From positions 65,037-129,036 of the forward strand of contig CAYYEX010000001.1 of the NCBI GenBank assembly GCA_964471165.1: a stretch of DNA of 64,000 nt, in the 5' to 3' direction. Both the position numbers and the translations under genes were made by a program. This document shows, in pieces, positions 1 through 64,000 of the stretch. Position 1 is the first letter of the stretch. Each line of letters begins with the position of its first letter. This DNA is from an uncultured Candidatus Saccharibacteria bacterium. GTDB lineage: Bacteria > Patescibacteriota > Minisyncoccia > Phycocordibacterales > UBA2100. Under the pieces are notes generated by a model. The model was given only the letters and a program-made list of their open reading frames with translations, did no database searches and was not told the origin of the DNA.

Positions 1-178
1 GAAACGCGCGACGCAGTGGCGAGGAAACAATAAAATCTATATTTCCAGGCAGCGAAGCGGCGGCAACTTCGGCCTGTTGAATCCCCGTTTCATTTAATGG
101 CGCATCGATTTCCTGCCCCTGCGGGAGTTTGTTTTTATTGAAATCGGTTTGTCCGTGACGGACGAAAAGCAGCTTCAT
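1..178 (-). CDS. histidine phosphatase family protein (phosphoglycerate-mutase-like), N-terminal 59 aa only; gene continues beyond window start
   Basis: Reverse translation from ATG at 178..176 gives MKLLFVRHGQTDFNKN...PLNETG, the classic RHG catalytic motif of the PGAM/histidine phosphatase family. ORF runs off the window edge. Confidence 0.5.
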   Translation of the reverse strand, partial: MKLLFVRHGQTDFNKNKLPQGQEIDAPLNETGIQQAEVAAASLPGNIDFIVSSPLRRAF

Positions 179-278
179 GCGAGAACTATGCCACAAATCG
201 CCTGCATATATCAAAGGATATAACAAAAAGCCGCCGGATTCACCGACGGCCAGAAGCTGCGTTGTAATGCGATTGCAA

Positions 279-830
279 CTACATTGAATTGATGAGTCGT
301 GTCATCGAACTGAGGTGGGGCTGCAATGGATTTCTCGTGTCGAGCCATGTCAGCGCACCGTCGTCGAACCTATCAATGTCGCCGATGATTTTGTCAGCGA
401 CGGCCAGAGATTCGGCGGACAGCATCCGAGAGAATAACCTCAGGTGCGCCTTGCAGAAGTCGGCGGTGCCGATGCCGAGATTTACCGAAATCCCTGCACT
501 CTTGTTGATTCCCTGTGTGGGAAACACGACACTCATAGCATTGATGCTCCTGCGACACGCGTCGATGCTCGTTTCGGAGACCGTCACAATGCCCAAGTGC
601 CGTATGACGAGGGCATGCTTCCCTTCAAGTATGATTCCCGCGTCGAGATCGGCCGCACTAAGACGCTGCGATGCCTCCCGGCCCAATGCGGTCGCAAGGA
701 AAACCGCGAAGTATTTCGTAAGATCGGCGTCAGAGAGCGTAACGAGTCGGTCTGTGCGCAATGCGCCGAGAATATTCCTAACTGCCATGGGTTGCCCCTC
801 TACCGTTCGTATTGTTGCCGGAAAATACAA
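279..830 (-). CDS. hypothetical protein (183 aa)
   Basis: Six-frame ORF with balanced, protein-like composition. The competing plus-strand ORFs are Arg/Cys-rich. No recognisable motif. Confidence 0.4.
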   Translation of the reverse strand: MYFPATIRTVEGQPMAVRNILGALRTDRLVTLSDADLTKYFAVFLATALGREASQRLSAADLDAGIILEGKHALVIRHLGIVTVSETSIDACRRSINAMSVVFPTQGINKSAGISVNLGIGTADFCKAHLRLFSRMLSAESLAVADKIIGDIDRFDDGALTWLDTRNPLQPHLSSMTRLINSM

Positions 831-839
831 TACAACAAA

Positions 840-1037
840 CTAGCGTTGTGTCCACAGCGGAACAAGTTCACCGCCGGTTACATAAAAGCTCAAGTCACCG
901 AGCCCTTGGAATGGCGGCGGGCAGTCCTCCTCTGGCACCGCACATGCGTAATGAACTACCGCCCCGACGTATCGCACCCCGAGATAGAGCCCGCTGACGA
1001 TAACGATGGTTGCAAGAATCTTTAGAGCTTTTCCCAC
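840..1037 (-). CDS. small hydrophobic membrane protein (65 aa)
   Basis: ORF with one clear TM segment (LKILATIVIVSGLYLGV). Ends 9 nt upstream of the 279..830 gene on the same strand. Confidence 0.3.
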   Translation of the reverse strand: MGKALKILATIVIVSGLYLGVRYVGAVVHYACAVPEEDCPPPFQGLGDLSFYVTGGELVPLWTQR

Positions 1038-1058
1038 AGTATTAGTTGCAATTGATAA

Positions 1059-1262
1059 TTATTTTTGAAACTCAAGGATTTCTCCGGGCTGACAATCCAG
1101 TGCTTTGCAGATTGCCTCGAGGGTCGAAAATCGGATTGCCCGTGCCTTGCCGTTTTTCAATATCGAAATATTGGCCATCGTGATACCGACTTTCTCTGTG
1201 AGTTCCGTAACACTCATTTTTCGCTTTGCGAGCATTACGTCTATGTTGATGATGATTGCCAT
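1059..1262 (-). CDS. XRE-family helix-turn-helix transcriptional regulator (YozG-like, 67 aa)
   Basis: KMSVTELTEKVGITMANISILKNGKARAIRFSTLEAICKALDCQPGEIL is a canonical Cro/C1-type HTH of the short YozG-like regulators. Confidence 0.8.
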   Translation of the reverse strand: MAIIINIDVMLAKRKMSVTELTEKVGITMANISILKNGKARAIRFSTLEAICKALDCQPGEILEFQK

Positions 1263-1265
1263 ATA

Positions 1266-1727
1266 TTACACAGTGAGGTCGCTCTCTGATTGGAGGTCGA
1301 CAGCATTTTGCAGAAGCCGCTGAAGCACCGCCGCAAAGACACCCACAACCAGCGGCGCAAATATGCACACAAGCCCAACCAGTACCACACCAGGCGCGTC
1401 ATCTACTTCTGCAATATGAATAATGAATGGCATCATTGCGGCATAGAGCGAACTAATGATGAACGCACAATACTCAATCCTCGTGATTGCACGCACTGAT
1501 GCTTGTGAGAATGCCGTGTTTCGTTCAATAGAGCGTAGTAATTCCATACCCTGATAGAGCGCGTACAAAAACGGTATCGCGGTAAGAAAGACACCAATCA
1601 TTATAGGCAGACCAATACCTGCGTTTCCCGAAACCGTTACGCCTACTATGATTATGCAAACCCCGATAGCGACGAGTCCGAGTAGGACGATGACTGATTT
1701 TAAGAAAAGTGTTGAACCTTTTTTCAT
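1266..1727 (-). CDS. DUF2975-like multi-pass membrane protein
   Basis: Four predicted TM helices. Sits immediately upstream of, and co-directional with, the YozG-like HTH gene, the usual DUF2975+HTH two-gene arrangement. Confidence 0.6.
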   Translation of the reverse strand: MKKGSTLFLKSVIVLLGLVAIGVCIIIVGVTVSGNAGIGLPIMIGVFLTAIPFLYALYQGMELLRSIERNTAFSQASVRAITRIEYCAFIISSLYAAMMPFIIHIAEVDDAPGVVLVGLVCIFAPLVVGVFAAVLQRLLQNAVDLQSESDLTV

Positions 1728-1843
1728 ACAGAATCCTTAGTGGTAATACACTCAGTTTACGACTAATATATCGTTTGTCGATATATTGTTATCGTTAATG
1801 TGGATAACTGGATTTACGAATCAAAAACCACCCTCTCGGGCGG

Positions 1844-2149
1844 TTATTGTTTCCTTTTTTTCCGAGCCAGGATTCCCTTTATGGACGGACTGAGCGCTTT
1901 GTCAGTTCGGTGGATACAACCAATCCAGCAACACGGTCGGCGCTTACCCTCTTTGAGCTCAACGGTGAAGCGTTTTACGTGGTCCAGTCGCGTCTCGTCT
2001 CTCTTTACTGATGTGGTCCAGCAAATCCACTCATTGCGCGAGAGCGGCGTAAGAGTCTGCCACTTAGAAAGCGCTGCTTTATCTTTTGTGAGTGCCACTT
2101 TCATATCTGCAGGCACTGTGTGTACCACTCCTGTGGCGATTTTTTCCAT
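1844..2149 (-). CDS. YdeI/OmpD-associated (OmdA) family protein
   Basis: Central segment ...LSKWQTLTPLSRNEWICWTTSVKRDETRLDHVKRFTVELKEG matches the conserved core of YdeI/OmdA-type proteins. The plus-strand ORF 1800..2213 is less protein-like. Confidence 0.5.
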   Translation of the reverse strand: MEKIATGVVHTVPADMKVALTKDKAALSKWQTLTPLSRNEWICWTTSVKRDETRLDHVKRFTVELKEGKRRPCCWIGCIHRTDKALSPSIKGILARKKRKQ

Positions 2150-2506
2150 GCACTCAATATATCAAATCAGCGTAACCGATTCTTCGATTACGCCGATTCG
2201 AGTTGATGTGTAGGTGAACGAGCTGCCTAGTTCTTGTACGGACGATTTTTGTCCTTCTTATCTTTATCTTTTTTAGGCTTTTTCGCCTCCTTCTTTTTAT
2301 CCATTCCTTTTGACATATATGTCCAGATTAGCATGCACTATTTCTAATTCCAGTGCGCATTTGGGATAGCGTGCTGCGGGCCAGCTGCCTGGACACCACA
2401 ATAATGGGAATCGTGATACCCTTTGCCGTGGCTTGTCCTTCGACATACCGATTCTCTACTCTGAATACAGCTCACATTCTATATCCCCGGAAAGGAGGGT
2501 AGACCA

Positions 2507-3739
2507 ATGACTAAACCGATTCAGGCGACTGCCCCCTCTGGCAGCACGATTTCTGCAGCTACGAACTCGCCACTTCGTAAGACGGTGATTCTGCCTACCG
2601 GCAAAGAGGTACAGGCCTCAACCGGATGGGAGCCCTGGATGGATGAGGATGGTGCGACAGGATGGGTAGTCCCCGAAATCCTCGCACCTGACCCCGATCA
2701 GCCGCGAGACGAAATGAACGAGGCCGATCTCGAGGAATTGACCGAGAGTGTTCGTGTGGCTGGAGTGCGGCAAATTATCGACATCACGCCAGTCAAGCGT
2801 GCCCCGTGGATTAAAGTGCGCAAGGAGCATCGCAATCTGCCGCTTCTCATCGTTGCCGGACATCGACGACAGTTGGCTGCGCTCGGCGCCCCTATTGGTG
2901 CAGTGCGGATTATCATCCACATCTACGCTGATGCCGACGAACACGACGACGACCGCTCAATCTCCAACAAGCAGCGCGAGGGCGTTACCGAACTCGACGA
3001 AGGTCGGGAAATGGTCAAGCAGATTACGCGACGCAAGCTCAGCGTCGCCGAACTTGCAAGGCGGTGGGGCTACTCGCAACCCAAGGCACAGGCGCGAATC
3101 AATCTCACACAACTGGACCCCGCGATTTGGCCGCTCTTAAAGGCGGTAAGCGGCTCCCGCCGATCACTCGCACCAACAATTGGTGGACACCTTGGCGGTG
3201 TGAATACACCTACACTGGACGAGCTTGAGGAGCTGCGCAAACAGTTTACGAACGACGTTGCGTGGTCACGCTCCAAAGAATCCGAGAAGTCGATTGTCCC
3301 CGCAGCAGACGTGTCAGAAATTGACGACGAGGACCAGCTTCGGTTTCAGTGGCAACGGGTTATGCTCGCGGTCATTCGCCATCGCGGCATACCGTCGTCA
3401 AATGCGGTCAATCTCATCCTCACCCACAAGGCAACGATGAGCGCATCGCACAACGCCACTGGCCGTCCATCGGAGAAACATCAACCGAAGCGTCGCCTCG
3501 ATATTTTGGACAACACGCTCGAAGCGTTCTTGAAGTCCGAAGTGTGGGGATGGAACGGACCAGAATTCACGCGCATCTGTTCGAATTCCTCCCAGCAGGA
3601 TGTGCAGGCGTTTGTGGCGAAGCTCACGCAGGTGATTGCGCACGCCAAAGGCCTGGGTGACATTCTGGCTCGAATCAGCGCCACGAAGAAAGCCACCAGC
3701 CCCGAGGTCGCCGAACTGATGAAACGAAGGACTGGCTAA
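2507..3739 (+). CDS. ParB-like nuclease domain protein with internal HTH (410 aa); not the chromosomal parB
   Basis: Strong RBS GGAAAGGAGGG 8 nt upstream of the ATG. ParB/Srx-type N-terminal motif (LLIVAGHRRQLAALGA) and an HTH (KLSVAELARRWGYSQPKAQ). Lies in a GC-richer block. Hairpin terminator follows at 3779..3822. Confidence 0.7.
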   Translation: MTKPIQATAPSGSTISAATNSPLRKTVILPTGKEVQASTGWEPWMDEDGATGWVVPEILAPDPDQPRDEMNEADLEELTESVRVAGVRQIIDITPVKRAPWIKVRKEHRNLPLLIVAGHRRQLAALGAPIGAVRIIIHIYADADEHDDDRSISNKQREGVTELDEGREMVKQITRRKLSVAELARRWGYSQPKAQARINLTQLDPAIWPLLKAVSGSRRSLAPTIGGHLGGVNTPTLDELEELRKQFTNDVAWSRSKESEKSIVPAADVSEIDDEDQLRFQWQRVMLAVIRHRGIPSSNAVNLILTHKATMSASHNATGRPSEKHQPKRRLDILDNTLEAFLKSEVWGWNGPEFTRICSNSSQQDVQAFVAKLTQVIAHAKGLGDILARISATKKATSPEVAELMKRRTG

Positions 3740-3778
3740 CGAAGAGCCTGCGTTCTCGAACAAACATTTGAACACATT

Positions 3779-3822
3779 GAGGCTCTGCGGACACAACATC
3801 CGACAGAGCCTCTTTCTTTTGT
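3779..3822 (+). terminator. Rho-independent terminator after the parB-like gene
   Basis: GAGGCTCTG-N16-CAGAGCCTC hairpin followed by TTTCTTTTGTGTG. Confidence 0.6.
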
Positions 3823-3875
3823 GTGAGAACCAACGCGTCGAATCACGCACTTAGTGTTCGGTACGCGGTGGCGCG

Positions 3876-4208
3876 CTAGCGGTCCAGAATTCTGAGGCTT
3901 CTTTTTACCGTCACAAATACGTATGCCCATAAAAGGGGCAGCCATATCGGCATGATTCCAAGCAAGCTAGTTCGCGCAAATGTCTCGACGCCAGTGTGTA
4001 TGAACCACGCCTCGGATATAGATATGGCAATGAGGCCAACCACGGCCGCCAAGATGTCGTTGCGTTCACTTTTAAAACAGAGGAGCGCACAGATGCACAC
4101 AACGTAGACTGCAGCCAGTGCATAATCGTTTTGAATATGGGGTATGAGTCCAATCATGACGAAGATTGGAATTACATAGATGCAGATTTTTATTATCCTC
4201 GTACTCAT
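3876..4208 (-). CDS. hypothetical 3-TM membrane protein
   Basis: Hydrophobic ORF. Start placed at the internal Met (MSTRIIKI...) to avoid overlapping the NUDIX gene; the ORF could extend to 4238. Confidence 0.4.
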   Translation of the reverse strand: MSTRIIKICIYVIPIFVMIGLIPHIQNDYALAAVYVVCICALLCFKSERNDILAAVVGLIAISISEAWFIHTGVETFARTSLLGIMPIWLPLLWAYVFVTVKRSLRILDR

Positions 4209-4212
4209 AGTT

Positions 4213-4737
4213 CTACGAAAAACGGAGCGCTTCACCACTCAGAAGTTCAAAGCCGCGCATCATCGTAAGATACTCCGGGTCGTCGCCACTGTTGTGATTT
4301 GCGTACTCGCTGGTAACAATCTGCGCGCGTAGTTCTTTTACCTCGTCTTTCGAAAACCACCCGCATGTTGAGTGGTCCTCTGGGTGGATCATAACGTTCT
4401 CAATCGGGTCAGTGAATTGCGCAAAATATGTAACCTGTATCGAATGTGAGCCTTTTATGTGGTTCATGTAGGTGCACGTATAAAACGGGTCTCCCACGGC
4501 AACGCCCATACCAAGCTCCTCCTTAATCTCGCGCTTGAGCCCCAGCACGATATCTTCGCCAAAGTCGATATGCCCGCCCGGCAACTCGTACACGCCGGGG
4601 AGAAACTTTTTTGTGTCTGCACGCTTCGGGAGAAACACTTTGGTTACACCGTCGAACTTTGCGTGAATAAACGCACATGCGCTTATTACCTGCTGCCCAT
4701 GTGCTGGAACTTCACTGTCGTGCGAAATCTTGTTCAT
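4213..4737 (-). CDS. NUDIX hydrolase
   Basis: Nudix box [23 protein letters not shown] (GX5EX7REUXEEXGU). Confidence 0.8.
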
Positions 4738-4833
4738 AGGCGACTGAGTTGTTCCATTCTTTCTATTCTAGCGCAATTCAAACCGGTCACTTGGTATGAA
4801 GTGCAAGTAGACATAGAATTGAAACAAGAGCCT

Positions 4834-5208
4834 ATGAAAACAAATCCAAAGACACTACAACGCATTTACACCATGAGCTTTGCGCGAGTTTATCCCCTCT
4901 ACGTGGCAAAGGCGGAGAAAAAAGGACGCACGAAGGCGGAAGTCGACGAGGTAATCCGTTGGCTAACCGGATATCGCGAAAAAGGCTTGCAAACACAATT
5001 GAAAAAGCAGACGGACTTCGAAACATTCTTTGCCAAAGCTCCAAAGCTCAACCCAAAGCGGCGACTCATCACCGGTTTGATTTGCGGTATCCGCGTGGAA
5101 GACATTAAGGAGCCCCTCATGCAAGAAATCCGCTATCTCGATAAACTTGTCGATGAATTAGCAAAAGGAAAAGCGATGGAGCAGATTCTGCGTAAAAAAG
5201 ACCCTTAG
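4834..5208 (+). CDS. DUF2200 family protein (124 aa)
   Basis: [47 protein letters not shown] matches the conserved N-terminus of DUF2200 proteins. The upstream part of the long six-frame ORF (4459..) is antisense to the NUDIX gene, so the start was moved to the ATG at 4834. Confidence 0.65.
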
Positions 5209-5798
5209 CGCAAAGCGGCAAAGCGGCGTCGTTCTCGCTCGAAGTCCGGGCGAACTTCGTCTTGAACCTCCGGAAAAAATATCTTTTTATTGAAATCCCT
5301 ATCTGTCTTCTCCAGTCCCCATTTCAAAATATCGGCCTTTGTCTCTCCTCGTGCTGTAAAGTTCTCCACCGCAAAATCATAAAAATCTGTTTGCAGGTGA
5401 ACTACCGCATCTGCAGTTGCCATTATCTTCCCCTCGAGGGTTCGAGGTGCATCCCCATCCCTGCAGCTGTGATATTTGATTGCATCGTCAACGATGAGCG
5501 TAATCTCTGCATCGGTAAATCCCGATAGTCGCAAAAGGCCCCGTGCAATGGCCATACTCTCCTGTTCGTGCCGCGGGTCTTCTCGCGACATAACGGCGTC
5601 GGCTACGTCGTGCAACATTGCCGCTGCTACTACCAAATCCACGCCCGCACCAAACCGCACGGCCAATTCCCTCGCCTTATCAGCCACCTTAAACACATGG
5701 CTCGTGTGCAAATAATCTGCCCAGTCTTTTGCTCGGCTCGTGTTCTTGTCTAGATACAAGGCATCAATCCGATCTTTAAGTGCCTCGATTCGATTCAT
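5205..5798 (-). CDS. HD-domain phosphohydrolase
   Basis: H...HD motif ([10 protein letters not shown]) and a downstream conserved D (ATADAVVH). Typical HD superfamily layout. Confidence 0.7.
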
Positions 5799-6211
5799 AC
5801 TTGGGGTAACCGCAGATACCTCTGATAAATCACACCAGTGTCCGTGCAGAGTTTGCCCTCCGTATACAACTGGTCAACTTCCTCTTTTTTCATCCACCCC
5901 GACCATTGCCATTCCGTCTCGTCTGTCTGCAGCGTGTCATCAGTCTCTGTAATATATGCATGCGACGTTTGTTGAAAATTCGGCATATCAAAGTCTTCTG
6001 TAAACAAGTACCGTATGGGTGTTTTTAAACCAGTCTCCTCAAACAATTCCCTTGCAGCAGCCTCTTGAGGCAGTTCCCCTTCGTCCACATGCCCGCCCGC
6101 ACCAATACCATATCTATTCGGAAACATTTTTTTAGATGCCAAACGCTGATGCATAAAATACTCACCCTGGGAGTTTTTTATAAAAATGATGACTACTTCG
6201 ACTTTGGCCAT
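5795..6211 (-). CDS. NUDIX hydrolase
   Basis: Nudix box GGHVDEGELPQEAAARELFEETG. Overlaps the HD gene by 4 nt, suggesting an operon. Confidence 0.8.
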   Translation of the reverse strand: MAKVEVVIIFIKNSQGEYFMHQRLASKKMFPNRYGIGAGGHVDEGELPQEAAARELFEETGLKTPIRYLFTEDFDMPNFQQTSHAYITETDDTLQTDETEWQWSGWMKKEEVDQLYTEGKLCTDTGVIYQRYLRLPQV

Positions 6212-6226
6212 AATGGTGCTGCCTGT

Positions 6227-6817
6227 TTAGCCTACATCCTCGACGAGCTTTTTCTCCCTCGTCCGGCGCGTGAGAATAAACAGCGTCATCAGTGAATTGG
6301 TCGTAATCATAGCAATTGAATGGAGCGTCGTGGCTATGTTGTAGGCCTGCAAAGAAAGCAACGCAAGAATATGCCGGAGCACGTTGGTACCGTACAAGAG
6401 CGGGGACTCAGTTTTTGGTTCCAACCATGTTTTACGAAGCGTTGGAATAAAGGCGACAACATCAATGGCAACAACCACAATAACCGACATTGTTGGGTCA
6501 TTCGTATAAATCCACGGAACAATACCTGCGAGCGCGATGGCAAGAAAGATTTTATCTGTTTTTGTTGGATTCTTGAATCCGTATTTGAGAGAAAGGAGAA
6601 AAATCATAATTGTGAAAATCTCTGAAGCGGCAGTAGGGAGTGCGCCAATGCCAGCACCTTTTGCAAGCTGCCCAAAGAACACAACGCCTGAGACAATCGA
6701 CCAAACAAACCACGTATACGCATGTGGCTCAATCCTCCCTTTCACCACATCAATCATGTACGGAACATTTCCCGCTATCGCGAGAAGCGCAGCAACAATG
6801 GCAATAGATTCTTTCAC
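6227..6817 (-). CDS. hypothetical polytopic membrane protein (196 aa)
   Basis: Six hydrophobic segments. No recognisable motif. Confidence 0.45.
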   Translation of the reverse strand: MKESIAIVAALLAIAGNVPYMIDVVKGRIEPHAYTWFVWSIVSGVVFFGQLAKGAGIGALPTAASEIFTIMIFLLSLKYGFKNPTKTDKIFLAIALAGIVPWIYTNDPTMSVIVVVAIDVVAFIPTLRKTWLEPKTESPLLYGTNVLRHILALLSLQAYNIATTLHSIAMITTNSLMTLFILTRRTREKKLVEDVG

Positions 6818-6828
6818 AAAGTAAGAAT

Positions 6829-7527
6829 CTATTTAGAAAGAACGAGCCAGTGGTGCTTGCAGCCGTAGTCTTTTCCGTTGAACTGTGTGACCTTTTCTAT
6901 CCGCTCCCACTTTTCTATCTTGAAGTCTTTGTAAACGCTACGTAATTCGTCCTCATCGAACGTCTTTTCAAATTTACCCGTCGGGTGGTGAAAAGCATTC
7001 TGCTGCTCTGCGGGGGCTGTCTGCATCATTTCTTTATGAAACTCGTCGTCGGTTGAAAGAAGATACGCCAGTAAATAACCACCTGGTTTGAGCACTCGAT
7101 GGAACTCACTGATTGCATATGCGCGGCCTTCGGGTGATTCGATGTCGGTCGAAGCAAAACAATCAATGGCAAAATCGAACGAATCCGTTTCGTAGTCCCA
7201 CGTTTTTGTGGCGTCTTGGACAATAAAATGTGCCCCCTCTATCTGAGCTGCAAATGCCCGTCGTTTGGCTTCTTCGATCGCAATCGGAGAAAAGTCGAAT
7301 CCATACATCTCAACACCCTTTGCAGCAAGCCACACAACATTTCTACCCTTGCCACACCCCATTTCAACACCGCGCACATTGTCTGTTCTACCTTCTGCCT
7401 TAAGGAGTCCCCAAAACTTTTTCACGCCACTCGAACCCTCATCGGAATCCATTTGTAATAAAACACTGGGAGAGGCATGCTCTGCATCCCATATTCTTTG
7501 CTGGTCCTCGTGTGTAAAGTTTTTCAT
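6829..7527 (-). CDS. class I SAM-dependent methyltransferase
   Basis: Motif I VEMGCGKGRN and motif post-I/II (YGFDFSP...DAT). Rossmann MTase fold. Confidence 0.75.
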   Translation of the reverse strand: MKNFTHEDQQRIWDAEHASPSVLLQMDSDEGSSGVKKFWGLLKAEGRTDNVRGVEMGCGKGRNVVWLAAKGVEMYGFDFSPIAIEEAKRRAFAAQIEGAHFIVQDATKTWDYETDSFDFAIDCFASTDIESPEGRAYAISEFHRVLKPGGYLLAYLLSTDDEFHKEMMQTAPAEQQNAFHHPTGKFEKTFDEDELRSVYKDFKIEKWERIEKVTQFNGKDYGCKHHWLVLSK

Positions 7528-7533
7528 AATTCG

Positions 7534-8139
7534 TTAAGACAAAGAATCGGAACTGGTTGATGATTCTAGAATAATGCTACAAATACTCTCAATAAGCAGC
7601 CCCGGGCCATCGGTTGAATTGTCCAGTACATGTGGACTGAATGACATGAATGTTTGCTCCTTGATATATGGCACGCTCCCCACTTCTTTTGGCACGAAGT
7701 CATCCGCCGATGCCTCGCCACGCAAGGAAAGACGCGAAATGCGCACCGCCTCGTCCACAGTGAGAAGAAATAAGTAGTCCGGTTTTCTGAGTGCGGTCTT
7801 CTTGAAATCTGGAACCAACGCTGCGTCCAGCCCACGCGCAATATGCTGGGCAACCGTGGAGTACACGTATCTGTCACAAATAACCCATGCATCCGTGAGC
7901 AGTGGCGTTATCTCTGCAGACTTGTTGAGTGCGCTCGCAACATAAAAAAAGAAACTCGCTTCCACGGTAGCATGAGCCTTTATGTATTCTTTTGCCGCAT
8001 TGAAGACACTGTTTCTATTCTCAATATCTTCATAGCGCACAGCGTTAATGCCGCGATTTTTGAGCTCGGTCACGAGAAGCGACGAAATTGTCGTCTTTCC
8101 GGTCCCATCAATCCCCTCGAATACTATTAATTTTCCCAT
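7534..8139 (-). CDS. tmk: thymidylate kinase
   Basis: MGKLIVFEGIDGTGKTT P-loop, DRY motif (CDRYVYS), lid region. Canonical dTMP kinase. Confidence 0.85.
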   Translation of the reverse strand: MGKLIVFEGIDGTGKTTISSLLVTELKNRGINAVRYEDIENRNSVFNAAKEYIKAHATVEASFFFYVASALNKSAEITPLLTDAWVICDRYVYSTVAQHIARGLDAALVPDFKKTALRKPDYLFLLTVDEAVRISRLSLRGEASADDFVPKEVGSVPYIKEQTFMSFSPHVLDNSTDGPGLLIESICSIILESSTSSDSLS

Positions 8140-9146
8140 AACATCTTTGCGATTTGGCGCGTGCGCTCCACGGTTTCTTTCGATGTTTGGCCATTCTCCT
8201 CCTCTCGAATGTATCGCGCCAAGCGTCGACCTACCTCTGCGTATGATTCCTGCATCACAACGTCTTCGTTGATGATGCCCGCCCTGAGTCGGTTTACGCC
8301 CATGCTGGTTGCTGAAGTAATCGTGCGCAGTAACGCGCCTTCTGCGGGAAATAGTTCTGACATTCTTCTCAGAATTTCGTAGTTTTCGATATCACGATTG
8401 TAGGAGACAGCACCACTTCCATGATTACTATCGTGCATTACGTGGTCAAAAAAGTCTGCAGAAGCCGCCATAAATGCCAGGTGGAGTGGATGGTGAATCG
8501 GGAGGTCAAACACGGGAAACGTTTCGAGTTTCAAATAAAATGGAATCGAACCTTTTTTCATTAGAAAATAAAGCTGGGACAGGCATACGTTGAACTTGCC
8601 ACTGCCTCCTCCAGGACTCAAGACGATTTGAATGGGCTTCACTGCATCAATAAACGAGTTTCTATCCAGATGATGAGCAATTTGAGTGGTGTTGGTATAG
8701 TCCTCTATCTCATAAAAGTAATGCACCTCGTTACCGCGAGCCTGAATGGTGCGGATAAAATTCTGAAGCCTTGTTTCGCTTTCCCAGCCCTGCAGCAGCC
8801 TCGTGAGCGCAACATGTTTTACTTTGAGGCCACGTTTTTCGAGCTCATTCAGTGAGCGCACAGTCTCGTCGTCGTATCGTGTTTTAAAATCACCACGTAT
8901 CCGTCCGCCAAGAATGTCCTTTGCAGATACACAAAAAATCGGCTCACTCTCGGGAAGCGAAAGGACAAGTTCGAGTTTCGCGTCCTCATGATACCCGGGC
9001 AGAACGCGAGCAGCGTGTCTGTCTTGTAGAATCTTCCCCCCAAACTCCACCACTAATGAATCCGTTTTACCCTCGACGGCAGCCCGAATGGCCGCTACTT
9101 GTGCCTCAATGTAGCGAGGTGTGTCGAACCCGATTCTATCGGTCAT
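8127..9146 (-). CDS. DUF1846 (UPF0371) family protein
   Basis: N-terminus ...LVVEFGGKILQDRHAARVLPGY resembles the conserved start of UPF0371/DUF1846 proteins. Shorter than typical members. Confidence 0.45.
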   Translation of the reverse strand: MTDRIGFDTPRYIEAQVAAIRAAVEGKTDSLVVEFGGKILQDRHAARVLPGYHEDAKLELVLSLPESEPIFCVSAKDILGGRIRGDFKTRYDDETVRSLNELEKRGLKVKHVALTRLLQGWESETRLQNFIRTIQARGNEVHYFYEIEDYTNTTQIAHHLDRNSFIDAVKPIQIVLSPGGGSGKFNVCLSQLYFLMKKGSIPFYLKLETFPVFDLPIHHPLHLAFMAASADFFDHVMHDSNHGSGAVSYNRDIENYEILRRMSELFPAEGALLRTITSATSMGVNRLRAGIINEDVVMQESYAEVGRRLARYIREEENGQTSKETVERTRQIAKMLWEN

Positions 9147-9202
9147 TGGGGAATCCTAGCACTGAGCACGTGGTTGGCGCCATTTTGTAGAGGTGTTTGA
9201 TG

Positions 9203-11089
9203 TTATCTGCAGATATTGATTTCTAAGTCGTCGTGGTAGTTCAGGCTCTGCAATTCAATCAAACGGGACAGTTTTTGGACCTCTACAGGATTTCCCATTT
9301 GCCACTTTTCAATTACAAGTATGTCCTCTCCTCCCTTTTCGATGCCAAGAATAACGGTTGAATGGATTTCTTGGAAAGATTCTCCGCGCCCGTTTGATAT
9401 AAGCAAAACACGCGACGCGGGCGCATTCGAAATACTTTCAATAATCTCTTTAACAATTCTGTTTGCGTGGTCTTTGGCCCCCTGCACACTCGCAAGTCCG
9501 CGAATCTCTGTGTGGGGAATCGCGATATGCTCGCCACTGTCATACATATCTTCTGTATATTCCTTCATGTCCTGCACAAATTCTTTCCCTTCGGCGCTCT
9601 CAAACATTTTGCTTACTTTTTCCTTGAATGCCTGTTCCCATTCATATTCCGACTCGAAATCCTCTAACTTTGGCTTCTCAACTGCCGGCGCAGTCGGTAC
9701 CGGCAAATCCAGGTCATCCCTGGCAATCGTGAGCATGAACGAATGGCAATCGTAGCTTTGCTCGTCATTCTTCGCATACCGAGCAGCAAGATGCTCGTTC
9801 AATGCGTTGAAATCTCTTGTCTCAAAACAATGTTCGGCTAATTTGTACGTTTCCTCAAGGCGCGGGGAAAGAGGCTCTAGGTATTCAACTTCGCCAGGAA
9901 TCGGTTCTGCTTCCGCGCGGCGAACACCCTCGCTGTCAAAGACATCGTCGTATGGCTGCCAACCGCGGTTACGCGTTTTCACAGACACGCCTGCACGTAC
10001 TTTAGTTCCACTATTGTCGTTCCAAAGTTTACTCAGATACTCCTGAGAATCCGGACGCAGGTCTTGAAAAAGCTTCCTGTTCGCCGCACCAATTGCGTTC
10101 TCACGCGAATTGTCTCCTGGCTTATTGTTGCTATTAACGAGCATTTGAGAGAGCTCGTGGTCGGAGGATTTGACAACACTTAATATTTTTTCCAAACCAG
10201 CATCTGTAAATGCATCCTTGATACTTTGGTCGAACAAATCACCGCCCCGGATATAGCCGCGCTTTATGCCCTCCCATATCTGTTCAACAGACGTTTCCGC
10301 AGCTTCTGCTAAATACTCCATAAAGATACGCACAAACCGCACTTCAGATTTGCGGTGAAATCCGTACTGAAAGAGCTCACTATTCGAACATGATATGTAC
10401 TTCTGCACATCATCCCGTGTTATCCCGAACCGGTCGGGACCGACTCTCCTCACGTATTCAACAAGCGTATCCTGCGTAATCATTTGGGTTATTCCCTCAT
10501 CGAGTATTTCCCCAAAAAACCGCCATGTTTCCAAAAGTAGGTTCTTTGTCTCTTCTTCATATACCCTATAGCCCGAAATTTCTCGCGTAGTGCTGTTTAT
10601 GAAGCTGGTGAGAAAGTGACCGATTTGCTCACGGCGCTGCAGTGCAATAGCGTGTGTCTCTTCGTGAATAACTATTTCCAACGCATTGATTCGCTTCAAT
10701 GCTTTAGTATCAATGCCAGGAACCGCAAAGTATCCTGTGCCCTTGAGTGGCTCTAAGTGCAGGGGCACACGCTCTAGCGCCAGGCCTTTCCCTTTACTAC
10801 GAGCGACTACAATTGTGTTGTCTTCCGGGTTGTAGTGCGCAGCGCCATACTCAATGTCTCCGACAAAAAAACGCTCTGCTCCAACAAAATTAATGTCTTT
10901 GGGATTCGCTCCACTCTTCTTATGCATTTCCTCAAAAATTTCACGAAGCGTTTTGAGGTCAACGGTTTCAAGAAAATTTGATACCCGCTCGTCTCTTTCG
11001 AGGCCGCGGCGTAATAGCTTTTCAACCGAAGGCGCCTTGCTATATCCGGTTCGCCCCGCTGGCCGTTCGTGTGATTGTGATTCTTTCAC
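9203..11089 (-). CDS. large acidic hypothetical protein with a single HExxH (HEETH) motif; possible zincin-like metallopeptidase domain
   Basis: 628-aa uninterrupted ORF. IVIHEETHAIAL contains HExxH. No other recognisable domain. Confidence 0.6.
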   Translation of the reverse strand: MKESQSHERPAGRTGYSKAPSVEKLLRRGLERDERVSNFLETVDLKTLREIFEEMHKKSGANPKDINFVGAERFFVGDIEYGAAHYNPEDNTIVVARSKGKGLALERVPLHLEPLKGTGYFAVPGIDTKALKRINALEIVIHEETHAIALQRREQIGHFLTSFINSTTREISGYRVYEEETKNLLLETWRFFGEILDEGITQMITQDTLVEYVRRVGPDRFGITRDDVQKYISCSNSELFQYGFHRKSEVRFVRIFMEYLAEAAETSVEQIWEGIKRGYIRGGDLFDQSIKDAFTDAGLEKILSVVKSSDHELSQMLVNSNNKPGDNSRENAIGAANRKLFQDLRPDSQEYLSKLWNDNSGTKVRAGVSVKTRNRGWQPYDDVFDSEGVRRAEAEPIPGEVEYLEPLSPRLEETYKLAEHCFETRDFNALNEHLAARYAKNDEQSYDCHSFMLTIARDDLDLPVPTAPAVEKPKLEDFESEYEWEQAFKEKVSKMFESAEGKEFVQDMKEYTEDMYDSGEHIAIPHTEIRGLASVQGAKDHANRIVKEIIESISNAPASRVLLISNGRGESFQEIHSTVILGIEKGGEDILVIEKWQMGNPVEVQKLSRLIELQSLNYHDDLEINICR

Positions 11090-11233
11090 ACGGCTATGAT
11101 ATCACCGCTCCTGTTAGTGATTGCTTCACCTGCAAGTACCATGCCTGCACCATACGAGGTTAGGCCTATGGCAACCTCCTGATATATAGTATTGCCATTG
11201 AGGTAAATACTTAAAAGAATAGGCGGCACCGCT

Positions 11234-11473
11234 ATGGATGAAACAGAACAGAATGAAGCAGAACAAACAACCGACAGTAACGGCAACACATTGCAAAATG
11301 GCGATTCGGTCCTCGTTATCAAGGACCTTAAGGTAAAGGGAAGTTCTGTCACGTTAAAAAAAGGAACCAAGGTAAAGAACATCCGTTTGACCGATTCTCC
11401 GGACGAGATAGAGGGCAATGTCGACAGCGTTCGCGGCCTTGTTCTTAAAACAGAATTCGTCAAAAAAGCGTAG
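11234..11473 (+). CDS. PhnA-domain protein (79 aa)
   Basis: [33 protein letters not shown]...KTEFVKKA matches the conserved C-terminal PhnA/YjdC domain. Confidence 0.7.
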
Positions 11474-11476
11474 CGG

Positions 11477-11537
11477 GAAGAGCCGCAAGGTTGTGAAGAG
11501 CCGCAAGGTTGTGAAGAGCCGCAAGGTTGAACCTTGC
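11477..11537. repeat. 18-bp tandem repeat (gaagagccgcaaggttgt) x3 ending in palindrome GCAAGGTTgaACCTTGC
   Basis: Direct reading: units at 11477-11494, 11495-11512 and 11513-11530. The last unit merges into a 7-bp-arm hairpin followed by GATTTTG. Confidence 0.8.
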
Positions 11538-11738
11538 GATTTTGACTCTACCCGCCCCCAATGAGATTTATTGCGTGAGCGACAGCGCGGCGCCGAGATA
11601 GTACGGCCAAATAACTACAGCAAGCACCCCGGACCAAAAACTTAGGTGCAGGTACCCGATTGTAAAAAGCCATGCGGCAACCCAGAAACCCCCTGATAAC
11701 GTATGATGCTCAATTTTTATTTTTTCCATACGTCTTTA

Positions 11739-12086
11739 CTATACTCCTTTTTCCCGTATACGTTGGTCACTCACTAAGAAAAGAATCCCTGTGAGCAGAA
11801 AAGGCGCACATAACATTGCGTTCACCCAAAACGAGTTACCGAGCAGAATGAAAGGAATGAGAGATACCATAATGAACATGTATCCTCCCAGTCGCTCGTC
11901 CTTCCAAGCCACGACGAGAACAGTGGCTAGCACTAGACTTGGGATATTGTGAACAAGAAAACCAACGAGTAAATTCGTGAGAGATACACCTGTTTCAAAT
12001 ACATCGAGCGAAAACAGGCTAATGAAAAGAATACCGAGGATTCCCAATATTCGGGGTGCCCAGTATAGCGCTTTGAGCATATCCAT
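11739..12086 (-). CDS. hypothetical 4-TM membrane protein
   Basis: Hydrophobic ORF with no competing frame. Confidence 0.45.
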   Translation of the reverse strand: MDMLKALYWAPRILGILGILFISLFSLDVFETGVSLTNLLVGFLVHNIPSLVLATVLVVAWKDERLGGYMFIMVSLIPFILLGNSFWVNAMLCAPFLLTGILFLVSDQRIREKGV

Positions 12087-12132
12087 ATGATATCAGAAAC
12101 ACACCGTGGGTCGGCTTCCCCCCACCTCGAAT

Positions 12133-12840
12133 TTAACCGGCAGAATTTAACTCCTGGTCGATTCTTGCGATAAGATTCACTGCCAATTGCTTCAAGGCAT
12201 CGAACTCCTGATTATTAAAACGAGTCCGCTCGCTTTCCAGTCTTTCAGCGAGCACGGTCAACGTCTGCCGAAGCATGTAAGGGCTCCAGTAAATATAGGG
12301 AGTACCATCAATCATATACAAATTACTTTTCTCGTCGCCCTCCTTCTTTCCGTACACATACTGCTCGCCCTTAGCGAGGTCTGCAAGAAAAGACGAGTGT
12401 TTATCGTAGGCATTCGTATAATAGCGAATCAACTTTCTTCCAAGATCTAAATACGCGTCGCTCTCTTGCTGCATATTCGACTGTTCATCTGGCGTTACAT
12501 TTGAAATCACCGCAAAGACTTCCTTTCCGCTCTTGTCACCAATTCGTGCTTCTGCCACGACGAACGATATCGGCGAATCAATACCATACCCGCGAAGCTC
12601 ATCAAAATGCCTCTTAGATAGCGCTGCAAATTCTTCCGCTGTGACTTCACCTGACTCTTTCGCGTGCCACCGCCTTTTTTCAATCATGCTCTCCCAGTGA
12701 AGTGGGCGTATGACGAGGTCTTTCCGATTCTCTAATTGCAGTAGTAAGTCATCTTTCGTTTTATCCCAATGTTCAACATGAGGCACGAGCCTGTGCGAAA
12801 ATGCGGTCACCTCTGGAATCTTTTTTAATCTCTCGCTCAT
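12133..12840 (-). CDS. hypothetical protein (235 aa); first gene below the cassette-like array
   Basis: Clean ORF with soluble composition. Preceded (5' on minus) by a copy of the conserved intergenic box. Confidence 0.5.
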   Translation of the reverse strand: MSERLKKIPEVTAFSHRLVPHVEHWDKTKDDLLLQLENRKDLVIRPLHWESMIEKRRWHAKESGEVTAEEFAALSKRHFDELRGYGIDSPISFVVAEARIGDKSGKEVFAVISNVTPDEQSNMQQESDAYLDLGRKLIRYYTNAYDKHSSFLADLAKGEQYVYGKKEGDEKSNLYMIDGTPYIYWSPYMLRQTLTVLAERLESERTRFNNQEFDALKQLAVNLIARIDQELNSAG

Positions 12841-12930
12841 TCACATCATCGTATCAAGAATTGCAGTGAGTCGTCGACACTCTTCAAGACACGCCGTGGC
12901 CAACTCAAGTTAAACGGTGGTTCGCATACA

Positions 12931-12960
12931 TTGCTGAGTGCTCGGTACGAAGTTGGAACT
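12931..12960 (-). repeat. conserved intergenic box, copy R6 (degenerate)
   Basis: gctgagtgctcggtacgaagttggaact; shares ...ggtacgaagttggaac with the other copies. Confidence 0.7.
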
Positions 12961-12970
12961 ATTTTACAGC

Positions 12971-13654
12971 CTAGTGGTGGGAATCTCGAATCGTGAGAAA
13001 TGACTGCCATGTAATCCGCAAGATTACGATAGTGATAATCAAGCCGATGACCGGGTCGGCAATCTGGAGTCCGAAAAAGACAAGCGCAGCACTCGCAACA
13101 ACGGCAAGACTCACATACCCGTCGGCGTGCGCATGCGCGCCATCTGCGATAAGCGCAGGGCTATTGAGTCGTTTCCCCGCACGTGTGCGTATCACGGCCG
13201 CAACTTCGTTACCCGCGTACCCGATGATTCCAGAAATGAGCAAGGCAAACAAATGGTCAACGGTTTGCGGATGAATAAAGCGTAAAATTGCCTCGTAACC
13301 GGCGACGCATGCGCTCACAAAAATTATAAATACAACGAAGTATCCTGCGTATTTTTCCATCACCTTGCTTTGTAACAAAAAAGCTGCGCCAAGCGGCAGA
13401 GCGGTCAGCGCATCTCCAAAGTTATGAATCAGGTCAGCAAGTAGCGCGATGGAATTTGTCGAGAAAAAGATAATCGCTTGGATTCCTGCCGTGGCCAAAA
13501 GTACTACAAGACTCAAGCTTACCGCCCGTACCCCCTCTTTTGATCGCGTGATGGATTCGTGCACCAACCCATGGCTGTGCCCATGTTCGTCGTGCGAATG
13601 ATGGCCATCATGAGGATGGTCGTGATCGTGATTGTGTTCGTGAGAATCGTGCAT
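12971..13654 (-). CDS. cation diffusion facilitator (CDF) family transporter, TM domain only (227 aa)
   Basis: His-rich N-terminus (HDHDHPHDGHHSHDEHGHSHG), 5-6 TM helices, LADLIHNFGDAL motif. Lacks the usual ~80-aa C-terminal cytoplasmic domain. Confidence 0.7.
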   Translation of the reverse strand: MHDSHEHNHDHDHPHDGHHSHDEHGHSHGLVHESITRSKEGVRAVSLSLVVLLATAGIQAIIFFSTNSIALLADLIHNFGDALTALPLGAAFLLQSKVMEKYAGYFVVFIIFVSACVAGYEAILRFIHPQTVDHLFALLISGIIGYAGNEVAAVIRTRAGKRLNSPALIADGAHAHADGYVSLAVVASAALVFFGLQIADPVIGLIITIVILRITWQSFLTIRDSHH

Positions 13655-13680
13655 ATTCAGATCAGAATACCTTAAAAAAC

Positions 13681-13733
13681 TCGACTGGGTGTTTGGTTTA
13701 GCCTGAGCTTGTCGGACGGGACAAAGTTGGAAC
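13681..13733 (-). repeat. conserved intergenic box, copy R5 (with 22-nt insertion)
   Basis: tcgactgggtgtttggt[ttagcctgagcttgtcggacggg]acaaagttggaac. Confidence 0.75.
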
Positions 13734-13738
13734 TTTTC

Positions 13739-14467
13739 TTAAACCTCAGGACTGAACTTATTACGGCTCCAGTTCCATAGAACGGGATGCATTTCGACGG
13801 GAGACACGGTGCCACCATTAAGCAAATCTTTCCATACCTCGGCTACTTCCAACGACGTCATGGTCGGTTTTGCAAGCCCGAGTTTGACCGAACACTGCAA
13901 AACATGCGTGTCCGGAATGATGGATATCTCTGACATATTTTTAAACTTTGCGTCCGTGTAATGCGAAAGGATGTAAAGCCAATAGTTCGCCATCTTCGGT
14001 CCGCTGATATAGGGAAAGTCTTTCCGCATATCTTGCTGAATGATTTTATGGATATTCACAACATCCCAGTCAGCAGTTGTAAAAAGTTCACGTGGATCGC
14101 TTTTGAAATGGGAGCTGAACGCGTTCGATACAGCCATCCATATATCAGTATGCTTATTGAGTTGTAGCGCGAGCTTATGCTTCAGTAAGTCTTTTTGCAC
14201 TTTCTCCCGCGCAGCCTTTGCTACAATTTCCGGAAAGAAAAGATAATTTGTTTCCGAGTCATTCCATGTTTTAAGTGCTGCCGCCCACATTGCCGGCGAT
14301 TGTCGTTGAAAATTGATACTCGGCGGCAATGTGAAATAGAGATAATTTTCTCGACTCCCCTTTTCTAAGCCGGGATTTACTTCATGTTGCGCAAGCATGG
14401 GAATTGCGCCGTCCAAAAAAAGTTGGTGCAGTTTGAGAACCCGCTCCAACTGTTCCGACTTATTCAT
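13739..14467 (-). CDS. hypothetical protein; weak HhH-GPD-like signature
   Basis: Start set to the internal Met (MNKSEQ...) because the upstream part of the ORF overlaps the conserved intergenic box. ...ISIIPDTHVLQCSVKLGL is reminiscent of the PxDTHVxR helix-hairpin-helix motif of EndoIII-type glycosylases. Confidence 0.4.
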   Translation of the reverse strand: MNKSEQLERVLKLHQLFLDGAIPMLAQHEVNPGLEKGSRENYLYFTLPPSINFQRQSPAMWAAALKTWNDSETNYLFFPEIVAKAAREKVQKDLLKHKLALQLNKHTDIWMAVSNAFSSHFKSDPRELFTTADWDVVNIHKIIQQDMRKDFPYISGPKMANYWLYILSHYTDAKFKNMSEISIIPDTHVLQCSVKLGLAKPTMTSLEVAEVWKDLLNGGTVSPVEMHPVLWNWSRNKFSPEV

Positions 14468-14483
14468 AGAATTACTATACCTG

Positions 14484-14516
14484 ACCGGACTGGGTGTTTG
14501 GTACGAAGTTGGAACC
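14484..14516 (-). repeat. conserved intergenic box, copy R4
   Basis: gaccggactgggtgtttggtacgaagttggaacc, starting 3 nt after the upstream gene's stop codon. Confidence 0.85.
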
Positions 14517-14520
14517 GGAG

Positions 14521-14985
14521 TCAAGTATTTACAGGAATGCCCTTCACAAGCTTTTTCCCATCTGAGGTAAGGATGGTCTTCCCCGCAGGGTTGGCCCAGT
14601 CCGTAAAACGCCACCAGATTGGAGTGAACATAAAGAAAACATCGTCCGGATGTTTACCTTCCTTACTGGGGAACTTAGCAAAATATACCTTTTTCAACAT
14701 TTCTTCGTCCGCGCTAAGTAACCGCGCCACACCGTCCAACTGAAAGGTTTTCTCTTTACCTCCCGGTACTTCTTCTAGACCAATTACAAAAGAAGCCCGC
14801 ACCAACTCCTTTTGAAGCAGAGGTTCTACTTTTCTGTATGTTGGGCTTGTGAGGAATATAAACGTCAAAGGGTCGTCATGGTGAGCAAAATGCACAGTAG
14901 CCGCATGTGGAGAGCCATCGGTCATCTCGACAGCTATCACGCCGACCCGCTGAGTGTTTATGTATGCAAGAACTTCAGGATTCAT
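14521..14985 (-). CDS. pyridoxamine 5'-phosphate oxidase-like (PNPOx/FMN-binding split-barrel) family protein
   Basis: N-terminal ...AYINTQRVGVIAVEMTDGSPHAATVHFAHHDD... pattern typical of general-stress PNPOx-like proteins. Confidence 0.6.
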   Translation of the reverse strand: MNPEVLAYINTQRVGVIAVEMTDGSPHAATVHFAHHDDPLTFIFLTSPTYRKVEPLLQKELVRASFVIGLEEVPGGKEKTFQLDGVARLLSADEEMLKKVYFAKFPSKEGKHPDDVFFMFTPIWWRFTDWANPAGKTILTSDGKKLVKGIPVNT

Positions 14986-15005
14986 ATTTATGTTCCACTT
15001 TAATT

Positions 15006-15034
15006 TGCTGGGTGTTTGGTGCGAAGTTGGAACC
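15006..15034 (-). repeat. conserved intergenic box, copy R3
   Basis: tgctgggtgtttggtgcgaagttggaacc, flanked by short inverted repeat GTTCCA / TGGAAC. Confidence 0.85.
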
Positions 15035-15039
15035 TTTTT

Positions 15040-15468
15040 TTAAGACACAGACTCAAACGTCGGGTCATCTTTCGTAAGAATCTCCAATACGTCATCATCG
15101 CCTAGCAAGAAATGCTTCATACCCAAGCAATCATTAACCCCTCGATTCTCTGCATTTAGCCAGTCGATGTAGGGACTTGCAGTTGTATAGCGCAGACCGG
15201 ATATAGGCGACGGACTTTTACTGATGTTCCATGTATCCAAAAGATACGACTCGTTCGTAAATCGGTACGCAAACGGACCCGATATTCTTTCAAAAGTAAT
15301 CTTAATCGTTTCAGCAGATACATTACTTCGATCTTTGAGTTCCACGATCAGACTCACATCATCAATGGACACTTTTTCTATCTTCCACATCGGTACGAAC
15401 TCCCCTTCAAAAGACTTGTTCTCCCAAATGATTTGTCTTGGATTTTCCATGTTCATATCTCTGCTCAC
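15040..15468 (-). CDS. hypothetical protein (142 aa; GTG or internal ATG start)
   Basis: Clean ORF bounded on both sides by copies of the intergenic box. Confidence 0.45.
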   Translation of the reverse strand: MSRDMNMENPRQIIWENKSFEGEFVPMWKIEKVSIDDVSLIVELKDRSNVSAETIKITFERISGPFAYRFTNESYLLDTWNISKSPSPISGLRYTTASPYIDWLNAENRGVNDCLGMKHFLLGDDDVLEILTKDDPTFESVS

Positions 15469-15480
15469 ATGTTACCAAAA

Positions 15481-15512
15481 CCGGACTGGGTGTTTGGGAC
15501 GAAGTTGGAACC
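15481..15512 (-). repeat. conserved intergenic box, copy R2
   Basis: ccggactgggtgtttgggacgaagttggaacc, 5 nt after the upstream gene's stop codon. Confidence 0.85.
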
Positions 15513-15515
15513 CCA

Positions 15516-15917
15516 TTAAAGAACGACCTCCCCAGTTTCTCGTAACTTTTTGAGAAACTCTTCGTCCCGAACTACCACCCTAAACTCGGACGGGTCCGGT
15601 AGTTTCTCAAGATTCGGATTACTGTATGTGACAATCTCTAATATGATAACTCTTCCATCTACGACATGTAGAAGTATTTCTAGCGGTCCGCCATCCCGGG
15701 GATTAATTAGACCCTCTACCGGGACCCTGTCTAGGACGTTCGCTAGCACCTGTGACTTCGTAAGAATATCTATAGTAAGTGACTTATCATCCCACTCTCT
15801 TACTTCGCAATCAGATATTTGTTCGCGAATTGCGTCGCGACCCGGGAAGTCATTCTCGAGCAGCTTATCGAGAACCCTTATCTCATCTTGATTTAATGGT
15901 CGATAATTGTCAGACAT
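15516..15917 (-). CDS. hypothetical acidic protein (133 aa)
   Basis: Clean ORF, no motif recognised. Confidence 0.45.
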   Translation of the reverse strand: MSDNYRPLNQDEIRVLDKLLENDFPGRDAIREQISDCEVREWDDKSLTIDILTKSQVLANVLDRVPVEGLINPRDGGPLEILLHVVDGRVIILEIVTYSNPNLEKLPDPSEFRVVVRDEEFLKKLRETGEVVL

Positions 15918-15919
15918 AT

Positions 15920-15978
15920 CATTGCTTAAAAAACTGGCTGGGCGTTTGGTACGAAGTTGGTACTACATTTAAGCAATG
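15920..15978 (-). repeat. conserved intergenic box, copy R1, embedded in an 11-bp perfect inverted repeat
   Basis: CATTGCTTAAA-aaactggctgggcgtttggtacgaagttggtactaca-TTTAAGCAATG. Confidence 0.85.
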
Positions 15979-15984
15979 ACAACG

Positions 15985-16299
15985 CTACGTCCGGATTGTC
16001 TCCACGTACCCTGGTTTCTTAAAGGCTGTCCAAAGGAGGCCGATGGAAATAGCTGTGAGAAAAATGGCCATGGCAATATTTGGCCCCGGTACATGTTTTG
16101 TCTCAAGGCATGTGGGACCCCGATATTTTCCCCCAGGCGTCATACGCACACAAATTTCGTGATGATCAAATTTGAATGCATATATGGACACAACAAAGCA
16201 AGCGAGGGCAATGATCACAAGCAAGCTCTGCAGAGACCTCGGCACTTTCCTACTCCGCAACATTACATGGATGATGCGCCCGCACGGATGAAAAATCAA
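15985..16299 (-). CDS. hypothetical 2-TM membrane protein (104 aa)
   Basis: Hydrophobic segments; preferred over the competing plus-strand ORF 15976..16332, whose composition is poor. Weak call. Confidence 0.3.
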   Translation of the reverse strand: MIFHPCGRIIHVMLRSRKVPRSLQSLLVIIALACFVVSIYAFKFDHHEICVRMTPGGKYRGPTCLETKHVPGPNIAMAIFLTAISIGLLWTAFKKPGYVETIRT

Positions 16300-16300
16300 T

Positions 16301-16317
16301 CTGGGGGACTTGGAATC
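16301..16317 (-). repeat. 17-nt exact copy of tRNA-Gln 3' end (GATTCCAAGTCCCCCAG), 182 nt downstream of the tRNA
   Basis: ctgggggacttggaatc at 16301-16317 equals 16499-16515. A second degenerate copy ...cttgtcccccag lies at ~16330-16345. Confidence 0.85.
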
Positions 16318-16498
16318 CCCATCGACTCATAATATCAGCCGTCGCTTCTGGGGGACAAGGAGCGCTCGCATGAGCTCGCTTTTTGAGAACCCACGGTTCT
16401 CAACGTGTCTTCGCACTGCTCTCCTCCACGGGAAACTACCGTTTCCCGCCCCCTTCACTTCCAAGTCCCGCAGGACTCGTTCATTTCATTCTCTCGTG

Positions 16499-16569
16499 CT
16501 GGGGGACTTGGAATCGAACCAAGATACGCAGCTTCAAAGGCTGCTGTCCTACCGTTAGACGATCCCCCA
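16499..16569 (-). tRNA. tRNA-Gln (anticodon UUG)
   Basis: Reverse complement TGGGGGATCGTCTAACGGTAGGACAGCAGCCTTTGAAGCTGCG...GGTTCGATTCCAAGTCCCCCAG. U1-A72 pair, G73 discriminator, anticodon loop CTTTGAA. CCA not encoded. Confidence 0.85.
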
Positions 16570-16717
16570 ATGCGCCTAAAGATAGCAGTTTCGAGCAAAA
16601 GTACGAAACCTAGCCTTCCCAGGTGCCTTATTGCATATCCCACCTGATGGGCTATTCTGAGGCAGTCGTCGGGCCTCACAGCCCGATTTTTGCGTATTTG
16701 CAATGGAGGGACTTCTC

Positions 16718-18226
16718 ATGCCACTCATGCGATTTGCACTACCGCCGAAACAGTTCTTCGAAAATTTGGCAATCACAGGCGACAGCGTCCCATTCGACGA
16801 AGTCCTCCTCGTGCCTCGGTATTCCGAGGTCCTTCCTGGTGAAGCGGATCTTTCCACCCGGATTACACGTGATCTGCGAATGGGTCTTCCCTTCCTTCCC
16901 GCTGCAATGCCCACCGTCACAGATGTGAGGATGGCCATCGCATGCGCGGAGCGCGGAAGCATGGGTATCATCCCCAGGCAACAGGACCCTGAAAAGCAGT
17001 CCGAGAAAGTCTCGACCGTCAAAAACGTGCGTAGCGGTTTCGTAAAGACGCCGCGAACGCTTCGAGCAGACAAGACTCTTGCCGAGCATCGCAGCGATCA
17101 GGATCTGCGGCTCGCCGCGGGAAAAAATGTCTTCCAATATCATCCCGTGGAAGACTCCGACGGCTCGCTTGTCGGATATCTCGACGACACACAGCTCGTC
17201 TTTCATCGCGACGACACCAAGACGATTGGTGAAATCATGACGCCAATCAGCGACAAGTATACGGTGAAGTCCGATACGACTCCGCAACAGGCTTACAAGA
17301 CACTGCTCGACCGGGCAATCCCGATTATCTTTCGGGTCCGCGGAAAGCATCTGACCGGCATGTATCTGCTCAGCGGCCTCGAGCGCAAGTTCGACAAGGC
17401 AAGCCGGACCGCCAACGTCGACAAGAATGGTCGCTTCGTGGTTGGCGCGGCGATTGGGGTCGGGACAAAGGAAATCGATCGCGGACTTCTGCTCCTGTCG
17501 AAGGGGGCGGATTTGATTGTTGTGGATGTCGCTCATATTCACACCAAATCTGGCCTCGAGACGGTGAAAATTCTGTCGAAAGAAACTCCCAACGTTCTGA
17601 CAGGAAATATCGCAACCGATGAGGCCGCACGCGACCTCATCCGCGCAGGAGCCGCTGGATTGAAAGTTGGCATCGGTCCGGGTTCAATCTGCACTACTCG
17701 TGCGGTTACCGGCAGCGGCGTGTTGCAATTGACTGCCCTGTACTGGGTCGCTCGATATGCAAAGCGATTCGGCATCCCGGTTTGCGCGGATGGAAACATC
17801 GTCGTTTCCGGCAGCCTCGCAAAGGCGTTCGGGGTCGGTGCAGAAAGCGGCATGTGCGGCAGTCTGTTCGCTGGAACAGATGAGTCACCCGGTGAGCCCT
17901 ACATCAACGCCAAGGGCCATAAGGTGAAGCGATACGACGGCGCCGGCTCAATGAGCGCAATGAACAGCGGCTCCGGCGAAATCAGGTACCGGCAGAAAAC
18001 TGTTCCCGAGGGTGTCGAGAGCGAGGTCCCGTACAAGGGCCCCGTTTCTCAGGTCATCACCAACCTCGAGGGTGGCCTGCAAGCTGCTTGCGGAATGATT
18101 GGTGCAGCCAACATTCCGGCAATGCAGAAGCAGGCGCTTCTCACTCGGATGAATGCGGCTGGTCAGCGTGAATCAAACGTTCACGACGTGACCGTGGTCG
18201 GCGATCGCGTTATCGGCTTGATGTAA
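16718..18226 (+). CDS. guaB: IMP dehydrogenase / GMP reductase family protein
   Basis: Catalytic loop VGIGPGSICTTR, ADGNIVVSGSLAKA, GSLFAGTDESPGE. RBS GGAGGG 7 nt before the ATG at 16718. The CBS-pair region looks divergent. Confidence 0.8.
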   Translation: MPLMRFALPPKQFFENLAITGDSVPFDEVLLVPRYSEVLPGEADLSTRITRDLRMGLPFLPAAMPTVTDVRMAIACAERGSMGIIPRQQDPEKQSEKVSTVKNVRSGFVKTPRTLRADKTLAEHRSDQDLRLAAGKNVFQYHPVEDSDGSLVGYLDDTQLVFHRDDTKTIGEIMTPISDKYTVKSDTTPQQAYKTLLDRAIPIIFRVRGKHLTGMYLLSGLERKFDKASRTANVDKNGRFVVGAAIGVGTKEIDRGLLLLSKGADLIVVDVAHIHTKSGLETVKILSKETPNVLTGNIATDEAARDLIRAGAAGLKVGIGPGSICTTRAVTGSGVLQLTALYWVARYAKRFGIPVCADGNIVVSGSLAKAFGVGAESGMCGSLFAGTDESPGEPYINAKGHKVKRYDGAGSMSAMNSGSGEIRYRQKTVPEGVESEVPYKGPVSQVITNLEGGLQAACGMIGAANIPAMQKQALLTRMNAAGQRESNVHDVTVVGDRVIGLM

Positions 18227-18251
18227 CGCAATCGATCAGGGCATTGTGCGG

Positions 18252-18291
18252 TCGCCGGACTTAAATGTTCCGGCGGCCGCTTTCTTTTTTT
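18252..18291. terminator. bidirectional Rho-independent terminator between guaB (+) and the L,D-transpeptidase (-)
   Basis: GCCGGAC-ttaaatgt-TCCGGC hairpin then GGCCGCTTTCTTTTTTT. Confidence 0.65.
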
Positions 18292-19189
18292 ATGACTGAA
18301 CAATGACTAATGTGCCCTGTGGCGTCCACTCGTAAAGTTTACGGGCGAGATAAAGCGGCATGTTCACACATCCGTGAGAATGCTGGAATCCGAACTCATC
18401 ATGCCAGTACGCCCCGTGAATCGCCGCTCCGTCATCGGTAAAATACATCGTCCACGGTACTCCCGGCAAATCATATTCATCTGATGTCTGTCCAGGAATC
18501 GGACCTTGCATGTATCGACTGGGCGTCTTTCTGAATATTTCATATGCACCAAGCGGAGTCGGGATACCGTCGAGACCCGTTGAGACGTCTGCCAGCATGA
18601 ACAGCTTGTCGCCGTCGTACGCATAGAGTGCCTGCTCGGAAAGATCAATGATAATCCGTTTATTATCGTCACGCCTCTCGCTCTCTCTGAAATCATGCGG
18701 TGCTGGCATTTCAAAGCTTTGCACAGCATCGCGCGCGACATAAAGCTCGGCACCAAGTCGCTCCGGATAGCGAACGAATTCATCGAAGGTGATTTTGTAC
18801 CAATCGCGATAATTATTTCGTACGACTTTGTCGACTCGCAGTACCACGCCTTTGCGCAGTTTCATGACCGCGGGGTAATCAGTTCCGGGACCGGAACGCA
18901 CATTGATACACTCACCCACGAATGCCCAGTTGCAGGTGTCGATTGCTTCGACGTACGTAATCACGCCCTCGCTGGTCTGTCGCAGCGGCATCATCGCATT
19001 TTGCACCGCACTCACGGCTTGCGGATTATTCTCGATAATCGTCACTTTGCCGCCTGAACGAGAAATGCGAAACGCGTTGCTGTCTTCGTTGGCTACGCGA
19101 TCAAGAAATCCAACCGCGCTAAAAAGCAGCAGCATCACAACAATCGCAATGACTAAACTGCGCGTTGAAGTAACACCCGATTGAGGCAT
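18290..19189 (-). CDS. L,D-transpeptidase (YkuD domain) with N-terminal TM and SH3-like region
   Basis: Catalytic motif HGAYWHDEFGFQHSHGCVNM (H...SHGC). Confidence 0.8.
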   Translation of the reverse strand: MPQSGVTSTRSLVIAIVVMLLLFSAVGFLDRVANEDSNAFRISRSGGKVTIIENNPQAVSAVQNAMMPLRQTSEGVITYVEAIDTCNWAFVGECINVRSGPGTDYPAVMKLRKGVVLRVDKVVRNNYRDWYKITFDEFVRYPERLGAELYVARDAVQSFEMPAPHDFRESERRDDNKRIIIDLSEQALYAYDGDKLFMLADVSTGLDGIPTPLGAYEIFRKTPSRYMQGPIPGQTSDEYDLPGVPWTMYFTDDGAAIHGAYWHDEFGFQHSHGCVNMPLYLARKLYEWTPQGTLVIVQS

Positions 19190-19220
19190 TCGATAAGAAT
19201 AGCAATCTTTGGGAGTATTT

Positions 19221-20105
19221 TTAGTCCCGCACCGTTACCGGTGTGCCTAGGTCGGCCCATTCGTACAACTCTTTTGCTTTTGGTGGGGGCAAGTTCACGC
19301 AACCGTGCGACCACTGCTGACCAAAGCTGTCGTGCCAATATGCCCCGTGAATCGCTCCACCTTCGTTTGTGAAATACATCGTCCACGGTACACCGGGTAA
19401 ATCAAACTCCTGGTCGCTAATGCCCGGCACCGGCCCCTGCATGTAGCGTGTTGGTGTCTTGCTAAAAATCAGAAACTGTCCGCGCGGTGTCGGCGTATCA
19501 TCAAGTCCGGTCGAAATAGTTTGTTCCATAAACAACGTCTCGCCGTCATAGGCGAAGAGCTTTTGCTCGGAACGGTCTACCAGTATTCGTTTTGCTGTAA
19601 CTGGCTTTGCGTCGTCCGCTAGTTTTTCTGCTGGCAAATGGCTAAACAGCTGCACCACATCTGCCGCCACATACCATTCATGCGACACTCGTTCTGGATA
19701 ACGCACCCATTCATCGAATGTAATTTTGTACCAATCGCGGTCATCACCGTGAATTACTTTCTGTACACGAAGCACCACGCCCGTGCGCAACGTTGCCACG
19801 GCTGGGTACTCCACTCCGGGGCCCGTGCGCACATTCACACAGGCGCCTTCATAATGAGGGGCGCAGCTATCAAGCACTTCGATGTAGTCGAGTGGTTGCG
19901 GCGGCAGTATCGGTGCGGGTTCTCTGGCAAATGATTCGTCAGAGCCCGCGGCCGCAACTTGTTCACTAGCCTCTTCTGTTGAAGCAGCAATAATCTCCTG
20001 CGGACGGTCAGACGTAAAATAGAGAATCGGCATAACAATCACCAGGCCTACGAGAGCCGTAAAACCTATTTTGCCTTGTTGTGAAAATTCCATGCCGCCG
20101 TGCAC
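19221..20105 (-). CDS. L,D-transpeptidase (YkuD domain), tandem paralog
   Basis: HGAYWHDSFGQQWSHGCVNL. Domain order identical to the neighbouring gene. Confidence 0.8.
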   Translation of the reverse strand: MHGGMEFSQQGKIGFTALVGLVIVMPILYFTSDRPQEIIAASTEEASEQVAAAGSDESFAREPAPILPPQPLDYIEVLDSCAPHYEGACVNVRTGPGVEYPAVATLRTGVVLRVQKVIHGDDRDWYKITFDEWVRYPERVSHEWYVAADVVQLFSHLPAEKLADDAKPVTAKRILVDRSEQKLFAYDGETLFMEQTISTGLDDTPTPRGQFLIFSKTPTRYMQGPVPGISDQEFDLPGVPWTMYFTNEGGAIHGAYWHDSFGQQWSHGCVNLPPPKAKELYEWADLGTPVTVRD

Positions 20106-20169
20106 CGCTGGTGTCGGACATTAGTAGCATACCATCGGCCTCCCTCCAAAAAAGATGAGTTTTGTGGAG

Positions 20170-21225
20170 TTACGACGACGTAACGCCCGAGGCCGAGCAG
20201 ATATCTATGATTGCAAGCTCGAGCGGCAGATGTGGTACTGCCGCGTACGCCATTTTTCCGTATGCATCCAACATCAAACGCAATGTATCTGAATTAATGC
20301 CCGGCTCTTTTGAAAGACTGCTCGCGACACCACGGTCCGCCTCGGTAAGCTCTTGTGATAACTCACCGGCAAGATTTGGTGCATAGCGCATCAGAAGCAC
20401 AACGCGCAGTCGGTGAATCAAAAGTTTTGCAAGCGTTCGTGCATCCATGTTGTCTTTCACAGCCTGCTGCATCGCTGTAAGCGCCGCTGGGGCATCTTTT
20501 TTTCCTATCGCTACCAGCAACGAGCGTACAAGCTCACCGCGTGGAGCTCCGGATACTGCCTCTACATCAGAGATATCAATTTTCTTGCCGGCGGAAACGG
20601 CGAGCACCTTTTGCAAAATCGAGAGCGCATCACGAAACGAACCCTCGGCAAGCAATGCAACCAATTCAGCCCCTGCTTTGTCGAGCGTAAAGCCCTCTTT
20701 TACAGCAACGTCGCTCACCGTTTGTGCAAGCATTTCTCGCGATGGTTGTTTGAACGTGTAAATCTCGCACCGAGATTGAATAGTCTCCGGCACGCGGTCA
20801 CGCTCAGTGGTAGCAAGCACAAAAATGGCGTGCGCTGGTGGCTCCTCTAATGTTTTTAAAAATGCGTTCCACGCTTCTTTAGTGAGCATATGCGCTTCGT
20901 CGATGATGTAGAACTTGTACGGTGATTCAAACGGGAGTGCATAGACACCTTCGCGTAGTTCGCGGATGTCGTCGATGCCGCGATTCGATGCTGCATCCAT
21001 TTCATACAAATCCTTTTCCGATACACCGAGCTCGCGCGCAAGGATACGCGCCACCGAAGTTTTGCCTGTTCCGCGTGTTCCGCAGAACAAATACGCGTGT
21101 CCAATTTTCTTGTTCTTGATGGCCTTTTCGAGAACTCCTGTTACCTGCTCTTGCCCGCGCACCTCATCAAAAACAGAGGGCCGGTATTGGCGGTAGAGCG
21201 TTTGGTGTTTTGCCTCCTTTGACAT
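20170..21225 (-). CDS. dnaX: DNA polymerase III subunit gamma/tau (short form)
   Basis: Walker A CGTRGTGKTS, conserved YRP motif, AAA+ clamp-loader organisation. Confidence 0.85.
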   Translation of the reverse strand: MSKEAKHQTLYRQYRPSVFDEVRGQEQVTGVLEKAIKNKKIGHAYLFCGTRGTGKTSVARILARELGVSEKDLYEMDAASNRGIDDIRELREGVYALPFESPYKFYIIDEAHMLTKEAWNAFLKTLEEPPAHAIFVLATTERDRVPETIQSRCEIYTFKQPSREMLAQTVSDVAVKEGFTLDKAGAELVALLAEGSFRDALSILQKVLAVSAGKKIDISDVEAVSGAPRGELVRSLLVAIGKKDAPAALTAMQQAVKDNMDARTLAKLLIHRLRVVLLMRYAPNLAGELSQELTEADRGVASSLSKEPGINSDTLRLMLDAYGKMAYAAVPHLPLELAIIDICSASGVTSS

Positions 21226-21232
21226 GGCGGCA

Positions 21233-21301
21233 GTATACCCCGTGAGATAAAGAATTCTATAATTCTGCCTGACGCAGCCTTCGTTATCTCATGGGGTATA
21301 C
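21233..21301 (-). ncRNA. long imperfect inverted repeat immediately upstream of dnaX; candidate structured RNA (ffs-like position) or operator
   Basis: GTATACCCCGTGAGATAA-N33-TTATCTCATGGGGTATAC (17/18 bp arms). The loop contains the AGAATTcTAtAATTCT sub-palindrome. SRP RNA domain IV consensus was not clearly found. Confidence 0.2.
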
Positions 21302-21347
21302 CCACAAAACGAAACCGGCGCATTCGCGCGCCGGTGGGTCGTCTCTT

Positions 21348-21647
21348 TCATCGTCGACGGCCAGGTGTCATCGAACGCATGGCGATGCCTCGACTAGGCC
21401 GCAGCGTTACGTCGCTCTTAGCCGGTCGTTCATTCGGGTCTGGAAAACCCAGCTCAATACGCTGGTGCTGCTCGAGGTCTTCGAGATACTTCTTTACGAC
21501 ACTCGCACTACCGTGCAGACGCATTGCCGCTCGGTTCGCAACGTTCTGAATATTGATGGTCTGCGAACTTTTCAGCGCCTTGATCGCAGCTTTGACCTGC
21601 GCCCGAATTTCATCAGGCGTGTCGAAATATCGTACTGATCTCACCAT
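21348..21647 (-). CDS. hypothetical protein (99 aa)
   Basis: ORF only; basic C-terminus. Confidence 0.3.
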   Translation of the reverse strand: MVRSVRYFDTPDEIRAQVKAAIKALKSSQTINIQNVANRAAMRLHGSASVVKKYLEDLEQHQRIELGFPDPNERPAKSDVTLRPSRGIAMRSMTPGRRR

Positions 21648-21762
21648 TCGAGGGGTCTCCTTCCGAACATATTGGTATCACGCCGTTATCAAATGTCTAT
21701 AAAAGCACATCGACCGACGGAGTATTCTCCGCCGGTCTCATTTTCCATATCCCTCAGAGGGG

Positions 21763-22041
21763 TTACGCGGCCACATCAGCGGCCTTGTCCATGTCCGTAC
21801 GTTTTCCGAGCAACGGACCCAGCACTTCATCACCGGCATCCAGTGCTCTCTGTTCGAAATTGGGCTCCGCCTTGCCCAAATCGCCCATGGACCGAGCGAG
21901 CAGTGGAGGGTCTGCCTTCACCTCAGGCGGCGCGGTTTCCGTGACCACATTCGGCACCCGTTTGCCATTCTTGATGTGCGGCTTTTTCTTCCCGCTGTAG
22001 GGTTTGTACACCCATTCGCGCTGCGGCTTCCTCTTATTCAT
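21763..22041 (-). CDS. hypothetical protein, Lys-rich N-terminus (92 aa)
   Basis: ORF only. Confidence 0.3.
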   Translation of the reverse strand: MNKRKPQREWVYKPYSGKKKPHIKNGKRVPNVVTETAPPEVKADPPLLARSMGDLGKAEPNFEQRALDAGDEVLGPLLGKRTDMDKAADVAA

Positions 22042-22108
22042 ATCATCCCCCGCTCATCGATACCGCCGCAACAATATGTCGATGGGCGCTTTTTTGCAAC
22101 ATCATCAA

Positions 22109-23068
22109 CTATACGTGCGCCGCAAGTATTGCGAGCGCTTCCGGAACCGTGTTCGTTTCCATGAGTTCAACACGCAAATCCTTCGCATTGTCCCATCCGT
22201 GTATATACGCCTTGAAGTGTTTTTTCATAACCGCGTAGTGCGTGGTCGTGCCGAGTAGTTCGTCGAACAAGCGCAGATGCTCGGCGAGAGCATTGATTCG
22301 CTCGCTCGGCGTCACCGCGTGTTCAGAGAAAAGCCACGGGTTTCCAAACATGGCACGGCCGAGCATGACGCCGTCGCATCCGCTCTCGGCCGCCTTCGCC
22401 CGCGCATCGGCGATATCTTTTACATCGCCATTTCCCACAAGCAATGTTTTTGAGCCGAGTGAATCGCGAAGCGCAACTGCATCTTTCATGCGCTCCCAGT
22501 GCGCCGGCACATCCGACATTTCTTTGCGCGTTCTCAAGTGGAGAATGAGTGTGGTCGGATCTTCTTCAAGCAGCTGAGTGACCCATCGTTCAAGTTCGTC
22601 GGTGTTGTATCCGATGCGTGTCTTCACAGAGAGCGGTAGTCTCGGCGCCCCGCGACGCACGGCGCGCATAAGCTCGCGAGCGAGCTCCGAATTGTTTATG
22701 AGAGCGGAGCCGCATCCCTGCTTTTCAACGGCCTTGTCCGGACACCCCATATTGATGTCGATGCCATCGAAGCCCATTTCGGCGGCGAGTCGTGCGGCTT
22801 GTTCCATGCGTTCAGGCACCGCCGAAAAGAGCTGTGCGACAATCGGTCGTTCATTTTCGGAATATAAAAATTTCTTCAGCAATTTTGTTTTACCCGGTTC
22901 CGGGGCAAGAACCAGTCCGTCGGCAGAGGTGAATTCCGTATAGGTTACATGTGGCTTACCGTGAACCGCGAACATCTGTCGGAACGCGGCATCTGTTACA
23001 TCATCTAACGGAGCCATTACAAAAAACGGCTTCGGCAATTCATTCCAAAAACTCATTTGGAACACCAT
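22109..23068 (-). CDS. dus: tRNA-dihydrouridine synthase
   Basis: FVMAPLDDVTD, DGIDINMGCP, PLSVKTRIG are Dus family signatures. True start may be the Met 12 nt downstream (at 23056, MSFWNE...). Confidence 0.8.
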   Translation of the reverse strand: MVFQMSFWNELPKPFFVMAPLDDVTDAAFRQMFAVHGKPHVTYTEFTSADGLVLAPEPGKTKLLKKFLYSENERPIVAQLFSAVPERMEQAARLAAEMGFDGIDINMGCPDKAVEKQGCGSALINNSELARELMRAVRRGAPRLPLSVKTRIGYNTDELERWVTQLLEEDPTTLILHLRTRKEMSDVPAHWERMKDAVALRDSLGSKTLLVGNGDVKDIADARAKAAESGCDGVMLGRAMFGNPWLFSEHAVTPSERINALAEHLRLFDELLGTTTHYAVMKKHFKAYIHGWDNAKDLRVELMETNTVPEALAILAAHV

Positions 23069-23205
23069 ATCAGATAGTCGCTTGCCGAACTTTGCATAAA
23101 TGCCACTTTCGTTGCATAATCGCAGCCGGAGGAACTGGTGCGGTTAGTAGTGTACCTCCGCTCATAAGATCACGGGGAAACAACAGAAGAACGAAAGTGC
23201 GGCAT

Positions 23206-23478
23206 ATGCCCAAGGATGAAACCGACGTTAACTCGATTCTTTGCGACCCGAAAACCCTACTGGGAAGGGGCGAGCTCGAGGAAGTGGTCATTCAGACACT
23301 GTCCGAAGCAGGACAGATGCCTGAAAGGTCGATTGGACTTCTGGTTCGATCAAAGCTCAAGAAGCTGTCTCCTGATGAGGCGAAGGCCCTTTGCCTCTCG
23401 ATAGCTGAGCACGGAGACCCAGCGATGATTGGCAAGCTGGTGAAGCTGCTGATTGCACGTCGCATCCAGGATAATTAG
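23206..23478 (+). CDS. hypothetical small protein (90 aa)
   Basis: In-frame ATG inside the longer ORF 22951..23478, whose upstream part is antisense to dus. Soluble composition. Confidence 0.35.
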   Translation: MPKDETDVNSILCDPKTLLGRGELEEVVIQTLSEAGQMPERSIGLLVRSKLKKLSPDEAKALCLSIAEHGDPAMIGKLVKLLIARRIQDN

Positions 23479-23502
23479 TCACCTGGAAGAGCGGGAACAC
23501 AC

Positions 23503-23540
23503 GGGGCGGCGCGAAAGCGACCGCCCCAGTTTATTTATTG
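23503..23540 (+). terminator. Rho-independent terminator
   Basis: GGGGCGG-cgcgaaagcga-CCGCCCC hairpin followed by AGTTTATTTATT. Confidence 0.5.
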
Positions 23541-24458
23541 AGCAGCCTCTTCGGGACTCTCCACATTTTTAAATTTGTAGTACACGCGGTTGCCAAATCG
23601 CAGGTCGATGTATTCAAGCTCAGCCTCTTTGCCGCGCAGCGCTGGTGCCACCGATACGAGTTCGAGATTGTGGATGATGGTGTCGATGTCCTGACCGAAC
23701 GATGCTTTAATCGTAAAACCATTCGTAAGTGCGACCGTGAAATCCTGTTCGTCGAGCACATGTACCGCTACGGGTATAAAACGTGCTTCGCGCATGCGCT
23801 GCAGGAGTTCACGCTGCCCTGCAAGCTTTTCTGCAAGAAAGACAGAGCCGATTATCGGAGCTGTGTTGATTCCCCCAAAAAACGTATACGGCATTTCTGG
23901 CTTGCCGGAGCGTTCCACCCCCGCGTACACGAGTCCCCCTTCGTCGAATACATAGCAATCGTTCGGCACCGACTCGCTGCACCACGTAGCGTACGCTGCG
24001 CGTTCGTCAACATTCACGATAAGGGTTGTGCCAAATAAACTACCGCGCGAAACGCGCACGGATTTGAGTCGTGGAAATGTGCGCGCGATTCCCGCACGCA
24101 ACTCTTCGCGCGGGTACGATAAAATGTTGTCCCGCGCAATAAACTGATTTGATGATTGCAGGAGTTGCGTGCGAGTGAACGCAACGATTTCACCCGGGTC
24201 TTGCAACATCGCACCACGCACCGAAATTTCTTTAATTCGCAGGTTCGGTCGATACGATACCCAGTGTATGCCGTATAACAATGCCGCCAACAAAATAAAA
24301 CCGACTACGCCAAAGAGGATACGAATGCGTCGCCGACGCTTCTTTAACGGTATTGGTTTTTTAGGTGCAGGTCGCTTTCCGAGAGACGCCAACTTTTGTT
24401 GTGGTGCGCGGGAAGAATGTGTGAGCGACGGACGAAGGTCTACAATTTTCGGAACCAT
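23535..24458 (-). CDS. ftsQ: cell division protein FtsQ/DivIB-like (N-terminal TM + POTRA)
   Basis: Basic cytoplasmic N-terminus (KKPIPLKKRRRRIRI), one TM helix, POTRA-like LRIKEISVRG, about 300 aa. Confidence 0.65.
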   Translation of the reverse strand: MVPKIVDLRPSLTHSSRAPQQKLASLGKRPAPKKPIPLKKRRRRIRILFGVVGFILLAALLYGIHWVSYRPNLRIKEISVRGAMLQDPGEIVAFTRTQLLQSSNQFIARDNILSYPREELRAGIARTFPRLKSVRVSRGSLFGTTLIVNVDERAAYATWCSESVPNDCYVFDEGGLVYAGVERSGKPEMPYTFFGGINTAPIIGSVFLAEKLAGQRELLQRMREARFIPVAVHVLDEQDFTVALTNGFTIKASFGQDIDTIIHNLELVSVAPALRGKEAELEYIDLRFGNRVYYKFKNVESPEEAAQ

Positions 24459-24472
24459 GGTGTTCCTGTAGT

Positions 24473-25759
24473 TTACGCGCCAATGGAGTCTTTGCCGATG
24501 TATGAGCGCAAAACCTCAGGTATCTCTATTGTGCCGTCAGCGCGTTGATAGTTCTCAACGATTTGCGTAATGATGCGCGGGAACGCAAGCGCCGTATTAT
24601 TGAGGGAATGTACGTATCGCAGCGTTCCCTGCTCGTCGCGATAGCGAATGTTGAGGCGGCGCGTTTGAAAGTCGTGGAAATACGACGATGAGTGCGTTTC
24701 TCGATACGTGTTCTCGCTCGGCATCCACGCCTCGATGTCGTATTTTTTTACCTGGCCTAATCCTAAGTCGCCGCCGCAGTTAACTACCACATGATACGGA
24801 AGTTTAAGTTCCTGCAAAATGTCTTCCGCATTCTTGGTGATTTCCTCGTGTATTCGCACCGATTCCTCGTGAGATGCTTCGCACAAGACCACCTGTTCGT
24901 ATTTCATAAATTCGTGGACCCGGAATACTCCTTTCGTATCCTTGCCATGACTGCCGGCTTCGCGACGGAAGCACGGTGAAAACGCAAAGAACTTAATCGG
25001 GAGTTGCGACTTCTCGAGCATCTCGTCCATGTAGTAACCCATTGCCGCCACCTCGGCAGTTCCTGCCAAGTAATCGCCATCCTGTGTTTTATACAAATCT
25101 TCTTCGCTTTGTGGCAGGTACCCAGTTCCCACAAACGGTTCTCGGCGAACCATTGACGGCACTATCATCGGCGTGAATCCTTCGCGATTCATAAATCGGT
25201 CTTCTACGAGGCGCTTGAGCGCCCACTCTAATCGCGCACCATCGTTTTTTAGAAAGTAGCCACGAAATCCAGCAACCTTAGCTCCACGTTCAAAATCTGC
25301 CATATCGTGCGCAAGCATGAGGTCCACTGCCGACTTCGGCGTAAACGGGAGCGCCCGCGGCTCACCACCATCGCCACCTGCCGGCGACCATTTCCGAATT
25401 TCCAGATTGTCGGCATCGCTATCGCCGTCCGGCACCGACATGTCGGGCACATTGGGAACCCGCACCATGAGGGCAAGCCACTCTTTCATTACCTCGGCTA
25501 GCGCTTCCTCGTCTTTTTTGAGCGCCTCTTTCACCGACTGCATCCCTGCAATAAGAGTTACCCGCTCCTCGGGTGACGCCTTGCTAATGCCGTCGGATGC
25601 CGCATTTTGTTGAGCCCTATTCGCATCAAACGAAGCCTGGAGTTCGCGGCGCCGGTCGTCGAGCTTGAGGAGTGCCTCAATATCTACATCAACGTGCTTC
25701 TTTTTTGCACCCGCGATGACGATATCCTTGTTTTCTCGTATGAATTTTATGTCCAACAT
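24473..25759 (-). CDS. serS: serine--tRNA ligase
   Basis: N-terminal coiled-coil arm and class II aaRS motifs (FRRE, GSHGKDT, RYVHSLN..ALAFPR). Confidence 0.9.
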   Translation of the reverse strand: MLDIKFIRENKDIVIAGAKKKHVDVDIEALLKLDDRRRELQASFDANRAQQNAASDGISKASPEERVTLIAGMQSVKEALKKDEEALAEVMKEWLALMVRVPNVPDMSVPDGDSDADNLEIRKWSPAGGDGGEPRALPFTPKSAVDLMLAHDMADFERGAKVAGFRGYFLKNDGARLEWALKRLVEDRFMNREGFTPMIVPSMVRREPFVGTGYLPQSEEDLYKTQDGDYLAGTAEVAAMGYYMDEMLEKSQLPIKFFAFSPCFRREAGSHGKDTKGVFRVHEFMKYEQVVLCEASHEESVRIHEEITKNAEDILQELKLPYHVVVNCGGDLGLGQVKKYDIEAWMPSENTYRETHSSSYFHDFQTRRLNIRYRDEQGTLRYVHSLNNTALAFPRIITQIVENYQRADGTIEIPEVLRSYIGKDSIGA

Positions 25760-25875
25760 TGTTCAGGTTTTAGGTTATAGGTTATAGGTTTTAGTAAGTA
25801 CAAAAAACATCTGCTCCCCGTGGTTTTTACTATTCCCTATACCCCATTCCCTAATAACTGTGCAATGATAGCACC

Positions 25876-26739
25876 ATGGAGAGCGCGCTCAAACAGCTCA
25901 GCCCCAACGAATTTCCTGCGCTTTTGCAGCAGATTCCCGACCGACCTAAAAAACTATACGTCCGCGGCGAACTGCCCGGTGATGATAAGAAGTGGCTCGC
26001 GGTGGTGGGTTCACGCGCCGTGTCCCCCTACGGCAGGGCTGTAATCACACATTTAATAGAGGGGCTTCGCGGCTACCCGATTGTGGTTGTTTCTGGTCTA
26101 GCTTATGGAGTGGACGCCGAGGCCCACAAGGCAGCACTGCGAGCGGGACTCACGTGTGTTGCCGTTCCCGGCTCGGGACTCGACTGGGGAACCATTTCTC
26201 CACGGGCAAATGTGCAGCTTGCCCGTGATGTACTCAATAGCGGTGGCGCACTATTAAACGAGTTCGAGCCAACACAGCCGGGAACCGACTACACATTTCC
26301 ACAGCGCAACCGCATTATGGCCGGCATGTCGCATGCAACCTTGCTTATCGAGGCAAAAGAGAAATCTGGCACACTCATTACCGCCCGGCTCGCAGTGGAG
26401 TACAACCGCGACCTCCTCGTTGTGCCGGGTTCAATTTTTAACGACAATAGTCGCGGCACACATCAGTTTCTGCGATTGGGAGCAACAGCTATAACGAGTG
26501 CAGACGACATCCTGGTTGCATTGGGTCTTGAAAAACGCATCGGGGAAAACTTTGCGAGCGAGCGAACTGATTTGTCGGATAGTGAGCGACGCGTGCTCGA
26601 TATTATTGCCTCACCAGTCTCTCGCGACGAACTTCTTGAATCCCTCGAACTTGATATCTCGGAAGCCAACGTGCTGCTTTCTGCAATGGAAATCAAGGGT
26701 CTCATTGTGGAAGAAATGGGCATTGTACGCGCGCGGTAG
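25876..26739 (+). CDS. dprA: DNA processing protein DprA (Smf)
   Basis: LAVVGSRAVSPYG...VVVSGLAYGVDAEAHKAAL Rossmann-like DprA core. Immediately upstream of topA (conserved dprA-topA pairing). Confidence 0.85.
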   Translation: MESALKQLSPNEFPALLQQIPDRPKKLYVRGELPGDDKKWLAVVGSRAVSPYGRAVITHLIEGLRGYPIVVVSGLAYGVDAEAHKAALRAGLTCVAVPGSGLDWGTISPRANVQLARDVLNSGGALLNEFEPTQPGTDYTFPQRNRIMAGMSHATLLIEAKEKSGTLITARLAVEYNRDLLVVPGSIFNDNSRGTHQFLRLGATAITSADDILVALGLEKRIGENFASERTDLSDSERRVLDIIASPVSRDELLESLELDISEANVLLSAMEIKGLIVEEMGIVRAR

Positions 26740-27021
26740 CTTTTCTCATCCAACTTTCTTGCGCGGACGTAGGACCGGAATATGGCCGGACAGACTTTTT
26801 TGGAGGACCGACCAAAAAAAGAAGGAGCGAAAGCACGGATGACTACCCGCCGTTCAATCATAAATACGGATAATACTCCGTCACAACAAGGAAAATAAAG
26901 CATCCATCGCCATGACAAACGCTTAAAAATTTTAAGAGGGAAACTTGACCGTGTTAGTGTATTGATATATCAATGCGCTCCGGCGAGTGCGAGGTGTGCA
27001 TTCATACGCATTGAGTCAATC

Positions 27022-29232
27022 ATGAAGTTAGTAATCGTAGAGTCACCTGCGAAAGCGAAAACGATCGAAAAGTATCTGGGAAAGGGATACACGGTCCGCG
27101 CTTCGGTGGGCCACATACGGGACCTCCCGAAAAGTAATAAAGACGCCGTCGATATCGAGGGTGGTTTTGTACCGCGCTATCAAATCGTAAAGGAAAAACA
27201 AAAGGTCATTGACGAGCTACACGAGATAGCGGAACGCTCGACCGAAGTGATTCTTGCAACAGACCCCGACCGAGAAGGCGAAGCGATTGCCTGGCATTTG
27301 GCGCAAACGATTGGCCTCAAAAAGCCGAAGCGAATCGTATTCCACGAAATCACCGAAAAAGCCGTCAACGATGCCATGGCCCACCCACGGAAAATCGACG
27401 AGCAGCTGGTGCGCGCCCAGGAGGCACGCCGTGTACTGGACCGCCTCTTCGGATACGACCTTTCAGGACTTATCTGGAAAAAGGTGCGCTACGGGCTTTC
27501 TGCCGGACGCGTGCAGTCCCCTGCGCTTCGCATCATCATGGAGCGCGAGCGAGAAATCCGCGCGTTCGTCCCCGAAAAGTACTGGGTAGTCAGCGCTGAT
27601 GTTAAAACAAAGAAAAAAGAACAATTCACTGTCATCTGCACTGAGGAACCAAAATCCGAAGAGGAGGCAAAGAGAATCCATGACGCCGCTACCAACAAAG
27701 AGTGGCAGGTTATTTCTGTGGACGAGAGCGAAGCAAAGCGCTCCCCGCGCGCGCCATTTACTACATCTACCTTGCAACAGGCAGCCTCGACGCGCCTCGG
27801 CTTTTCTCCATCGCGCACCATGGGTGTTGCACAAAAATTGTACGAAGCAGGTCACATTACCTACATGCGTACCGACAGTCCGAACTTGGCTGTTGAAGCG
27901 CAAGCGGCGCTCGTGGCAGTAGCCACAAACGAGTTCGGAGCAAATTATGTGGAGGCACGCACCTATAAAACTAAGTCAAAAAGTGCACAAGAAGCGCACG
28001 AAGCCGTTCGCCCCACAAATCCTCAGAAAGCGAATTGTGGCAACAACGAGGAGCAGAAAAAACTCTATGCACTCATTCGCGCTCGAGCACTGTCGAGCCA
28101 GATGGCAGACGCTAAGACGCTTCGCACGAAAATCATCGCGAATGTGACCGGAGCAACAATCCCTGATTTTGCTGCCAACGGCTCGCGCGTTACGTTCGAT
28201 GGCTGGCTTGCCGCGGACCCCGATGCTCGCGGTGAAGATGTGGAGCTACCAAAAGTTGCTGCGAACGACCCACTCACGCTCGTGGAAGCACATACCGAAG
28301 GAAAAGAAACGCAGCCACCGGGTCGCTACTCTGAAGCGGGACTCGTGAAAGAGCTCGAAAGCCGCGGCATCGGGCGCCCATCTACTTATGCATCTATTAT
28401 CCGCACCCTTGAAACACGCGGCTACGTGGAAAAGCAGGGCCGTACCATGCTCCCTACCGCAACAGGCGACGTAGTATCTACATTTATCGAAACCAACTTC
28501 GGTGAATACATTTCGGACACATTTACCGCTGAGATGGAAAACGAACTTGACGAAATCTCAGAAGGTACGCGCAAATACGAAAAAACGCTCAAAGATTTTT
28601 ACACTCCGTTTAAGAAAGCGGTGAAGGGTAAGGAAAAGATTCCAAAAATCACCGGCATGGGTGACGCACCGGAAGAGTTCCCCTGCCCAATTTGTAACGA
28701 CCCTATGGAATACAAGCTCTCCAAGAGCGGACGATTCATGAGCTGTAAAAAGTTCCCCGTGTGTTTGGGAGCTCGCCGCGACGACGGCACAATAATTCCA
28801 CCGCCAAAAGAAATCGGCGAAGCCTGCCCCGACTGCGGAGAATCAAAAGACGGCAAACTCATCCTGCGTGAGGGCCGATTCGGGCCGTTTATCGCCTGCT
28901 CCAACTTCCCCAAATGTAAGTTTGTAAAACAAGATCCGGAACAGGAGGCAAAAATGAAAACCGGCGTTACGTGCCCAACCTGCGGCACCGGAGAAATGGT
29001 GGAGCGCCGCGGACGGTTCGGAATATTCTTTGCCTGCGCGAACTACCCGAAGTGCAAAAACGCAATAAAGGCTCGCCCCACCGGCGCAATCTGCAAATTA
29101 TGCGGCTCACTCATGATGGAAGGGACTAAGACCATCCCCGAGCGCTGCAGCCAAAAGACCTGTGCAATGCACAATCCACACAAACTTGAGGGCACACCAG
29201 GAGCAGCCAAGAAAACTTCAAAGAAGAAATAA
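27022..29232 (+). CDS. topA: DNA topoisomerase I with C-terminal Zn-ribbon repeats
   Basis: MKLVIVESPAKAKTIEKYLG Toprim start, active-site region, three CxxC...CxxC zinc ribbons at the C-terminus. Start placed at the internal ATG at 27022. Confidence 0.9.
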   Translation: MKLVIVESPAKAKTIEKYLGKGYTVRASVGHIRDLPKSNKDAVDIEGGFVPRYQIVKEKQKVIDELHEIAERSTEVILATDPDREGEAIAWHLAQTIGLKKPKRIVFHEITEKAVNDAMAHPRKIDEQLVRAQEARRVLDRLFGYDLSGLIWKKVRYGLSAGRVQSPALRIIMEREREIRAFVPEKYWVVSADVKTKKKEQFTVICTEEPKSEEEAKRIHDAATNKEWQVISVDESEAKRSPRAPFTTSTLQQAASTRLGFSPSRTMGVAQKLYEAGHITYMRTDSPNLAVEAQAALVAVATNEFGANYVEARTYKTKSKSAQEAHEAVRPTNPQKANCGNNEEQKKLYALIRARALSSQMADAKTLRTKIIANVTGATIPDFAANGSRVTFDGWLAADPDARGEDVELPKVAANDPLTLVEAHTEGKETQPPGRYSEAGLVKELESRGIGRPSTYASIIRTLETRGYVEKQGRTMLPTATGDVVSTFIETNFGEYISDTFTAEMENELDEISEGTRKYEKTLKDFYTPFKKAVKGKEKIPKITGMGDAPEEFPCPICNDPMEYKLSKSGRFMSCKKFPVCLGARRDDGTIIPPPKEIGEACPDCGESKDGKLILREGRFGPFIACSNFPKCKFVKQDPEQEAKMKTGVTCPTCGTGEMVERRGRFGIFFACANYPKCKNAIKARPTGAICKLCGSLMMEGTKTIPERCSQKTCAMHNPHKLEGTPGAAKKTSKKK

Positions 29233-29237
29233 CTGAA

Positions 29238-29262
29238 GCGGCGCAGAGTGCGCCGCTTTTTC
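29238..29262 (+). terminator. Rho-independent terminator after topA
   Basis: GCGGCGC-agagt-GCGCCGC followed by TTTTT. Confidence 0.7.
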
Positions 29263-29279
29263 GTTCAACCCGGAACAGG

Positions 29280-29588
29280 TCAGTATTCGGGCCCATGAAC
29301 GACCGTATCATCGATGATTGGCTGCTCGCGCTTTGCTGCGATGTCGTCTTGCCGCCACGCTTCTTGCGAGCATGCAGAGCAGCGTCCATCTTCGTCGAGC
29401 GCTTTGCCACATGCGCACTTCGTCGTGTTTTTCAGGGGCACGCTGGATGCCATGAATATTTCGACGCCGCCAGCAATCTGTACCTGCGGACATTCGGCGG
29501 GTACAGGCATATCAAGCGCCAACTCGAATGCCGCATCGCTTTCATCGGTTCCGATTGCACAACCGCCGCAGTTGAGTCCGCACACCAT
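29280..29588 (-). CDS. hypothetical Cys-rich small protein (102 aa; CGLNCGGC...CPQ...CACGK...CSAC)
   Basis: Internal ATG preceded by GGGAGA. Acidic, protein-like composition. Competes with plus-strand ORF 29295..29648. Confidence 0.35.
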   Translation of the reverse strand: MVCGLNCGGCAIGTDESDAAFELALDMPVPAECPQVQIAGGVEIFMASSVPLKNTTKCACGKALDEDGRCSACSQEAWRQDDIAAKREQPIIDDTVVHGPEY

Positions 29589-29644
29589 GTCGCTCTCCCG
29601 TTCACGAGATTTGACCGAGTCCTTGTACAGAGTAGTATCAATAT

Positions 29645-31192
29645 ATGACTGCCGCCACTCCCCGACCTGTAAAAGACATTCTTTCGGAGATGTCGTCAAA
29701 ACTCCCCGACGACGTGTCTCTCGTTTCTCGCGCATACGACTTTGCACAAGTGGCTCACCAACCACAAAAGCGGTATTCGGGAGACCCATATTTTGTGCAT
29801 CCGGCCGAAGTTGGTTACTACCTTGCGCAGGTGGGCATGGACGCACACACCATTGCGGCGGGCCTCCTACACGACACAATTGAAGACGCCGGGGTGAAGC
29901 CTCAAACAATTACCGAGCAATTCGGCCCCGATGTTCTCACGCTTGTAGAAGGTGTAACCAAACTCGGCACCCTGCGCTACCGCGGGATGGAGCGCCACAC
30001 GGAATCACTTCGTAAACTATTTGCTGCAACCGCAAAGGATATTCGCGTACTTATCATTAAGTTAATGGATCGTTTGCACAATGCGCGCACACTTGAGCAC
30101 GTGCCAAAAATCGAGAAGCGCACGCGCATCGCACTCGAAACGCTGGAAATTTATGCACCTATTGCCGACCGACTCGGTATGTCGGTGGCGAAGCAGGAAC
30201 TCGAAGACGCTGCATTCCCGTGGGCTCACCCGAAGGAGGCAGAGAAAACCCGTGAACTTTTGAAGGAGCGCAAACACGAAAACGAACGTCGTCTCGAAAA
30301 AACGGAGCACGATATGAAGCGCGAACTCGCAGACGCGGGAATCCGCAACTTTCGCACCGAGGCTCGTATCAAAGGGATTTACAGCCTGTACCGAAAACTC
30401 GAGCGCAAAGATTGGGACATTACGAAAATCTACGACATTTTGGCGCTGCGCGTCATTTTCCCGACGGTTGCCGATTGCTATACCGCGCTCGGTATTATCC
30501 ACGGTCACTGGCGCCCCGTTCCAGGGAAAATTAAGGACTACATCGCATTCCCAAAGCCAAACGGCTATCAGTCAATCCACACCACTGTGTACACCGGCGA
30601 CGGCGGCGCACTTGAAATGCAATTGCGCACAGAAGCGCAACATCGCGAAGCCCTCTACGGAATCGCGTCTCATCTTACGTACAAAGACGTTCAGGTTGGC
30701 GCAAATAAGCGCGGAAGCCTTGAGTGGATTCGACAGTTTTTCCCTGGGTTTGGCAGTAAAAAAACTGAGACGACTGTTGGCATCGAAGAAGATTTGTTTG
30801 CTGAGGTGCCGGAGTGGGTGCAGGAACTCGCACACGTGCAACACCCAGGCGAAGCAACCGACGAATACCTCGATACCCTCAAATCTGACTTCTTCAGCCA
30901 TCGAGTATTCGTGTTTACACCGAAGGGCGACGTTATTGACCTGCCGATATCTGCCACACCTATCGACTTTGCCTATGCTGTGCATTCAGACCTGGGCAAC
31001 AAAATGTCGGGTGCGCGCGTAAACGGAAAAATGGTTTCGCTTGATACATCGCTGCGAAATGGAGACATGGTGGAAATCATCACCAAGGCATCGAGCAAGC
31101 CGTCGCGCAAATGGCACGACATCGCAAAGACCAACATGGCGAAAAAGCACATTCGAGCCGCACTCGCGCAGGAGCAGCGTAAGGCAAACTGA
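29645..31192 (+). CDS. rel: bifunctional (p)ppGpp synthetase/hydrolase, RelA/SpoT family (HD + synthetase + TGS, no ACT)
   Basis: HD motif LLHDTIED, synthetase motif RIKGIYSLYRKL...DILALRVI, TGS domain VFVFTPKGDVIDLP. Confidence 0.85.
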   Translation: MTAATPRPVKDILSEMSSKLPDDVSLVSRAYDFAQVAHQPQKRYSGDPYFVHPAEVGYYLAQVGMDAHTIAAGLLHDTIEDAGVKPQTITEQFGPDVLTLVEGVTKLGTLRYRGMERHTESLRKLFAATAKDIRVLIIKLMDRLHNARTLEHVPKIEKRTRIALETLEIYAPIADRLGMSVAKQELEDAAFPWAHPKEAEKTRELLKERKHENERRLEKTEHDMKRELADAGIRNFRTEARIKGIYSLYRKLERKDWDITKIYDILALRVIFPTVADCYTALGIIHGHWRPVPGKIKDYIAFPKPNGYQSIHTTVYTGDGGALEMQLRTEAQHREALYGIASHLTYKDVQVGANKRGSLEWIRQFFPGFGSKKTETTVGIEEDLFAEVPEWVQELAHVQHPGEATDEYLDTLKSDFFSHRVFVFTPKGDVIDLPISATPIDFAYAVHSDLGNKMSGARVNGKMVSLDTSLRNGDMVEIITKASSKPSRKWHDIAKTNMAKKHIRAALAQEQRKAN

Positions 31193-31205
31193 CAGACAAA
31201 CGAGA

Positions 31206-32240
31206 CTAGAGACTGAAATTTTTTACCGAGTACAAGTCTTCGGTCTCCTTCGTTTCTTCGGGCGTGGGCTCCGGTTGTGGCTCCGGCATTGTTTCTGCTT
31301 CCACTGGGACTGCTGGTGCCGCCTCCGGTGCCGCAACTGTTTCTGCGACGACTGCCTGCACGTTTTGCGGCGCGAGCGTAGCAATGGTTTGCGCAGCGGA
31401 CTGTGTGGTAAGTGCGATGCAAAGATTCGTCAAATCCTCCGGTGAGAAAAAGTCGATGTGGAGTTTGCCACCTGTGTCTTTCTTTTCGATGCGCACGCGC
31501 GTGCCAAGCCGCTCGGAGAGCTGCTTTTCGAGCGACATCAAGTCCGGTGACACGAGCGCCTTGTGGCGCACACGCTCAATCGCTACACGGCGCGCGAGTG
31601 CTTCTGCGTCGCGCACGGTCAGTCGGCGCGCAATAATCTCCTTGAAGAGTGTCATCTGTTCCTCGATTCTGTCGGCGAGCATCAAAAGCGGACGAGTGTG
31701 TCCCTCGCTAATCTCACCTTGTTCGAGCGCGGTCTGCATCCCTTCCGGAAGCGCAAGAATGCGCAACGTGTTTGAAACGTACTCGCGGCTTTTTCCGACA
31801 CGGGCACCGATTTCCTTGTGCTGGAGTCCGAATTGGTCGACGAGTTGCTTGAATGCTTTTGCGCGGTCGAGCGAATTAATGTCTTCACGCTGCAAGTTCT
31901 CGATGATAGCGAGCTCGAGTTTCATCTGGTCGCTATCTTCGGCGGTGCGAATGACAACCGGCACCATCGAGAGCCCTGCGAGCTTGGAGGCACGCAGACG
32001 CCGCTCCCCCGCAATCAATTCATATGCGACAGAAATCCCCTCACCCGGTCGCTCGGTTTCTTTGCGAGTGACGGTGAGCGGCTGAAGAATGCCGTACTGA
32101 CGAATAGACTCAGCAAGCGACGCGAGAGCTGCCTCGTCGAAGGTTTTTCGGGGCTGGTAGGGGTTCGGAGAAATCCTATCTACCTCAACCCAATATATTG
32201 AATCCATCATTCCTCCTGCCATATGACGCGATTGTAACAT
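31206..32240 (-). CDS. parB: chromosome partitioning protein ParB/Spo0J with Pro/Glu-rich C-terminal tail
   Basis: ParB box GERRLRA, HTH, C-terminal dimerisation region. No parA adjacent. Confidence 0.85.
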   Translation of the reverse strand: MLQSRHMAGGMMDSIYWVEVDRISPNPYQPRKTFDEAALASLAESIRQYGILQPLTVTRKETERPGEGISVAYELIAGERRLRASKLAGLSMVPVVIRTAEDSDQMKLELAIIENLQREDINSLDRAKAFKQLVDQFGLQHKEIGARVGKSREYVSNTLRILALPEGMQTALEQGEISEGHTRPLLMLADRIEEQMTLFKEIIARRLTVRDAEALARRVAIERVRHKALVSPDLMSLEKQLSERLGTRVRIEKKDTGGKLHIDFFSPEDLTNLCIALTTQSAAQTIATLAPQNVQAVVAETVAAPEAAPAVPVEAETMPEPQPEPTPEETKETEDLYSVKNFSL

Positions 32241-32316
32241 GCACCATTATTTGTTTTCGGGGGAAAAAAGCCGTAGACTTCACCGCATCGTCCTAGAACT
32301 CGCTTTTGGGAACGAT

Positions 32317-32398
32317 GCCGGAGTGGCGGAATTGGTATACGCGAACGACTCAAAATCGTTTGTCGAAAGGCATGAGGGTTCGAGTCCCTCCTCCGGCA
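32317..32398 (+). tRNA. tRNA-Leu (anticodon CAA), type II with long variable arm
   Basis: GCCGGAG/CTCCGGC acceptor stem, anticodon loop CTCAAAA, T-arm GAGGGTTCGAGTCCCTC, discriminator A. Confidence 0.85.
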
Positions 32399-32404
32399 CA
32401 AAAA

Positions 32405-32440
32405 TACAAAAGACGGGACATTGTCCCGTCTTTTGTATTT
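32405..32440 (+). terminator. Rho-independent terminator after tRNA-Leu(CAA)
   Basis: AAAAGACGGGAC-attg-GTCCCGTCTTTTGTATTTT. Confidence 0.7.
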
Positions 32441-32573
32441 TGTAGAGCGGGGTGGAACGAGAAAGTGAGGACTGGGGCCCCGCGAGTACGCGGGGATGTC
32501 CGAGCAGGGCCGAGCGGAGAAAAGTTCTGACGAGAACTTTTCGAGCGCTTGGCCGAGTCCCTCCTCCGGCACA
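32441..32573 (+). repeat. ~130-nt tRNA-Leu-associated structured element ending in a 20-nt exact copy of the tRNA-Leu(CAA) 3' end
   Basis: Contains hairpins CCCCGCG-agta-CGCGGGG and GAAAAGTT-ctgacgag-AACTTTTC. Ends cgagtccctcctccggcaca, equal to the tRNA at 32381-32400. Homologous element at 53261..53393. Confidence 0.8.
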
Positions 32574-32575
32574 AA

Positions 32576-32956
32576 TTAAGAACGCTTCCCAAACCAACGG
32601 TGGCGGTTCGAGGCGATAATACGATACACCAGGGCACCAAGGTGCTTAATGCCCGGTAGGGCCGAAATGGGAGCCACATACCTCCCGAGCGGGTGCCACC
32701 GCAGTATCACAATCACCGCATCGATTCCCCGATACATCACGCCGTTTTCGTCCATCGCGTGCATTTGGTACATGAGCGCTTCCTTACTCATTCCCTCCGG
32801 CAGGGTTTCTGACGCACCCACCGCATCTAAGTCGATATCTGTACGCAATTTCTTTACTGTGCTCTCGCAAAGATCGCACGAATCGTCGTAGAACACTGAG
32901 CGCCGTCCGGGATGGTCTACGTGATTATCCATACAAAGTATTGTACTGTGCCGCAA
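32576..32956 (-). CDS. thiol-disulfide oxidoreductase DCC family protein (DUF393)
   Basis: VFYDDSCDLCESTV is the YDGxCxLC signature. True start may be the internal Met (at 32932). Confidence 0.7.
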   Translation of the reverse strand: MRHSTILCMDNHVDHPGRRSVFYDDSCDLCESTVKKLRTDIDLDAVGASETLPEGMSKEALMYQMHAMDENGVMYRGIDAVIVILRWHPLGRYVAPISALPGIKHLGALVYRIIASNRHRWFGKRS

Positions 32957-33861
32957 TGAATCATGTACTGGTTATCGTGGGGCCCACCGCTTCAGGTAAA
33001 AGCGCCCTTGCCGTGCGCTTGGCAAAGAAATTCAACGGAGAGGTAATTTCCGCTGATTCACGCCAGGTGTACAAGGGCCTCGACATCGGAACGGGTAAAA
33101 TCACAAAAAAGGAAATGAGAGGAGTTCCGCATCACCTGCTCGATGTATCGTCTCCCAAAAAGAATTTTTCTGCGGGAGATTATGTGCGCCACGCACGCTC
33201 GTCCATCAAAGAAGTTGCGGCACGCGGCAAACTGCCGATAGTGGTAGGCGGTACTGGTTTCTATGTGGATTCCCTGCTTGGCCGCATCGACTTACCAAAC
33301 GTGCCCCCGAACAAAAAACTCAGAGACTCGCTCGCAAAGAAAACCGCTCCGCAGTTATTTGCCATGCTTAAGAAAAAGGACCCGAAGCGGGCGCGGGCCA
33401 TGGACACACAGAGCGAACGCAACAATCCAGTGCGACTTATCCGCGCACTCGAAGTAGCAACTGCCCCCAAGAGCTCGAAAAGTAAAAATGTAGCGAGGTT
33501 CGACCTTGGTACTGTTCTATGGATTGGGATTTCGCCGAGTGCGACGTTGCTGGAAAAGAAGATTCGCACTCGACTCCTGTCGCGCATAAAAGACGGGATG
33601 GTTGCCGAGGCACGACGACTGAAGAAATCTGGCCTCTCCTACAAACGCATGCGCGAGCTTGGGCTTGAATACCGCTCTCTGGCCGACCTACTTGAGAAGA
33701 AAATTACTCAAGTGGAGCTCGTTGAAATTTTGTATGGGGAGATTCGTCGCTACGCACGCAAACAAACTGGCTACTGGAACCGCAACCAAGACATCGCTTG
33801 GTTTGACCCGAAAGACGTGCAGAAAATCGTAGCCCTTGTCAGTCGATGGCAGAAGGAATAA
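32941..33861 (+). CDS. miaA: tRNA dimethylallyltransferase
   Basis: VIVGPTASGKSALAVRLA P-loop, ISADSRQVYKGLDIGT, about 300 aa MiaA architecture. Alternative start at 32956. Confidence 0.85.
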   Translation: MYCAAMNHVLVIVGPTASGKSALAVRLAKKFNGEVISADSRQVYKGLDIGTGKITKKEMRGVPHHLLDVSSPKKNFSAGDYVRHARSSIKEVAARGKLPIVVGGTGFYVDSLLGRIDLPNVPPNKKLRDSLAKKTAPQLFAMLKKKDPKRARAMDTQSERNNPVRLIRALEVATAPKSSKSKNVARFDLGTVLWIGISPSATLLEKKIRTRLLSRIKDGMVAEARRLKKSGLSYKRMRELGLEYRSLADLLEKKITQVELVEILYGEIRRYARKQTGYWNRNQDIAWFDPKDVQKIVALVSRWQKE

Positions 33862-34267
33862 CACCTGCTTCTAGCAGCGCTTTTACGTATCGATCCAATT
33901 CATCAACGGAAAGTGACTTTAGTTCCGCAAGCGTTACCCACTTGTACTCGATGTGCTCTTCGCTCAAATGCGGAGTACCTTCCGCGGTTCCTACATATGT
34001 GACCCGCACCACATGGCGATTCTGTTTTTGAACAAAAATATCCTGTGCCGCGATAACCCGGGGCTCGGAAGTCATTGTGAGTGCTGTTTCTTCAAATACC
34101 TCTCGTGCCAGGTTTTCGGATAACGATGAGCCCGTGTTGATGCGACCGCCCGGTATATCCCATTTGAACGACTCTGGGTATTCGATTGGCGAGCGTTTTA
34201 TCAGTAAATACTTTCCATCGGGATTCTTCAGAAGTACTTTAACGCCGACCTGGAGTTCCATACGCAA
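33839..34267 (-). CDS. NUDIX hydrolase
   Basis: Nudix box PGGRINTGSSLSENLAREVFEETAL. Confidence 0.75.
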   Translation of the reverse strand: MRMELQVGVKVLLKNPDGKYLLIKRSPIEYPESFKWDIPGGRINTGSSLSENLAREVFEETALTMTSEPRVIAAQDIFVQKQNRHVVRVTYVGTAEGTPHLSEEHIEYKWVTLAELKSLSVDELDRYVKALLEAGVIPSAID

Positions 34268-34660
34268 TTACAAGAGGTCGATGATGTAGTGACCAAATAT
34301 TCCAATACCGATGATTGCGGCAGTAATTGCAGAAAGCAGGACTGCACCGGCGGCGACGTCTTTTGTGTCGCGTGCGTATGGGTGAAATTCCGGCGAGGTG
34401 AGGTTGATATCAATTTCAATGGCAGTGTTGAACGCTTCAGCGGTAAGAACAAAGCCGCCGGCAAATGTGAGGAGCATCCAGTCTATGTAGGCGATGTCGA
34501 AATAGATTCCCATCAAGATTGCAACTGCAAGTGCCGAAATGTGCACCCATGCGTTATGGGTAGTTTTGAGAAAAATCCATAGCCCCCGCCCTGCATATGT
34601 AAAACTCTTTGCGCGCTTTACTATCGAAAACTGCTCCTGCGTTTCTGTCCGCTCTTCCAT
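34268..34660 (-). CDS. dgkA: diacylglycerol kinase / undecaprenol kinase (DgkA family)
   Basis: Three TM helices and the EAFNTAIE signature of prokaryotic DAGK. Confidence 0.75.
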   Translation of the reverse strand: MEERTETQEQFSIVKRAKSFTYAGRGLWIFLKTTHNAWVHISALAVAILMGIYFDIAYIDWMLLTFAGGFVLTAEAFNTAIEIDINLTSPEFHPYARDTKDVAAGAVLLSAITAAIIGIGIFGHYIIDLL

Positions 34661-34774
34661 AAATAAATCCTAGCACGTTGCCGAGACTCTCTTCATAAAA
34701 AAAACAGAGGGCTTTTGCCATACTGCCCACGTGTCCGATTACTAGCAAAGACACCATTTATATACATCAGGCAT

Positions 34775-34960
34775 ATGAACATTCTCATCACGTGTCCCCA
34801 ATGCGGCTATGAGCACAAAACCACCTCTAATAGGGAGCTCATGAACAAAATTGTTATGTGGAACCACATGAAGCGGGCGCATCCTGGAACCGCAGAGAGC
34901 ATACTGCGCAGATTCAAGCGCGTCCCCCACGACCTCTATCACGTAAAGATTACGGCATAA
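34775..34960 (+). CDS. small zinc-ribbon-like protein (61 aa; CPQCG...H...H)
   Basis: Internal ATG of ORF 34715..34960. Basic, C2H2-like spacing. Weak RBS. Confidence 0.3.
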   Translation: MNILITCPQCGYEHKTTSNRELMNKIVMWNHMKRAHPGTAESILRRFKRVPHDLYHVKITA

Positions 34961-35000
34961 GAACAGTTGGCGGGCATGCAAGCGCCCGCCGAATCAGGAT

Positions 35001-35609
35001 ATGAGTATGCTGAATCTGAGAGTTGTTGTTGCGTGTATCGGTGCGGTTACCGCAGCTTTTTTAATCACTGCCGCAATGCACGCGTTGGCACTACGACTCC
35101 CGGACAGCGATACGGGAGCTATTGGTACTGCCTCCACCAGCAGCACTGGTGCAGGCCTGCCCACGCGACTCAAAATTCCCTCGCTCGACATCGATGCACG
35201 GGTACAGCAAGTGGGCATTAACAAAAAAGGAGAAATGGGAATACCCGATAACTTTCGTGATGTTGCATGGTACGCGTATGGTCCCGCACCTGGTGAAAAA
35301 GGGAGCGCCGTCATAGATGGCCACGTGGACAACGCACTTGCGCTCAGTGGCGTATTTAAGCGCCTGCACGAGGTTCGCGCGGGGGACGAGGTAATCGTCG
35401 TAACCGAGAGCGGTGCGCAATTGCGCTTTATAGTCGTAGACGTGCAAACGTATCCCTACGCGGACGTGCCGCTTGACTTGATTTTCACTCGAGCGGACGC
35501 AGCTCGCTTAAACCTTATTACCTGTGCAGGAACATGGGTATCAGGCCTGCGCACGTATGACAAACGTACCGTCGTGTACACAATATTTTCCAATGCTATC
35601 GGCCTGTAA
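35001..35609 (+). CDS. sortase family transpeptidase
   Basis: N-terminal TM, catalytic His (VIDGHVD), TLxTC motif (LNLITCAG), conserved Arg (LRTYDKRTVV). Confidence 0.75.
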   Translation: MSMLNLRVVVACIGAVTAAFLITAAMHALALRLPDSDTGAIGTASTSSTGAGLPTRLKIPSLDIDARVQQVGINKKGEMGIPDNFRDVAWYAYGPAPGEKGSAVIDGHVDNALALSGVFKRLHEVRAGDEVIVVTESGAQLRFIVVDVQTYPYADVPLDLIFTRADAARLNLITCAGTWVSGLRTYDKRTVVYTIFSNAIGL

Positions 35610-35628
35610 ACGTGGACTGAGACCGGTA

Positions 35629-36708
35629 TCACGAGGACACGGAGTAATCGATTTCTACCTCGCTTCCCTTGTCGCGAAAATGATTCTCGGAGAGCGTGCT
35701 GAGCGCCTTGGCGTGTCCCACAGGCAGCAGTACCGTAAAAACGGTGCCTCGTGGCACAGCGCTCTGGACCGCGATTTTCCCCTTGTGCTCCTTTACCAGC
35801 TCGGAAACTATCGTGAGGCCCAGGCCGGTTGTGCCAGAGACTCGTTTACGCGAACTATCACCGCGATAATAGGGCTCAAAAATACGTGACAAATGCTCGC
35901 GTGAAATACCAGTACCGGAATCGCGCACAGAGAGCTCCACATAGCCCGGATGCACGGGTACAACCTTGATGACAACGAGGCCGTCTTTTGGTGAGTGAGT
36001 CATCGCGTTCTTTACGATATTCATCACAATCTGTTCAAGTGCTCCCGAATTACCCCACACCAAGCTGTTCTTGGTGATATGCAAATCCACCTTGGTGGAG
36101 CGTTTTTCTTTGAGTGCTCGGAGTGTGCCGAGCGCTGCTCGAACCACATCGCCTAAATCGACGTTGCTAAACTTGGCTGCTTCTAAGCGAAATATCGATG
36201 AGAGCGAGAGGCGGTTATTTATGATGTCGGAAGTGCGTTCTAATTCGACGTCGATGCTTCGCATCATTGCAGCCTCAGCAGGAGATATATCCGAAGACAT
36301 GAGCGCTACTTCCATTGTGGTTTTAATGATTGAAAGCGGCGTACGCAGCTCATGCGCAAGATTAGATATGAACTCCTTTTGTGAACGGAGCGTTTGTTCT
36401 GCATGGCCAAGTGCGACACTCATAATCAAGTATCCAAAAATTGTGCTCACGAGGATTACCCCAACTGAAATCAAAAAAACGGTCTCATTACGCATGAGAA
36501 ATAAGAGCCCTGCGACCGTTGTAATGTAGCCGCCGAGTAAGAGCCCAATAGTGGATTCCACCCTAAAAAAGGGGTCGGAGCGGTATCTATGTGCGTAGGC
36601 GATAGCCCACACCACGAATCGTTTCCAGTATCCCCTCAGCGCCCGCGCCATCGAGTTTTCGTCGTAGATTTTTGACATGAACGTCGACGATATTACTGAA
36701 TCCAACAT
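35629..36708 (-). CDS. sensor histidine kinase (2 TM + HisKA + HATPase_c)
   Basis: H-box ISNLAHELRTPLS, N-box, G-boxes GTGLGLTIV. The ORF's 5' part overlaps the upstream response-regulator gene by up to 122 nt, so the start is uncertain (alternatives at 36678 or 36651). Confidence 0.8.
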   Translation of the reverse strand: MLDSVISSTFMSKIYDENSMARALRGYWKRFVVWAIAYAHRYRSDPFFRVESTIGLLLGGYITTVAGLLFLMRNETVFLISVGVILVSTIFGYLIMSVALGHAEQTLRSQKEFISNLAHELRTPLSIIKTTMEVALMSSDISPAEAAMMRSIDVELERTSDIINNRLSLSSIFRLEAAKFSNVDLGDVVRAALGTLRALKEKRSTKVDLHITKNSLVWGNSGALEQIVMNIVKNAMTHSPKDGLVVIKVVPVHPGYVELSVRDSGTGISREHLSRIFEPYYRGDSSRKRVSGTTGLGLTIVSELVKEHKGKIAVQSAVPRGTVFTVLLPVGHAKALSTLSENHFRDKGSEVEIDYSVSS

Positions 36709-37261
36709 AGTTGAAGTCCCATAAGTGACTGAGTAAGTCTTCTCTGTTAACGACTTTGTCCTGGTGTCGCATGAAATATTCCAGTAGTCCGAATTCTTTC
36801 AATGTAAGGAGAAGGTCACGTGTACCATACGCTACCTTGCGCGTGCCCGGGTCGAGACTCAACTTTCCCGCAGTAAGTACCTGTGGCAAAACCTCGTTTG
36901 GTCTGCGCATGAGTGCATGGATGCGCGCATTGAGCTCAGAGAACGCAAACGGCTTTACGAGGTAATCGTCTGCCCCGGAAGAAAGTAGTTGCACTTTGGT
37001 TTCTGTTTCTGAGCGTGCAGAAAGAATGAGTACTGGTACTCGTATTTCTTTTTCGCGCATTTGTTTGCAAACCTCAAGACCGTCCATGGTCGGCAACATG
37101 AGATCGAGCACAACCAAATCGTAATCGGTGCGATGCAGCGAAATTCGAGTGAGCCCCTTTGCCCCGTCATCTACAACATCGACCGTGTATCCTTGTAGCT
37201 CGAGGCCGCGTTTGATTACTTCGGAAAGTTTCTTTTCGTCTTCGATAAGGAGTATTTTCAT
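36587..37261 (-). CDS. OmpR-family response regulator (REC + winged helix)
   Basis: MKILLIEDE...DLVVLDLMLP...LILSA...DDYLVKPF receiver domain, C-terminal trans_reg_C (RLRT end). Confidence 0.85.
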   Translation of the reverse strand: MKILLIEDEKKLSEVIKRGLELQGYTVDVVDDGAKGLTRISLHRTDYDLVVLDLMLPTMDGLEVCKQMREKEIRVPVLILSARSETETKVQLLSSGADDYLVKPFAFSELNARIHALMRRPNEVLPQVLTAGKLSLDPGTRKVAYGTRDLLLTLKEFGLLEYFMRHQDKVVNREDLLSHLWDFNYVGFSNIVDVHVKNLRRKLDGAGAEGILETIRGVGYRLRT

Positions 37262-37467
37262 GCGTTTTTTGGGTTACGTTCAGTAATGTGGATGCACATT
37301 GGCGCCCTGCCCTCCCGGCGCCGACCCCAGCACTATATCGGAGAAAGGATGAAATGTTCATGAAGAAAGATGAAGGCGGGGTTTAAGCCCGGAAATGGGG
37401 CGGTTTGGGGTTATTTCGAGGAATCGAAATGTCACCGGCCCTCCGCTCGGTTTAAGGTACTATAAAA

Positions 37468-38013
37468 GTGATGCCTGCAGACGCACATAAACGAGAGGTG
37501 TCTGGCACCGAGGCCCGCGAAATGGTGCTTTCTGATATGCACCTTAAAAACCTTGTCATTCGGGGCTCTTTTGAAATGTCGGCTAGTCAAGCAGACAACT
37601 GGGAGTGGCAAAAAGAAATAGTGATTGAGAATTGTATTGTGGAGGACCTCCAGATCCCAATGTTCCATGCAGCAAAGCCCGTCGTTTTTTTGAATTCGGA
37701 TTTCAAAAAAATCGATTTGTATGCCCCGTATTTCTTATCTGGCCTACTCGTAAAGAACTGTCTTTTCGAGACTGTGGTCGATTTTCAAAGCGGTGGACAC
37801 AATAAGAATGGGACTGAATTTCGACTCGAGGGCAATGTGTTCAAAGAGTTCGTAAACTTCTTCGATGACTGGTTCGAGGGTCCAGTTGTAGTGAAGGACA
37901 ACAAATTTGAAAAAGGCACGAACTTGTTGAGCACAACACAAATGGTGACTTTCGATGTTGCTCCAGAAATCTCGGGTAATAGCGGAGAGATTAATATCGA
38001 GGGTGAAAACTGA
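37468..38013 (+). CDS. hypothetical protein (181 aa)
   Basis: ORF only. Acidic, repetitive N/F/E-rich segments. Confidence 0.4.
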   Translation: MMPADAHKREVSGTEAREMVLSDMHLKNLVIRGSFEMSASQADNWEWQKEIVIENCIVEDLQIPMFHAAKPVVFLNSDFKKIDLYAPYFLSGLLVKNCLFETVVDFQSGGHNKNGTEFRLEGNVFKEFVNFFDDWFEGPVVVKDNKFEKGTNLLSTTQMVTFDVAPEISGNSGEINIEGEN

Positions 38014-38057
38014 AAAACTCCCCGCATGGCGCATCTTTCATTAGGGTGCGGGCGATG

Positions 38058-38073
38058 TAGGAAACTCTCTAGC
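38058..38073 (-). repeat. 16-nt exact copy of tRNA-Trp 3' end (gcgggcgatgtaggaa), ~150 nt downstream of the tRNA
   Basis: Identical to 38221-38236. An inverted degenerate copy (tcgattcctaca...atcgccca) lies at 38153-38195. Confidence 0.8.
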
Positions 38074-38218
38074 CTCTCAGTTCGCCGTCGCTCACTTCGG
38101 GCTGGGCACCGCCTCGCACCCGCGCGTGCTCGCGCGGGACCCGCTCCGGCGCTCGATTCCTACACGCACAGCGCCCCACGCTATGCTATCGCCCACCGTT
38201 TTCACTATGTTCAAACTT

Positions 38219-38292
38219 TTGCGGGCGATGTAGGAATCGAACCTACACTAGCGGTTTTGGAGACCGCTGTTCTACCACTAAACTAATCGCCC
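38219..38292 (-). tRNA. tRNA-Trp (anticodon CCA), CCA encoded
   Basis: Reverse complement GGGCGATTAGTTTAGTGGTAGAACAGCGGTCTCCAAAACCGCTAGTGTAGGTTCGATTCCTACATCGCCCGCCA. Anticodon loop CTCCAAA. Confidence 0.85.
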
Positions 38293-38375
38293 TTTATTTA
38301 CTGCTGTCCGGCCAAGTATATGTGTCCGAGGCCAATTTAGAAAGAGCCCGGTTTCCCGGACTCTTTCGTTTTTTG

Positions 38376-38531
38376 TTATTTCTTAGCTTCCTTGAAAATC
38401 ACGTGCTTTCGGAGCTTTGCGCTGTATTTCTTCAGCTCGACTTTCCGGGTCACGAGCTTGCGGTTTTTGCGCGTCCAATACACCTCTCCGGTGGCTGCGT
38501 GCTTGAGCATTATGAGCTGGTCCTGTGACAT
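38376..38531 (-). CDS. rpmG: 50S ribosomal protein L33 (51 aa, non-zinc form)
   Basis: Not in the >=60-aa ORF track. Manual translation gives MSQDQLIMLKHAATGEVYWTRKNRKLVTRKVELKKYSAKLRKHVIFKEAKK, matching the L33 YxTxKNKRN...LELKKYxxxxRKHxxxKExK pattern. Sits upstream of tRNA-Trp, as in the conserved rpmG-trnW-secE-nusG locus. Confidence 0.7.
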   Translation of the reverse strand: MSQDQLIMLKHAATGEVYWTRKNRKLVTRKVELKKYSAKLRKHVIFKEAKK

Positions 38532-38635
38532 GTCCGCGAACTATACCGAAACGCCGCCAAAAATCAACATCTGGGGCCCTCAGCAAAAAAGACGAAGACC
38601 CGGTCAGATGACCGGGTCCCCTACAGCACGACTGG

Positions 38636-39142
38636 CTACCCCAAGGTAAACCAGAAATACAGCGTCAATTCACTGCTAAGAACAATGGTGGCGGCTTCGC
38701 CATCCTTAACCGGCCATGTCTGGCCGGTCTTGATTCGGTACTCCCAGACGCCCGCTTTTCGCAAACTGCCCAACGGAGCAATGTAGTGCGGGTCGCCAAG
38801 AGCTTGGAAAGTCGGGTCCCCGTGGGTCAGGATGTCGACCACGATGTGCCCCACCCAGCCCACGCCAAAAGCCGTAATGAGCGGCTGGTGAAGCCACAGG
38901 CCCAAGGCCACGCTCGCAATCGCAAGGATGAGTGAATGACTCATTTCCTTAATCGCGAGCAGGAACGGGCCCTGCTCGAGGAGCGGCTGTTTGCCCCTCA
39001 TTTTGTCGAGAAAAAACTGCGGGGCCATCACCACATCGGGCCCCACCGAGGAAACCAGACACGCGAGCTGCGCGAGCGGCTGCCCCGGAAACATGATTGC
39101 GCCGAGTAGTGCGCCGATTGGAGCGTGTGTGACTGTCTGCAC
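38636..39142 (-). CDS. membrane-bound metal-dependent hydrolase-like protein (DUF457/YdjM-like)
   Basis: His-rich TM protein (HAPIGALLG..., GWVGHIVVDILTHGD) resembling LexA-regulated inner-membrane hydrolase-like family. Confidence 0.45.
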   Translation of the reverse strand: MQTVTHAPIGALLGAIMFPGQPLAQLACLVSSVGPDVVMAPQFFLDKMRGKQPLLEQGPFLLAIKEMSHSLILAIASVALGLWLHQPLITAFGVGWVGHIVVDILTHGDPTFQALGDPHYIAPLGSLRKAGVWEYRIKTGQTWPVKDGEAATIVLSSELTLYFWFTLG

Positions 39143-39224
39143 AGCTGTGTCCTCTCATCCAAAACCAACTGACGGCACAATGCCACTCAGTAGAATGAGG
39201 GTCAACTACTCTGTTTTATTCTTG

Positions 39225-39668
39225 CTACGCAGTGAGATTTGAAAGTGGTTGCACGTATGCGGCTCGGCCGCTGCAGATACCGTTGTTGGTGAGCCCGTTA
39301 CCCGTGAATGTTTTCATAAGTGTGTCGACAACTATCCAACCCGCAAGAATGATGATGAGGCCGATGAGCACATTGCCGAATACCCGCTTCCCTTTTTGGT
39401 ATATTTCCGAGTTTCCGCCGGCTGTGAGCATGTTCCACCCGGCGTATGCAAACAAAAATGCCGAGAGTACGACTGCGAGGAAGATGCCGAAGTTGAGCAC
39501 ATTCTGTGCGAGCGTGACGATGTCGCAGATAGACTGACACCCGCCGGGCTGATTACAGGTTTCGGGAACAATTTGTTTTGGAATGCCTTGTGCACTCACC
39601 AAAACCGGGAGCATGAGGAGCACAAACACGACGATTGCACTAGCAAATCTCGTCTGTCTGAATGTCAT
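39225..39668 (-). CDS. TrbC/VirB2-like (T4SS_pilin-type) small secreted membrane protein, solitary paralog
   Basis: Signal peptide, Cys-rich segment, then KRVFGNVLIGLIIILAGWIVVDTLMKTF. This matches the C-terminal motif shared by the 53.4-55.3 kb cluster. Confidence 0.5.
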   Translation of the reverse strand: MTFRQTRFASAIVVFVLLMLPVLVSAQGIPKQIVPETCNQPGGCQSICDIVTLAQNVLNFGIFLAVVLSAFLFAYAGWNMLTAGGNSEIYQKGKRVFGNVLIGLIIILAGWIVVDTLMKTFTGNGLTNNGICSGRAAYVQPLSNLTA

Positions 39669-39695
39669 AGGGGGATTTTACCATGCACAAAACAC

Positions 39696-39722
39696 AAAAC
39701 CTGCCGTGAGGCAGGTTTTGTG
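39696..39722. terminator. bidirectional Rho-independent terminator (downstream of tRNA-Tyr on the minus strand)
   Basis: AAAACCTGCC-gtga-GGCAGGTTTTGTG. Confidence 0.65.
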
Positions 39723-39729
39723 TTGCTTG

Positions 39730-39812
39730 TGCGTCGAGCAGGATTCGAACCTGCGCAGACCGAAGTCGCTTGGTTTACAGCCAAGTGCGATTGACCGCTC
39801 CGCCATCGACGC
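39730..39812 (-). tRNA. tRNA-Tyr (anticodon GUA), type II
   Basis: Reverse complement GCGTCGATGGCGGAGCGGTCAATCGCACTTGGCTGTAAACCAAGCGACTTCGGTCTGCGCAGGTTCGAATCCTGCTCGACGCA. Anticodon loop CTGTAAA, long variable arm. Confidence 0.85.
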
Positions 39813-39853
39813 GTGGGGCCATTATGCACCAACGTCCAATTCTCGGCTAGGGT

Positions 39854-42541
39854 TTAAGCCCTAGCAGCTGCGCGAGAGGAGGTGCGGGTGGCACGTTCTG
39901 GTCCTTTGCGTACGTCAAACGTAAACTCTCCGTCTTTCACATCCACCATCACCTTGCCGCCATCCATCACGTTGCGGGCAACCATCATGTTGGCAACTGC
40001 AGTGAGAATCTTTGTTTGAATGAGGCGCTTGAGTGGGCGAGCACCGTACTGGGAGCTGTAGCCTTCCTTGCCCAAGTAGTCGAGCGCTGCTTCGGTAACA
40101 GAAAGCGCGATGTGCTTTTCCTCGAGGCGCTTTGCCACAATTTCCACCTGCATGCGCACGATGTCGCGAATTGATTCAGGCGAGAGAATGTTGAACAACA
40201 CAATGTCGTCGAGTCGGTTGAGGAATTCTGGGCGGAAATATTCTTTGAGTGAGTCGGTAACTTTCTCCTTTACCTTTTCGTACTTGTCGCCTTCGGACAC
40301 ATTGAGGCCACTACCGAATCCGAGTGACGACATTTTGTCGATGTGCTCTGCCCCAATGTTGGATGTCATGATTACCACGGTGTTCTTGAAGTTCACCACA
40401 CGCCCCTTGGCGTCGGTGAGACGGCCGTTGTCGAGCACCTGGAGCAAGATGTTGAACACCTCTGGATGTGCCTTTTCAATTTCGTCGAACAGAATCACCG
40501 AGTACGGTCGATGACGCACCATTTCGGTGAGTCCTCCCCCTTCGTCGTGCCCCACATAGCCCGGTGGAGAGCCAATCATTTTGGATACTGAGTGTTTCTC
40601 CATGTATTCCGACATGTCGACGCGAATGAGTGATTTATCACTGTTGAAGAGAAAGTCTGCCAGCGCGCGTGTGAGTTCTGTTTTACCCACGCCTGTTGGT
40701 CCCAGGAACAGGAACGAGCCCACAGGTCGGTGCGGGTCGGAAATGCCTGCACGAGAACGCTTGATGGCATCGGAAACCTTCTGCACGGCCTCGTCTTGGC
40801 CCACGATGCGCTTTTTGAGCTCACTCTCGATGCGCGAAAGCTTCTCTGCCTCCTCTTCAATCATTCGAGAAACTGGCACGCCGGTCCATCGGGAAACAAC
40901 TGCAGCAATATCTTCGCCGGTAATGTCTTCTCGCAGGACACGACGTGTCTGCTGGAGCTTCTTGAGACGCTTGGTGGCAGTCTCAATTTCCTTTTCGAGG
41001 TGCGGAATTTTTCCATAACGGAGTTCCGCGGTTTTGGTGAGGTCGGCTGCAATTTCGGCGCTATCGGCATCTTGTCGGGCTTTTTCAAGCTCGCTCTTTG
41101 CGCGTTTTATTTCGGTGAGTGTGTCTTTTTCGTTTTTCCACTTTGTTTCCAGCTCGCGGGTAGAGTCTCGCAAATCTGCAATTTCTTTCTCAATAATTTT
41201 CACACGTGTACGGGCCTTGCCCTCGCCTTCTTCGGACTCTTTCTTGAGGGCTTCTTTTTCAATTTCCAAACGTGTCACCTTGCGATGTGATTCTTCGAGT
41301 GCTGGTGGCATGTTCTCGAGCGAGAGTCGAAGCGCAGAAGCTGCTTCGTCGATGAGGTCGATTGCTTTGTCCGGCAGAAATCGCTCAGTAATGTAACGCG
41401 ATGAAAGCTGTACTGCAGCGAGAATAGAGTCGTCGGTAATGTGGACGCCGTGGAACGTTTCGTAGCGCTCCTTGAGGCCGCGCAAAATTGCAACCGTGTC
41501 GTCGAGCGACGGCTCATTAATGTATACGGGTTGGAATCGTCGCGTGAGCGCAGGGTCGTGCTCGATGTGCTTCTGGTACTCCTTGAGGGTTGTAGCCCCG
41601 ATAACACGCAATTCTCCGCGCGAAAGTGCAGGCTTGAGCATGTTCGAGGCGTCCATTGAACCTTCGGCAGCACCTGCGCCGACGATTGTGTGCATTTCGT
41701 CGATAAACAAAATGATTTTGCCCTCGGAGCGCTCGACTTCTTTCATAACCGCCTTGAGGCGCTCTTCGAACTCGCCGCGATACTTGGTGCCCGCAATCAA
41801 AAGCCCAAGGTCGAGCTGCACGAGCTCCTTTCCACGCAAACTCTCCGGCACGTCGCCGGATGCCATGCGCGAGGCCAAGCCTTCTGCAACCGCAGTTTTG
41901 CCCACGCCGGCCTCGCCGATGAGCACTGGATTGTTTTTTGTGCGGCGCGAAAGAATTTGGATAACACGCGTGATTTCCATATCGCGACCAATGACTGGGT
42001 CGATTTTGTTTTCACGCGCCTTGTCCGTGAGTGAGCGGGCAAACTTTGTAAGCGCGCGTGTTTTTTTGGTGTCATCGACATCGCCTCGAATTTTGCCTTC
42101 CTTGATATCAGTAAGCACACGAGCGAGCGCGGTGCGATCGACGCGGAATCGAGAGAGTGTTTCCGATGCAGGGCCTGGGTGTTCTGCAATACCGAGCAAG
42201 AGGTGCTCTGGAGAAACGAACTGGTCGTTGAACGATGCGGCAATTCGTGGGGCAGCTTCGAACACACGGACCAATTCTGGCGTGAGGTAAAGCTGGAATG
42301 AGGGCGAAACGGCTGTAGAGCCTGCGGTGCCTTCGATGAGCTCGAGGACTGAGTCTGTGAGGTGTGCCACGTCTATCTCGACTTGTTCGAGCATAGGCAC
42401 CACCATAGTTTCCTCCTGTGTGAGAAGTGCGGCAAAAAGGTGCAGGGTTGAAACCTGGTTGTGACCGCGCTCCACCGCGAGCTGATGCGCCCGGTGAATC
42501 GCTTCTTTTGCCTTGGTTGTGTAGTTATTGAATGGTGTCAT
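39854..42541 (-). CDS. clpB: ATP-dependent chaperone ClpB
   Basis: Clp N domain, two AAA+ modules ([19 protein letters not shown]) separated by a long coiled-coil M domain. 895 aa. Confidence 0.9.
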
Positions 42542-42658
42542 AGCTATGAGAAGTATATAGAAATGGAATGCATTTCACAAATCTAATAATCGCTATCTTC
42601 ATTTTGTACACATAAATTTGTGCACGCACAACTCGGATTGCCGAGATTGAGATACGAT

Positions 42659-42685
42659 ACCATACTTTACAAAGTAAAGTATGGT
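42659..42685. promoter_or_regulatory. perfect 12-bp-arm palindrome ACCATACTTTAC-aaa-GTAAAGTATGGT in the clpB upstream region; candidate operator
   Basis: Direct reading. Located ~120 nt upstream of the clpB start codon and not followed by a U-tract on either strand. Does not match CIRCE, HAIR or CtsR consensus. Confidence 0.4.
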
Positions 42686-42699
42686 TACTACCGATATTT

Positions 42700-43527
42700 C
42701 TATTGTGTTGCCTTTTTCGAAGGCAGCAGTTGTGCCGCTGCAATGAACCCCTGCCCAGATGACGCACGTGACACGGCCGTGCTTACACCAACCAAGTTCC
42801 CGCTCGTGTCTACCAGTGGCGAGCCCTGCATAATCGAGCTGTCAGAAACATTTGTATCAATAACTGTTCCGCCATCCCCCTGTAAGAGCGAAGTCACGAG
42901 CCCGCTTGCAATGCGTGCCACCGTTTTGCCGGAGAGCGCTACGATTGCGGCACCAAGCACTGGCTTATCCGTTGCGATTGCAACCGGCTTCCAAACGACT
43001 GGCTTTGGAGCATCCGCTACCGTTGTGGTGCTTGCTTTCAAGTATGCAATGCCGTGCTCGGTATCGCGGCGAGTTACAAATGCGCGCACTCGCGTACCAT
43101 CAAAGAGTGCGAGCGTTGCTTCGGGTCGTTCATCAAGGGCGCTGTTATCGGTCAAAATGGTGCCACCAGCATCCATAACGATTCCGAGTCCCAAGAACAC
43201 CGGTTCCGCGTTGTTCGAGTAGAGACGAACGATGGAGGGACTCACTCCCTCAACAGCTTTCGCAATTTGTTCGGATTCGGAAACGACGACCGTTTTTTCT
43301 TTTGTAATCACTGTTGCTGCGGCTGCCGTAACTGCAGGCGGGCCTGCTGGCGCAGCTGTGACTGTTTCAACAGTTTTTTCGATTACGCGATTTACCGTTG
43401 CAGCCACAATCGGTGGCGCCTGGTCCATCAATGAAACAGTAACGATGCCTGTTGCAATGGAGCTTACAAACGAAACAAGCAGAGCCAGGAGAACAATCTG
43501 TGAGCGAGAGAGGTGTTCAACGTCCAT
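42700..43527 (-). CDS. trypsin-like (S1C/HtrA-like, no PDZ) serine peptidase domain protein with N-terminal TM
   Basis: TM anchor, Ala/Pro/Thr linker, GSPLVDTSGNLVGV resembling the GDSGGPL oxyanion/Ser motif. The His and Asp regions are less clear. Confidence 0.5.
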   Translation of the reverse strand: MDVEHLSRSQIVLLALLVSFVSSIATGIVTVSLMDQAPPIVAATVNRVIEKTVETVTAAPAGPPAVTAAAATVITKEKTVVVSESEQIAKAVEGVSPSIVRLYSNNAEPVFLGLGIVMDAGGTILTDNSALDERPEATLALFDGTRVRAFVTRRDTEHGIAYLKASTTTVADAPKPVVWKPVAIATDKPVLGAAIVALSGKTVARIASGLVTSLLQGDGGTVIDTNVSDSSIMQGSPLVDTSGNLVGVSTAVSRASSGQGFIAAAQLLPSKKATQ

Positions 43528-43577
43528 GCGGGCATCGTATCACGCTCTTCTGCAGAGAAAAGAGTTCAAAAATCGGT

Positions 43578-44819
43578 TTATGTTCGGGCAACGATTGTGG
43601 CGAGTGATTTGGCAATTGTGGCAACATCGGATTCGTTGGTATCGCTACCGAGCGAAAAACGGAGCGTGTTTTTAGAGCGCCACCCTTCGACTTCTCTCAA
43701 GGCTGGCGGTATGAGAGCTTCCACAACATGTGAGCGACTTTCTTCCCCTTCGCGACAGGCGCTCTTGGTGGAAACCGCGATTCCGTCTTGGTCGAGCGAA
43801 AGTGTTATGTACTCGCTGCTGATTCCTGGAATGGAAACATTGAGCATGTGCGGTAGCACGCGCTTGCGGTCGCCGTTTATGATGAGTCCCGGAATAGATT
43901 CGAGCAGCGCATCAGCAAGCGCGTCTCGAACACCGCTCACGCGCATAGCTTCTGCCTCCCTTCCTGCAGCAATCGTTTCAAAGGCCGCAGCAAAGCCGAG
44001 CGCGAGTGCCACATTCTCGGTGCCCGGACGCAATCCGCGTTCTTGCGGGCCACCCTGCAGCGTGCGCGTGAGTTCTGCACGATTACTCACAAACAAACAC
44101 CCAACACCGTGCGGGCCGTACAATTTGTTTGCACCAATGGAGCACAGATCGACTCCGAGACTATTTATTCCGGTTGCAAGATAGAGTGGCGCCTGCCCCG
44201 CATCGGCGTGTAAGAGAATGGTAACGCTGTGCTCTTTTTCGTATGCGTGAATCGCGCGAAAAATATCGGAAAGCGGTTGGATGGTACCAATTTCGTTGTT
44301 CGCCCAGCCGACTGATACAAGCACGGTGTGTTTTGTGAGTGCAGCTGCAACTGTTTCCGGAGAAATTATTCCCCGCTCGTCCGGATCTATATGAGTCACC
44401 GTGCCACCAAGTCGTTCGATTTCGCCGAAACAATCGAGCACCGACGTGTGTTCTATTGAACTCACCACCCAATGCGTGCCTGCGAGCGAGCGCTTTGCGC
44501 GCTCATGTGCGCGTGCCGTACCAAGAATAGCAATGTTGTTTGATTCGGTGAGCCCAGCCGTAAAAATGATTTCACGCGACTTTACGCCAAGGAGATGTGC
44601 GACTTTTTCTCTCGCTGTATCGAGTCCACGCTTGGCTTCTACGCCCTCGCTATGAATTGCCCCGGGATTCCCGGTGAAGGCGCGCGCGGCATATACCGCG
44701 TCCTCTGCCTCCTTTAATACAGGCGGGGCACTCGCGTAATCGAGGTAGATTCGTTTCTTTCCAAACCCAAGCATTCTCGCCATTGTACGGAGATGCCAAT
44801 CTTTTACAAATGCCCACAT
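43578..44819 (-). CDS. cysteine desulfurase (class V aminotransferase, IscS/NifS-like)
   Basis: PLP-lysine region SIGANKLYGPHGVGCL, SxxK active-site Cys loop SACREGE, about 410 aa fold. Confidence 0.85.
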   Translation of the reverse strand: MWAFVKDWHLRTMARMLGFGKKRIYLDYASAPPVLKEAEDAVYAARAFTGNPGAIHSEGVEAKRGLDTAREKVAHLLGVKSREIIFTAGLTESNNIAILGTARAHERAKRSLAGTHWVVSSIEHTSVLDCFGEIERLGGTVTHIDPDERGIISPETVAAALTKHTVLVSVGWANNEIGTIQPLSDIFRAIHAYEKEHSVTILLHADAGQAPLYLATGINSLGVDLCSIGANKLYGPHGVGCLFVSNRAELTRTLQGGPQERGLRPGTENVALALGFAAAFETIAAGREAEAMRVSGVRDALADALLESIPGLIINGDRKRVLPHMLNVSIPGISSEYITLSLDQDGIAVSTKSACREGEESRSHVVEALIPPALREVEGWRSKNTLRFSLGSDTNESDVATIAKSLATIVART

Positions 44820-44899
44820 TTATCATATAATCCTGCGCATCGCATTTGCACGAGCCGCGGGGCTCGCAAATACCATGAATTTCCACAAACACACAACCT

Positions 44900-46396
44900 A
44901 TGTCAAAAGAAACCTCACATTCGCAAGAGCGTCCGCCCGTAGTGGTGGTCATGGGCCACGTCGACCATGGTAAGTCGACGCTTCTCGATTTCATTCGCAA
45001 AGCCAACGTTGTAGCCGGTGAAGCCGGTGGTATTACGCAGCATGTTGCAGCGTACGAGGTTGAACACAAAAAGAAGCGCATAACGTTTATCGACACCCCG
45101 GGACACGCAGCGTTTTCTGCTATTCGTGCCCGTGGCGCAAACGTGGCCGACATTGCAATTCTCGTAGTGGCAGCAGACGACGGCGTAAAGGCGCAGACAC
45201 TCGAGGCCCTCGAACAAATCCGCGAGAGCGGCATTCCGTTTATCGTTGCTATCAATAAAATCGACAAGCCCAACGCAGACATGTCTCGCACACAGGGCTC
45301 ACTCCTTGAAAAGGGCGTGTACTTGGAAAAGCTTGGTGGAGATGTGCCGTGGGCAGCTATTTCTGCAAAGGTGGGCACCGGCGTCGAGGAATTGCTCGAC
45401 CTCATTCTCATTGTTTCAGAGTTCGCTAACTTTAAGGCCGACGCGTCGCTGCCAGCGACCGGCTACGTGATAGAAGCACATCGCGACCAAAAGCGCGGCA
45501 TCGCTGCCACGCTTATTGTGACCGAGGGCACGCTTGAAAGCGGCATGGCCGTTGTGGCGGGTGGCGCAATTGCGCCGGTGCGCATTATGGAAAATCATCT
45601 CGGCAAGCAAATCAAGAGCGCGACATTCTCTACCCCAATCGCGCTCGTGGGATTCGACGAACTCCCTGCTGTGGGTGAGCAATTCAAAACATACAAAAAC
45701 AAGAAAGAGGCTGAGGCAGCGCGACAAGTGACTCTCACAGAAACTCCAAAGCCTGCTGCAGAAGTGCGCGAAGAAGGCGGACAGAAATACTATATGTCGG
45801 TAATCGTGCGCGCCGACGCTGCCGGCTCGCTCGAAGCGATATTGTCGGAAATCTCTCGCCTCGGCGACGAACACTCCAAAATCACCATCGTGCAGAGTGG
45901 CATCGGCAACATTTCGGAGTCCGACATGAAAACTGCACTCGCCGGCTCGCAGAAAGCAATTGTGATCGGATTCAACGTAGGAATCGATGGTATTGCAGAA
46001 ACTATCGGCAACCAACAGAGCGTACGCGTGGAGAAGTTCAACATCATCTACAAACTGACCGAGTTCCTTGAGGAACTTTTGCAGAATTCACGTCCAAAGC
46101 GCACTGTTGAGGAAATCATTGGTAAGGCACGTGTGCTTCGTGTATTTTCGACCCGCAAGGCTGAGCACGTGGTGGGTGGCACGGTGTTTGAGGGATTCTT
46201 GGAAAAGAAGGGCGATATCCGCGTGATTCGCCGCAACGTAACGGTAATTGGTGAAGGCAAGCTCATCAACATGCAGGCGAGCAAGATAAATGTGGACCGT
46301 GTAGAAAAGGGCACCGAATTCGGTACACAGATTGAAGCTCCATTTGAAATTGCCGAGGGCGACATCTTGATGTGCTTCCGCCGCACCACCATATAA
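44900..46396 (+). CDS. infB: translation initiation factor IF-2 (short, 498 aa; N-terminal domains absent)
   Basis: G-domain GHVDHGKSTLLD, DTPGH, NKID. C-terminal beta-barrel domains present. Confidence 0.85.
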   Translation: MSKETSHSQERPPVVVVMGHVDHGKSTLLDFIRKANVVAGEAGGITQHVAAYEVEHKKKRITFIDTPGHAAFSAIRARGANVADIAILVVAADDGVKAQTLEALEQIRESGIPFIVAINKIDKPNADMSRTQGSLLEKGVYLEKLGGDVPWAAISAKVGTGVEELLDLILIVSEFANFKADASLPATGYVIEAHRDQKRGIAATLIVTEGTLESGMAVVAGGAIAPVRIMENHLGKQIKSATFSTPIALVGFDELPAVGEQFKTYKNKKEAEAARQVTLTETPKPAAEVREEGGQKYYMSVIVRADAAGSLEAILSEISRLGDEHSKITIVQSGIGNISESDMKTALAGSQKAIVIGFNVGIDGIAETIGNQQSVRVEKFNIIYKLTEFLEELLQNSRPKRTVEEIIGKARVLRVFSTRKAEHVVGGTVFEGFLEKKGDIRVIRRNVTVIGEGKLINMQASKINVDRVEKGTEFGTQIEAPFEIAEGDILMCFRRTTI

Positions 46397-46402
46397 ACCA
46401 CT

Positions 46403-46741
46403 ATGGCATCAAAGCGACAGATACAAATCTCTGAAGCATTCGCACACTTGGCAGCGGATTATTTTGCACGCGAATCAAATCGCCTTGCACTCATTACCGT
46501 GACCCGTGCGGATGTGTCTCCCGATCTCAAGAACGTAACAATTTATTTTTCGGTCTTACCGGAAACATACGAGGAGCAGGTTGTGCATTTTGCACGACGC
46601 AGCCGCACAGACTTCCGCCAATACATAAAAGACAAAGCAACCATGCGCGTGTTACCCAACGTGGATTTTGTGCTCGACTTAGGTGAGAAAAATCGCCAAC
46701 GAATTGACGATTTAACTCGAACTCCTCCGAAGCTCGACTAA
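46403..46741 (+). CDS. rbfA: ribosome-binding factor A
   Basis: KH-like RbfA pattern (ITVTRADVSPDLKNVTIYFSVL). Follows infB, the conserved infB-rbfA order. Confidence 0.8.
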   Translation: MASKRQIQISEAFAHLAADYFARESNRLALITVTRADVSPDLKNVTIYFSVLPETYEEQVVHFARRSRTDFRQYIKDKATMRVLPNVDFVLDLGEKNRQRIDDLTRTPPKLD

Positions 46742-46751
46742 CTAATTGAAT

Positions 46752-46814
46752 TTGAGGCCACAGCGGGAGTTGCACCCGCCCATAGCGCAATTCTACAAAC
46801 AGAGCAGACCGCCG
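46752..46814 (-). repeat. partial copy of the tRNA-Cys 3' half (36 nt identical plus cagaccgccg), ~95 nt downstream of the tRNA
   Basis: ttgaggccacagcgggagttgcacccgcccatagcg repeated at 46752-46787 and 46851-46886; cagaccgccg at 46805 and 46893. Confidence 0.85.
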
Positions 46815-46853
46815 TGCGGAATGGGATTGAGTTGAAGAATCTATATTTTTTTG

Positions 46854-46925
46854 AGGCCACAGCGGGAGTTGCACCCGCCCATAGCGGTTTTGCAGACCGC
46901 CGCGTTGCTACTTCGCCATATGGCC
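46854..46925 (-). tRNA. tRNA-Cys (anticodon GCA), unusual T-loop (G at position 55)
   Basis: Reverse complement GGCCATATGGCGAAGTAGCAACGCGGCGGTCTGCAAAACCGCTATGGGCGGGTGCAACTCCCGCTGTGGCCT. 7-bp acceptor with G-U, anticodon loop CTGCAAA, U73 discriminator typical of Cys. T-loop TGCAACT is atypical. Confidence 0.6.
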
Positions 46926-46978
46926 GAGGAAGTACGCCGTGTACTGTAACATAAATTGACGTTACTATGTGCCCCATT

Positions 46979-47063
46979 GCCGGGGTGATGGAATGGTAGA
47001 CATAGGGGACTTAAAATCCCCAGGCCGTAAAAGGCCGTGTGGGTTCGAGTCCCACTCCCGGCA
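46979..47063 (+). tRNA. tRNA-Leu (anticodon UAA), type II
   Basis: GCCGGGG.../...TCCCGGC acceptor, anticodon loop CTTAAAA, variable arm GGCCGTAAAAGGCCGT, T-arm GTGGGTTCGAGTCCCAC. Confidence 0.85.
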
Positions 47064-47072
47064 CAAAAAAGA

Positions 47073-47099
47073 GAGCGACTGCCAAAATGACAGTCGCTC
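47073..47099. terminator. hairpin GAGCGACTG-N9-CAGTCGCTC; has a U-tract only on the minus strand (terminates 47124..47393 gene)
   Basis: Minus-strand reading: GAGCGACTGtcattttggCAGTCGCTCTCTTTTTTGTG. Confidence 0.55.
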
Positions 47100-47123
47100 A
47101 AGTTCAAGGTTGCTCACATTGGC

Positions 47124-47393
47124 TCAGCACTTTTTTCTCCAGTTGCTGAACGCAGCGAGACCCAGTGTGAATCCAACGGCTGCCCCGACGAGCAGCAGCC
47201 AGCTCCCCATCCCATAGAGCGTAAACAGATTCTCCTCGGAACAGGGCCAGCCAGTCGCTTTCAGGATGCCGCACGTCGCTCGCTCGATGTAGTACATGTG
47301 GTTTCTCCATATATCAAAGAGCCGTATCGCAACAGCGACACGGCTCAGGGGTTGGTTGATATGTACCTGACGAAGGAATAGACATACATCCAC
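47124..47393 (-). CDS. hypothetical small protein with C-terminal TM helix (89 aa)
   Basis: ORF followed by a good terminator. Composition moderate. Confidence 0.25.
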   Translation of the reverse strand: MDVCLFLRQVHINQPLSRVAVAIRLFDIWRNHMYYIERATCGILKATGWPCSEENLFTLYGMGSWLLLVGAAVGFTLGLAAFSNWRKKC

Positions 47394-47556
47394 ACCACCG
47401 ATTTCGCGGCGCTGTGGAAAGTTGTTACGTATGTCGGAATATAGGTAGGCTTATGACCAATCCTCCTTCGCCACTGCAGACGATATACATGACCTAATCT
47501 GCTGTCAATTTCTGCGGCGCTCGCGACGACCAAGCCGCATTTGCTACTATTGCTCA

Positions 47557-48252
47557 ATGAAGCGTGAGCATTTGAATCTCATTGCAGTGCCGCTGAGTGT
47601 GCTGGCCGCTGCGGTGTTTCTCTACGTTACCTGGCAGCTGCTCAATCTGCCTTCGCAAGAATCGATGGTGACACTCGCACGACAATATTTTGAACGCTAC
47701 GGACTCATCACGGTATTTCTCAGCGCCATACTCGAAGGCGCACTTTTCATAGGCGTGTACTACCCTGGTAGTCTCGTGATTTTTCTCGGGGTTATTTTTT
47801 CCATCGGGAGTATTCCCCGTGCCATCGAGACCGTGGCGGTGGTTACCGCTGGACTCCTCATTGGATACTGCATCGACTATGTATTGGGCCGATACGGGTG
47901 GTACCGACTCTTTCTTGCCGTCGGGCTCAAAGGCCCGCTTGAGAGCGCGCAAAAGCGAGTAGCAGCATATGGACCACGCGCTTTGTTCCTGAGCTACTGG
48001 CACCCAAACTTTGCCGCACTCACATCGACTGCTGCAGGTGTGCTGCACATGGAGTTTGCCGTGTTTTTCCGCAACGCAGTAATTGCAGCGATTGCATGGA
48101 ATGCGTTTTGGGGACTGATTGTGTATACCCTCGGCGAAGCCTCGCTGTGGTTTATGGGGATGCCGTTTGTACTCACATTCGTTGCTGCTTGGATTGTGGT
48201 GATTGTGATTCGAGAGATTTGGAAAAGAAACGCGGCTGCCACACTCAACTAA
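47557..48252 (+). CDS. DedA/VTT-domain family membrane protein
   Basis: YGLITVFLSAILEGALFIGVYYPGS is the characteristic DedA re-entrant loop motif. About 230 aa. Confidence 0.75.
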   Translation: MKREHLNLIAVPLSVLAAAVFLYVTWQLLNLPSQESMVTLARQYFERYGLITVFLSAILEGALFIGVYYPGSLVIFLGVIFSIGSIPRAIETVAVVTAGLLIGYCIDYVLGRYGWYRLFLAVGLKGPLESAQKRVAAYGPRALFLSYWHPNFAALTSTAAGVLHMEFAVFFRNAVIAAIAWNAFWGLIVYTLGEASLWFMGMPFVLTFVAAWIVVIVIREIWKRNAAATLN

Positions 48253-48330
48253 TCTGCACACAAAAGGGCGCGGTTCGGAAGAATAACCGCGCCCACCCTA
48301 ATGTTCAAAAATTCTGTTTCATCCGCGGGC

Positions 48331-48936
48331 CTAAAAGAGCATGCGGTGTGTTTTGGCAGCGTACTGCCTGTCCCGGAACGCGCGGTACCGTGCCTTGTAT
48401 TCCTTGCTGTCCGTGGCCGGAACGACGAGAAGATCGAGACCGAGAATGAGACGCACCTGATTCATCTGCAACCTCGCCGTCCTTGTGTTGCCGCTAACAA
48501 AGGCGCGATAGTAGCAAATCTGGTCGTGAACGTTCCAACCGAAGTCCGTCTTCTCCTGGTCCGAAACATGGTAAAGCGAAGGCAAGCGCTTGATGATTCG
48601 CTTGTCGAACGCCGAAATCAGCCTGGGCATATACTTGCCCTTCGGTGACTCGTCCACACCTTCGTTTCCACCCCGACGGAAAAACTTGTTTGGTCGGCAG
48701 GTCAGGGCCGAATTCACAAGCACCGTGGAGCAGAAGTTGCTGCCCTCAAAGAACAAATACTGGGCAATCTTGAGATGTGCCTCGATTTCAGGTTCGGCCC
48801 AATCCGCGTCGGTATCCAAACGCGAATCGGCAAGGAGTTCACTTTGCCGCACATACTCCTTGCGCACATCTTCCGGAATCCGTTTCCGAACCGGGAACGT
48901 CTGCCCGGTTTCTAGAATTGTCGCTGTCATTGGCAT
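48331..48936 (-). CDS. hypothetical protein (201 aa)
   Basis: ORF with soluble composition. No motif recognised. Confidence 0.45.
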   Translation of the reverse strand: MPMTATILETGQTFPVRKRIPEDVRKEYVRQSELLADSRLDTDADWAEPEIEAHLKIAQYLFFEGSNFCSTVLVNSALTCRPNKFFRRGGNEGVDESPKGKYMPRLISAFDKRIIKRLPSLYHVSDQEKTDFGWNVHDQICYYRAFVSGNTRTARLQMNQVRLILGLDLLVVPATDSKEYKARYRAFRDRQYAAKTHRMLF

Positions 48937-49103
48937 TTTGTATTCCCCGTCGCGATTGATGATGCCGCCAAATTAATTATTGCCGCCGTGCCGTGTATCA
49001 AAGCCTGCCACGATGGTAGCAGGTGGGTGTGTGGGTTCTCAAATGGAAAATCTATTGTAGAATGCCCAGCACCTGCCCGCTTGGGCAGTCCTTCACACAA
49101 AAT

Positions 49104-49176
49104 GCGCTCATAGCTCAGCTGGTAGAGCAGTCGCCTCTTAAGCGAACGGTCCCAGGTTCGAATCCTGGTGGGCGCA
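49104..49176 (+). tRNA. tRNA-Lys (anticodon CUU)
   Basis: GCGCTCATAGCTCAGCTGGTAGAGCAGTCGCCTCTTAAGCGAACGGTCCCAGGTTCGAATCCTGGTGGGCGCA. Anticodon loop CTCTTAA. Confidence 0.85.
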
Positions 49177-49190
49177 CAAAGACGAAACAA

Positions 49191-49214
49191 ACCTGGCCTG
49201 CGCCAGGTTTTTTC
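49191..49214 (+). terminator. Rho-independent terminator after tRNA-Lys
   Basis: AACCTGGC-ctgc-GCCAGGTTTTTT. Confidence 0.7.
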
Positions 49215-49343
49215 GCTTTGTGCGGGCCGGAGCCATGTCGCAAAAGCTTTTGCGACGGGCGAGGCAGGGTCGTGGAATTTTCCGAGCGGCGGCGAGGAAA
49301 ATATCCCTGACCACATGTGGCCCTACACCGGCGAGACGAGGGA

Positions 49344-49354
49344 GAATCCTGGTG
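49344..49354 (+). repeat. 11-nt copy of tRNA-Lys T-arm/acceptor junction (gaatcctggtg) 176 nt downstream of the tRNA
   Basis: Identical to 49161-49171. Weaker than at other tRNAs but at the same characteristic distance. Confidence 0.4.
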
Positions 49355-49358
49355 ACTC

Positions 49359-49781
49359 TTGTCCTCATCCCTCTCCCCATGCCACAATTTCCCCATGGAC
49401 TCCCTCATCACCTTCTTTCAAAACCACCCCGATTACCCGTTCTTCGCCATTTTTCTTTTCGCTATTTCCGGAATAGTTTCTCAACAAATCCTTTTCAATA
49501 GAATCAAGGAGCACCATCCCGAAAAGTGGGTGGAGCTTGGCCAGCCGAGTATGTGGAATATGTCGCAGCGAAATAATTGGCGCTACACCAAACTCCTCTT
49601 CAAGGGCGACCCGGTACTTGCCGGCGACATGCGTATCAACGGACTCATCGACTTAAATCGTGCGCTCTCCATCATTACGATTCTCGCGGTCATCGCATTC
49701 TTTGGGTATCACGTAATGATTGGCATAAACTCGATTCCCGTGTCAGTGAATGAGAACGGGAGCATCTTGCAGTCTGACTAG
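49359..49781 (+). CDS. hypothetical membrane protein (start uncertain)
   Basis: ORF with 2 TM segments. Overlaps the short tRNA-Lys copy at its 5' end. Confidence 0.3.
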   Translation: MSSSLSPCHNFPMDSLITFFQNHPDYPFFAIFLFAISGIVSQQILFNRIKEHHPEKWVELGQPSMWNMSQRNNWRYTKLLFKGDPVLAGDMRINGLIDLNRALSIITILAVIAFFGYHVMIGINSIPVSVNENGSILQSD

Positions 49782-49877
49782 CCCTTGTATTTGACTCCCC
49801 CCTATAATCAATGTACGGTATTTCCGGCACGCGAACGCACAATCCTGTGCGTACGCGAATATGGATGGAGAGTTGCC

Positions 49878-50477
49878 ATGATCTTCGTGATGAAAGTCGT
49901 CACACCAATCCTTGGGGCGCTCGGCGTTCTGATTCTGCACTACGTGTTCGGCCTCTCGCTCTTGACCGACGGGTTCCTGCTTCTGCTGGTCGCCCTGTTC
50001 AGTGCAGGCGTCTGGTTCGGTTTCGGCAACGTCATCGGGTTCTGCATGACGCAGTTCAAGGTCGCGTTCGTGCTGATTCTGACGCTGTGGCCGGTCGTGC
50101 TGTTGGCGGCGATGTATTACCTCGTGCCTTCCCTGCACGCAAACGTCCAGCGTCCGATGCAGAACGAAACCAAGGACGCCGTGATGGTCTTCAGCGGCGT
50201 TGGCGTCGGCATGGCCATTATTTCGATTATCGCCAGCTTCGTTGCTGTGCGTGAATCGGTCATCATCACCAACCTGCTGACCTCAGTCGCGTGGCTGTGC
50301 GTCATCGCCTGGATAAACGGCGGCACCTGGAATGCCTCTGGCGTCCTGCAGTACTGGGGTCTCATTGCGCTCGTAGCCTCCGGAGTCGAAGTGTTCGCCG
50401 GCATCATCGCGAGCGTGCACAACGCCTGGAACAAGAACCCCACGATGCTCCAAGGCGGCGGTCGCACCGGCATCTGA
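49878..50477 (+). CDS. hypothetical polytopic membrane protein in a high-GC (~60%) block
   Basis: RBS GGATGGAGAG before the ATG at 49878. Five to six TM helices. GC3-rich codon usage unlike neighbouring genes. Confidence 0.5.
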   Translation: MIFVMKVVTPILGALGVLILHYVFGLSLLTDGFLLLLVALFSAGVWFGFGNVIGFCMTQFKVAFVLILTLWPVVLLAAMYYLVPSLHANVQRPMQNETKDAVMVFSGVGVGMAIISIIASFVAVRESVIITNLLTSVAWLCVIAWINGGTWNASGVLQYWGLIALVASGVEVFAGIIASVHNAWNKNPTMLQGGGRTGI

Positions 50478-50517
50478 CCTCCATCCAGTCACCGAAAGGA
50501 GGTGATCACGTATCTGG

Positions 50518-50550
50518 CCCCTACCGCAATCGCGGTAGGGGTCTTCGTTT
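50518..50550 (+). terminator. hairpin terminator
   Basis: CCCCTACCGC-aatc-GCGGTAGGGG then TCTTCGTTT. Confidence 0.5.
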
Positions 50551-50725
50551 AAAAAATGGCTTCATTGACATCTCATTTAGACGTGATACTGTTATCCCAT
50601 CAACCAGCGCTGATCCAGAGACGTAGGGATCGACCTCCACTCCAGCTAACTGCCATTGATGCCAAGCCCCAACAAGATTAATTTTTTGAAACGAGTTTGG
50701 CCTTAGCAGAGCAAAATACAAAACC

Positions 50726-50926
50726 ATGCAGCAAGGAACTATTGCCCGTCTTACAGACAAGGGCTTCGGATTCATCTCCATCGAGGGTCAGGATAAAGAT
50801 CTCTTTTTCCACTCGAACGAGCTCCAGAACGTAAAGTTCGACGAGCTTCGCGAAGGAGACAAGGTTGAGTTTGAGGTAGGTGAGAGCCCAAAAGGCCCAA
50901 ACGCCCTCAAGGTCAGCAAGATCTAA
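50726..50926 (+). CDS. cold-shock protein (CspA family)
   Basis: GTIARLTDKGFGFISIEGQDKDLFFHSNEL contains RNP1 (KGFGFI) and RNP2 (LFFH) motifs. Long 5' UTR with TTGACA-N17-TACTGT-like promoter around 50566-50600. Confidence 0.85.
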   Translation: MQQGTIARLTDKGFGFISIEGQDKDLFFHSNELQNVKFDELREGDKVEFEVGESPKGPNALKVSKI

Positions 50927-50945
50927 TTCGATCAAACAAACAAAA

Positions 50946-50973
50946 AGCCCCGCGAAAGCGGGGTTTTTTGTTT
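50946..50973 (+). terminator. Rho-independent terminator after csp
   Basis: AAAAAGCCCCGC-gaaa-GCGGGGTTTTTTGTTT. Confidence 0.8.
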
Positions 50974-51007
50974 GGGCAGTGCTATGCTTACGTGACTTCC
51001 CTCTCAC

Positions 51008-51697
51008 ATGCAGCGTTTTGGTACATACCTCGCACTCCTTCCCGTCGCACTCGTTGCGCTTGTAGCCATTTGCTCGCCACTACTGCTATTCGTACTCGAT
51101 AACGACACGCTTGTCGGATTCGGATGGACGTTCAGTCTATTCATTTTGCCTGTTTGTGCAGGCCTGAGCGCAATCGGCTTGTGCATAAAAGCATACGGAT
51201 ACTTCCGCGGCACGGTTCGTATTAATCTTTGGAGCACCAGCGTTTACCTCGTAGCTCTTTTAGTATTTTCGCTACTTTCCAGCTTGGCTATTTTTCTACC
51301 AGTTGCAGCGGTCGTAGTCCCGGTGTTTGCGGCGCTCGCATGGCGCGACCAAAAAGCGAGTACCGATATCCCCACACGCCTTTCACCTGGTCGGTTTTTT
51401 ATTCTCTGGGCGGTATTCATAGTAGGAATGTATGTCACCCTCAATGCAATAGGCGGATATAAAACCGACCAATTTTTGGACAAGGCTACAAACGGCACAG
51501 GGATTCTTACATGCCAGTCCGCAATCGACGATACATACGAAAAAGTCCTTGCTGGATACTGTGATTCCAATAGCTACTTTTTCAAGATTTCTGACCAGCA
51601 GGCTCGCGGGTACACATTTACCCTACTCAGTCACGCAACATCGACCAATACCTACGGAGTTTCGGTACACGTTTTCAAAGTGAAAGTCGAAAAGTAG
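51008..51697 (+). CDS. hypothetical membrane protein (4 TM + C-terminal soluble domain)
   Basis: ORF with hydrophobic N-terminal half. Followed by a strong terminator. Confidence 0.5.
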   Translation: MQRFGTYLALLPVALVALVAICSPLLLFVLDNDTLVGFGWTFSLFILPVCAGLSAIGLCIKAYGYFRGTVRINLWSTSVYLVALLVFSLLSSLAIFLPVAAVVVPVFAALAWRDQKASTDIPTRLSPGRFFILWAVFIVGMYVTLNAIGGYKTDQFLDKATNGTGILTCQSAIDDTYEKVLAGYCDSNSYFFKISDQQARGYTFTLLSHATSTNTYGVSVHVFKVKVEK

Positions 51698-51707
51698 ACA
51701 GGCAATG

Positions 51708-51736
51708 AAAACACCCCGCTTTCGCGGGGTGTTTTG
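51708..51736. terminator. bidirectional Rho-independent terminator
   Basis: AAAACACCCCGC-tttc-GCGGGGTGTTTTG, with U-tracts on both strands. Confidence 0.8.
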
Positions 51737-51755
51737 CATCGAGTGGTCTATCTCA

Positions 51756-53033
51756 CTAACCTACAAAGGTCAGCGCCTTGCCACCCTTGCCTGCGCGGCC
51801 GGTTCGGCCGATTCGGTGTACGTAGTCGTCGTAGGTTGTTGGCTGGTCGTAGTTGATTACGTGAGTCACATCGGCAACGTCGATACCTCGTGCAGCAACG
51901 TCGGTTGCCACGAGAATGTTCACCCTGCCCTTTTTGAACGCATCGAGTGCGCGCTCACGCTTACCCTGTGTTTTATTGCCGTGAATTGATTCTGCCTTAA
52001 AGCCTCGGTCCGTAAGAATGTTCGCAAGCTTTTCTACACCGTGTTTGGTGCGACCGAAAATCAGCACGCGACTGAACTCAGGCTGTGAGAGCAGGTCGTG
52101 GAGCACGTCGAGCTTGTCTTTGCCGTTTGTACGAACCACATCTTGGTCAACCGAAGATGCAGTGTCGCGCGTTTTGACCGAAATCTGAATTGGTTTGTTG
52201 AGGAAGTCCCCAACCATGCGCTCAATTTCGCGAGAGAGCGTTGCAGTGAAGAAGAGCGTGTGACGCTGCTTTGGCATGTGCGCGAGAATAAATCGCATGT
52301 CGTCGATGAAACCCATGTCGAGCATGCGGTCTGCTTCGTCTAACACCACAGTGGTGAAGTCGGAGAGGTCGAGCGCACGCTGACTCATGAGGTCTTTCAA
52401 GCGACCAGGTGTACCGATTACGAAGTTCGGCTTGCGGCGAAGTGTCTGAATCTGTTTGTTGATGTTGGCACCGCCCACGCAGGTAACTGCACCGATGCGC
52501 ATGTACTCTGCGAAGCCCCAGAACTCATCTTCGATTTGCGTAGCGAGTTCACGGGTTGGCACCATAATAAGCACCTTTTGTGAGCGGTCATTGAGCACCT
52601 TGTCGATGAGTGGAATCAAAAACGCCGCCGTTTTTCCGGTGCCGGTGTTTGCGATACCAATCACGTCGGAGCCCGCGAGCACATGTGGAATTGCACGGTC
52701 CTGAATTGGCGTTGGTGTAACGTAACCCTTTTTAATGATGTTCTTCTTAAGGTCCTCAGCGACGTTAAAGTCGACGAAGTTGTGCTCGGGCACGAATACC
52801 TCCTGCACTTCTGTTACGGTCGCTTTGTTAACAAAGCGAGCCGGGTCGATGTACTGACCCATCTGACGCGGAGCGCGGCTTTTTGGGTAGTTTGCGCGAC
52901 CGCCCTGTGAGCGACCGCCGAATCGGGAGTGAGAACCGCCACTGCCAGAGCGTTGATATTGTTTATACATGGAGTGTGCCGCATTGCGGCTTCTAGTGTC
53001 TAATCCGACGGCCTCAAGAGTCTCATCTCCCAC
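51756..53033 (-). CDS. DEAD-box ATP-dependent RNA helicase with N-terminal RG-rich region
   Basis: Q motif, motif I ANTGTGKT, DEAD box VLDEADRMLDMGF, SAT, HRIGRTGRAG. Confidence 0.85.
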   Translation of the reverse strand: MGDETLEAVGLDTRSRNAAHSMYKQYQRSGSGGSHSRFGGRSQGGRANYPKSRAPRQMGQYIDPARFVNKATVTEVQEVFVPEHNFVDFNVAEDLKKNIIKKGYVTPTPIQDRAIPHVLAGSDVIGIANTGTGKTAAFLIPLIDKVLNDRSQKVLIMVPTRELATQIEDEFWGFAEYMRIGAVTCVGGANINKQIQTLRRKPNFVIGTPGRLKDLMSQRALDLSDFTTVVLDEADRMLDMGFIDDMRFILAHMPKQRHTLFFTATLSREIERMVGDFLNKPIQISVKTRDTASSVDQDVVRTNGKDKLDVLHDLLSQPEFSRVLIFGRTKHGVEKLANILTDRGFKAESIHGNKTQGKRERALDAFKKGRVNILVATDVAARGIDVADVTHVINYDQPTTYDDYVHRIGRTGRAGKGGKALTFVG

Positions 53034-53134
53034 TTTCGACTACAGGAGCGGTCTCGAGAGCCATCTCAAGACAAAAGAATACGAGAACGTTGGTATATGA
53101 AGATTAACACTTTGTGGTAGTATTGTCAATCGAC

Positions 53135-53216
53135 GGGCAGATGGCGGAATTGGTATACGCACTAGCCTTAGGAGCTAGCTCCGTAAGGATTGGGGGTTCG
53201 AGTCCCCCTCTGCCCA
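53135..53216 (+). tRNA. tRNA-Leu (anticodon UAG), type II
   Basis: GGGCAGA/TCTGCCC acceptor, anticodon loop CTTAGGA, variable arm TCCGTAAGGATTG, T-arm GGGGGTTCGAGTCCCCC. Confidence 0.85.
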
Positions 53217-53260
53217 CAAAAATCATTAGAGCCAGGGCATGACCTGGCTCTAATGATTTT
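53217..53260 (+). terminator. long hairpin terminator after tRNA-Leu(UAG)
   Basis: AAAAATCATTAGAGCCAGG-gcatga-CCTGGCTCTAATGATTTT. Confidence 0.75.
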
Positions 53261-53393
53261 CGGGAGGTGGATGAGACGAGAAGGCGAAGGCTGGGGACCC
53301 CGCGAGCACGCGGGGATGCCTGAGCGTAGTCAGGCGGAGAAAAGTTTTGACGAAAACTTTTCGAGCGCTTGACCGAGTCTCCCTCCGCCCACA
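53261..53393 (+). repeat. ~130-nt tRNA-Leu-associated structured element (homolog of 32441..32573) ending in an 18/21 copy of the tRNA-Leu(UAG) 3' end
   Basis: CCCCGCG-agca-CGCGGGG and GAAAAGTTTT-gacg-AAAACTTTTC hairpins. Ends cgagtctccctccgcccaca. Closing stem GGCGGAG...CTCCGCC possible. Confidence 0.8.
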
Positions 53394-53400
53394 CAAATAC

Positions 53401-53434
53401 AAAAGACCGAGGAATGCCTCGGTCTTTCGTATTT
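53401..53434. terminator. hairpin terminator similar to the one following tRNA-Leu(CAA)
   Basis: AAAAGACCGAGG-aatg-CCTCGGTCTTTCGTATTT. Confidence 0.65.
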
Positions 53435-53451
53435 CGTAGAGTCCCCGTTTG

Positions 53452-53754
53452 CTACAACTTAATATTGCTGTACTCTCCGGCGTTACTCGTGTCTGTCGCT
53501 TTTTGGCTGTCGATGCCGAACGTGGTTGTGAGCAACGTGAGGATTCCGTATACCGAGACCATGATGAACATGCCCACAACACCCCAAAGCATATGTTGCT
53601 TACCCTCAGATGTAACCTCTCCCTCGCGCGAGTTCCACAGAAATACAACCAGACCCCACACGAAGAAGAAGAATCCCCCAGCAAACACCAATAGAATCAA
53701 CGGATTGATAATCAAGTCATTCAACTTGTTCATTATGTCCGAAGCAGCAGCCAT
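53452..53754 (-). CDS. TrbC/VirB2-like (T4SS_pilin-type) small membrane protein (100 aa)
   Basis: Two TM helices; C-terminal motif HMLWGVVGMFIMVSVYGILTLLTTTFG shared with neighbours. Confidence 0.5.
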   Translation of the reverse strand: MAAASDIMNKLNDLIINPLILLVFAGGFFFFVWGLVVFLWNSREGEVTSEGKQHMLWGVVGMFIMVSVYGILTLLTTTFGIDSQKATDTSNAGEYSNIKL

Positions 53755-53774
53755 ACTCGCTTAGATGAGCGAGC

Positions 53775-54158
53775 CTAGAAGGAGCGAATACCGTCTGGAG
53801 TGATTGAGGTGTTCTGCGTAACTCCGAAGGTGTTCTGGAGGAGTCGAATGATTCCCCAGATAGAAACCATCACGAAGATTGCGATAACGCCGTAAAACAT
53901 GAGCTTCAAGCCCTCCGACTTGTCTTCGCCACCTCCCGAGAAGAGGTATTTAATCAAGCCCCAGAAGAATGCAAGAATTGCAACGAGAATGAGCAGACCA
54001 ACCAAGCCGTTAAGAATGCGGTTGGCAAGAGCGAGCGTGCCGAGCAGACCCTGGGCAGCTGTTTGCTGCGCGGCTACAACTGCTGGAAGTGCAACGAACG
54101 CGAGCGTTGATGCGGTGGCGGTCAACTGAAATATAGACTGTCTGAGCTTTGATCCCAT
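53775..54158 (-). CDS. TrbC/VirB2-like (T4SS_pilin-type) small secreted membrane protein
   Basis: Signal peptide after the internal Met (start moved from 54281), then LMFYGVIAIFVMVSIWGIIRLLQNTFG. Confidence 0.5.
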   Translation of the reverse strand: MGSKLRQSIFQLTATASTLAFVALPAVVAAQQTAAQGLLGTLALANRILNGLVGLLILVAILAFFWGLIKYLFSGGGEDKSEGLKLMFYGVIAIFVMVSIWGIIRLLQNTFGVTQNTSITPDGIRSF

Positions 54159-54252
54159 AAAAAATGAAGTAGATAACGTTAGTGCTAGTACATCAATCGT
54201 ATCCTCTGTAGGGCCGAGAACAAGGCCTAAACGCAGCGAATGTGGATAGCTT

Positions 54253-54579
54253 TTAGTGCTCCTCTTCCTCGTGCCCCCCACTTGCCATCAGTGTAGTACC
54301 CACGAAATAGACGACAGCAGCAGCCACAATGGCTCCAACCACCATCGTTGCCTGCGCCATATGCGTTTGTACGAGCTGTGCAATCCACAGTAAAACCGCG
54401 AGCACCAGCAAAATGGTTACCGCCCACTGCATCATCAAAATTGCTTCATCACGATAGGTCGGGTATGTGCCGAGGCGCACGTACCACAGCATGAGCCCAC
54501 CGCCCATGAGCAATATAGAGAATGTGAGCATCACGCCCACTACAATGTTGAATAAAGCGATGACAGAGGTGAAATCCAT
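54253..54579 (-). CDS. small 3-TM membrane protein with acidic HEEEEH C-terminus (member of the pilin-like operon)
   Basis: Tightly packed between paralogous genes. Hydrophobic. Confidence 0.4.
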   Translation of the reverse strand: MDFTSVIALFNIVVGVMLTFSILLMGGGLMLWYVRLGTYPTYRDEAILMMQWAVTILLVLAVLLWIAQLVQTHMAQATMVVGAIVAAAVVYFVGTTLMASGGHEEEEH

Positions 54580-54581
54580 AC

Positions 54582-54923
54582 TTAGTCACCTATTGAGCTT
54601 TGCTGTCCCCCGCTGGTGCCAAAAAGCGTCTGCTGAAGCAGGTTAAGAATCCCCCAAATTGAAACCATCACAAAAAGAATAATTACTCCCCATATCAGAA
54701 ACTCGCGTAGCGCGCCCCCACCGCGCTCCCCAGCTTTCAGCATGTTGTATGCGGCGCCGTACAAAAAAGCCACGAGTGCCGCTGCCACGAGCACGGTTGT
54801 TGCCTCGTTCAACAATCCCACAATCATTCCCACGAGCTCTTTGAATGTGTTTGGAGCCGCAAACGCAATCGTGGGGAGAGTAAGCACAAGCAAAATCGGC
54901 ACGACGTTGAGTATCTTTTTCAT
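54582..54923 (-). CDS. TrbC/VirB2-like (T4SS_pilin-type) small secreted membrane protein
   Basis: Signal peptide (MKKILNVVPILLVLTLPTIAFA) and C-terminal FLIWGVIILFVMVSIWGILNLLQQTLFG. Confidence 0.55.
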   Translation of the reverse strand: MKKILNVVPILLVLTLPTIAFAAPNTFKELVGMIVGLLNEATTVLVAAALVAFLYGAAYNMLKAGERGGGALREFLIWGVIILFVMVSIWGILNLLQQTLFGTSGGQQSSIGD

Positions 54924-54924
54924 A

Positions 54925-55275
54925 CTAACTGGTGAGCTCTTTTATTGTTCCCCCGATGAGAGACGCAAATACCCATGCACCGAGTATGAGAATTGCCCCG
55001 ATAACCACGTATACGAAGTTGGTCTTTGCTTTCGAAAGCTGCTCCTGATTTCCCTGAGCAAACACGAACAAGAATCCCGAATACACCATGAAAAGCGTGA
55101 TGATGGGTAGTGCCACCATAACCATTACCTTGAGTGCCCCGGAAACGAACTGAGGAATCGTGCTGAAGTTGTCGCTCAATGGATTTTTCAATTGGGCAAA
55201 TGCTACGTCTGCTGCAAACAAAGAGAGCACAAGCCCTGGCACAACGTATACGGCTATTCGACGGAGGTAGGTCAT
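54925..55275 (-). CDS. TrbC/VirB2-like small secreted membrane protein (divergent)
   Basis: Signal peptide and C-terminal FVYVVIGAILILGAWVFASLIGG related to the family motif. Confidence 0.45.
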   Translation of the reverse strand: MTYLRRIAVYVVPGLVLSLFAADVAFAQLKNPLSDNFSTIPQFVSGALKVMVMVALPIITLFMVYSGFLFVFAQGNQEQLSKAKTNFVYVVIGAILILGAWVFASLIGGTIKELTS

Positions 55276-56612
55276 GGTGTTTGTTGCACGTTGTTCTTTT
55301 CTTGATTATACGTGTCGAGCAAGGTCGCAATCTGTCGGTCGGCGCGTTGCACCGCTTCGCCAAGCAAGAGCGAGCCCGAAACAGTGTCTTCAATCATAGC
55401 GCGGAAAATTTCGTTGGTCTTTGCCGGATCTGGATCGGCCCAAGAGCGCACAAGAATTGCTTGTTTACTGTTGAGCCCGAGCTCAGTGGAAGACGCGGCA
55501 TTGAGCACATCACGTCGCGCTGATGGCAAGCCAACAGCCTGTGACATCCGCGCGTTCGTAGCCTCTGCACCAAGCAAACGAATGACTTCGTATGCACCTG
55601 TCTGGTTTTTACTTGTGCGCGGAACAGTAAACGCATATGTGTACCCGGCGTTCACGGCAGCCGATGTGCTACGTCGCTGTGGCACTCCCGCTGCAGCAAA
55701 ATTGAGATTCGGGTTTGCGGCAGAAATCAGCTTCCGCTCGCTCGAGAGTCCAATATAGAGCGCTAGGTCGCCTGCGATAAATGCTTTGCGCGCTTCAGGG
55801 AGCGAGGCGTTCCATGAGTAGCTCGGCTTTGCCGGGTCGGCAAAATCTGTATAAAAACGCAGCGCTGCAAGCGAAGCCATTGCCACATTTGTTTGCGACG
55901 GCGCAAGTTCTGCCTGGAGTACACCGTCGGAGTCCCGCGCCGTTATGTCGCCTCCCGCCTGCATCACCAGCAACGACAGAATCTCCTTGGCGTTGTTTAC
56001 ATTTTTATATTGTCCAAACGGAATAGTTGCTTTTGTGATAGTGCCTGTTTCTGTGCGCTTCGTAATCTTTTGCGCCATATCCTGCACCTGGTCCCAATAT
56101 TTCGGTGCATCCGCATATCCTGCGGTATTGAGCATATCTTTGTTCCAATACAAAACGAGTGGGTCTACGAGAATAGGGAGCCCGAGAATATTGCTGTCAC
56201 TCACAAACGGCGACGCCGCATCAGCGTAACGCCGTTCGAATTCGCTTTTTGGAAGTGATTCAAACGAAATAGGTAGCACGCGCGTTTCTTGCGTGAGCGC
56301 AAAGTCTTGGCGAAGAATAATCAAATCCGGTCCCTTACCACTGGCGAGCGCGTCTGTAATCCCCGTTATGTATGAGTCGGCATCCTTTTGCACATACGTA
56401 ACGCCGAGCAAACTAGAATCAGCATCTGCCGCTTCTCGGAGCAAATCGGTAATTGCATTACCGTCGAATGTCCCCCAGATAACCACCTGGCCGACAACGT
56501 TTGAGTTGCCGCGCCCGACTGCGAGCGCAAAAATCAGCACGCCGGCAATCGCGCACGCGCCAAACACACACAAGAGAATCACCTGAAACATGGACATGCC
56601 GCCGGATTTCAT
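55272..56612 (-). CDS. extracellular solute-binding protein (ABC-type SBP family 1-like), no adjacent permease/ATPase
   Basis: N-terminal TM/lipobox-like anchor and a periplasmic binding-protein fold signature (ILRQDF..., LVLYWNKDML). 446 aa. Confidence 0.65.
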   Translation of the reverse strand: MKSGGMSMFQVILLCVFGACAIAGVLIFALAVGRGNSNVVGQVVIWGTFDGNAITDLLREAADADSSLLGVTYVQKDADSYITGITDALASGKGPDLIILRQDFALTQETRVLPISFESLPKSEFERRYADAASPFVSDSNILGLPILVDPLVLYWNKDMLNTAGYADAPKYWDQVQDMAQKITKRTETGTITKATIPFGQYKNVNNAKEILSLLVMQAGGDITARDSDGVLQAELAPSQTNVAMASLAALRFYTDFADPAKPSYSWNASLPEARKAFIAGDLALYIGLSSERKLISAANPNLNFAAAGVPQRRSTSAAVNAGYTYAFTVPRTSKNQTGAYEVIRLLGAEATNARMSQAVGLPSARRDVLNAASSTELGLNSKQAILVRSWADPDPAKTNEIFRAMIEDTVSGSLLLGEAVQRADRQIATLLDTYNQEKNNVQQTP

Positions 56613-57190
56613 ATGTGTGATGGTTTTTTATAAATCAGTCCGTAATGGTGTGCCCCGGCATCAAACTCTCGCACAGGCTCGAATCCAGCTTTTTCCGCAC
56701 ACGAAAGCGCTTTCTCTTTTTTCACCACAGCAGATTTGTGTGGCCCCATGCCGCCGAACGACTCACTCCAATCCACAACAGCAAGCAGGCCATCTGGTTT
56801 CAAAATACGGTATGCCTCGCTAAAAAGCACGTCTTTGTCATCAAGTTGAAAGAGGAGGTTTGAAATAAGCACGCGGTCTGCATGATTATCAGCAATTTTG
56901 GAACCATATGGTCGCTCCAAGTCGCTCCACACAATTTCTACATTCTTGTAGCCGCGCTTGTGTGATTCATTCTTGATTCGTCGTAAGAGGTCTTGCTGCA
57001 CATCAATAGCATAGACGTGCCCTGCATGCGCGAGCCGCTCAGCAATCGCAAGCACATACGCACCTGAGCCGCTGCCAAAATCCGCCACTATCATGCCGGG
57101 TTGAATATCCATCGCACCAACGTTTCGTGGCGGGTGCGCAAAATTCTCCGTTTGAAGCGGATTCATCATCATAAATAAGTATACCGCCAC
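56609..57190 (-). CDS. class I SAM-dependent methyltransferase
   Basis: Motif I VADFGSGSG, post-I acidic residue, motif IV LAVVDW. Confidence 0.75.
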   Translation of the reverse strand: MAVYLFMMMNPLQTENFAHPPRNVGAMDIQPGMIVADFGSGSGAYVLAIAERLAHAGHVYAIDVQQDLLRRIKNESHKRGYKNVEIVWSDLERPYGSKIADNHADRVLISNLLFQLDDKDVLFSEAYRILKPDGLLAVVDWSESFGGMGPHKSAVVKKEKALSCAEKAGFEPVREFDAGAHHYGLIYKKPSHI

Positions 57191-57232
57191 AATGTGGCGG
57201 TATCTCGTGATTATTTGTGGGTATGGGGATGG

Positions 57233-59746
57233 CTAGTCTTTCACGTCTTCGTCGTCTGCTTCGAACACAACGAACGATGCCACCGTATCCGTATCGCGCA
57301 TTTTCATCACACGCACGCCCTGTGTTGCGCGCGAGAGTGTTGGAATCTCATCGAGGCCAGTGCGGATGGTCTGCGATTTTTTCGACATCGCAACCAATTC
57401 CCCGCCACTCTTTACGAGCACGTAACCACCGACGAGTTGTTTTGTTTTTGCAGTGATAGACATTGTTTTAATGCCCGAGCCTCCGCGCCCCTGTGTTTTA
57501 TATTCATCGAGACTCGTTTTTTTGCCGTAACCGGTCGATGAGATAACGAGCAACTCAGCGTCTTTGGAACCCTTGGGAATAACGCCCGCGCCCACAATCG
57601 TGTCGCCGGAGCCGAGCTTCATGCCGCGCACGCCGGCTGCCTGACGGCCCATTTCACGCACATCATCTGCAGCAAAACGAATTGACTGACCCTTGGCGGT
57701 AACCAAGAGCGCGTCGTCTCCTTTGCGCACAAACTCCGCCGTTATGAGTGAGTCTCCCTTGTCCAGACCGATTGCAATCAGGCCGCTTCGACGCACTTCT
57801 TTAAAATTGCTTGCTGCAACACGCTTCACGGTGCCGTTCTTTGTCGCCATAAGGAGCGAAAGGTCGTCTGCGGCCTTCTTTTCCTTCGGCATCGAAAGAA
57901 TCGATGTGATTGCCTCTCCTTGTTCGAGCGAGAGGAAGTTCATGATTGACTTGCCCTTTGTTGCGCGTTTTCCTTCCGGTAGCTCATACATTTTCAGCTG
58001 GTATGCCTTGCCGCGGTCCGAGAAGAACAACAGGTCGCTGTGTGCAGAGGCAGTCAAAAACTGCGTTACGAAATCTTCTTCTTTGGTATCCAAATCAACA
58101 ACACCCACGCCGCCGCGTTTCTGTCTGCGGTATTCGCTTGGGTTGGTGCGTTTGATGTAGCCACCGCTCGTGAGCACGAGCACCGACTCGTCGTCGGCTA
58201 CCAAGTCTTCGGCGGAAAGAATTGTGGCGCCGCCTTTCACGATTTTGGTACGACGGTCGTCGCCGTATTTCTCGACGACTTCAGTGATTTCTTTCTTGAT
58301 GAGGTCCATGAGTTTTTTCTCGCTCTTGAGAAGTGACTGAAGGTATGCGATGAGTGCCTGCACTTCCTTGAGCTCGTCTTCGATTTTCTGGCGCTCAAGC
58401 GCAGCAAGTCGCTGGAGGCGCAAATCAAGAATCGCCTGCGCCTGCAAGTCCGAGAACTTGAAGGTTTTCATGAGGCCGTTCTTCGCATCTTCTACGGTCT
58501 TTGACTTGCGGATGAGGGAGATGATTTCGTCGAGATGGTCGAGCGCTTTCTTGAGGCCGATGAGGATGTGCTCGCGCGCCTCTGCAATGCGCAAATCGTA
58601 TTTCGTGCGGCGAGTCACCACTTCTTTGCGGTGCGCAATGTAGTACTCGAGCATCGCCTTGAGCGAGAGCGTCTGCGGCACACCGTCAACGAGTGCCACC
58701 ATGTTGTAGTGGAACGTGTCTTCGAGTTGTGTGTGCTTGTAGAGGTAGTTGAGTACCGTCTGGGCGTTGGCATTGTTTTTGAGCTCAATAACGATGCGAA
58801 TGTCTTTTGTGGACTCGTCGCGAATGTCGCGAATGCCTTCCAGTTTTTTCTCCTGGACCAAGTCGGCGATTTTGATGATGAGGTCGGCCTTAACCACGCG
58901 ATACGGAATTGATGTGACGATTATTTGATAGTCACCCTTTTTTCCTTCGACGATTTCTGCATTACCGCGCACCACGACCGGGCCTCGCCCCGTGGTGTAT
59001 GCCTGCACGATATCGCGCTTATTGAACGCAATGCATCCCGTTGGGAAATCTGGACCCTGAACAAACTGAAGCAAGTCTTCGGTGGTTGCGTCTGGGTTTT
59101 CAATCATGTGAATCGCTGCCCCACCTACTTCGCGTAGATTGTGCGGCGCGATGTTGCTGGCCATACCCACAGCAATGCCGAGCGTGCCATTGAGGAGCAG
59201 GTTTGGAATTGTGGTTGGGAGCACTGTTGGTTCCTGCTTGGTGTTGTCGTAGTTTGCACGGAAATCTACAGTGTCTTTATCGATATCGCGGAGCATTTCC
59301 CCGCCGATGCGTGACATTTTTGCCTCGGTGTATCGATAGGCCGCAGCACCGTCGCCGTCGATTGAGCCGAAGTTGCCCTGTCCAATAACCAACGGGTAGC
59401 GCATCGAAAAGTCTTGCGCCATTTTTACCATCGCGTCGTAAACGCTGGCGTCGCCATGCGGATGGTACTTACCGAGCACATCTCCAACGACTGTTGCCGA
59501 CTTACGAGTCTTAGCGCTTGCAGTGAGTCCCGCTTCTTGCATCGCAAACATGATGCGGCGGTGCACTGGTTTGAATCCGTCGCGAACATCCGGCAACGCA
59601 CGTCCGGTGATAACGGTCATTGCGTAGTCGAGATAGGACTCGCGCATTTCTTGCGTAATCGAACGCGAAATCACGTTACCGGTTGGCACGTTTTCTTTAG
59701 CACCCCCGTTGTCGGATGGGGTTTCGTCTTTCTTTGCGCGCGCCAT
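57233..59746 (-). CDS. gyrA: DNA gyrase subunit A
   Basis: Active-site region, QRDR-like AMQEAGL..., GyrA-box-containing C-terminal beta-pinwheel repeats. 837 aa. gyrB not adjacent. Confidence 0.9.
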
Positions 59747-59829
59747 ATTCAGTGAATTGTAACAAAAATGAAGTTGTACCGCCAGTAATCAGAATACTCA
59801 AAAACCCTTATTTGCTGCCCTATTATTGA

Positions 59830-60150
59830 CTATTGACCAGTTTGTTGTGACGAAGGAACAAGGTCTACGCGCCCGTTTGTAGAGCTTGCTGTAAACTCGG
59901 TCGGCTCGCCCAGCAGCACACTGTCTGCTGCCGCTGCGGCAGAGGCAGTCTGTGGGGCACTCTTGGGCGTGCCCTGGTCGCGGGTGAGCCCGAGCGCCGT
60001 GCGGCCAATTGACCGAACCGCAAAGAATCCCCAGAACACAAACAGAAACAGCGCGATACCAACCGCCCAGTACATCGCGATGGTCCGTCGTTCATGATGC
60101 GGACGTTCTTTCAATTCTTCTATCTTGTCGAGTGTCCGCTGCACAACCAT
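59830..60150 (-). CDS. hypothetical small membrane protein (106 aa from internal Met)
   Basis: Single TM (YWAVGIALFLFVFWGFFAV); Ala/Ser-rich tail. Confidence 0.35.
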   Translation of the reverse strand: MVVQRTLDKIEELKERPHHERRTIAMYWAVGIALFLFVFWGFFAVRSIGRTALGLTRDQGTPKSAPQTASAAAAADSVLLGEPTEFTASSTNGRVDLVPSSQQTGQ

Positions 60151-60169
60151 ATCGCTATTATGCACCAAT

Positions 60170-60790
60170 CTAAGAAGACAGCACCACAACCTCGCCCTGC
60201 TTGCCCACGAGGTCACGCGGTTTAATCGTGAGCTTGTCGACGGGCTTCGTAGCCTCGGCACCCGCTTCTTTGAGGAAGGTCTTCAACGTTTTGTCGTCGT
60301 ACATAATCGGAATCACAATTTTTGCTCCCAATTTTACCGAAAGCTTTTCCGCTTCGGCTGGCGAAAGCGTGCCCTCGCCACCAACAGGAATGATGAGCAC
60401 GTCGGGGGAATCCATTTCCAATACGTCGGCGGGAATGTCCATGTCGCCGAGCGCCCCGAGATACAAAACGGAAATTCCGTCAAAGTGAACTGAGTAGACA
60501 GTATTTATGCGCCCCTCTTTGTCGTACATGGAACCTGCAGGATACCCGGAAGCAGTGATGTCTTTTACTTCGTATTCACCAGGACCATAAATAACGAACG
60601 GCTGTTTATCGCCACGCCCAGCTTCGTCGGAACCATTCATGTCGGGATGGTTGAGCGAAATGAATGCGACGTCTGCACCAAAGTTCGTCGGTTTAAAATT
60701 TTTCGACTGTTTAGATATAGGACCGAGCACAATAGCAGTGTCGCCAGCGCTCGCTCGAATGCATGAACCTTCGTGGAATGTCAAAATCAT
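60170..60790 (-). CDS. MBL-fold metal-dependent hydrolase
   Basis: ...FHEGSCIRASAGDTAIVLGP...HPDMNG...VHFDGISVLYLGALGD... is the pattern of beta-lactamase-superfamily Zn hydrolases. Confidence 0.6.
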   Translation of the reverse strand: MILTFHEGSCIRASAGDTAIVLGPISKQSKNFKPTNFGADVAFISLNHPDMNGSDEAGRGDKQPFVIYGPGEYEVKDITASGYPAGSMYDKEGRINTVYSVHFDGISVLYLGALGDMDIPADVLEMDSPDVLIIPVGGEGTLSPAEAEKLSVKLGAKIVIPIMYDDKTLKTFLKEAGAEATKPVDKLTIKPRDLVGKQGEVVVLSS

Positions 60791-60906
60791 GCGCAGTAGT
60801 ATACCCCATTGTGCCATGTGCTCCAGTGCAACCGCGTTATGATAATAGAACTCCGCGCGTGCGGAGCATGTGCGCCAACGGCGCGTTTACATACGAGGAG
60901 GAGACG

Positions 60907-61230
60907 ATGAAGCGATTGTTCCTGCTTACAGCGTGTGCTGCGGCACTCTGCGTTACGCCGGCTACGGCAAGCGATGTGTCGAAGGCCATCCCGCCGGAAA
61001 TCAAGTCCGTCACCGCGGACGTCGGCAATGCCATCGAATACAACTTCCGCTCGAAAGCGCTCAAGGTGACCGGCGATCTCGGCGAAGCCACCGTCGAAGT
61101 CGATCCGAAGGTCAAGCATCGTGTCGAGGCGCTGTTTCGTCGCTTCGGCGAGAAAATGCGCAACGAAGGCGACAAACTGCTCGGCAAGGGCGACCGCATG
61201 CTCGAACGGGCGAACATCGAGATCAAGTAA
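60907..61230 (+). CDS. small secreted protein (107 aa) in a high-GC island
   Basis: Strong RBS AGGAGGAG before the ATG. Signal peptide MKRLFLLTACAAALCVTPATA. Followed by a terminator. Confidence 0.5.
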   Translation: MKRLFLLTACAAALCVTPATASDVSKAIPPEIKSVTADVGNAIEYNFRSKALKVTGDLGEATVEVDPKVKHRVEALFRRFGEKMRNEGDKLLGKGDRMLERANIEIK

Positions 61231-61263
61231 CTGACGCACTGGCATGGGCTGGGGCATACGATC

Positions 61264-61292
61264 CGGGCCAAGTGCGCCCGGATTGTTTTTTG
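61264..61292 (+). terminator. Rho-independent terminator
   Basis: CCGGGC-caagt-GCGCCCGG then ATTGTTTTTTGT. Confidence 0.7.
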
Positions 61293-61757
61293 TACACATG
61301 AATGCCTCGACATATTTTTCCGACAGGTGTAGCCTTTCTGTAGGTCACCCGAACACGGTAACTCGTGCCTTCGGCATGACCCAACGCGAAAGGAGTTCCT
61401 TTGCCCACTTTCACTCTGAATCGCGCGTCTCAGCACCGTGCAGCGGTCGCAGTGGCGCTCAAGGCGAAGAAGGCCAAGAAGGTCGAAGCAAGCTGACGCG
61501 ATCGTCAGGAACCCCGAGGGAGATGACTCTCATGGAATGGCCCTAGGCTGTCCATCTCGTAGGTTCGCCGCACCTCATAATAGCGGCAACGATGATAATG
61601 GTACCCGGCTGGCGCGAGCGCCACCGGGGACCTTTTTTTATGAACTCCATCTCCTCGACAAAGCCCCCGGGCAGGCGTAGCGTTATTACAGTATCCGTGA
61701 GCGCGTACCCACCACGCCTCGGTGCGTATAAATAGATGGGACTTTGGGGAGGATGCT

Positions 61758-62153
61758 ATGCGAGCCATAGCCCTGGGTATCATGACGGCTACTGCATTCG
61801 CCCTGTCCACGCACGTCGTGGCACAGGAGGCTGCATCAGAAGATTCGTTCAAAGCACGGTTCGCGGCCGCAACGCAGCGAACTGCGGCGTTTGCCCCGAC
61901 GAAGGAGATGGAACATGTGTCTGCCGGACCATCAAACTTTGTTCATCCGCTTGACCGCGTGATTGCACAGCGCAGGATTAACCTTCGGGCATTCCTTCAC
62001 ACGGGCGGAGAGCTCGACGACCTGCCGTTCATCTGGTCACTTTCCGCATGGAAATGGCCAGTCATTTCCGCAGAACTCGCCGAGGAAGAGCCCGCCGTGG
62101 AGGCTCCGACGAACAGCCCGCCAAAAGCAATTGCGGCGACGGTTCCGAAATAA
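61758..62153 (+). CDS. secreted hypothetical protein (131 aa) in a high-GC island
   Basis: RBS GGGGAGGA before the ATG at 61758. Signal peptide MRAIALGIMTATAFALSTHVVAQ. Confidence 0.45.
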   Translation: MRAIALGIMTATAFALSTHVVAQEAASEDSFKARFAAATQRTAAFAPTKEMEHVSAGPSNFVHPLDRVIAQRRINLRAFLHTGGELDDLPFIWSLSAWKWPVISAELAEEEPAVEAPTNSPPKAIAATVPK

Positions 62154-62226
62154 CCGCGCAATAACCGCCTGACTACATGTTCTCAATGATTCGAGCCTCG
62201 GCATCACGCCGGGGCTTGTCATTTAT

Positions 62227-62661
62227 TTATTCTTTATGGTGGGAATCAAGATGCTGCTTGAGCGCATCGCGGATTTCCATGAGCAGCTTCTGGTCGTCGG
62301 TTGGTTCAGGCTTTACTGCGGGGTTTGCCTCTTCCTTTTTCGCAAGGCGCTTTCGCAAGCGAGATACGAGCTTGAACATCAGGAATATCGCCATCGCAAT
62401 AACGATAAAGTTGAGGAACACTTGCAGCAGGTGGCCATAACTGATGACTACGTGCTCACCCAGTTGGTACTTGATACCACTTAAGTCTTCAAGGTTGCCT
62501 GTTGCGATTGAAAGGACTGGCATTGCTACATCGGCAACAAATGAGTTCACCACGGCGCCGAAGGCATTGCCCAAGATAACGGCGACCGCCAAATCGAACA
62601 CATTGCCTTTTGCGGCAAAGGCCCAGAACTCGTGCCAGAATCCCCCGGCACGTTTTCCCAT
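62227..62661 (-). CDS. mscL: large-conductance mechanosensitive channel
   Basis: NVFDLAVAVILGNAFGAVVNSFVADVAMP TM1 signature, TM2, charged C-terminal helix. Start at internal Met (ORF extends to 62697). Confidence 0.8.
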   Translation of the reverse strand: MGKRAGGFWHEFWAFAAKGNVFDLAVAVILGNAFGAVVNSFVADVAMPVLSIATGNLEDLSGIKYQLGEHVVISYGHLLQVFLNFIVIAMAIFLMFKLVSRLRKRLAKKEEANPAVKPEPTDDQKLLMEIRDALKQHLDSHHKE

Positions 62662-62856
62662 CTGTTCCTGCAGTTCGGCGACCCGCTTCATGAGCAAGAT
62701 AATACCACGCCTGGTCCTGGGGGCAGACTTGCATAGGGGCCGCGCTCTATATATAGTGCACGGACCATTTATTTATTAGTTTATGGTGTCGGTTCATACT
62801 CCTCCTCCGAAAGGCACGGTAGCGCAAGGGGCGGAGCGCCGAAACCACCAAACACA

Positions 62857-63966
62857 ATGGCTGAAAACATTAAAGACGTCGAAGACAACGACGTTGAGGT
62901 AGTACAAGAGAAAAAGGGCCCGATGGCGGAGCTTCTTTTGACGGCACCGAAGGTGCCGGTAATCGACGACGTGGTTGAAGGACCGGTCGTTGCAATCGGA
63001 CGCGCTCGCGTGTTCGTCGACTTGCATCCGTTTGGTACGGGTATTATTTATGGCCGTGAATACCTCTCGGCTCGCGAAACACTCAAGAACGTCAACATCG
63101 GCGACTTGGTGACCGCGAAGGTTGTCGGCAACGAAAACGCCGAAGGATACATCGAGCTCTCGCTGCGCGAGGCTCGACAGGCACTCATCTGGAACGAGGC
63201 AGAACAGGCTTCGCAAAAGAAGACAGTGTTCGAACTTCCAATCACAGATGCAAACAAGGGCGGTCTTATCATCAACTGGAACGGTATCCAGGGCTTCCTC
63301 CCAGCGTCGCAGCTTTCCCCTGCGCACTACCCGCGTGTGCCAGATGGAGACAAGGACAAGATTTTCGTTGAGCTCAAGAAAATGATTGGCACGAAGCTCG
63401 AAGTGATGGTTATCACCGCGAACCCAAAGGAGCAGAAACTTATCTTCTCTGAAAAGGGCGCTGGTACATCTGAGCGCGCGTCATTAGTCGGTAAGTACAA
63501 CGTAAACGATGTACTCGACGGTGTGGTCACTGGTGCAACCGAATTCGGTGTATTCGTAAAACTCGAAGACTCACTCGAAGGCCTCGTGCACATCTCAGAA
63601 ATGGATTGGGCACTCGTGGAGAACCCAAAGACTCGCTACAAGGTTGGCGAAGCTGTGAAGGTAAAGGTAATCGAAATCAAAGACGACAAGGTCTCCCTCT
63701 CTATCAAGGCACTCGTGGATGACCCATGGAAGGCAGCTGCTGCGAAGTATAAGAAGGACCAGCAGGTGGAAGCAGTGGTTATCAAGTACAACAAGCACGG
63801 CGCGCTTGCCTCTATCGAGGAAGGCGTTGCAGGGTTGGTGCACATCTCAGAATTCGGCAGCGAAGAAGAACTCCGCGCAAAACTCGAACTCGGCAAGGTG
63901 TATCAGTTCTCAATCACCTTCTTCGAACCAAAGGAGCGCCGCATGACCCTCAAACCGGTCGTTTAG
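62857..63966 (+). CDS. rpsA: 30S ribosomal protein S1 (four S1 domains)
   Basis: Repeated S1 OB-fold motifs (GxVxGxVxxIxxFGxFVxL). Confidence 0.85.
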   Translation: MAENIKDVEDNDVEVVQEKKGPMAELLLTAPKVPVIDDVVEGPVVAIGRARVFVDLHPFGTGIIYGREYLSARETLKNVNIGDLVTAKVVGNENAEGYIELSLREARQALIWNEAEQASQKKTVFELPITDANKGGLIINWNGIQGFLPASQLSPAHYPRVPDGDKDKIFVELKKMIGTKLEVMVITANPKEQKLIFSEKGAGTSERASLVGKYNVNDVLDGVVTGATEFGVFVKLEDSLEGLVHISEMDWALVENPKTRYKVGEAVKVKVIEIKDDKVSLSIKALVDDPWKAAAAKYKKDQQVEAVVIKYNKHGALASIEEGVAGLVHISEFGSEEELRAKLELGKVYQFSITFFEPKERRMTLKPVV

Positions 63967-64000
63967 TCTTTCTCCCCGAAGACCAAAGGGAAAAATCCGG

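Follow-up and report, generated by a model that had tools for sequence, protein, structure and literature searches.

The DNA directly behind tRNA-Leu(UAG), at positions 53218-53436 of the 64,000-nucleotide stretch that we analysed (the window), is best explained as one copy of a multi-copy family of non-coding structured-RNA elements. The unit of this family consists of a hairpin of ~50 nt followed by a 5′ arm, a three-way-junction core and a 3′ arm. Both arms match the host tRNA: the 5′ arm is antisense to tRNA nt 54 to ~72, with a near-invariant UCGAA at its end, and the 3′ arm is a copy of tRNA nt 56-73. The focal copy matches both covariance models built for the family (R1 and R2), begins 49 nt past tRNA-Leu(UAG) and combines the two features by which we recognise a member, namely a match to the P2-P5 core and tRNA-derived arms lying ~50 nt behind a same-strand tRNA or tmRNA. 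The family is apparently new in kind, as it has no match in Rfam 15 and a keyword search of the literature, which can miss a paper, retrieved no description of it.

The tRNA-Leu(UAG) gene carries its discriminator A at 53216 and CCA is absent from it. The order proposed in the initial annotation, in which the tRNA is followed by a long hairpin, the element and a second terminator, is borne out at 53135-53436. An intrinsic terminator scan accepted the hairpin stem behind the 3′ arm and, in part, the spacer hairpin directly behind the tRNA. Downstream of the focal copy lie the terminator and then opposite-strand ORFs. The features of this locus and of the related loci in the window are listed in Table 1.

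Table 1. Coordinates, strand and supporting evidence for the focal element, its substructures and the other copies in the window
Feature	Position	Strand	Evidence
tRNA-Leu(UAG), host gene	53135-53217	+	ARAGORN; Rfam tRNA 60.8 bits
Spacer hairpin, terminator-like (A-tract, ~18-bp stem, T-tract)	53218-53260	+	sequence; MFE -29.7 kcal/mol
Leu(UAG) copy, covariance-model match	53266-53390	+	R1 120.6 bits, R2 109.3 bits
5′ arm (5′ strand of helix P1)	53262-53280	+	folding, duplex energies, family comparison
Core domain 1 (junction AA, P2, internal loop, P3)	53281-53327	+	consensus structure with compensatory changes; covariance-model matches
P2, tandem G·A included; internal loop UGGGGA / AU	53284-53291 with 53318-53325	+	consensus structure
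P3 hairpin CCCCGCG-AGCA-CGCGGGG	53298-53315	+	consensus structure
Core domain 2 (P4, GAG/CGA tandem G·A loop with invariant GGCGGAG, P5)	53328-53373	+	
P4	53328-53336 with 53365-53373/4	+	consensus structure
P5 hairpin AAAAGUUUU-GACG-AAAACUUUU	53340-53361	+	consensus structure
3′ arm (3′ strand of helix P1)	53374-53393	+	sense copy of tRNA-Leu(UAG) nt 56-73 plus CA
3′ terminator-like hairpin	53394-53436, stem 53402-53427	+	terminator scan, homology
tRNA-Leu(CAA) gene	32317-32399	+	ARAGORN, Rfam
Paralogous unit behind tRNA-Leu(CAA)	32400-32573	+	spacer hairpin 32400-32446, element 32447-32573; 125.9 bits
Leu(CAA) copy, covariance-model match	32447-32570	+	R1 125.9 bits, R2 114.9 bits
tRNA-Trp gene, host of divergent copy	38221-38292	-	
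Divergent Trp copy	38050-38168	-	R1 38.2 bits (E 1e-9), R2 43.9 bits (E 5e-9)
tRNA-Lys gene, host of weak copy	49104-49177		
Weak, rearranged Lys copy	49207-49328	+	R1 19.2 bits (E 7e-4), R2 33.2 bits (E 2.5e-6)

The spacer between tRNA and 5′ arm measures 48-55 nt in nearly all members, and it always forms a hairpin that begins directly past the discriminator plus one C. About half of the family spacers contain a U-run of 4-5 and the rest contain none. The first hairpin had initially been taken simply as the terminator of the tRNA itself. This assignment does not hold: inner-hairpin types such as CCGGAGCATGTCTCCGG and ACGCGNAGCGT are common to the spacers of unrelated tRNAs, and the spacer is swapped jointly with the core, so that we regard the hairpin as part of the unit. 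In the core, P2 (with its tandem G·A) encloses UGGGG, the P3 hairpin and AUG, and P4 carries the GAG/CGA tandem G·A and leads to a variable P5. Copies behind every tRNA type contain the sequence GGCGGAG (or GAGCGGAG), which makes up the P4 end and the G·A loop.

In every copy the 3′ arm begins within the T-loop (nt 56-60); the initial 2-4 nt differ by core lineage, and resident tRNA sequence makes up the rest of the arm. Most family members are flanked by direct repeats of the tRNA 3′ end of 8-19 nt. Pairing of the two arms yields helix P1, which usually has mismatches at the terminal acceptor pairs (positions 70-73). Modelled on a tRNA, P1 would correspond to the stacked acceptor and T stems, with the core taking the place of the T-loop.

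Several lines of covariation support the core fold. RNAalifold applied to ten copies returned 34 pairs, 22 of them with compensatory changes. In an alignment of 43 distinct copies, 93.6% of cells were paired versus 70% in shuffles and ~40% with slid partners, 29 of the 34 pairs showed double changes and none of 500 shuffles reached the observed values; these figures are somewhat inflated because that alignment was fitted to the model. Covariation is independent in each of the five internal helices. At two P4 positions, about half of the sequences have a G-U pair; on the opposite strand these would be C-A mismatches, which identifies the tRNA strand as the structured one. Taken alone, the G-U evidence may also be compatible with a folded form of single-stranded DNA. 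The core is shown to be a structure formed at the RNA level on the tRNA strand. The deep conservation of the junction nucleotides likewise suggests that it acts as RNA, either for propagation of the element or for the cell.

A close relative of the focal copy in the window is the unit behind tRNA-Leu(CAA). Positions 53261-53393 and 32441-32573 are ~80% identical (81% in the core), both hairpins are retained and the differences are compensatory, with aaaagttC..Gaactttt versus aaaagttT..Aaactttt in one hairpin (C-G to T-A) and GGAC/GTCC versus AGGC/GCCT around the other hairpin, in agreement with the initial description of two homologous structured copies. Each element also ends in a sequence that tracks the adjacent tRNA, as had been noticed. 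The 3′ arm of the Leu(CAA) copy agrees with its own tRNA at 20/20 positions; the Leu(UAG) copy ends in CGAGTCTCCCTCCGCCCACA, identical to its own tRNA at 18/20 positions and to tRNA-Leu(CAA) at 13/20 without gaps or 17/21 with gaps. Shuffles gave a chance expectation of 0.00-0.01 for such tRNA 3′-end matches in the window, far below what is seen, so the observation is real. Simple duplication of one locus, the outcome named beforehand as contradicting it, would extend to the flanks. These are non-homologous between the two Leu loci, which therefore did not arise in this way.

The second terminator of the UAG locus had also been likened to the hairpin directly behind tRNA-Leu(CAA); this resemblance was recovered, the two having common flanks (AAATACAAAAGAC...GTCTTTyGTATTTyGTAGAG). 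The hairpin at 53394-53436 is homologous both to 32400-32446 and to the hairpin after a tRNA-Val-associated element in another contig (L015); by blastn, 53275-53426 matches L015 at 8618-8766, so that homology extends across the terminator. The initial annotation had overlooked the antisense 5′ arm, which is complementary to the T-loop, the T-stem 3′ strand and the acceptor 3′ strand of the tRNA.

Elsewhere in the window, a search with the first hairpin of the element that allowed mismatches located a third, covarying version of this hairpin 85 nt behind tRNA-Trp. The divergent Trp copy has a 5′ arm that includes GTAGGAATCGA and a 3′ arm TTCCTACATCGCCCG. Together with the weak Lys copy, this brings the number of tRNA genes carrying the element to four of the eight in the window. 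The tRNA-Gln tail repeats the 3′ end of its gene twice in part and carries related motifs but has no model score, and tRNA-Cys is followed by a plain 34-nt 3′ duplication. At ~64-76% identity the window is syntenic with a Kaiserbacteria contig and with related contigs from metagenomes. It also codes for a T4SS-pilin-type protein, and its source is therefore a CPR bacterium of Parcubacteria type.

Pattern scans and the covariance models recovered at least about 60 copies in genomes and metagenomes of Patescibacteria (CPR bacteria), where the family is, on this sequence evidence, widespread. A pattern scan of reference genomes found eight loci, six of which are true copies: one in Candidatus Kaiserbacteria, three in Saccharibacteria, one in Paceibacterota and one in an unclassified 'bacterium' MAG. 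These copies follow tRNA-Trp, Asp, Gly, Arg and His. The two remaining loci, in Dehalococcoidia (L001) and Opitutus (L005), were rejected as chance matches in GC-rich DNA that was judged coding by eye and has no tRNA near. A metagenome scan with a looser pattern returned at least 120 pattern matches, and at least about 50 further copies were confirmed by the models. Two scans of a viral contig collection gave no true copy.

The element had initially been described as Leu-associated. Its hosts are far more diverse and, among the matches listed, comprise at least 14 tRNA types and one tmRNA; beyond Leu, copies lie behind Trp, Lys, His, Arg, Gly, Ser, Val, Asp, Glu, Tyr, Pro, Cys and Met tRNAs. 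Among the 63 scored copies in the matches listed, 38 start 46-64 nt past a same-strand tRNA or tmRNA (a tmRNA in one case), and most of the remaining copies are second tandem units, carriers of extra modules or copies at contig ends. At five loci without a preceding tRNA, Rfam found nothing upstream of the element.

Comparison of copies shows the arms to be specific for the adjacent tRNA and core lineages to be common to different tRNA types, as far as can be read from sequence. The antisense arm forms a duplex with its cognate tRNA at a mean of -29 kcal/mol, versus -15.8±4.9 kcal/mol with non-cognate tRNAs and -20.3 kcal/mol with its own 3′ arm. Of the positions that distinguish sense arm from tRNA, 115 allow pairing of the antisense arm with the tRNA only and 5 with the sense arm only. 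The Arg, Tyr, His and Gly copies have 17-20 perfect antisense positions though their sense arm comprises just 4-10 nt; in other copies an 18-nt sense arm is intact and the antisense arm has partly diverged. Both arms are full in the Glu copy of L041. The two Leu copies are exceptional, with arm:tRNA energies of -13.8 and -15.5 kcal/mol that lie at background. The latter value belongs to the focal 5′ arm, which reaches -19.3 kcal/mol with its own 3′ arm.

In both Leu copies UCGA has changed to CGAG, yielding a tandem G·A in P1. The UAG copy bears substitutions relative to the tRNA on both arms, and P1 is still paired in the predicted fold (GUCUC/GAGAC and UCCGCC/GGUGGA). Since the substitutions on the two arms preserve pairing, P1 is maintained in cis in this copy. 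Core similarity, by comparison, is independent of tRNA identity, at 88% between Trp and Asp copies, 89% between Arg and Tyr copies and 87% between Gly and Arg copies of one contig.

Our comparisons of related loci further show, at the sequence level, that occupancy is patchy, that cassettes turn over between strains and that tandem and decayed copies occur. Two Saccharibacteria strains with flanks 99-100% identical (L006 and L007) differ in the block behind tRNA-Arg, which has been exchanged for a divergent variant; the exchanged block comprises the spacer, the core and the short 3′ arm, and the antisense arm is unchanged in both. In the syntenic relatives L002 and L058, tRNA-Leu(CAA) has the same 3′ end and the element is absent. 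The plain trailer behind tRNA-Leu(CAA) in L002 resembles the hairpin of the window. One locus (L008) contains two full tandem units plus a remnant, an array which suggests that new insertions arrive beside the tRNA, and decayed copies are present in the window. In L002 and L109, the direct repeat begins at the T-loop and ends with the trailer hairpin. The unit is circularly permuted between loci, since the hairpin directly behind tRNA-Leu(CAA) has its homologues behind the 3′ arm, both in the UAG copy and in the Val element of L015. No filled-versus-empty pair was found between very close strains. Taken together, the data support movement or exchange of the element between tRNA loci and strains; how it moves can be proposed from the sequences as set out below.

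Searches against known families returned little besides the tRNAs. At the gathering threshold, Rfam 15 reported tRNAs only across the whole window, and at E<=10 it gave only chance-level matches on terminator hairpins at both Leu loci; the families without a match include self-cleaving ribozymes, group I and II introns, riboswitches and HEARO/omega RNAs. With the tRNA model (RF00005) and ARAGORN only 53135-53216 scores, and nothing in 53261-53393 does so even at E<=10. Neither ARAGORN nor Rfam called a tmRNA in the window; a weak tmRNA_permuted match (13.7 bits, gathering score 47) falls on the tRNA T-arm, outside the element. A sigma-70 scan found no promoter for the element. Clustering of ORFs, rather than a profile search, within ±2.5 kb of the ~60 copies listed detected no recurrent recombinase, transposase or reverse transcriptase. 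What does recur around the copies is a set of housekeeping genes in synteny (CCA-adding enzyme, MiaA, ParB, pilin-like); genes downstream of other copies vary in strand and identity.

We rejected several further candidates. A riboswitch or 5′ leader is at odds with the terminator and opposite-strand ORFs behind the focal copy and with the inconsistent downstream genes across loci. A MITE or REP-like repeat does not fit inverted arms that are specific to the host tRNA rather than to the element, nor the independently covarying helices. The junction strands do not fit the hammerhead motif (CUGANGA/GAA/H). A group I intron would have a larger core, and no such model matches. A retron would have a long msd hairpin between core and 3′ arm and a reverse transcriptase, neither of which was seen. 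A tRNA-primer binding site was dismissed for want of a CCA complement and for the mismatches at positions 70-73. The spacer is not a reverse-complement cDNA of the native terminator, the two copies in L002 being direct and not inverted repeats. Simple Campbell-type integration with a foreign 3′ part disagrees with unit 1 of L008, where the antisense arm is of foreign type and the sense arm of resident type.

We tentatively favor the interpretation that this is a non-coding RNA element spreading among tRNA 3′ flanks, with its address in the tRNA-matched arms. The element would be transcribed with the tRNA or just behind it, co-transcription being plausible because many spacers lack a U-run, and its two tRNA-derived arms would fold into P1 and so imitate the stacked acceptor and T stems. 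It would thus behave as a selfish or semi-selfish mobile module, for which the arms would provide both address and homology. Upon DNA uptake, the tRNA body and the 3′ arm could serve as two homology arms on the same tRNA in other cells, and recombination through them would insert the spacer, antisense arm and core and leave the tRNA intact. The sense arm may be kept matched by gene conversion between the direct repeats.

Hairpin-seeded template switching is the mechanism of quasipalindrome mutagenesis. A similar process, returning at the constant TCGAA, could rewrite the antisense arm from the adjacent tRNA; it fits an arm that lies next to the spacer hairpin, stops at nt 54 and tracks the tRNA rather than the sense arm. 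Template switching does not account for the persistent internal loop at nt 70-73. Uptake recombination and template switching would account for the data without a dedicated enzyme.

Against a spreading element stand the 5′ arms of the focal and Leu(CAA) copies, which pair with their tRNA no better than background, and the lack of a recurrent recombinase, transposase or reverse transcriptase near the ~60 copies listed; moreover, concerted evolution, that is gene conversion among old, vertically inherited copies, could mimic mobility. The main rival, which is not mutually exclusive with spread among tRNA flanks, is a small RNA of host function cut from the tRNA precursor. Its P1 would imitate the acceptor/T-arm minihelix and so be accepted by RNase P, RNase Z or the CCA-adding enzyme, and the RNA or its free 5′ arm would act on the cognate tRNA or pre-tRNA as a decoy, a sponge, a sensor (of tRNA 3′ halves) or a guide for processing or modification. 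We consider such a role possible, if somewhat improbable. Core sequence, structure and junction nucleotides are conserved across distant CPR lineages (Saccharibacteria, Parcubacteria-type), as a cellular function would predict, and the long antisense complementarity of the Arg, Tyr, His and Gly copies persists beside their short sense arms; a tmRNA, which shares with tRNAs only the T-arm/acceptor part, is also followed by the element, and the many spacers without a U-run make co-transcription plausible. It is harder to reconcile with a function for the cell that only some tRNAs per genome are occupied, that relatives lack the element at the same tRNA and that decayed copies are common. Furthermore, the mismatches at positions 70-73 make the mimicry imperfect, the target strand is base-paired in the folded tRNA and a partner protein was not identified. 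We regard as unlikely a scheme that casts the core as a catalytic or protein-recruiting scaffold, with the 5′ arm as a programmable guide to the T-stem/acceptor 3′ strand of one tRNA or tRNA gene. If correct, it would reveal a bacterial RNA-guided system acting on tRNAs or tRNA genes, each guide being stored directly behind its target and used either for the element's own insertion or homing behind the gene, or for processing, modification or sensing of the tRNA.

The remaining alternatives concern the duplicated tRNA 3′ end. The unit could be a scar or miniature cargo of tyrosine-recombinase integration at the tRNA T-loop/3′ end, the duplicated 3′ part representing attL/attR. Direct repeats of the tRNA 3′ end do flank the unit (18/20 and 20/20 at the Leu loci), a tmRNA is targeted as well, the repeat extends across the trailer in L002 and L109, units are circularly permuted as if from a circular intermediate, and the tRNA-Cys duplication could be read in the same way. 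We nevertheless consider an integrase scar quite unlikely, given that protein-encoded integrase specificity leaves one core family at 14 or more tRNAs unexplained, that the model does not predict an antisense arm, that clustering of ORFs detected no integrase near the ~60 listed copies, that the insert is only ~175 nt, that the viral contig collection holds no true match and that the core covariation is of RNA type, with G-U pairs. An intron-like or back-up arrangement, in which a T-loop insertion is accompanied by a spare downstream exon, tRNA nt 1-55 pair with either 3′ part and the insertion is removed or ignored by strand-swap folding, would explain why the 3′ arm always starts inside the T-loop and the 5′ arm ends at nt 54. 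The two folds are also near-isoenergetic where the 3′ arm is full, and Patescibacteria are rich in tRNA introns (PMC13011429). This arrangement is very unlikely all the same: the upstream tRNA is always intact and of normal score, many 3′ arms are too short to complete a tRNA, and the core falls short of group I intron size and lacks an Rfam intron match. Finally, the initial annotation envisaged a Leu-specific duplicated element that GGCGGAG and CTCCGCC close into a tRNA-like minihelix. The Leu copies are indeed close relatives and the pairing can form, over 7 bp in the UAG copy and only 5 bp in the CAA copy. A helical closure exists too, between 53262-53280 and 53374-53391, so that this part of the proposal stands; the closing stem is another one, as GGCGGAG is invariant whatever the tRNA and pairs elsewhere, in the P4 end and tandem G·A loop. 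By family comparison its ability to pair with CTCCGCC of the Leu(UAG) arm is fortuitous, and with a family that is not Leu-specific the proposal as a whole is almost certainly wrong.

The element shares features with several known systems. Like integrative elements that target tRNA or tmRNA genes, it occupies a 3′-end site, leaves the tRNA intact, is flanked by a partial 3′ direct repeat and shows patchy occupancy; unlike them, it inserts ~175 nt with no adjoining integrase, uses many tRNAs per family and carries its target in antisense form together with an RNA core that covaries. With tRNA mimics (the tRNA-like domain of tmRNA, viral TLS, mascRNA) it has in common a helix resembling acceptor plus T stem that is made from real tRNA 3′-strand sequence. 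Its core, however, replaces the T-loop, whereas the inserted domain of tmRNA lies between the D and T arms; its terminal acceptor pairs are usually mismatched and it has no Rfam or ARAGORN tRNA or tmRNA match. In plant tRNA-snoRNA precursors and in the 3′ external transcribed spacer RNAs of bacterial tRNA operons, a small RNA in the tRNA 3′ trailer is released by tRNA-processing enzymes. These dicistronic tRNA-small RNAs are not known to have tRNA-copied arms or to form multi-copy families across many tRNA types.

The closest work found describes anticodon-loop group I introns in the same phylum (PMC13011429). These introns and the element are both structured RNAs at tRNA genes, with specificity by base-pairing to tRNA and mostly without a protein gene. 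The introns, which are larger and catalytic, split the anticodon loop (35/36 and other sites), whereas the element leaves the tRNA uninterrupted, has a core of ~95 nt and matches no intron model. A conserved scaffold joined to a target-specifying segment of 12-20 nt, in which copies mainly differ, also characterises the IS110 bridge RNA, the IscB/TnpB omega RNAs and the EBS of group II introns. The element differs from these guide RNAs in that it has no recombinase or nuclease gene or Rfam match and in that its terminal arms also pair with each other; the resemblance to programmable guide-plus-scaffold RNAs is thus one of analogy only.

The combination of a fixed folded core with tRNA-matched arms is the design of a programmable RNA system. 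For annotation, the duplicated tRNA 3′ ends and hairpins carry the risk of being mistaken for prophage att sites, pseudo-tRNAs or plain terminators. Patescibacteria are a large and poorly understood bacterial radiation in which the element is widespread and, with half of the tRNA genes in the window occupied, it may rank among the commoner non-coding elements in these very small genomes.

The host range of the ~125-nt element extends to tmRNA, since at locus L037 a full element lies 49 nt behind a tmRNA gene and its arms match the tmRNA 3' end. At five further loci (L095, L043, L038, L122 and L017), no tRNA was detectable ahead of the element and Rfam returned no match upstream of it, and the arms are still tRNA-derived in appearance. 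All five share the same upstream order, namely GGTTCG(A/C)GC, an AT-rich stretch of about 20 nt, CA and the usual spacer, and three of them have in common an upstream GC-rich block, ..cagtttcaagccaccacgYacgcggag...

Coordinates of the tRNA- and tmRNA-associated features
Feature	Position	Strand	Context
tRNA-Gln tail	window 16300-16497	minus	3' of tRNA-Gln
Partial tRNA-Cys duplication	window 46760-46852	minus	3' of tRNA-Cys 46853-46925
tRNA-His	L008 4393-4465		
Tandem units behind tRNA-His	L008 4217-4341 and 4043-4166		
tmRNA gene and full element	L037 7190-7744		Rfam tmRNA, 98 bits

Two tRNA tails within the window carry repeats of their own tRNA. Behind tRNA-Cys, a plain partial self-duplication located 65-70 nt downstream of the gene consists of GGCGGTCTGC followed by a 34-nt exact copy, CGCTATGGGCGGGTGCAACTCCCGCTGTGGCCTCAAA, which spans the 3' side of the anticodon stem through to the tRNA end. 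The core element is absent between the two tRNA-Cys copies, and the duplication resembles either an att-type scar or the remains of a deleted unit. The tRNA-Gln tail combines an 11-nt antisense match (GGGACTTGGAA), two sense-oriented repeats of the tRNA 3' end and a ~40-nt module, GAAGGGGGCGGGAAACGGtAGTTTCCCGTGGAGGA. In a Paceibacterota MAG, this module recurs in near-identical form downstream of tRNA-Arg(TCT) (L008 6660-6960), where a weak copy of the core comes after it, and it may represent a second module type of the element system.

Among the window's eight tRNA genes, none of those read encodes CCA, which must therefore be added post-transcriptionally; in most of them, the discriminator is followed by CA and an A-run. 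A gene of the CCA-adding enzyme/poly(A) polymerase family adjoins the tRNA-Arg(TCG)/tRNA-Gly pair at five loci (the near-identical Saccharibacteria strains L006/L007, together with L010, L030 and L106). This arrangement probably stems from conserved synteny, not from a functional connection with the element.

The two tandem units behind tRNA-His at L008 differ in the tRNA that they fit. The antisense arm of the tRNA-adjacent unit matches the form of tRNA-His found in other lineages (CGATAG), and the outer unit fits the resident tRNA-His (CTGTAG), the acceptor stem of which has an apparent A4-C69 mismatch. Because the inner arm fits a foreign tRNA-His and the outer arm the resident one, comparison of the arms suggests that the newest unit inserts beside the tRNA and that it came from another lineage.
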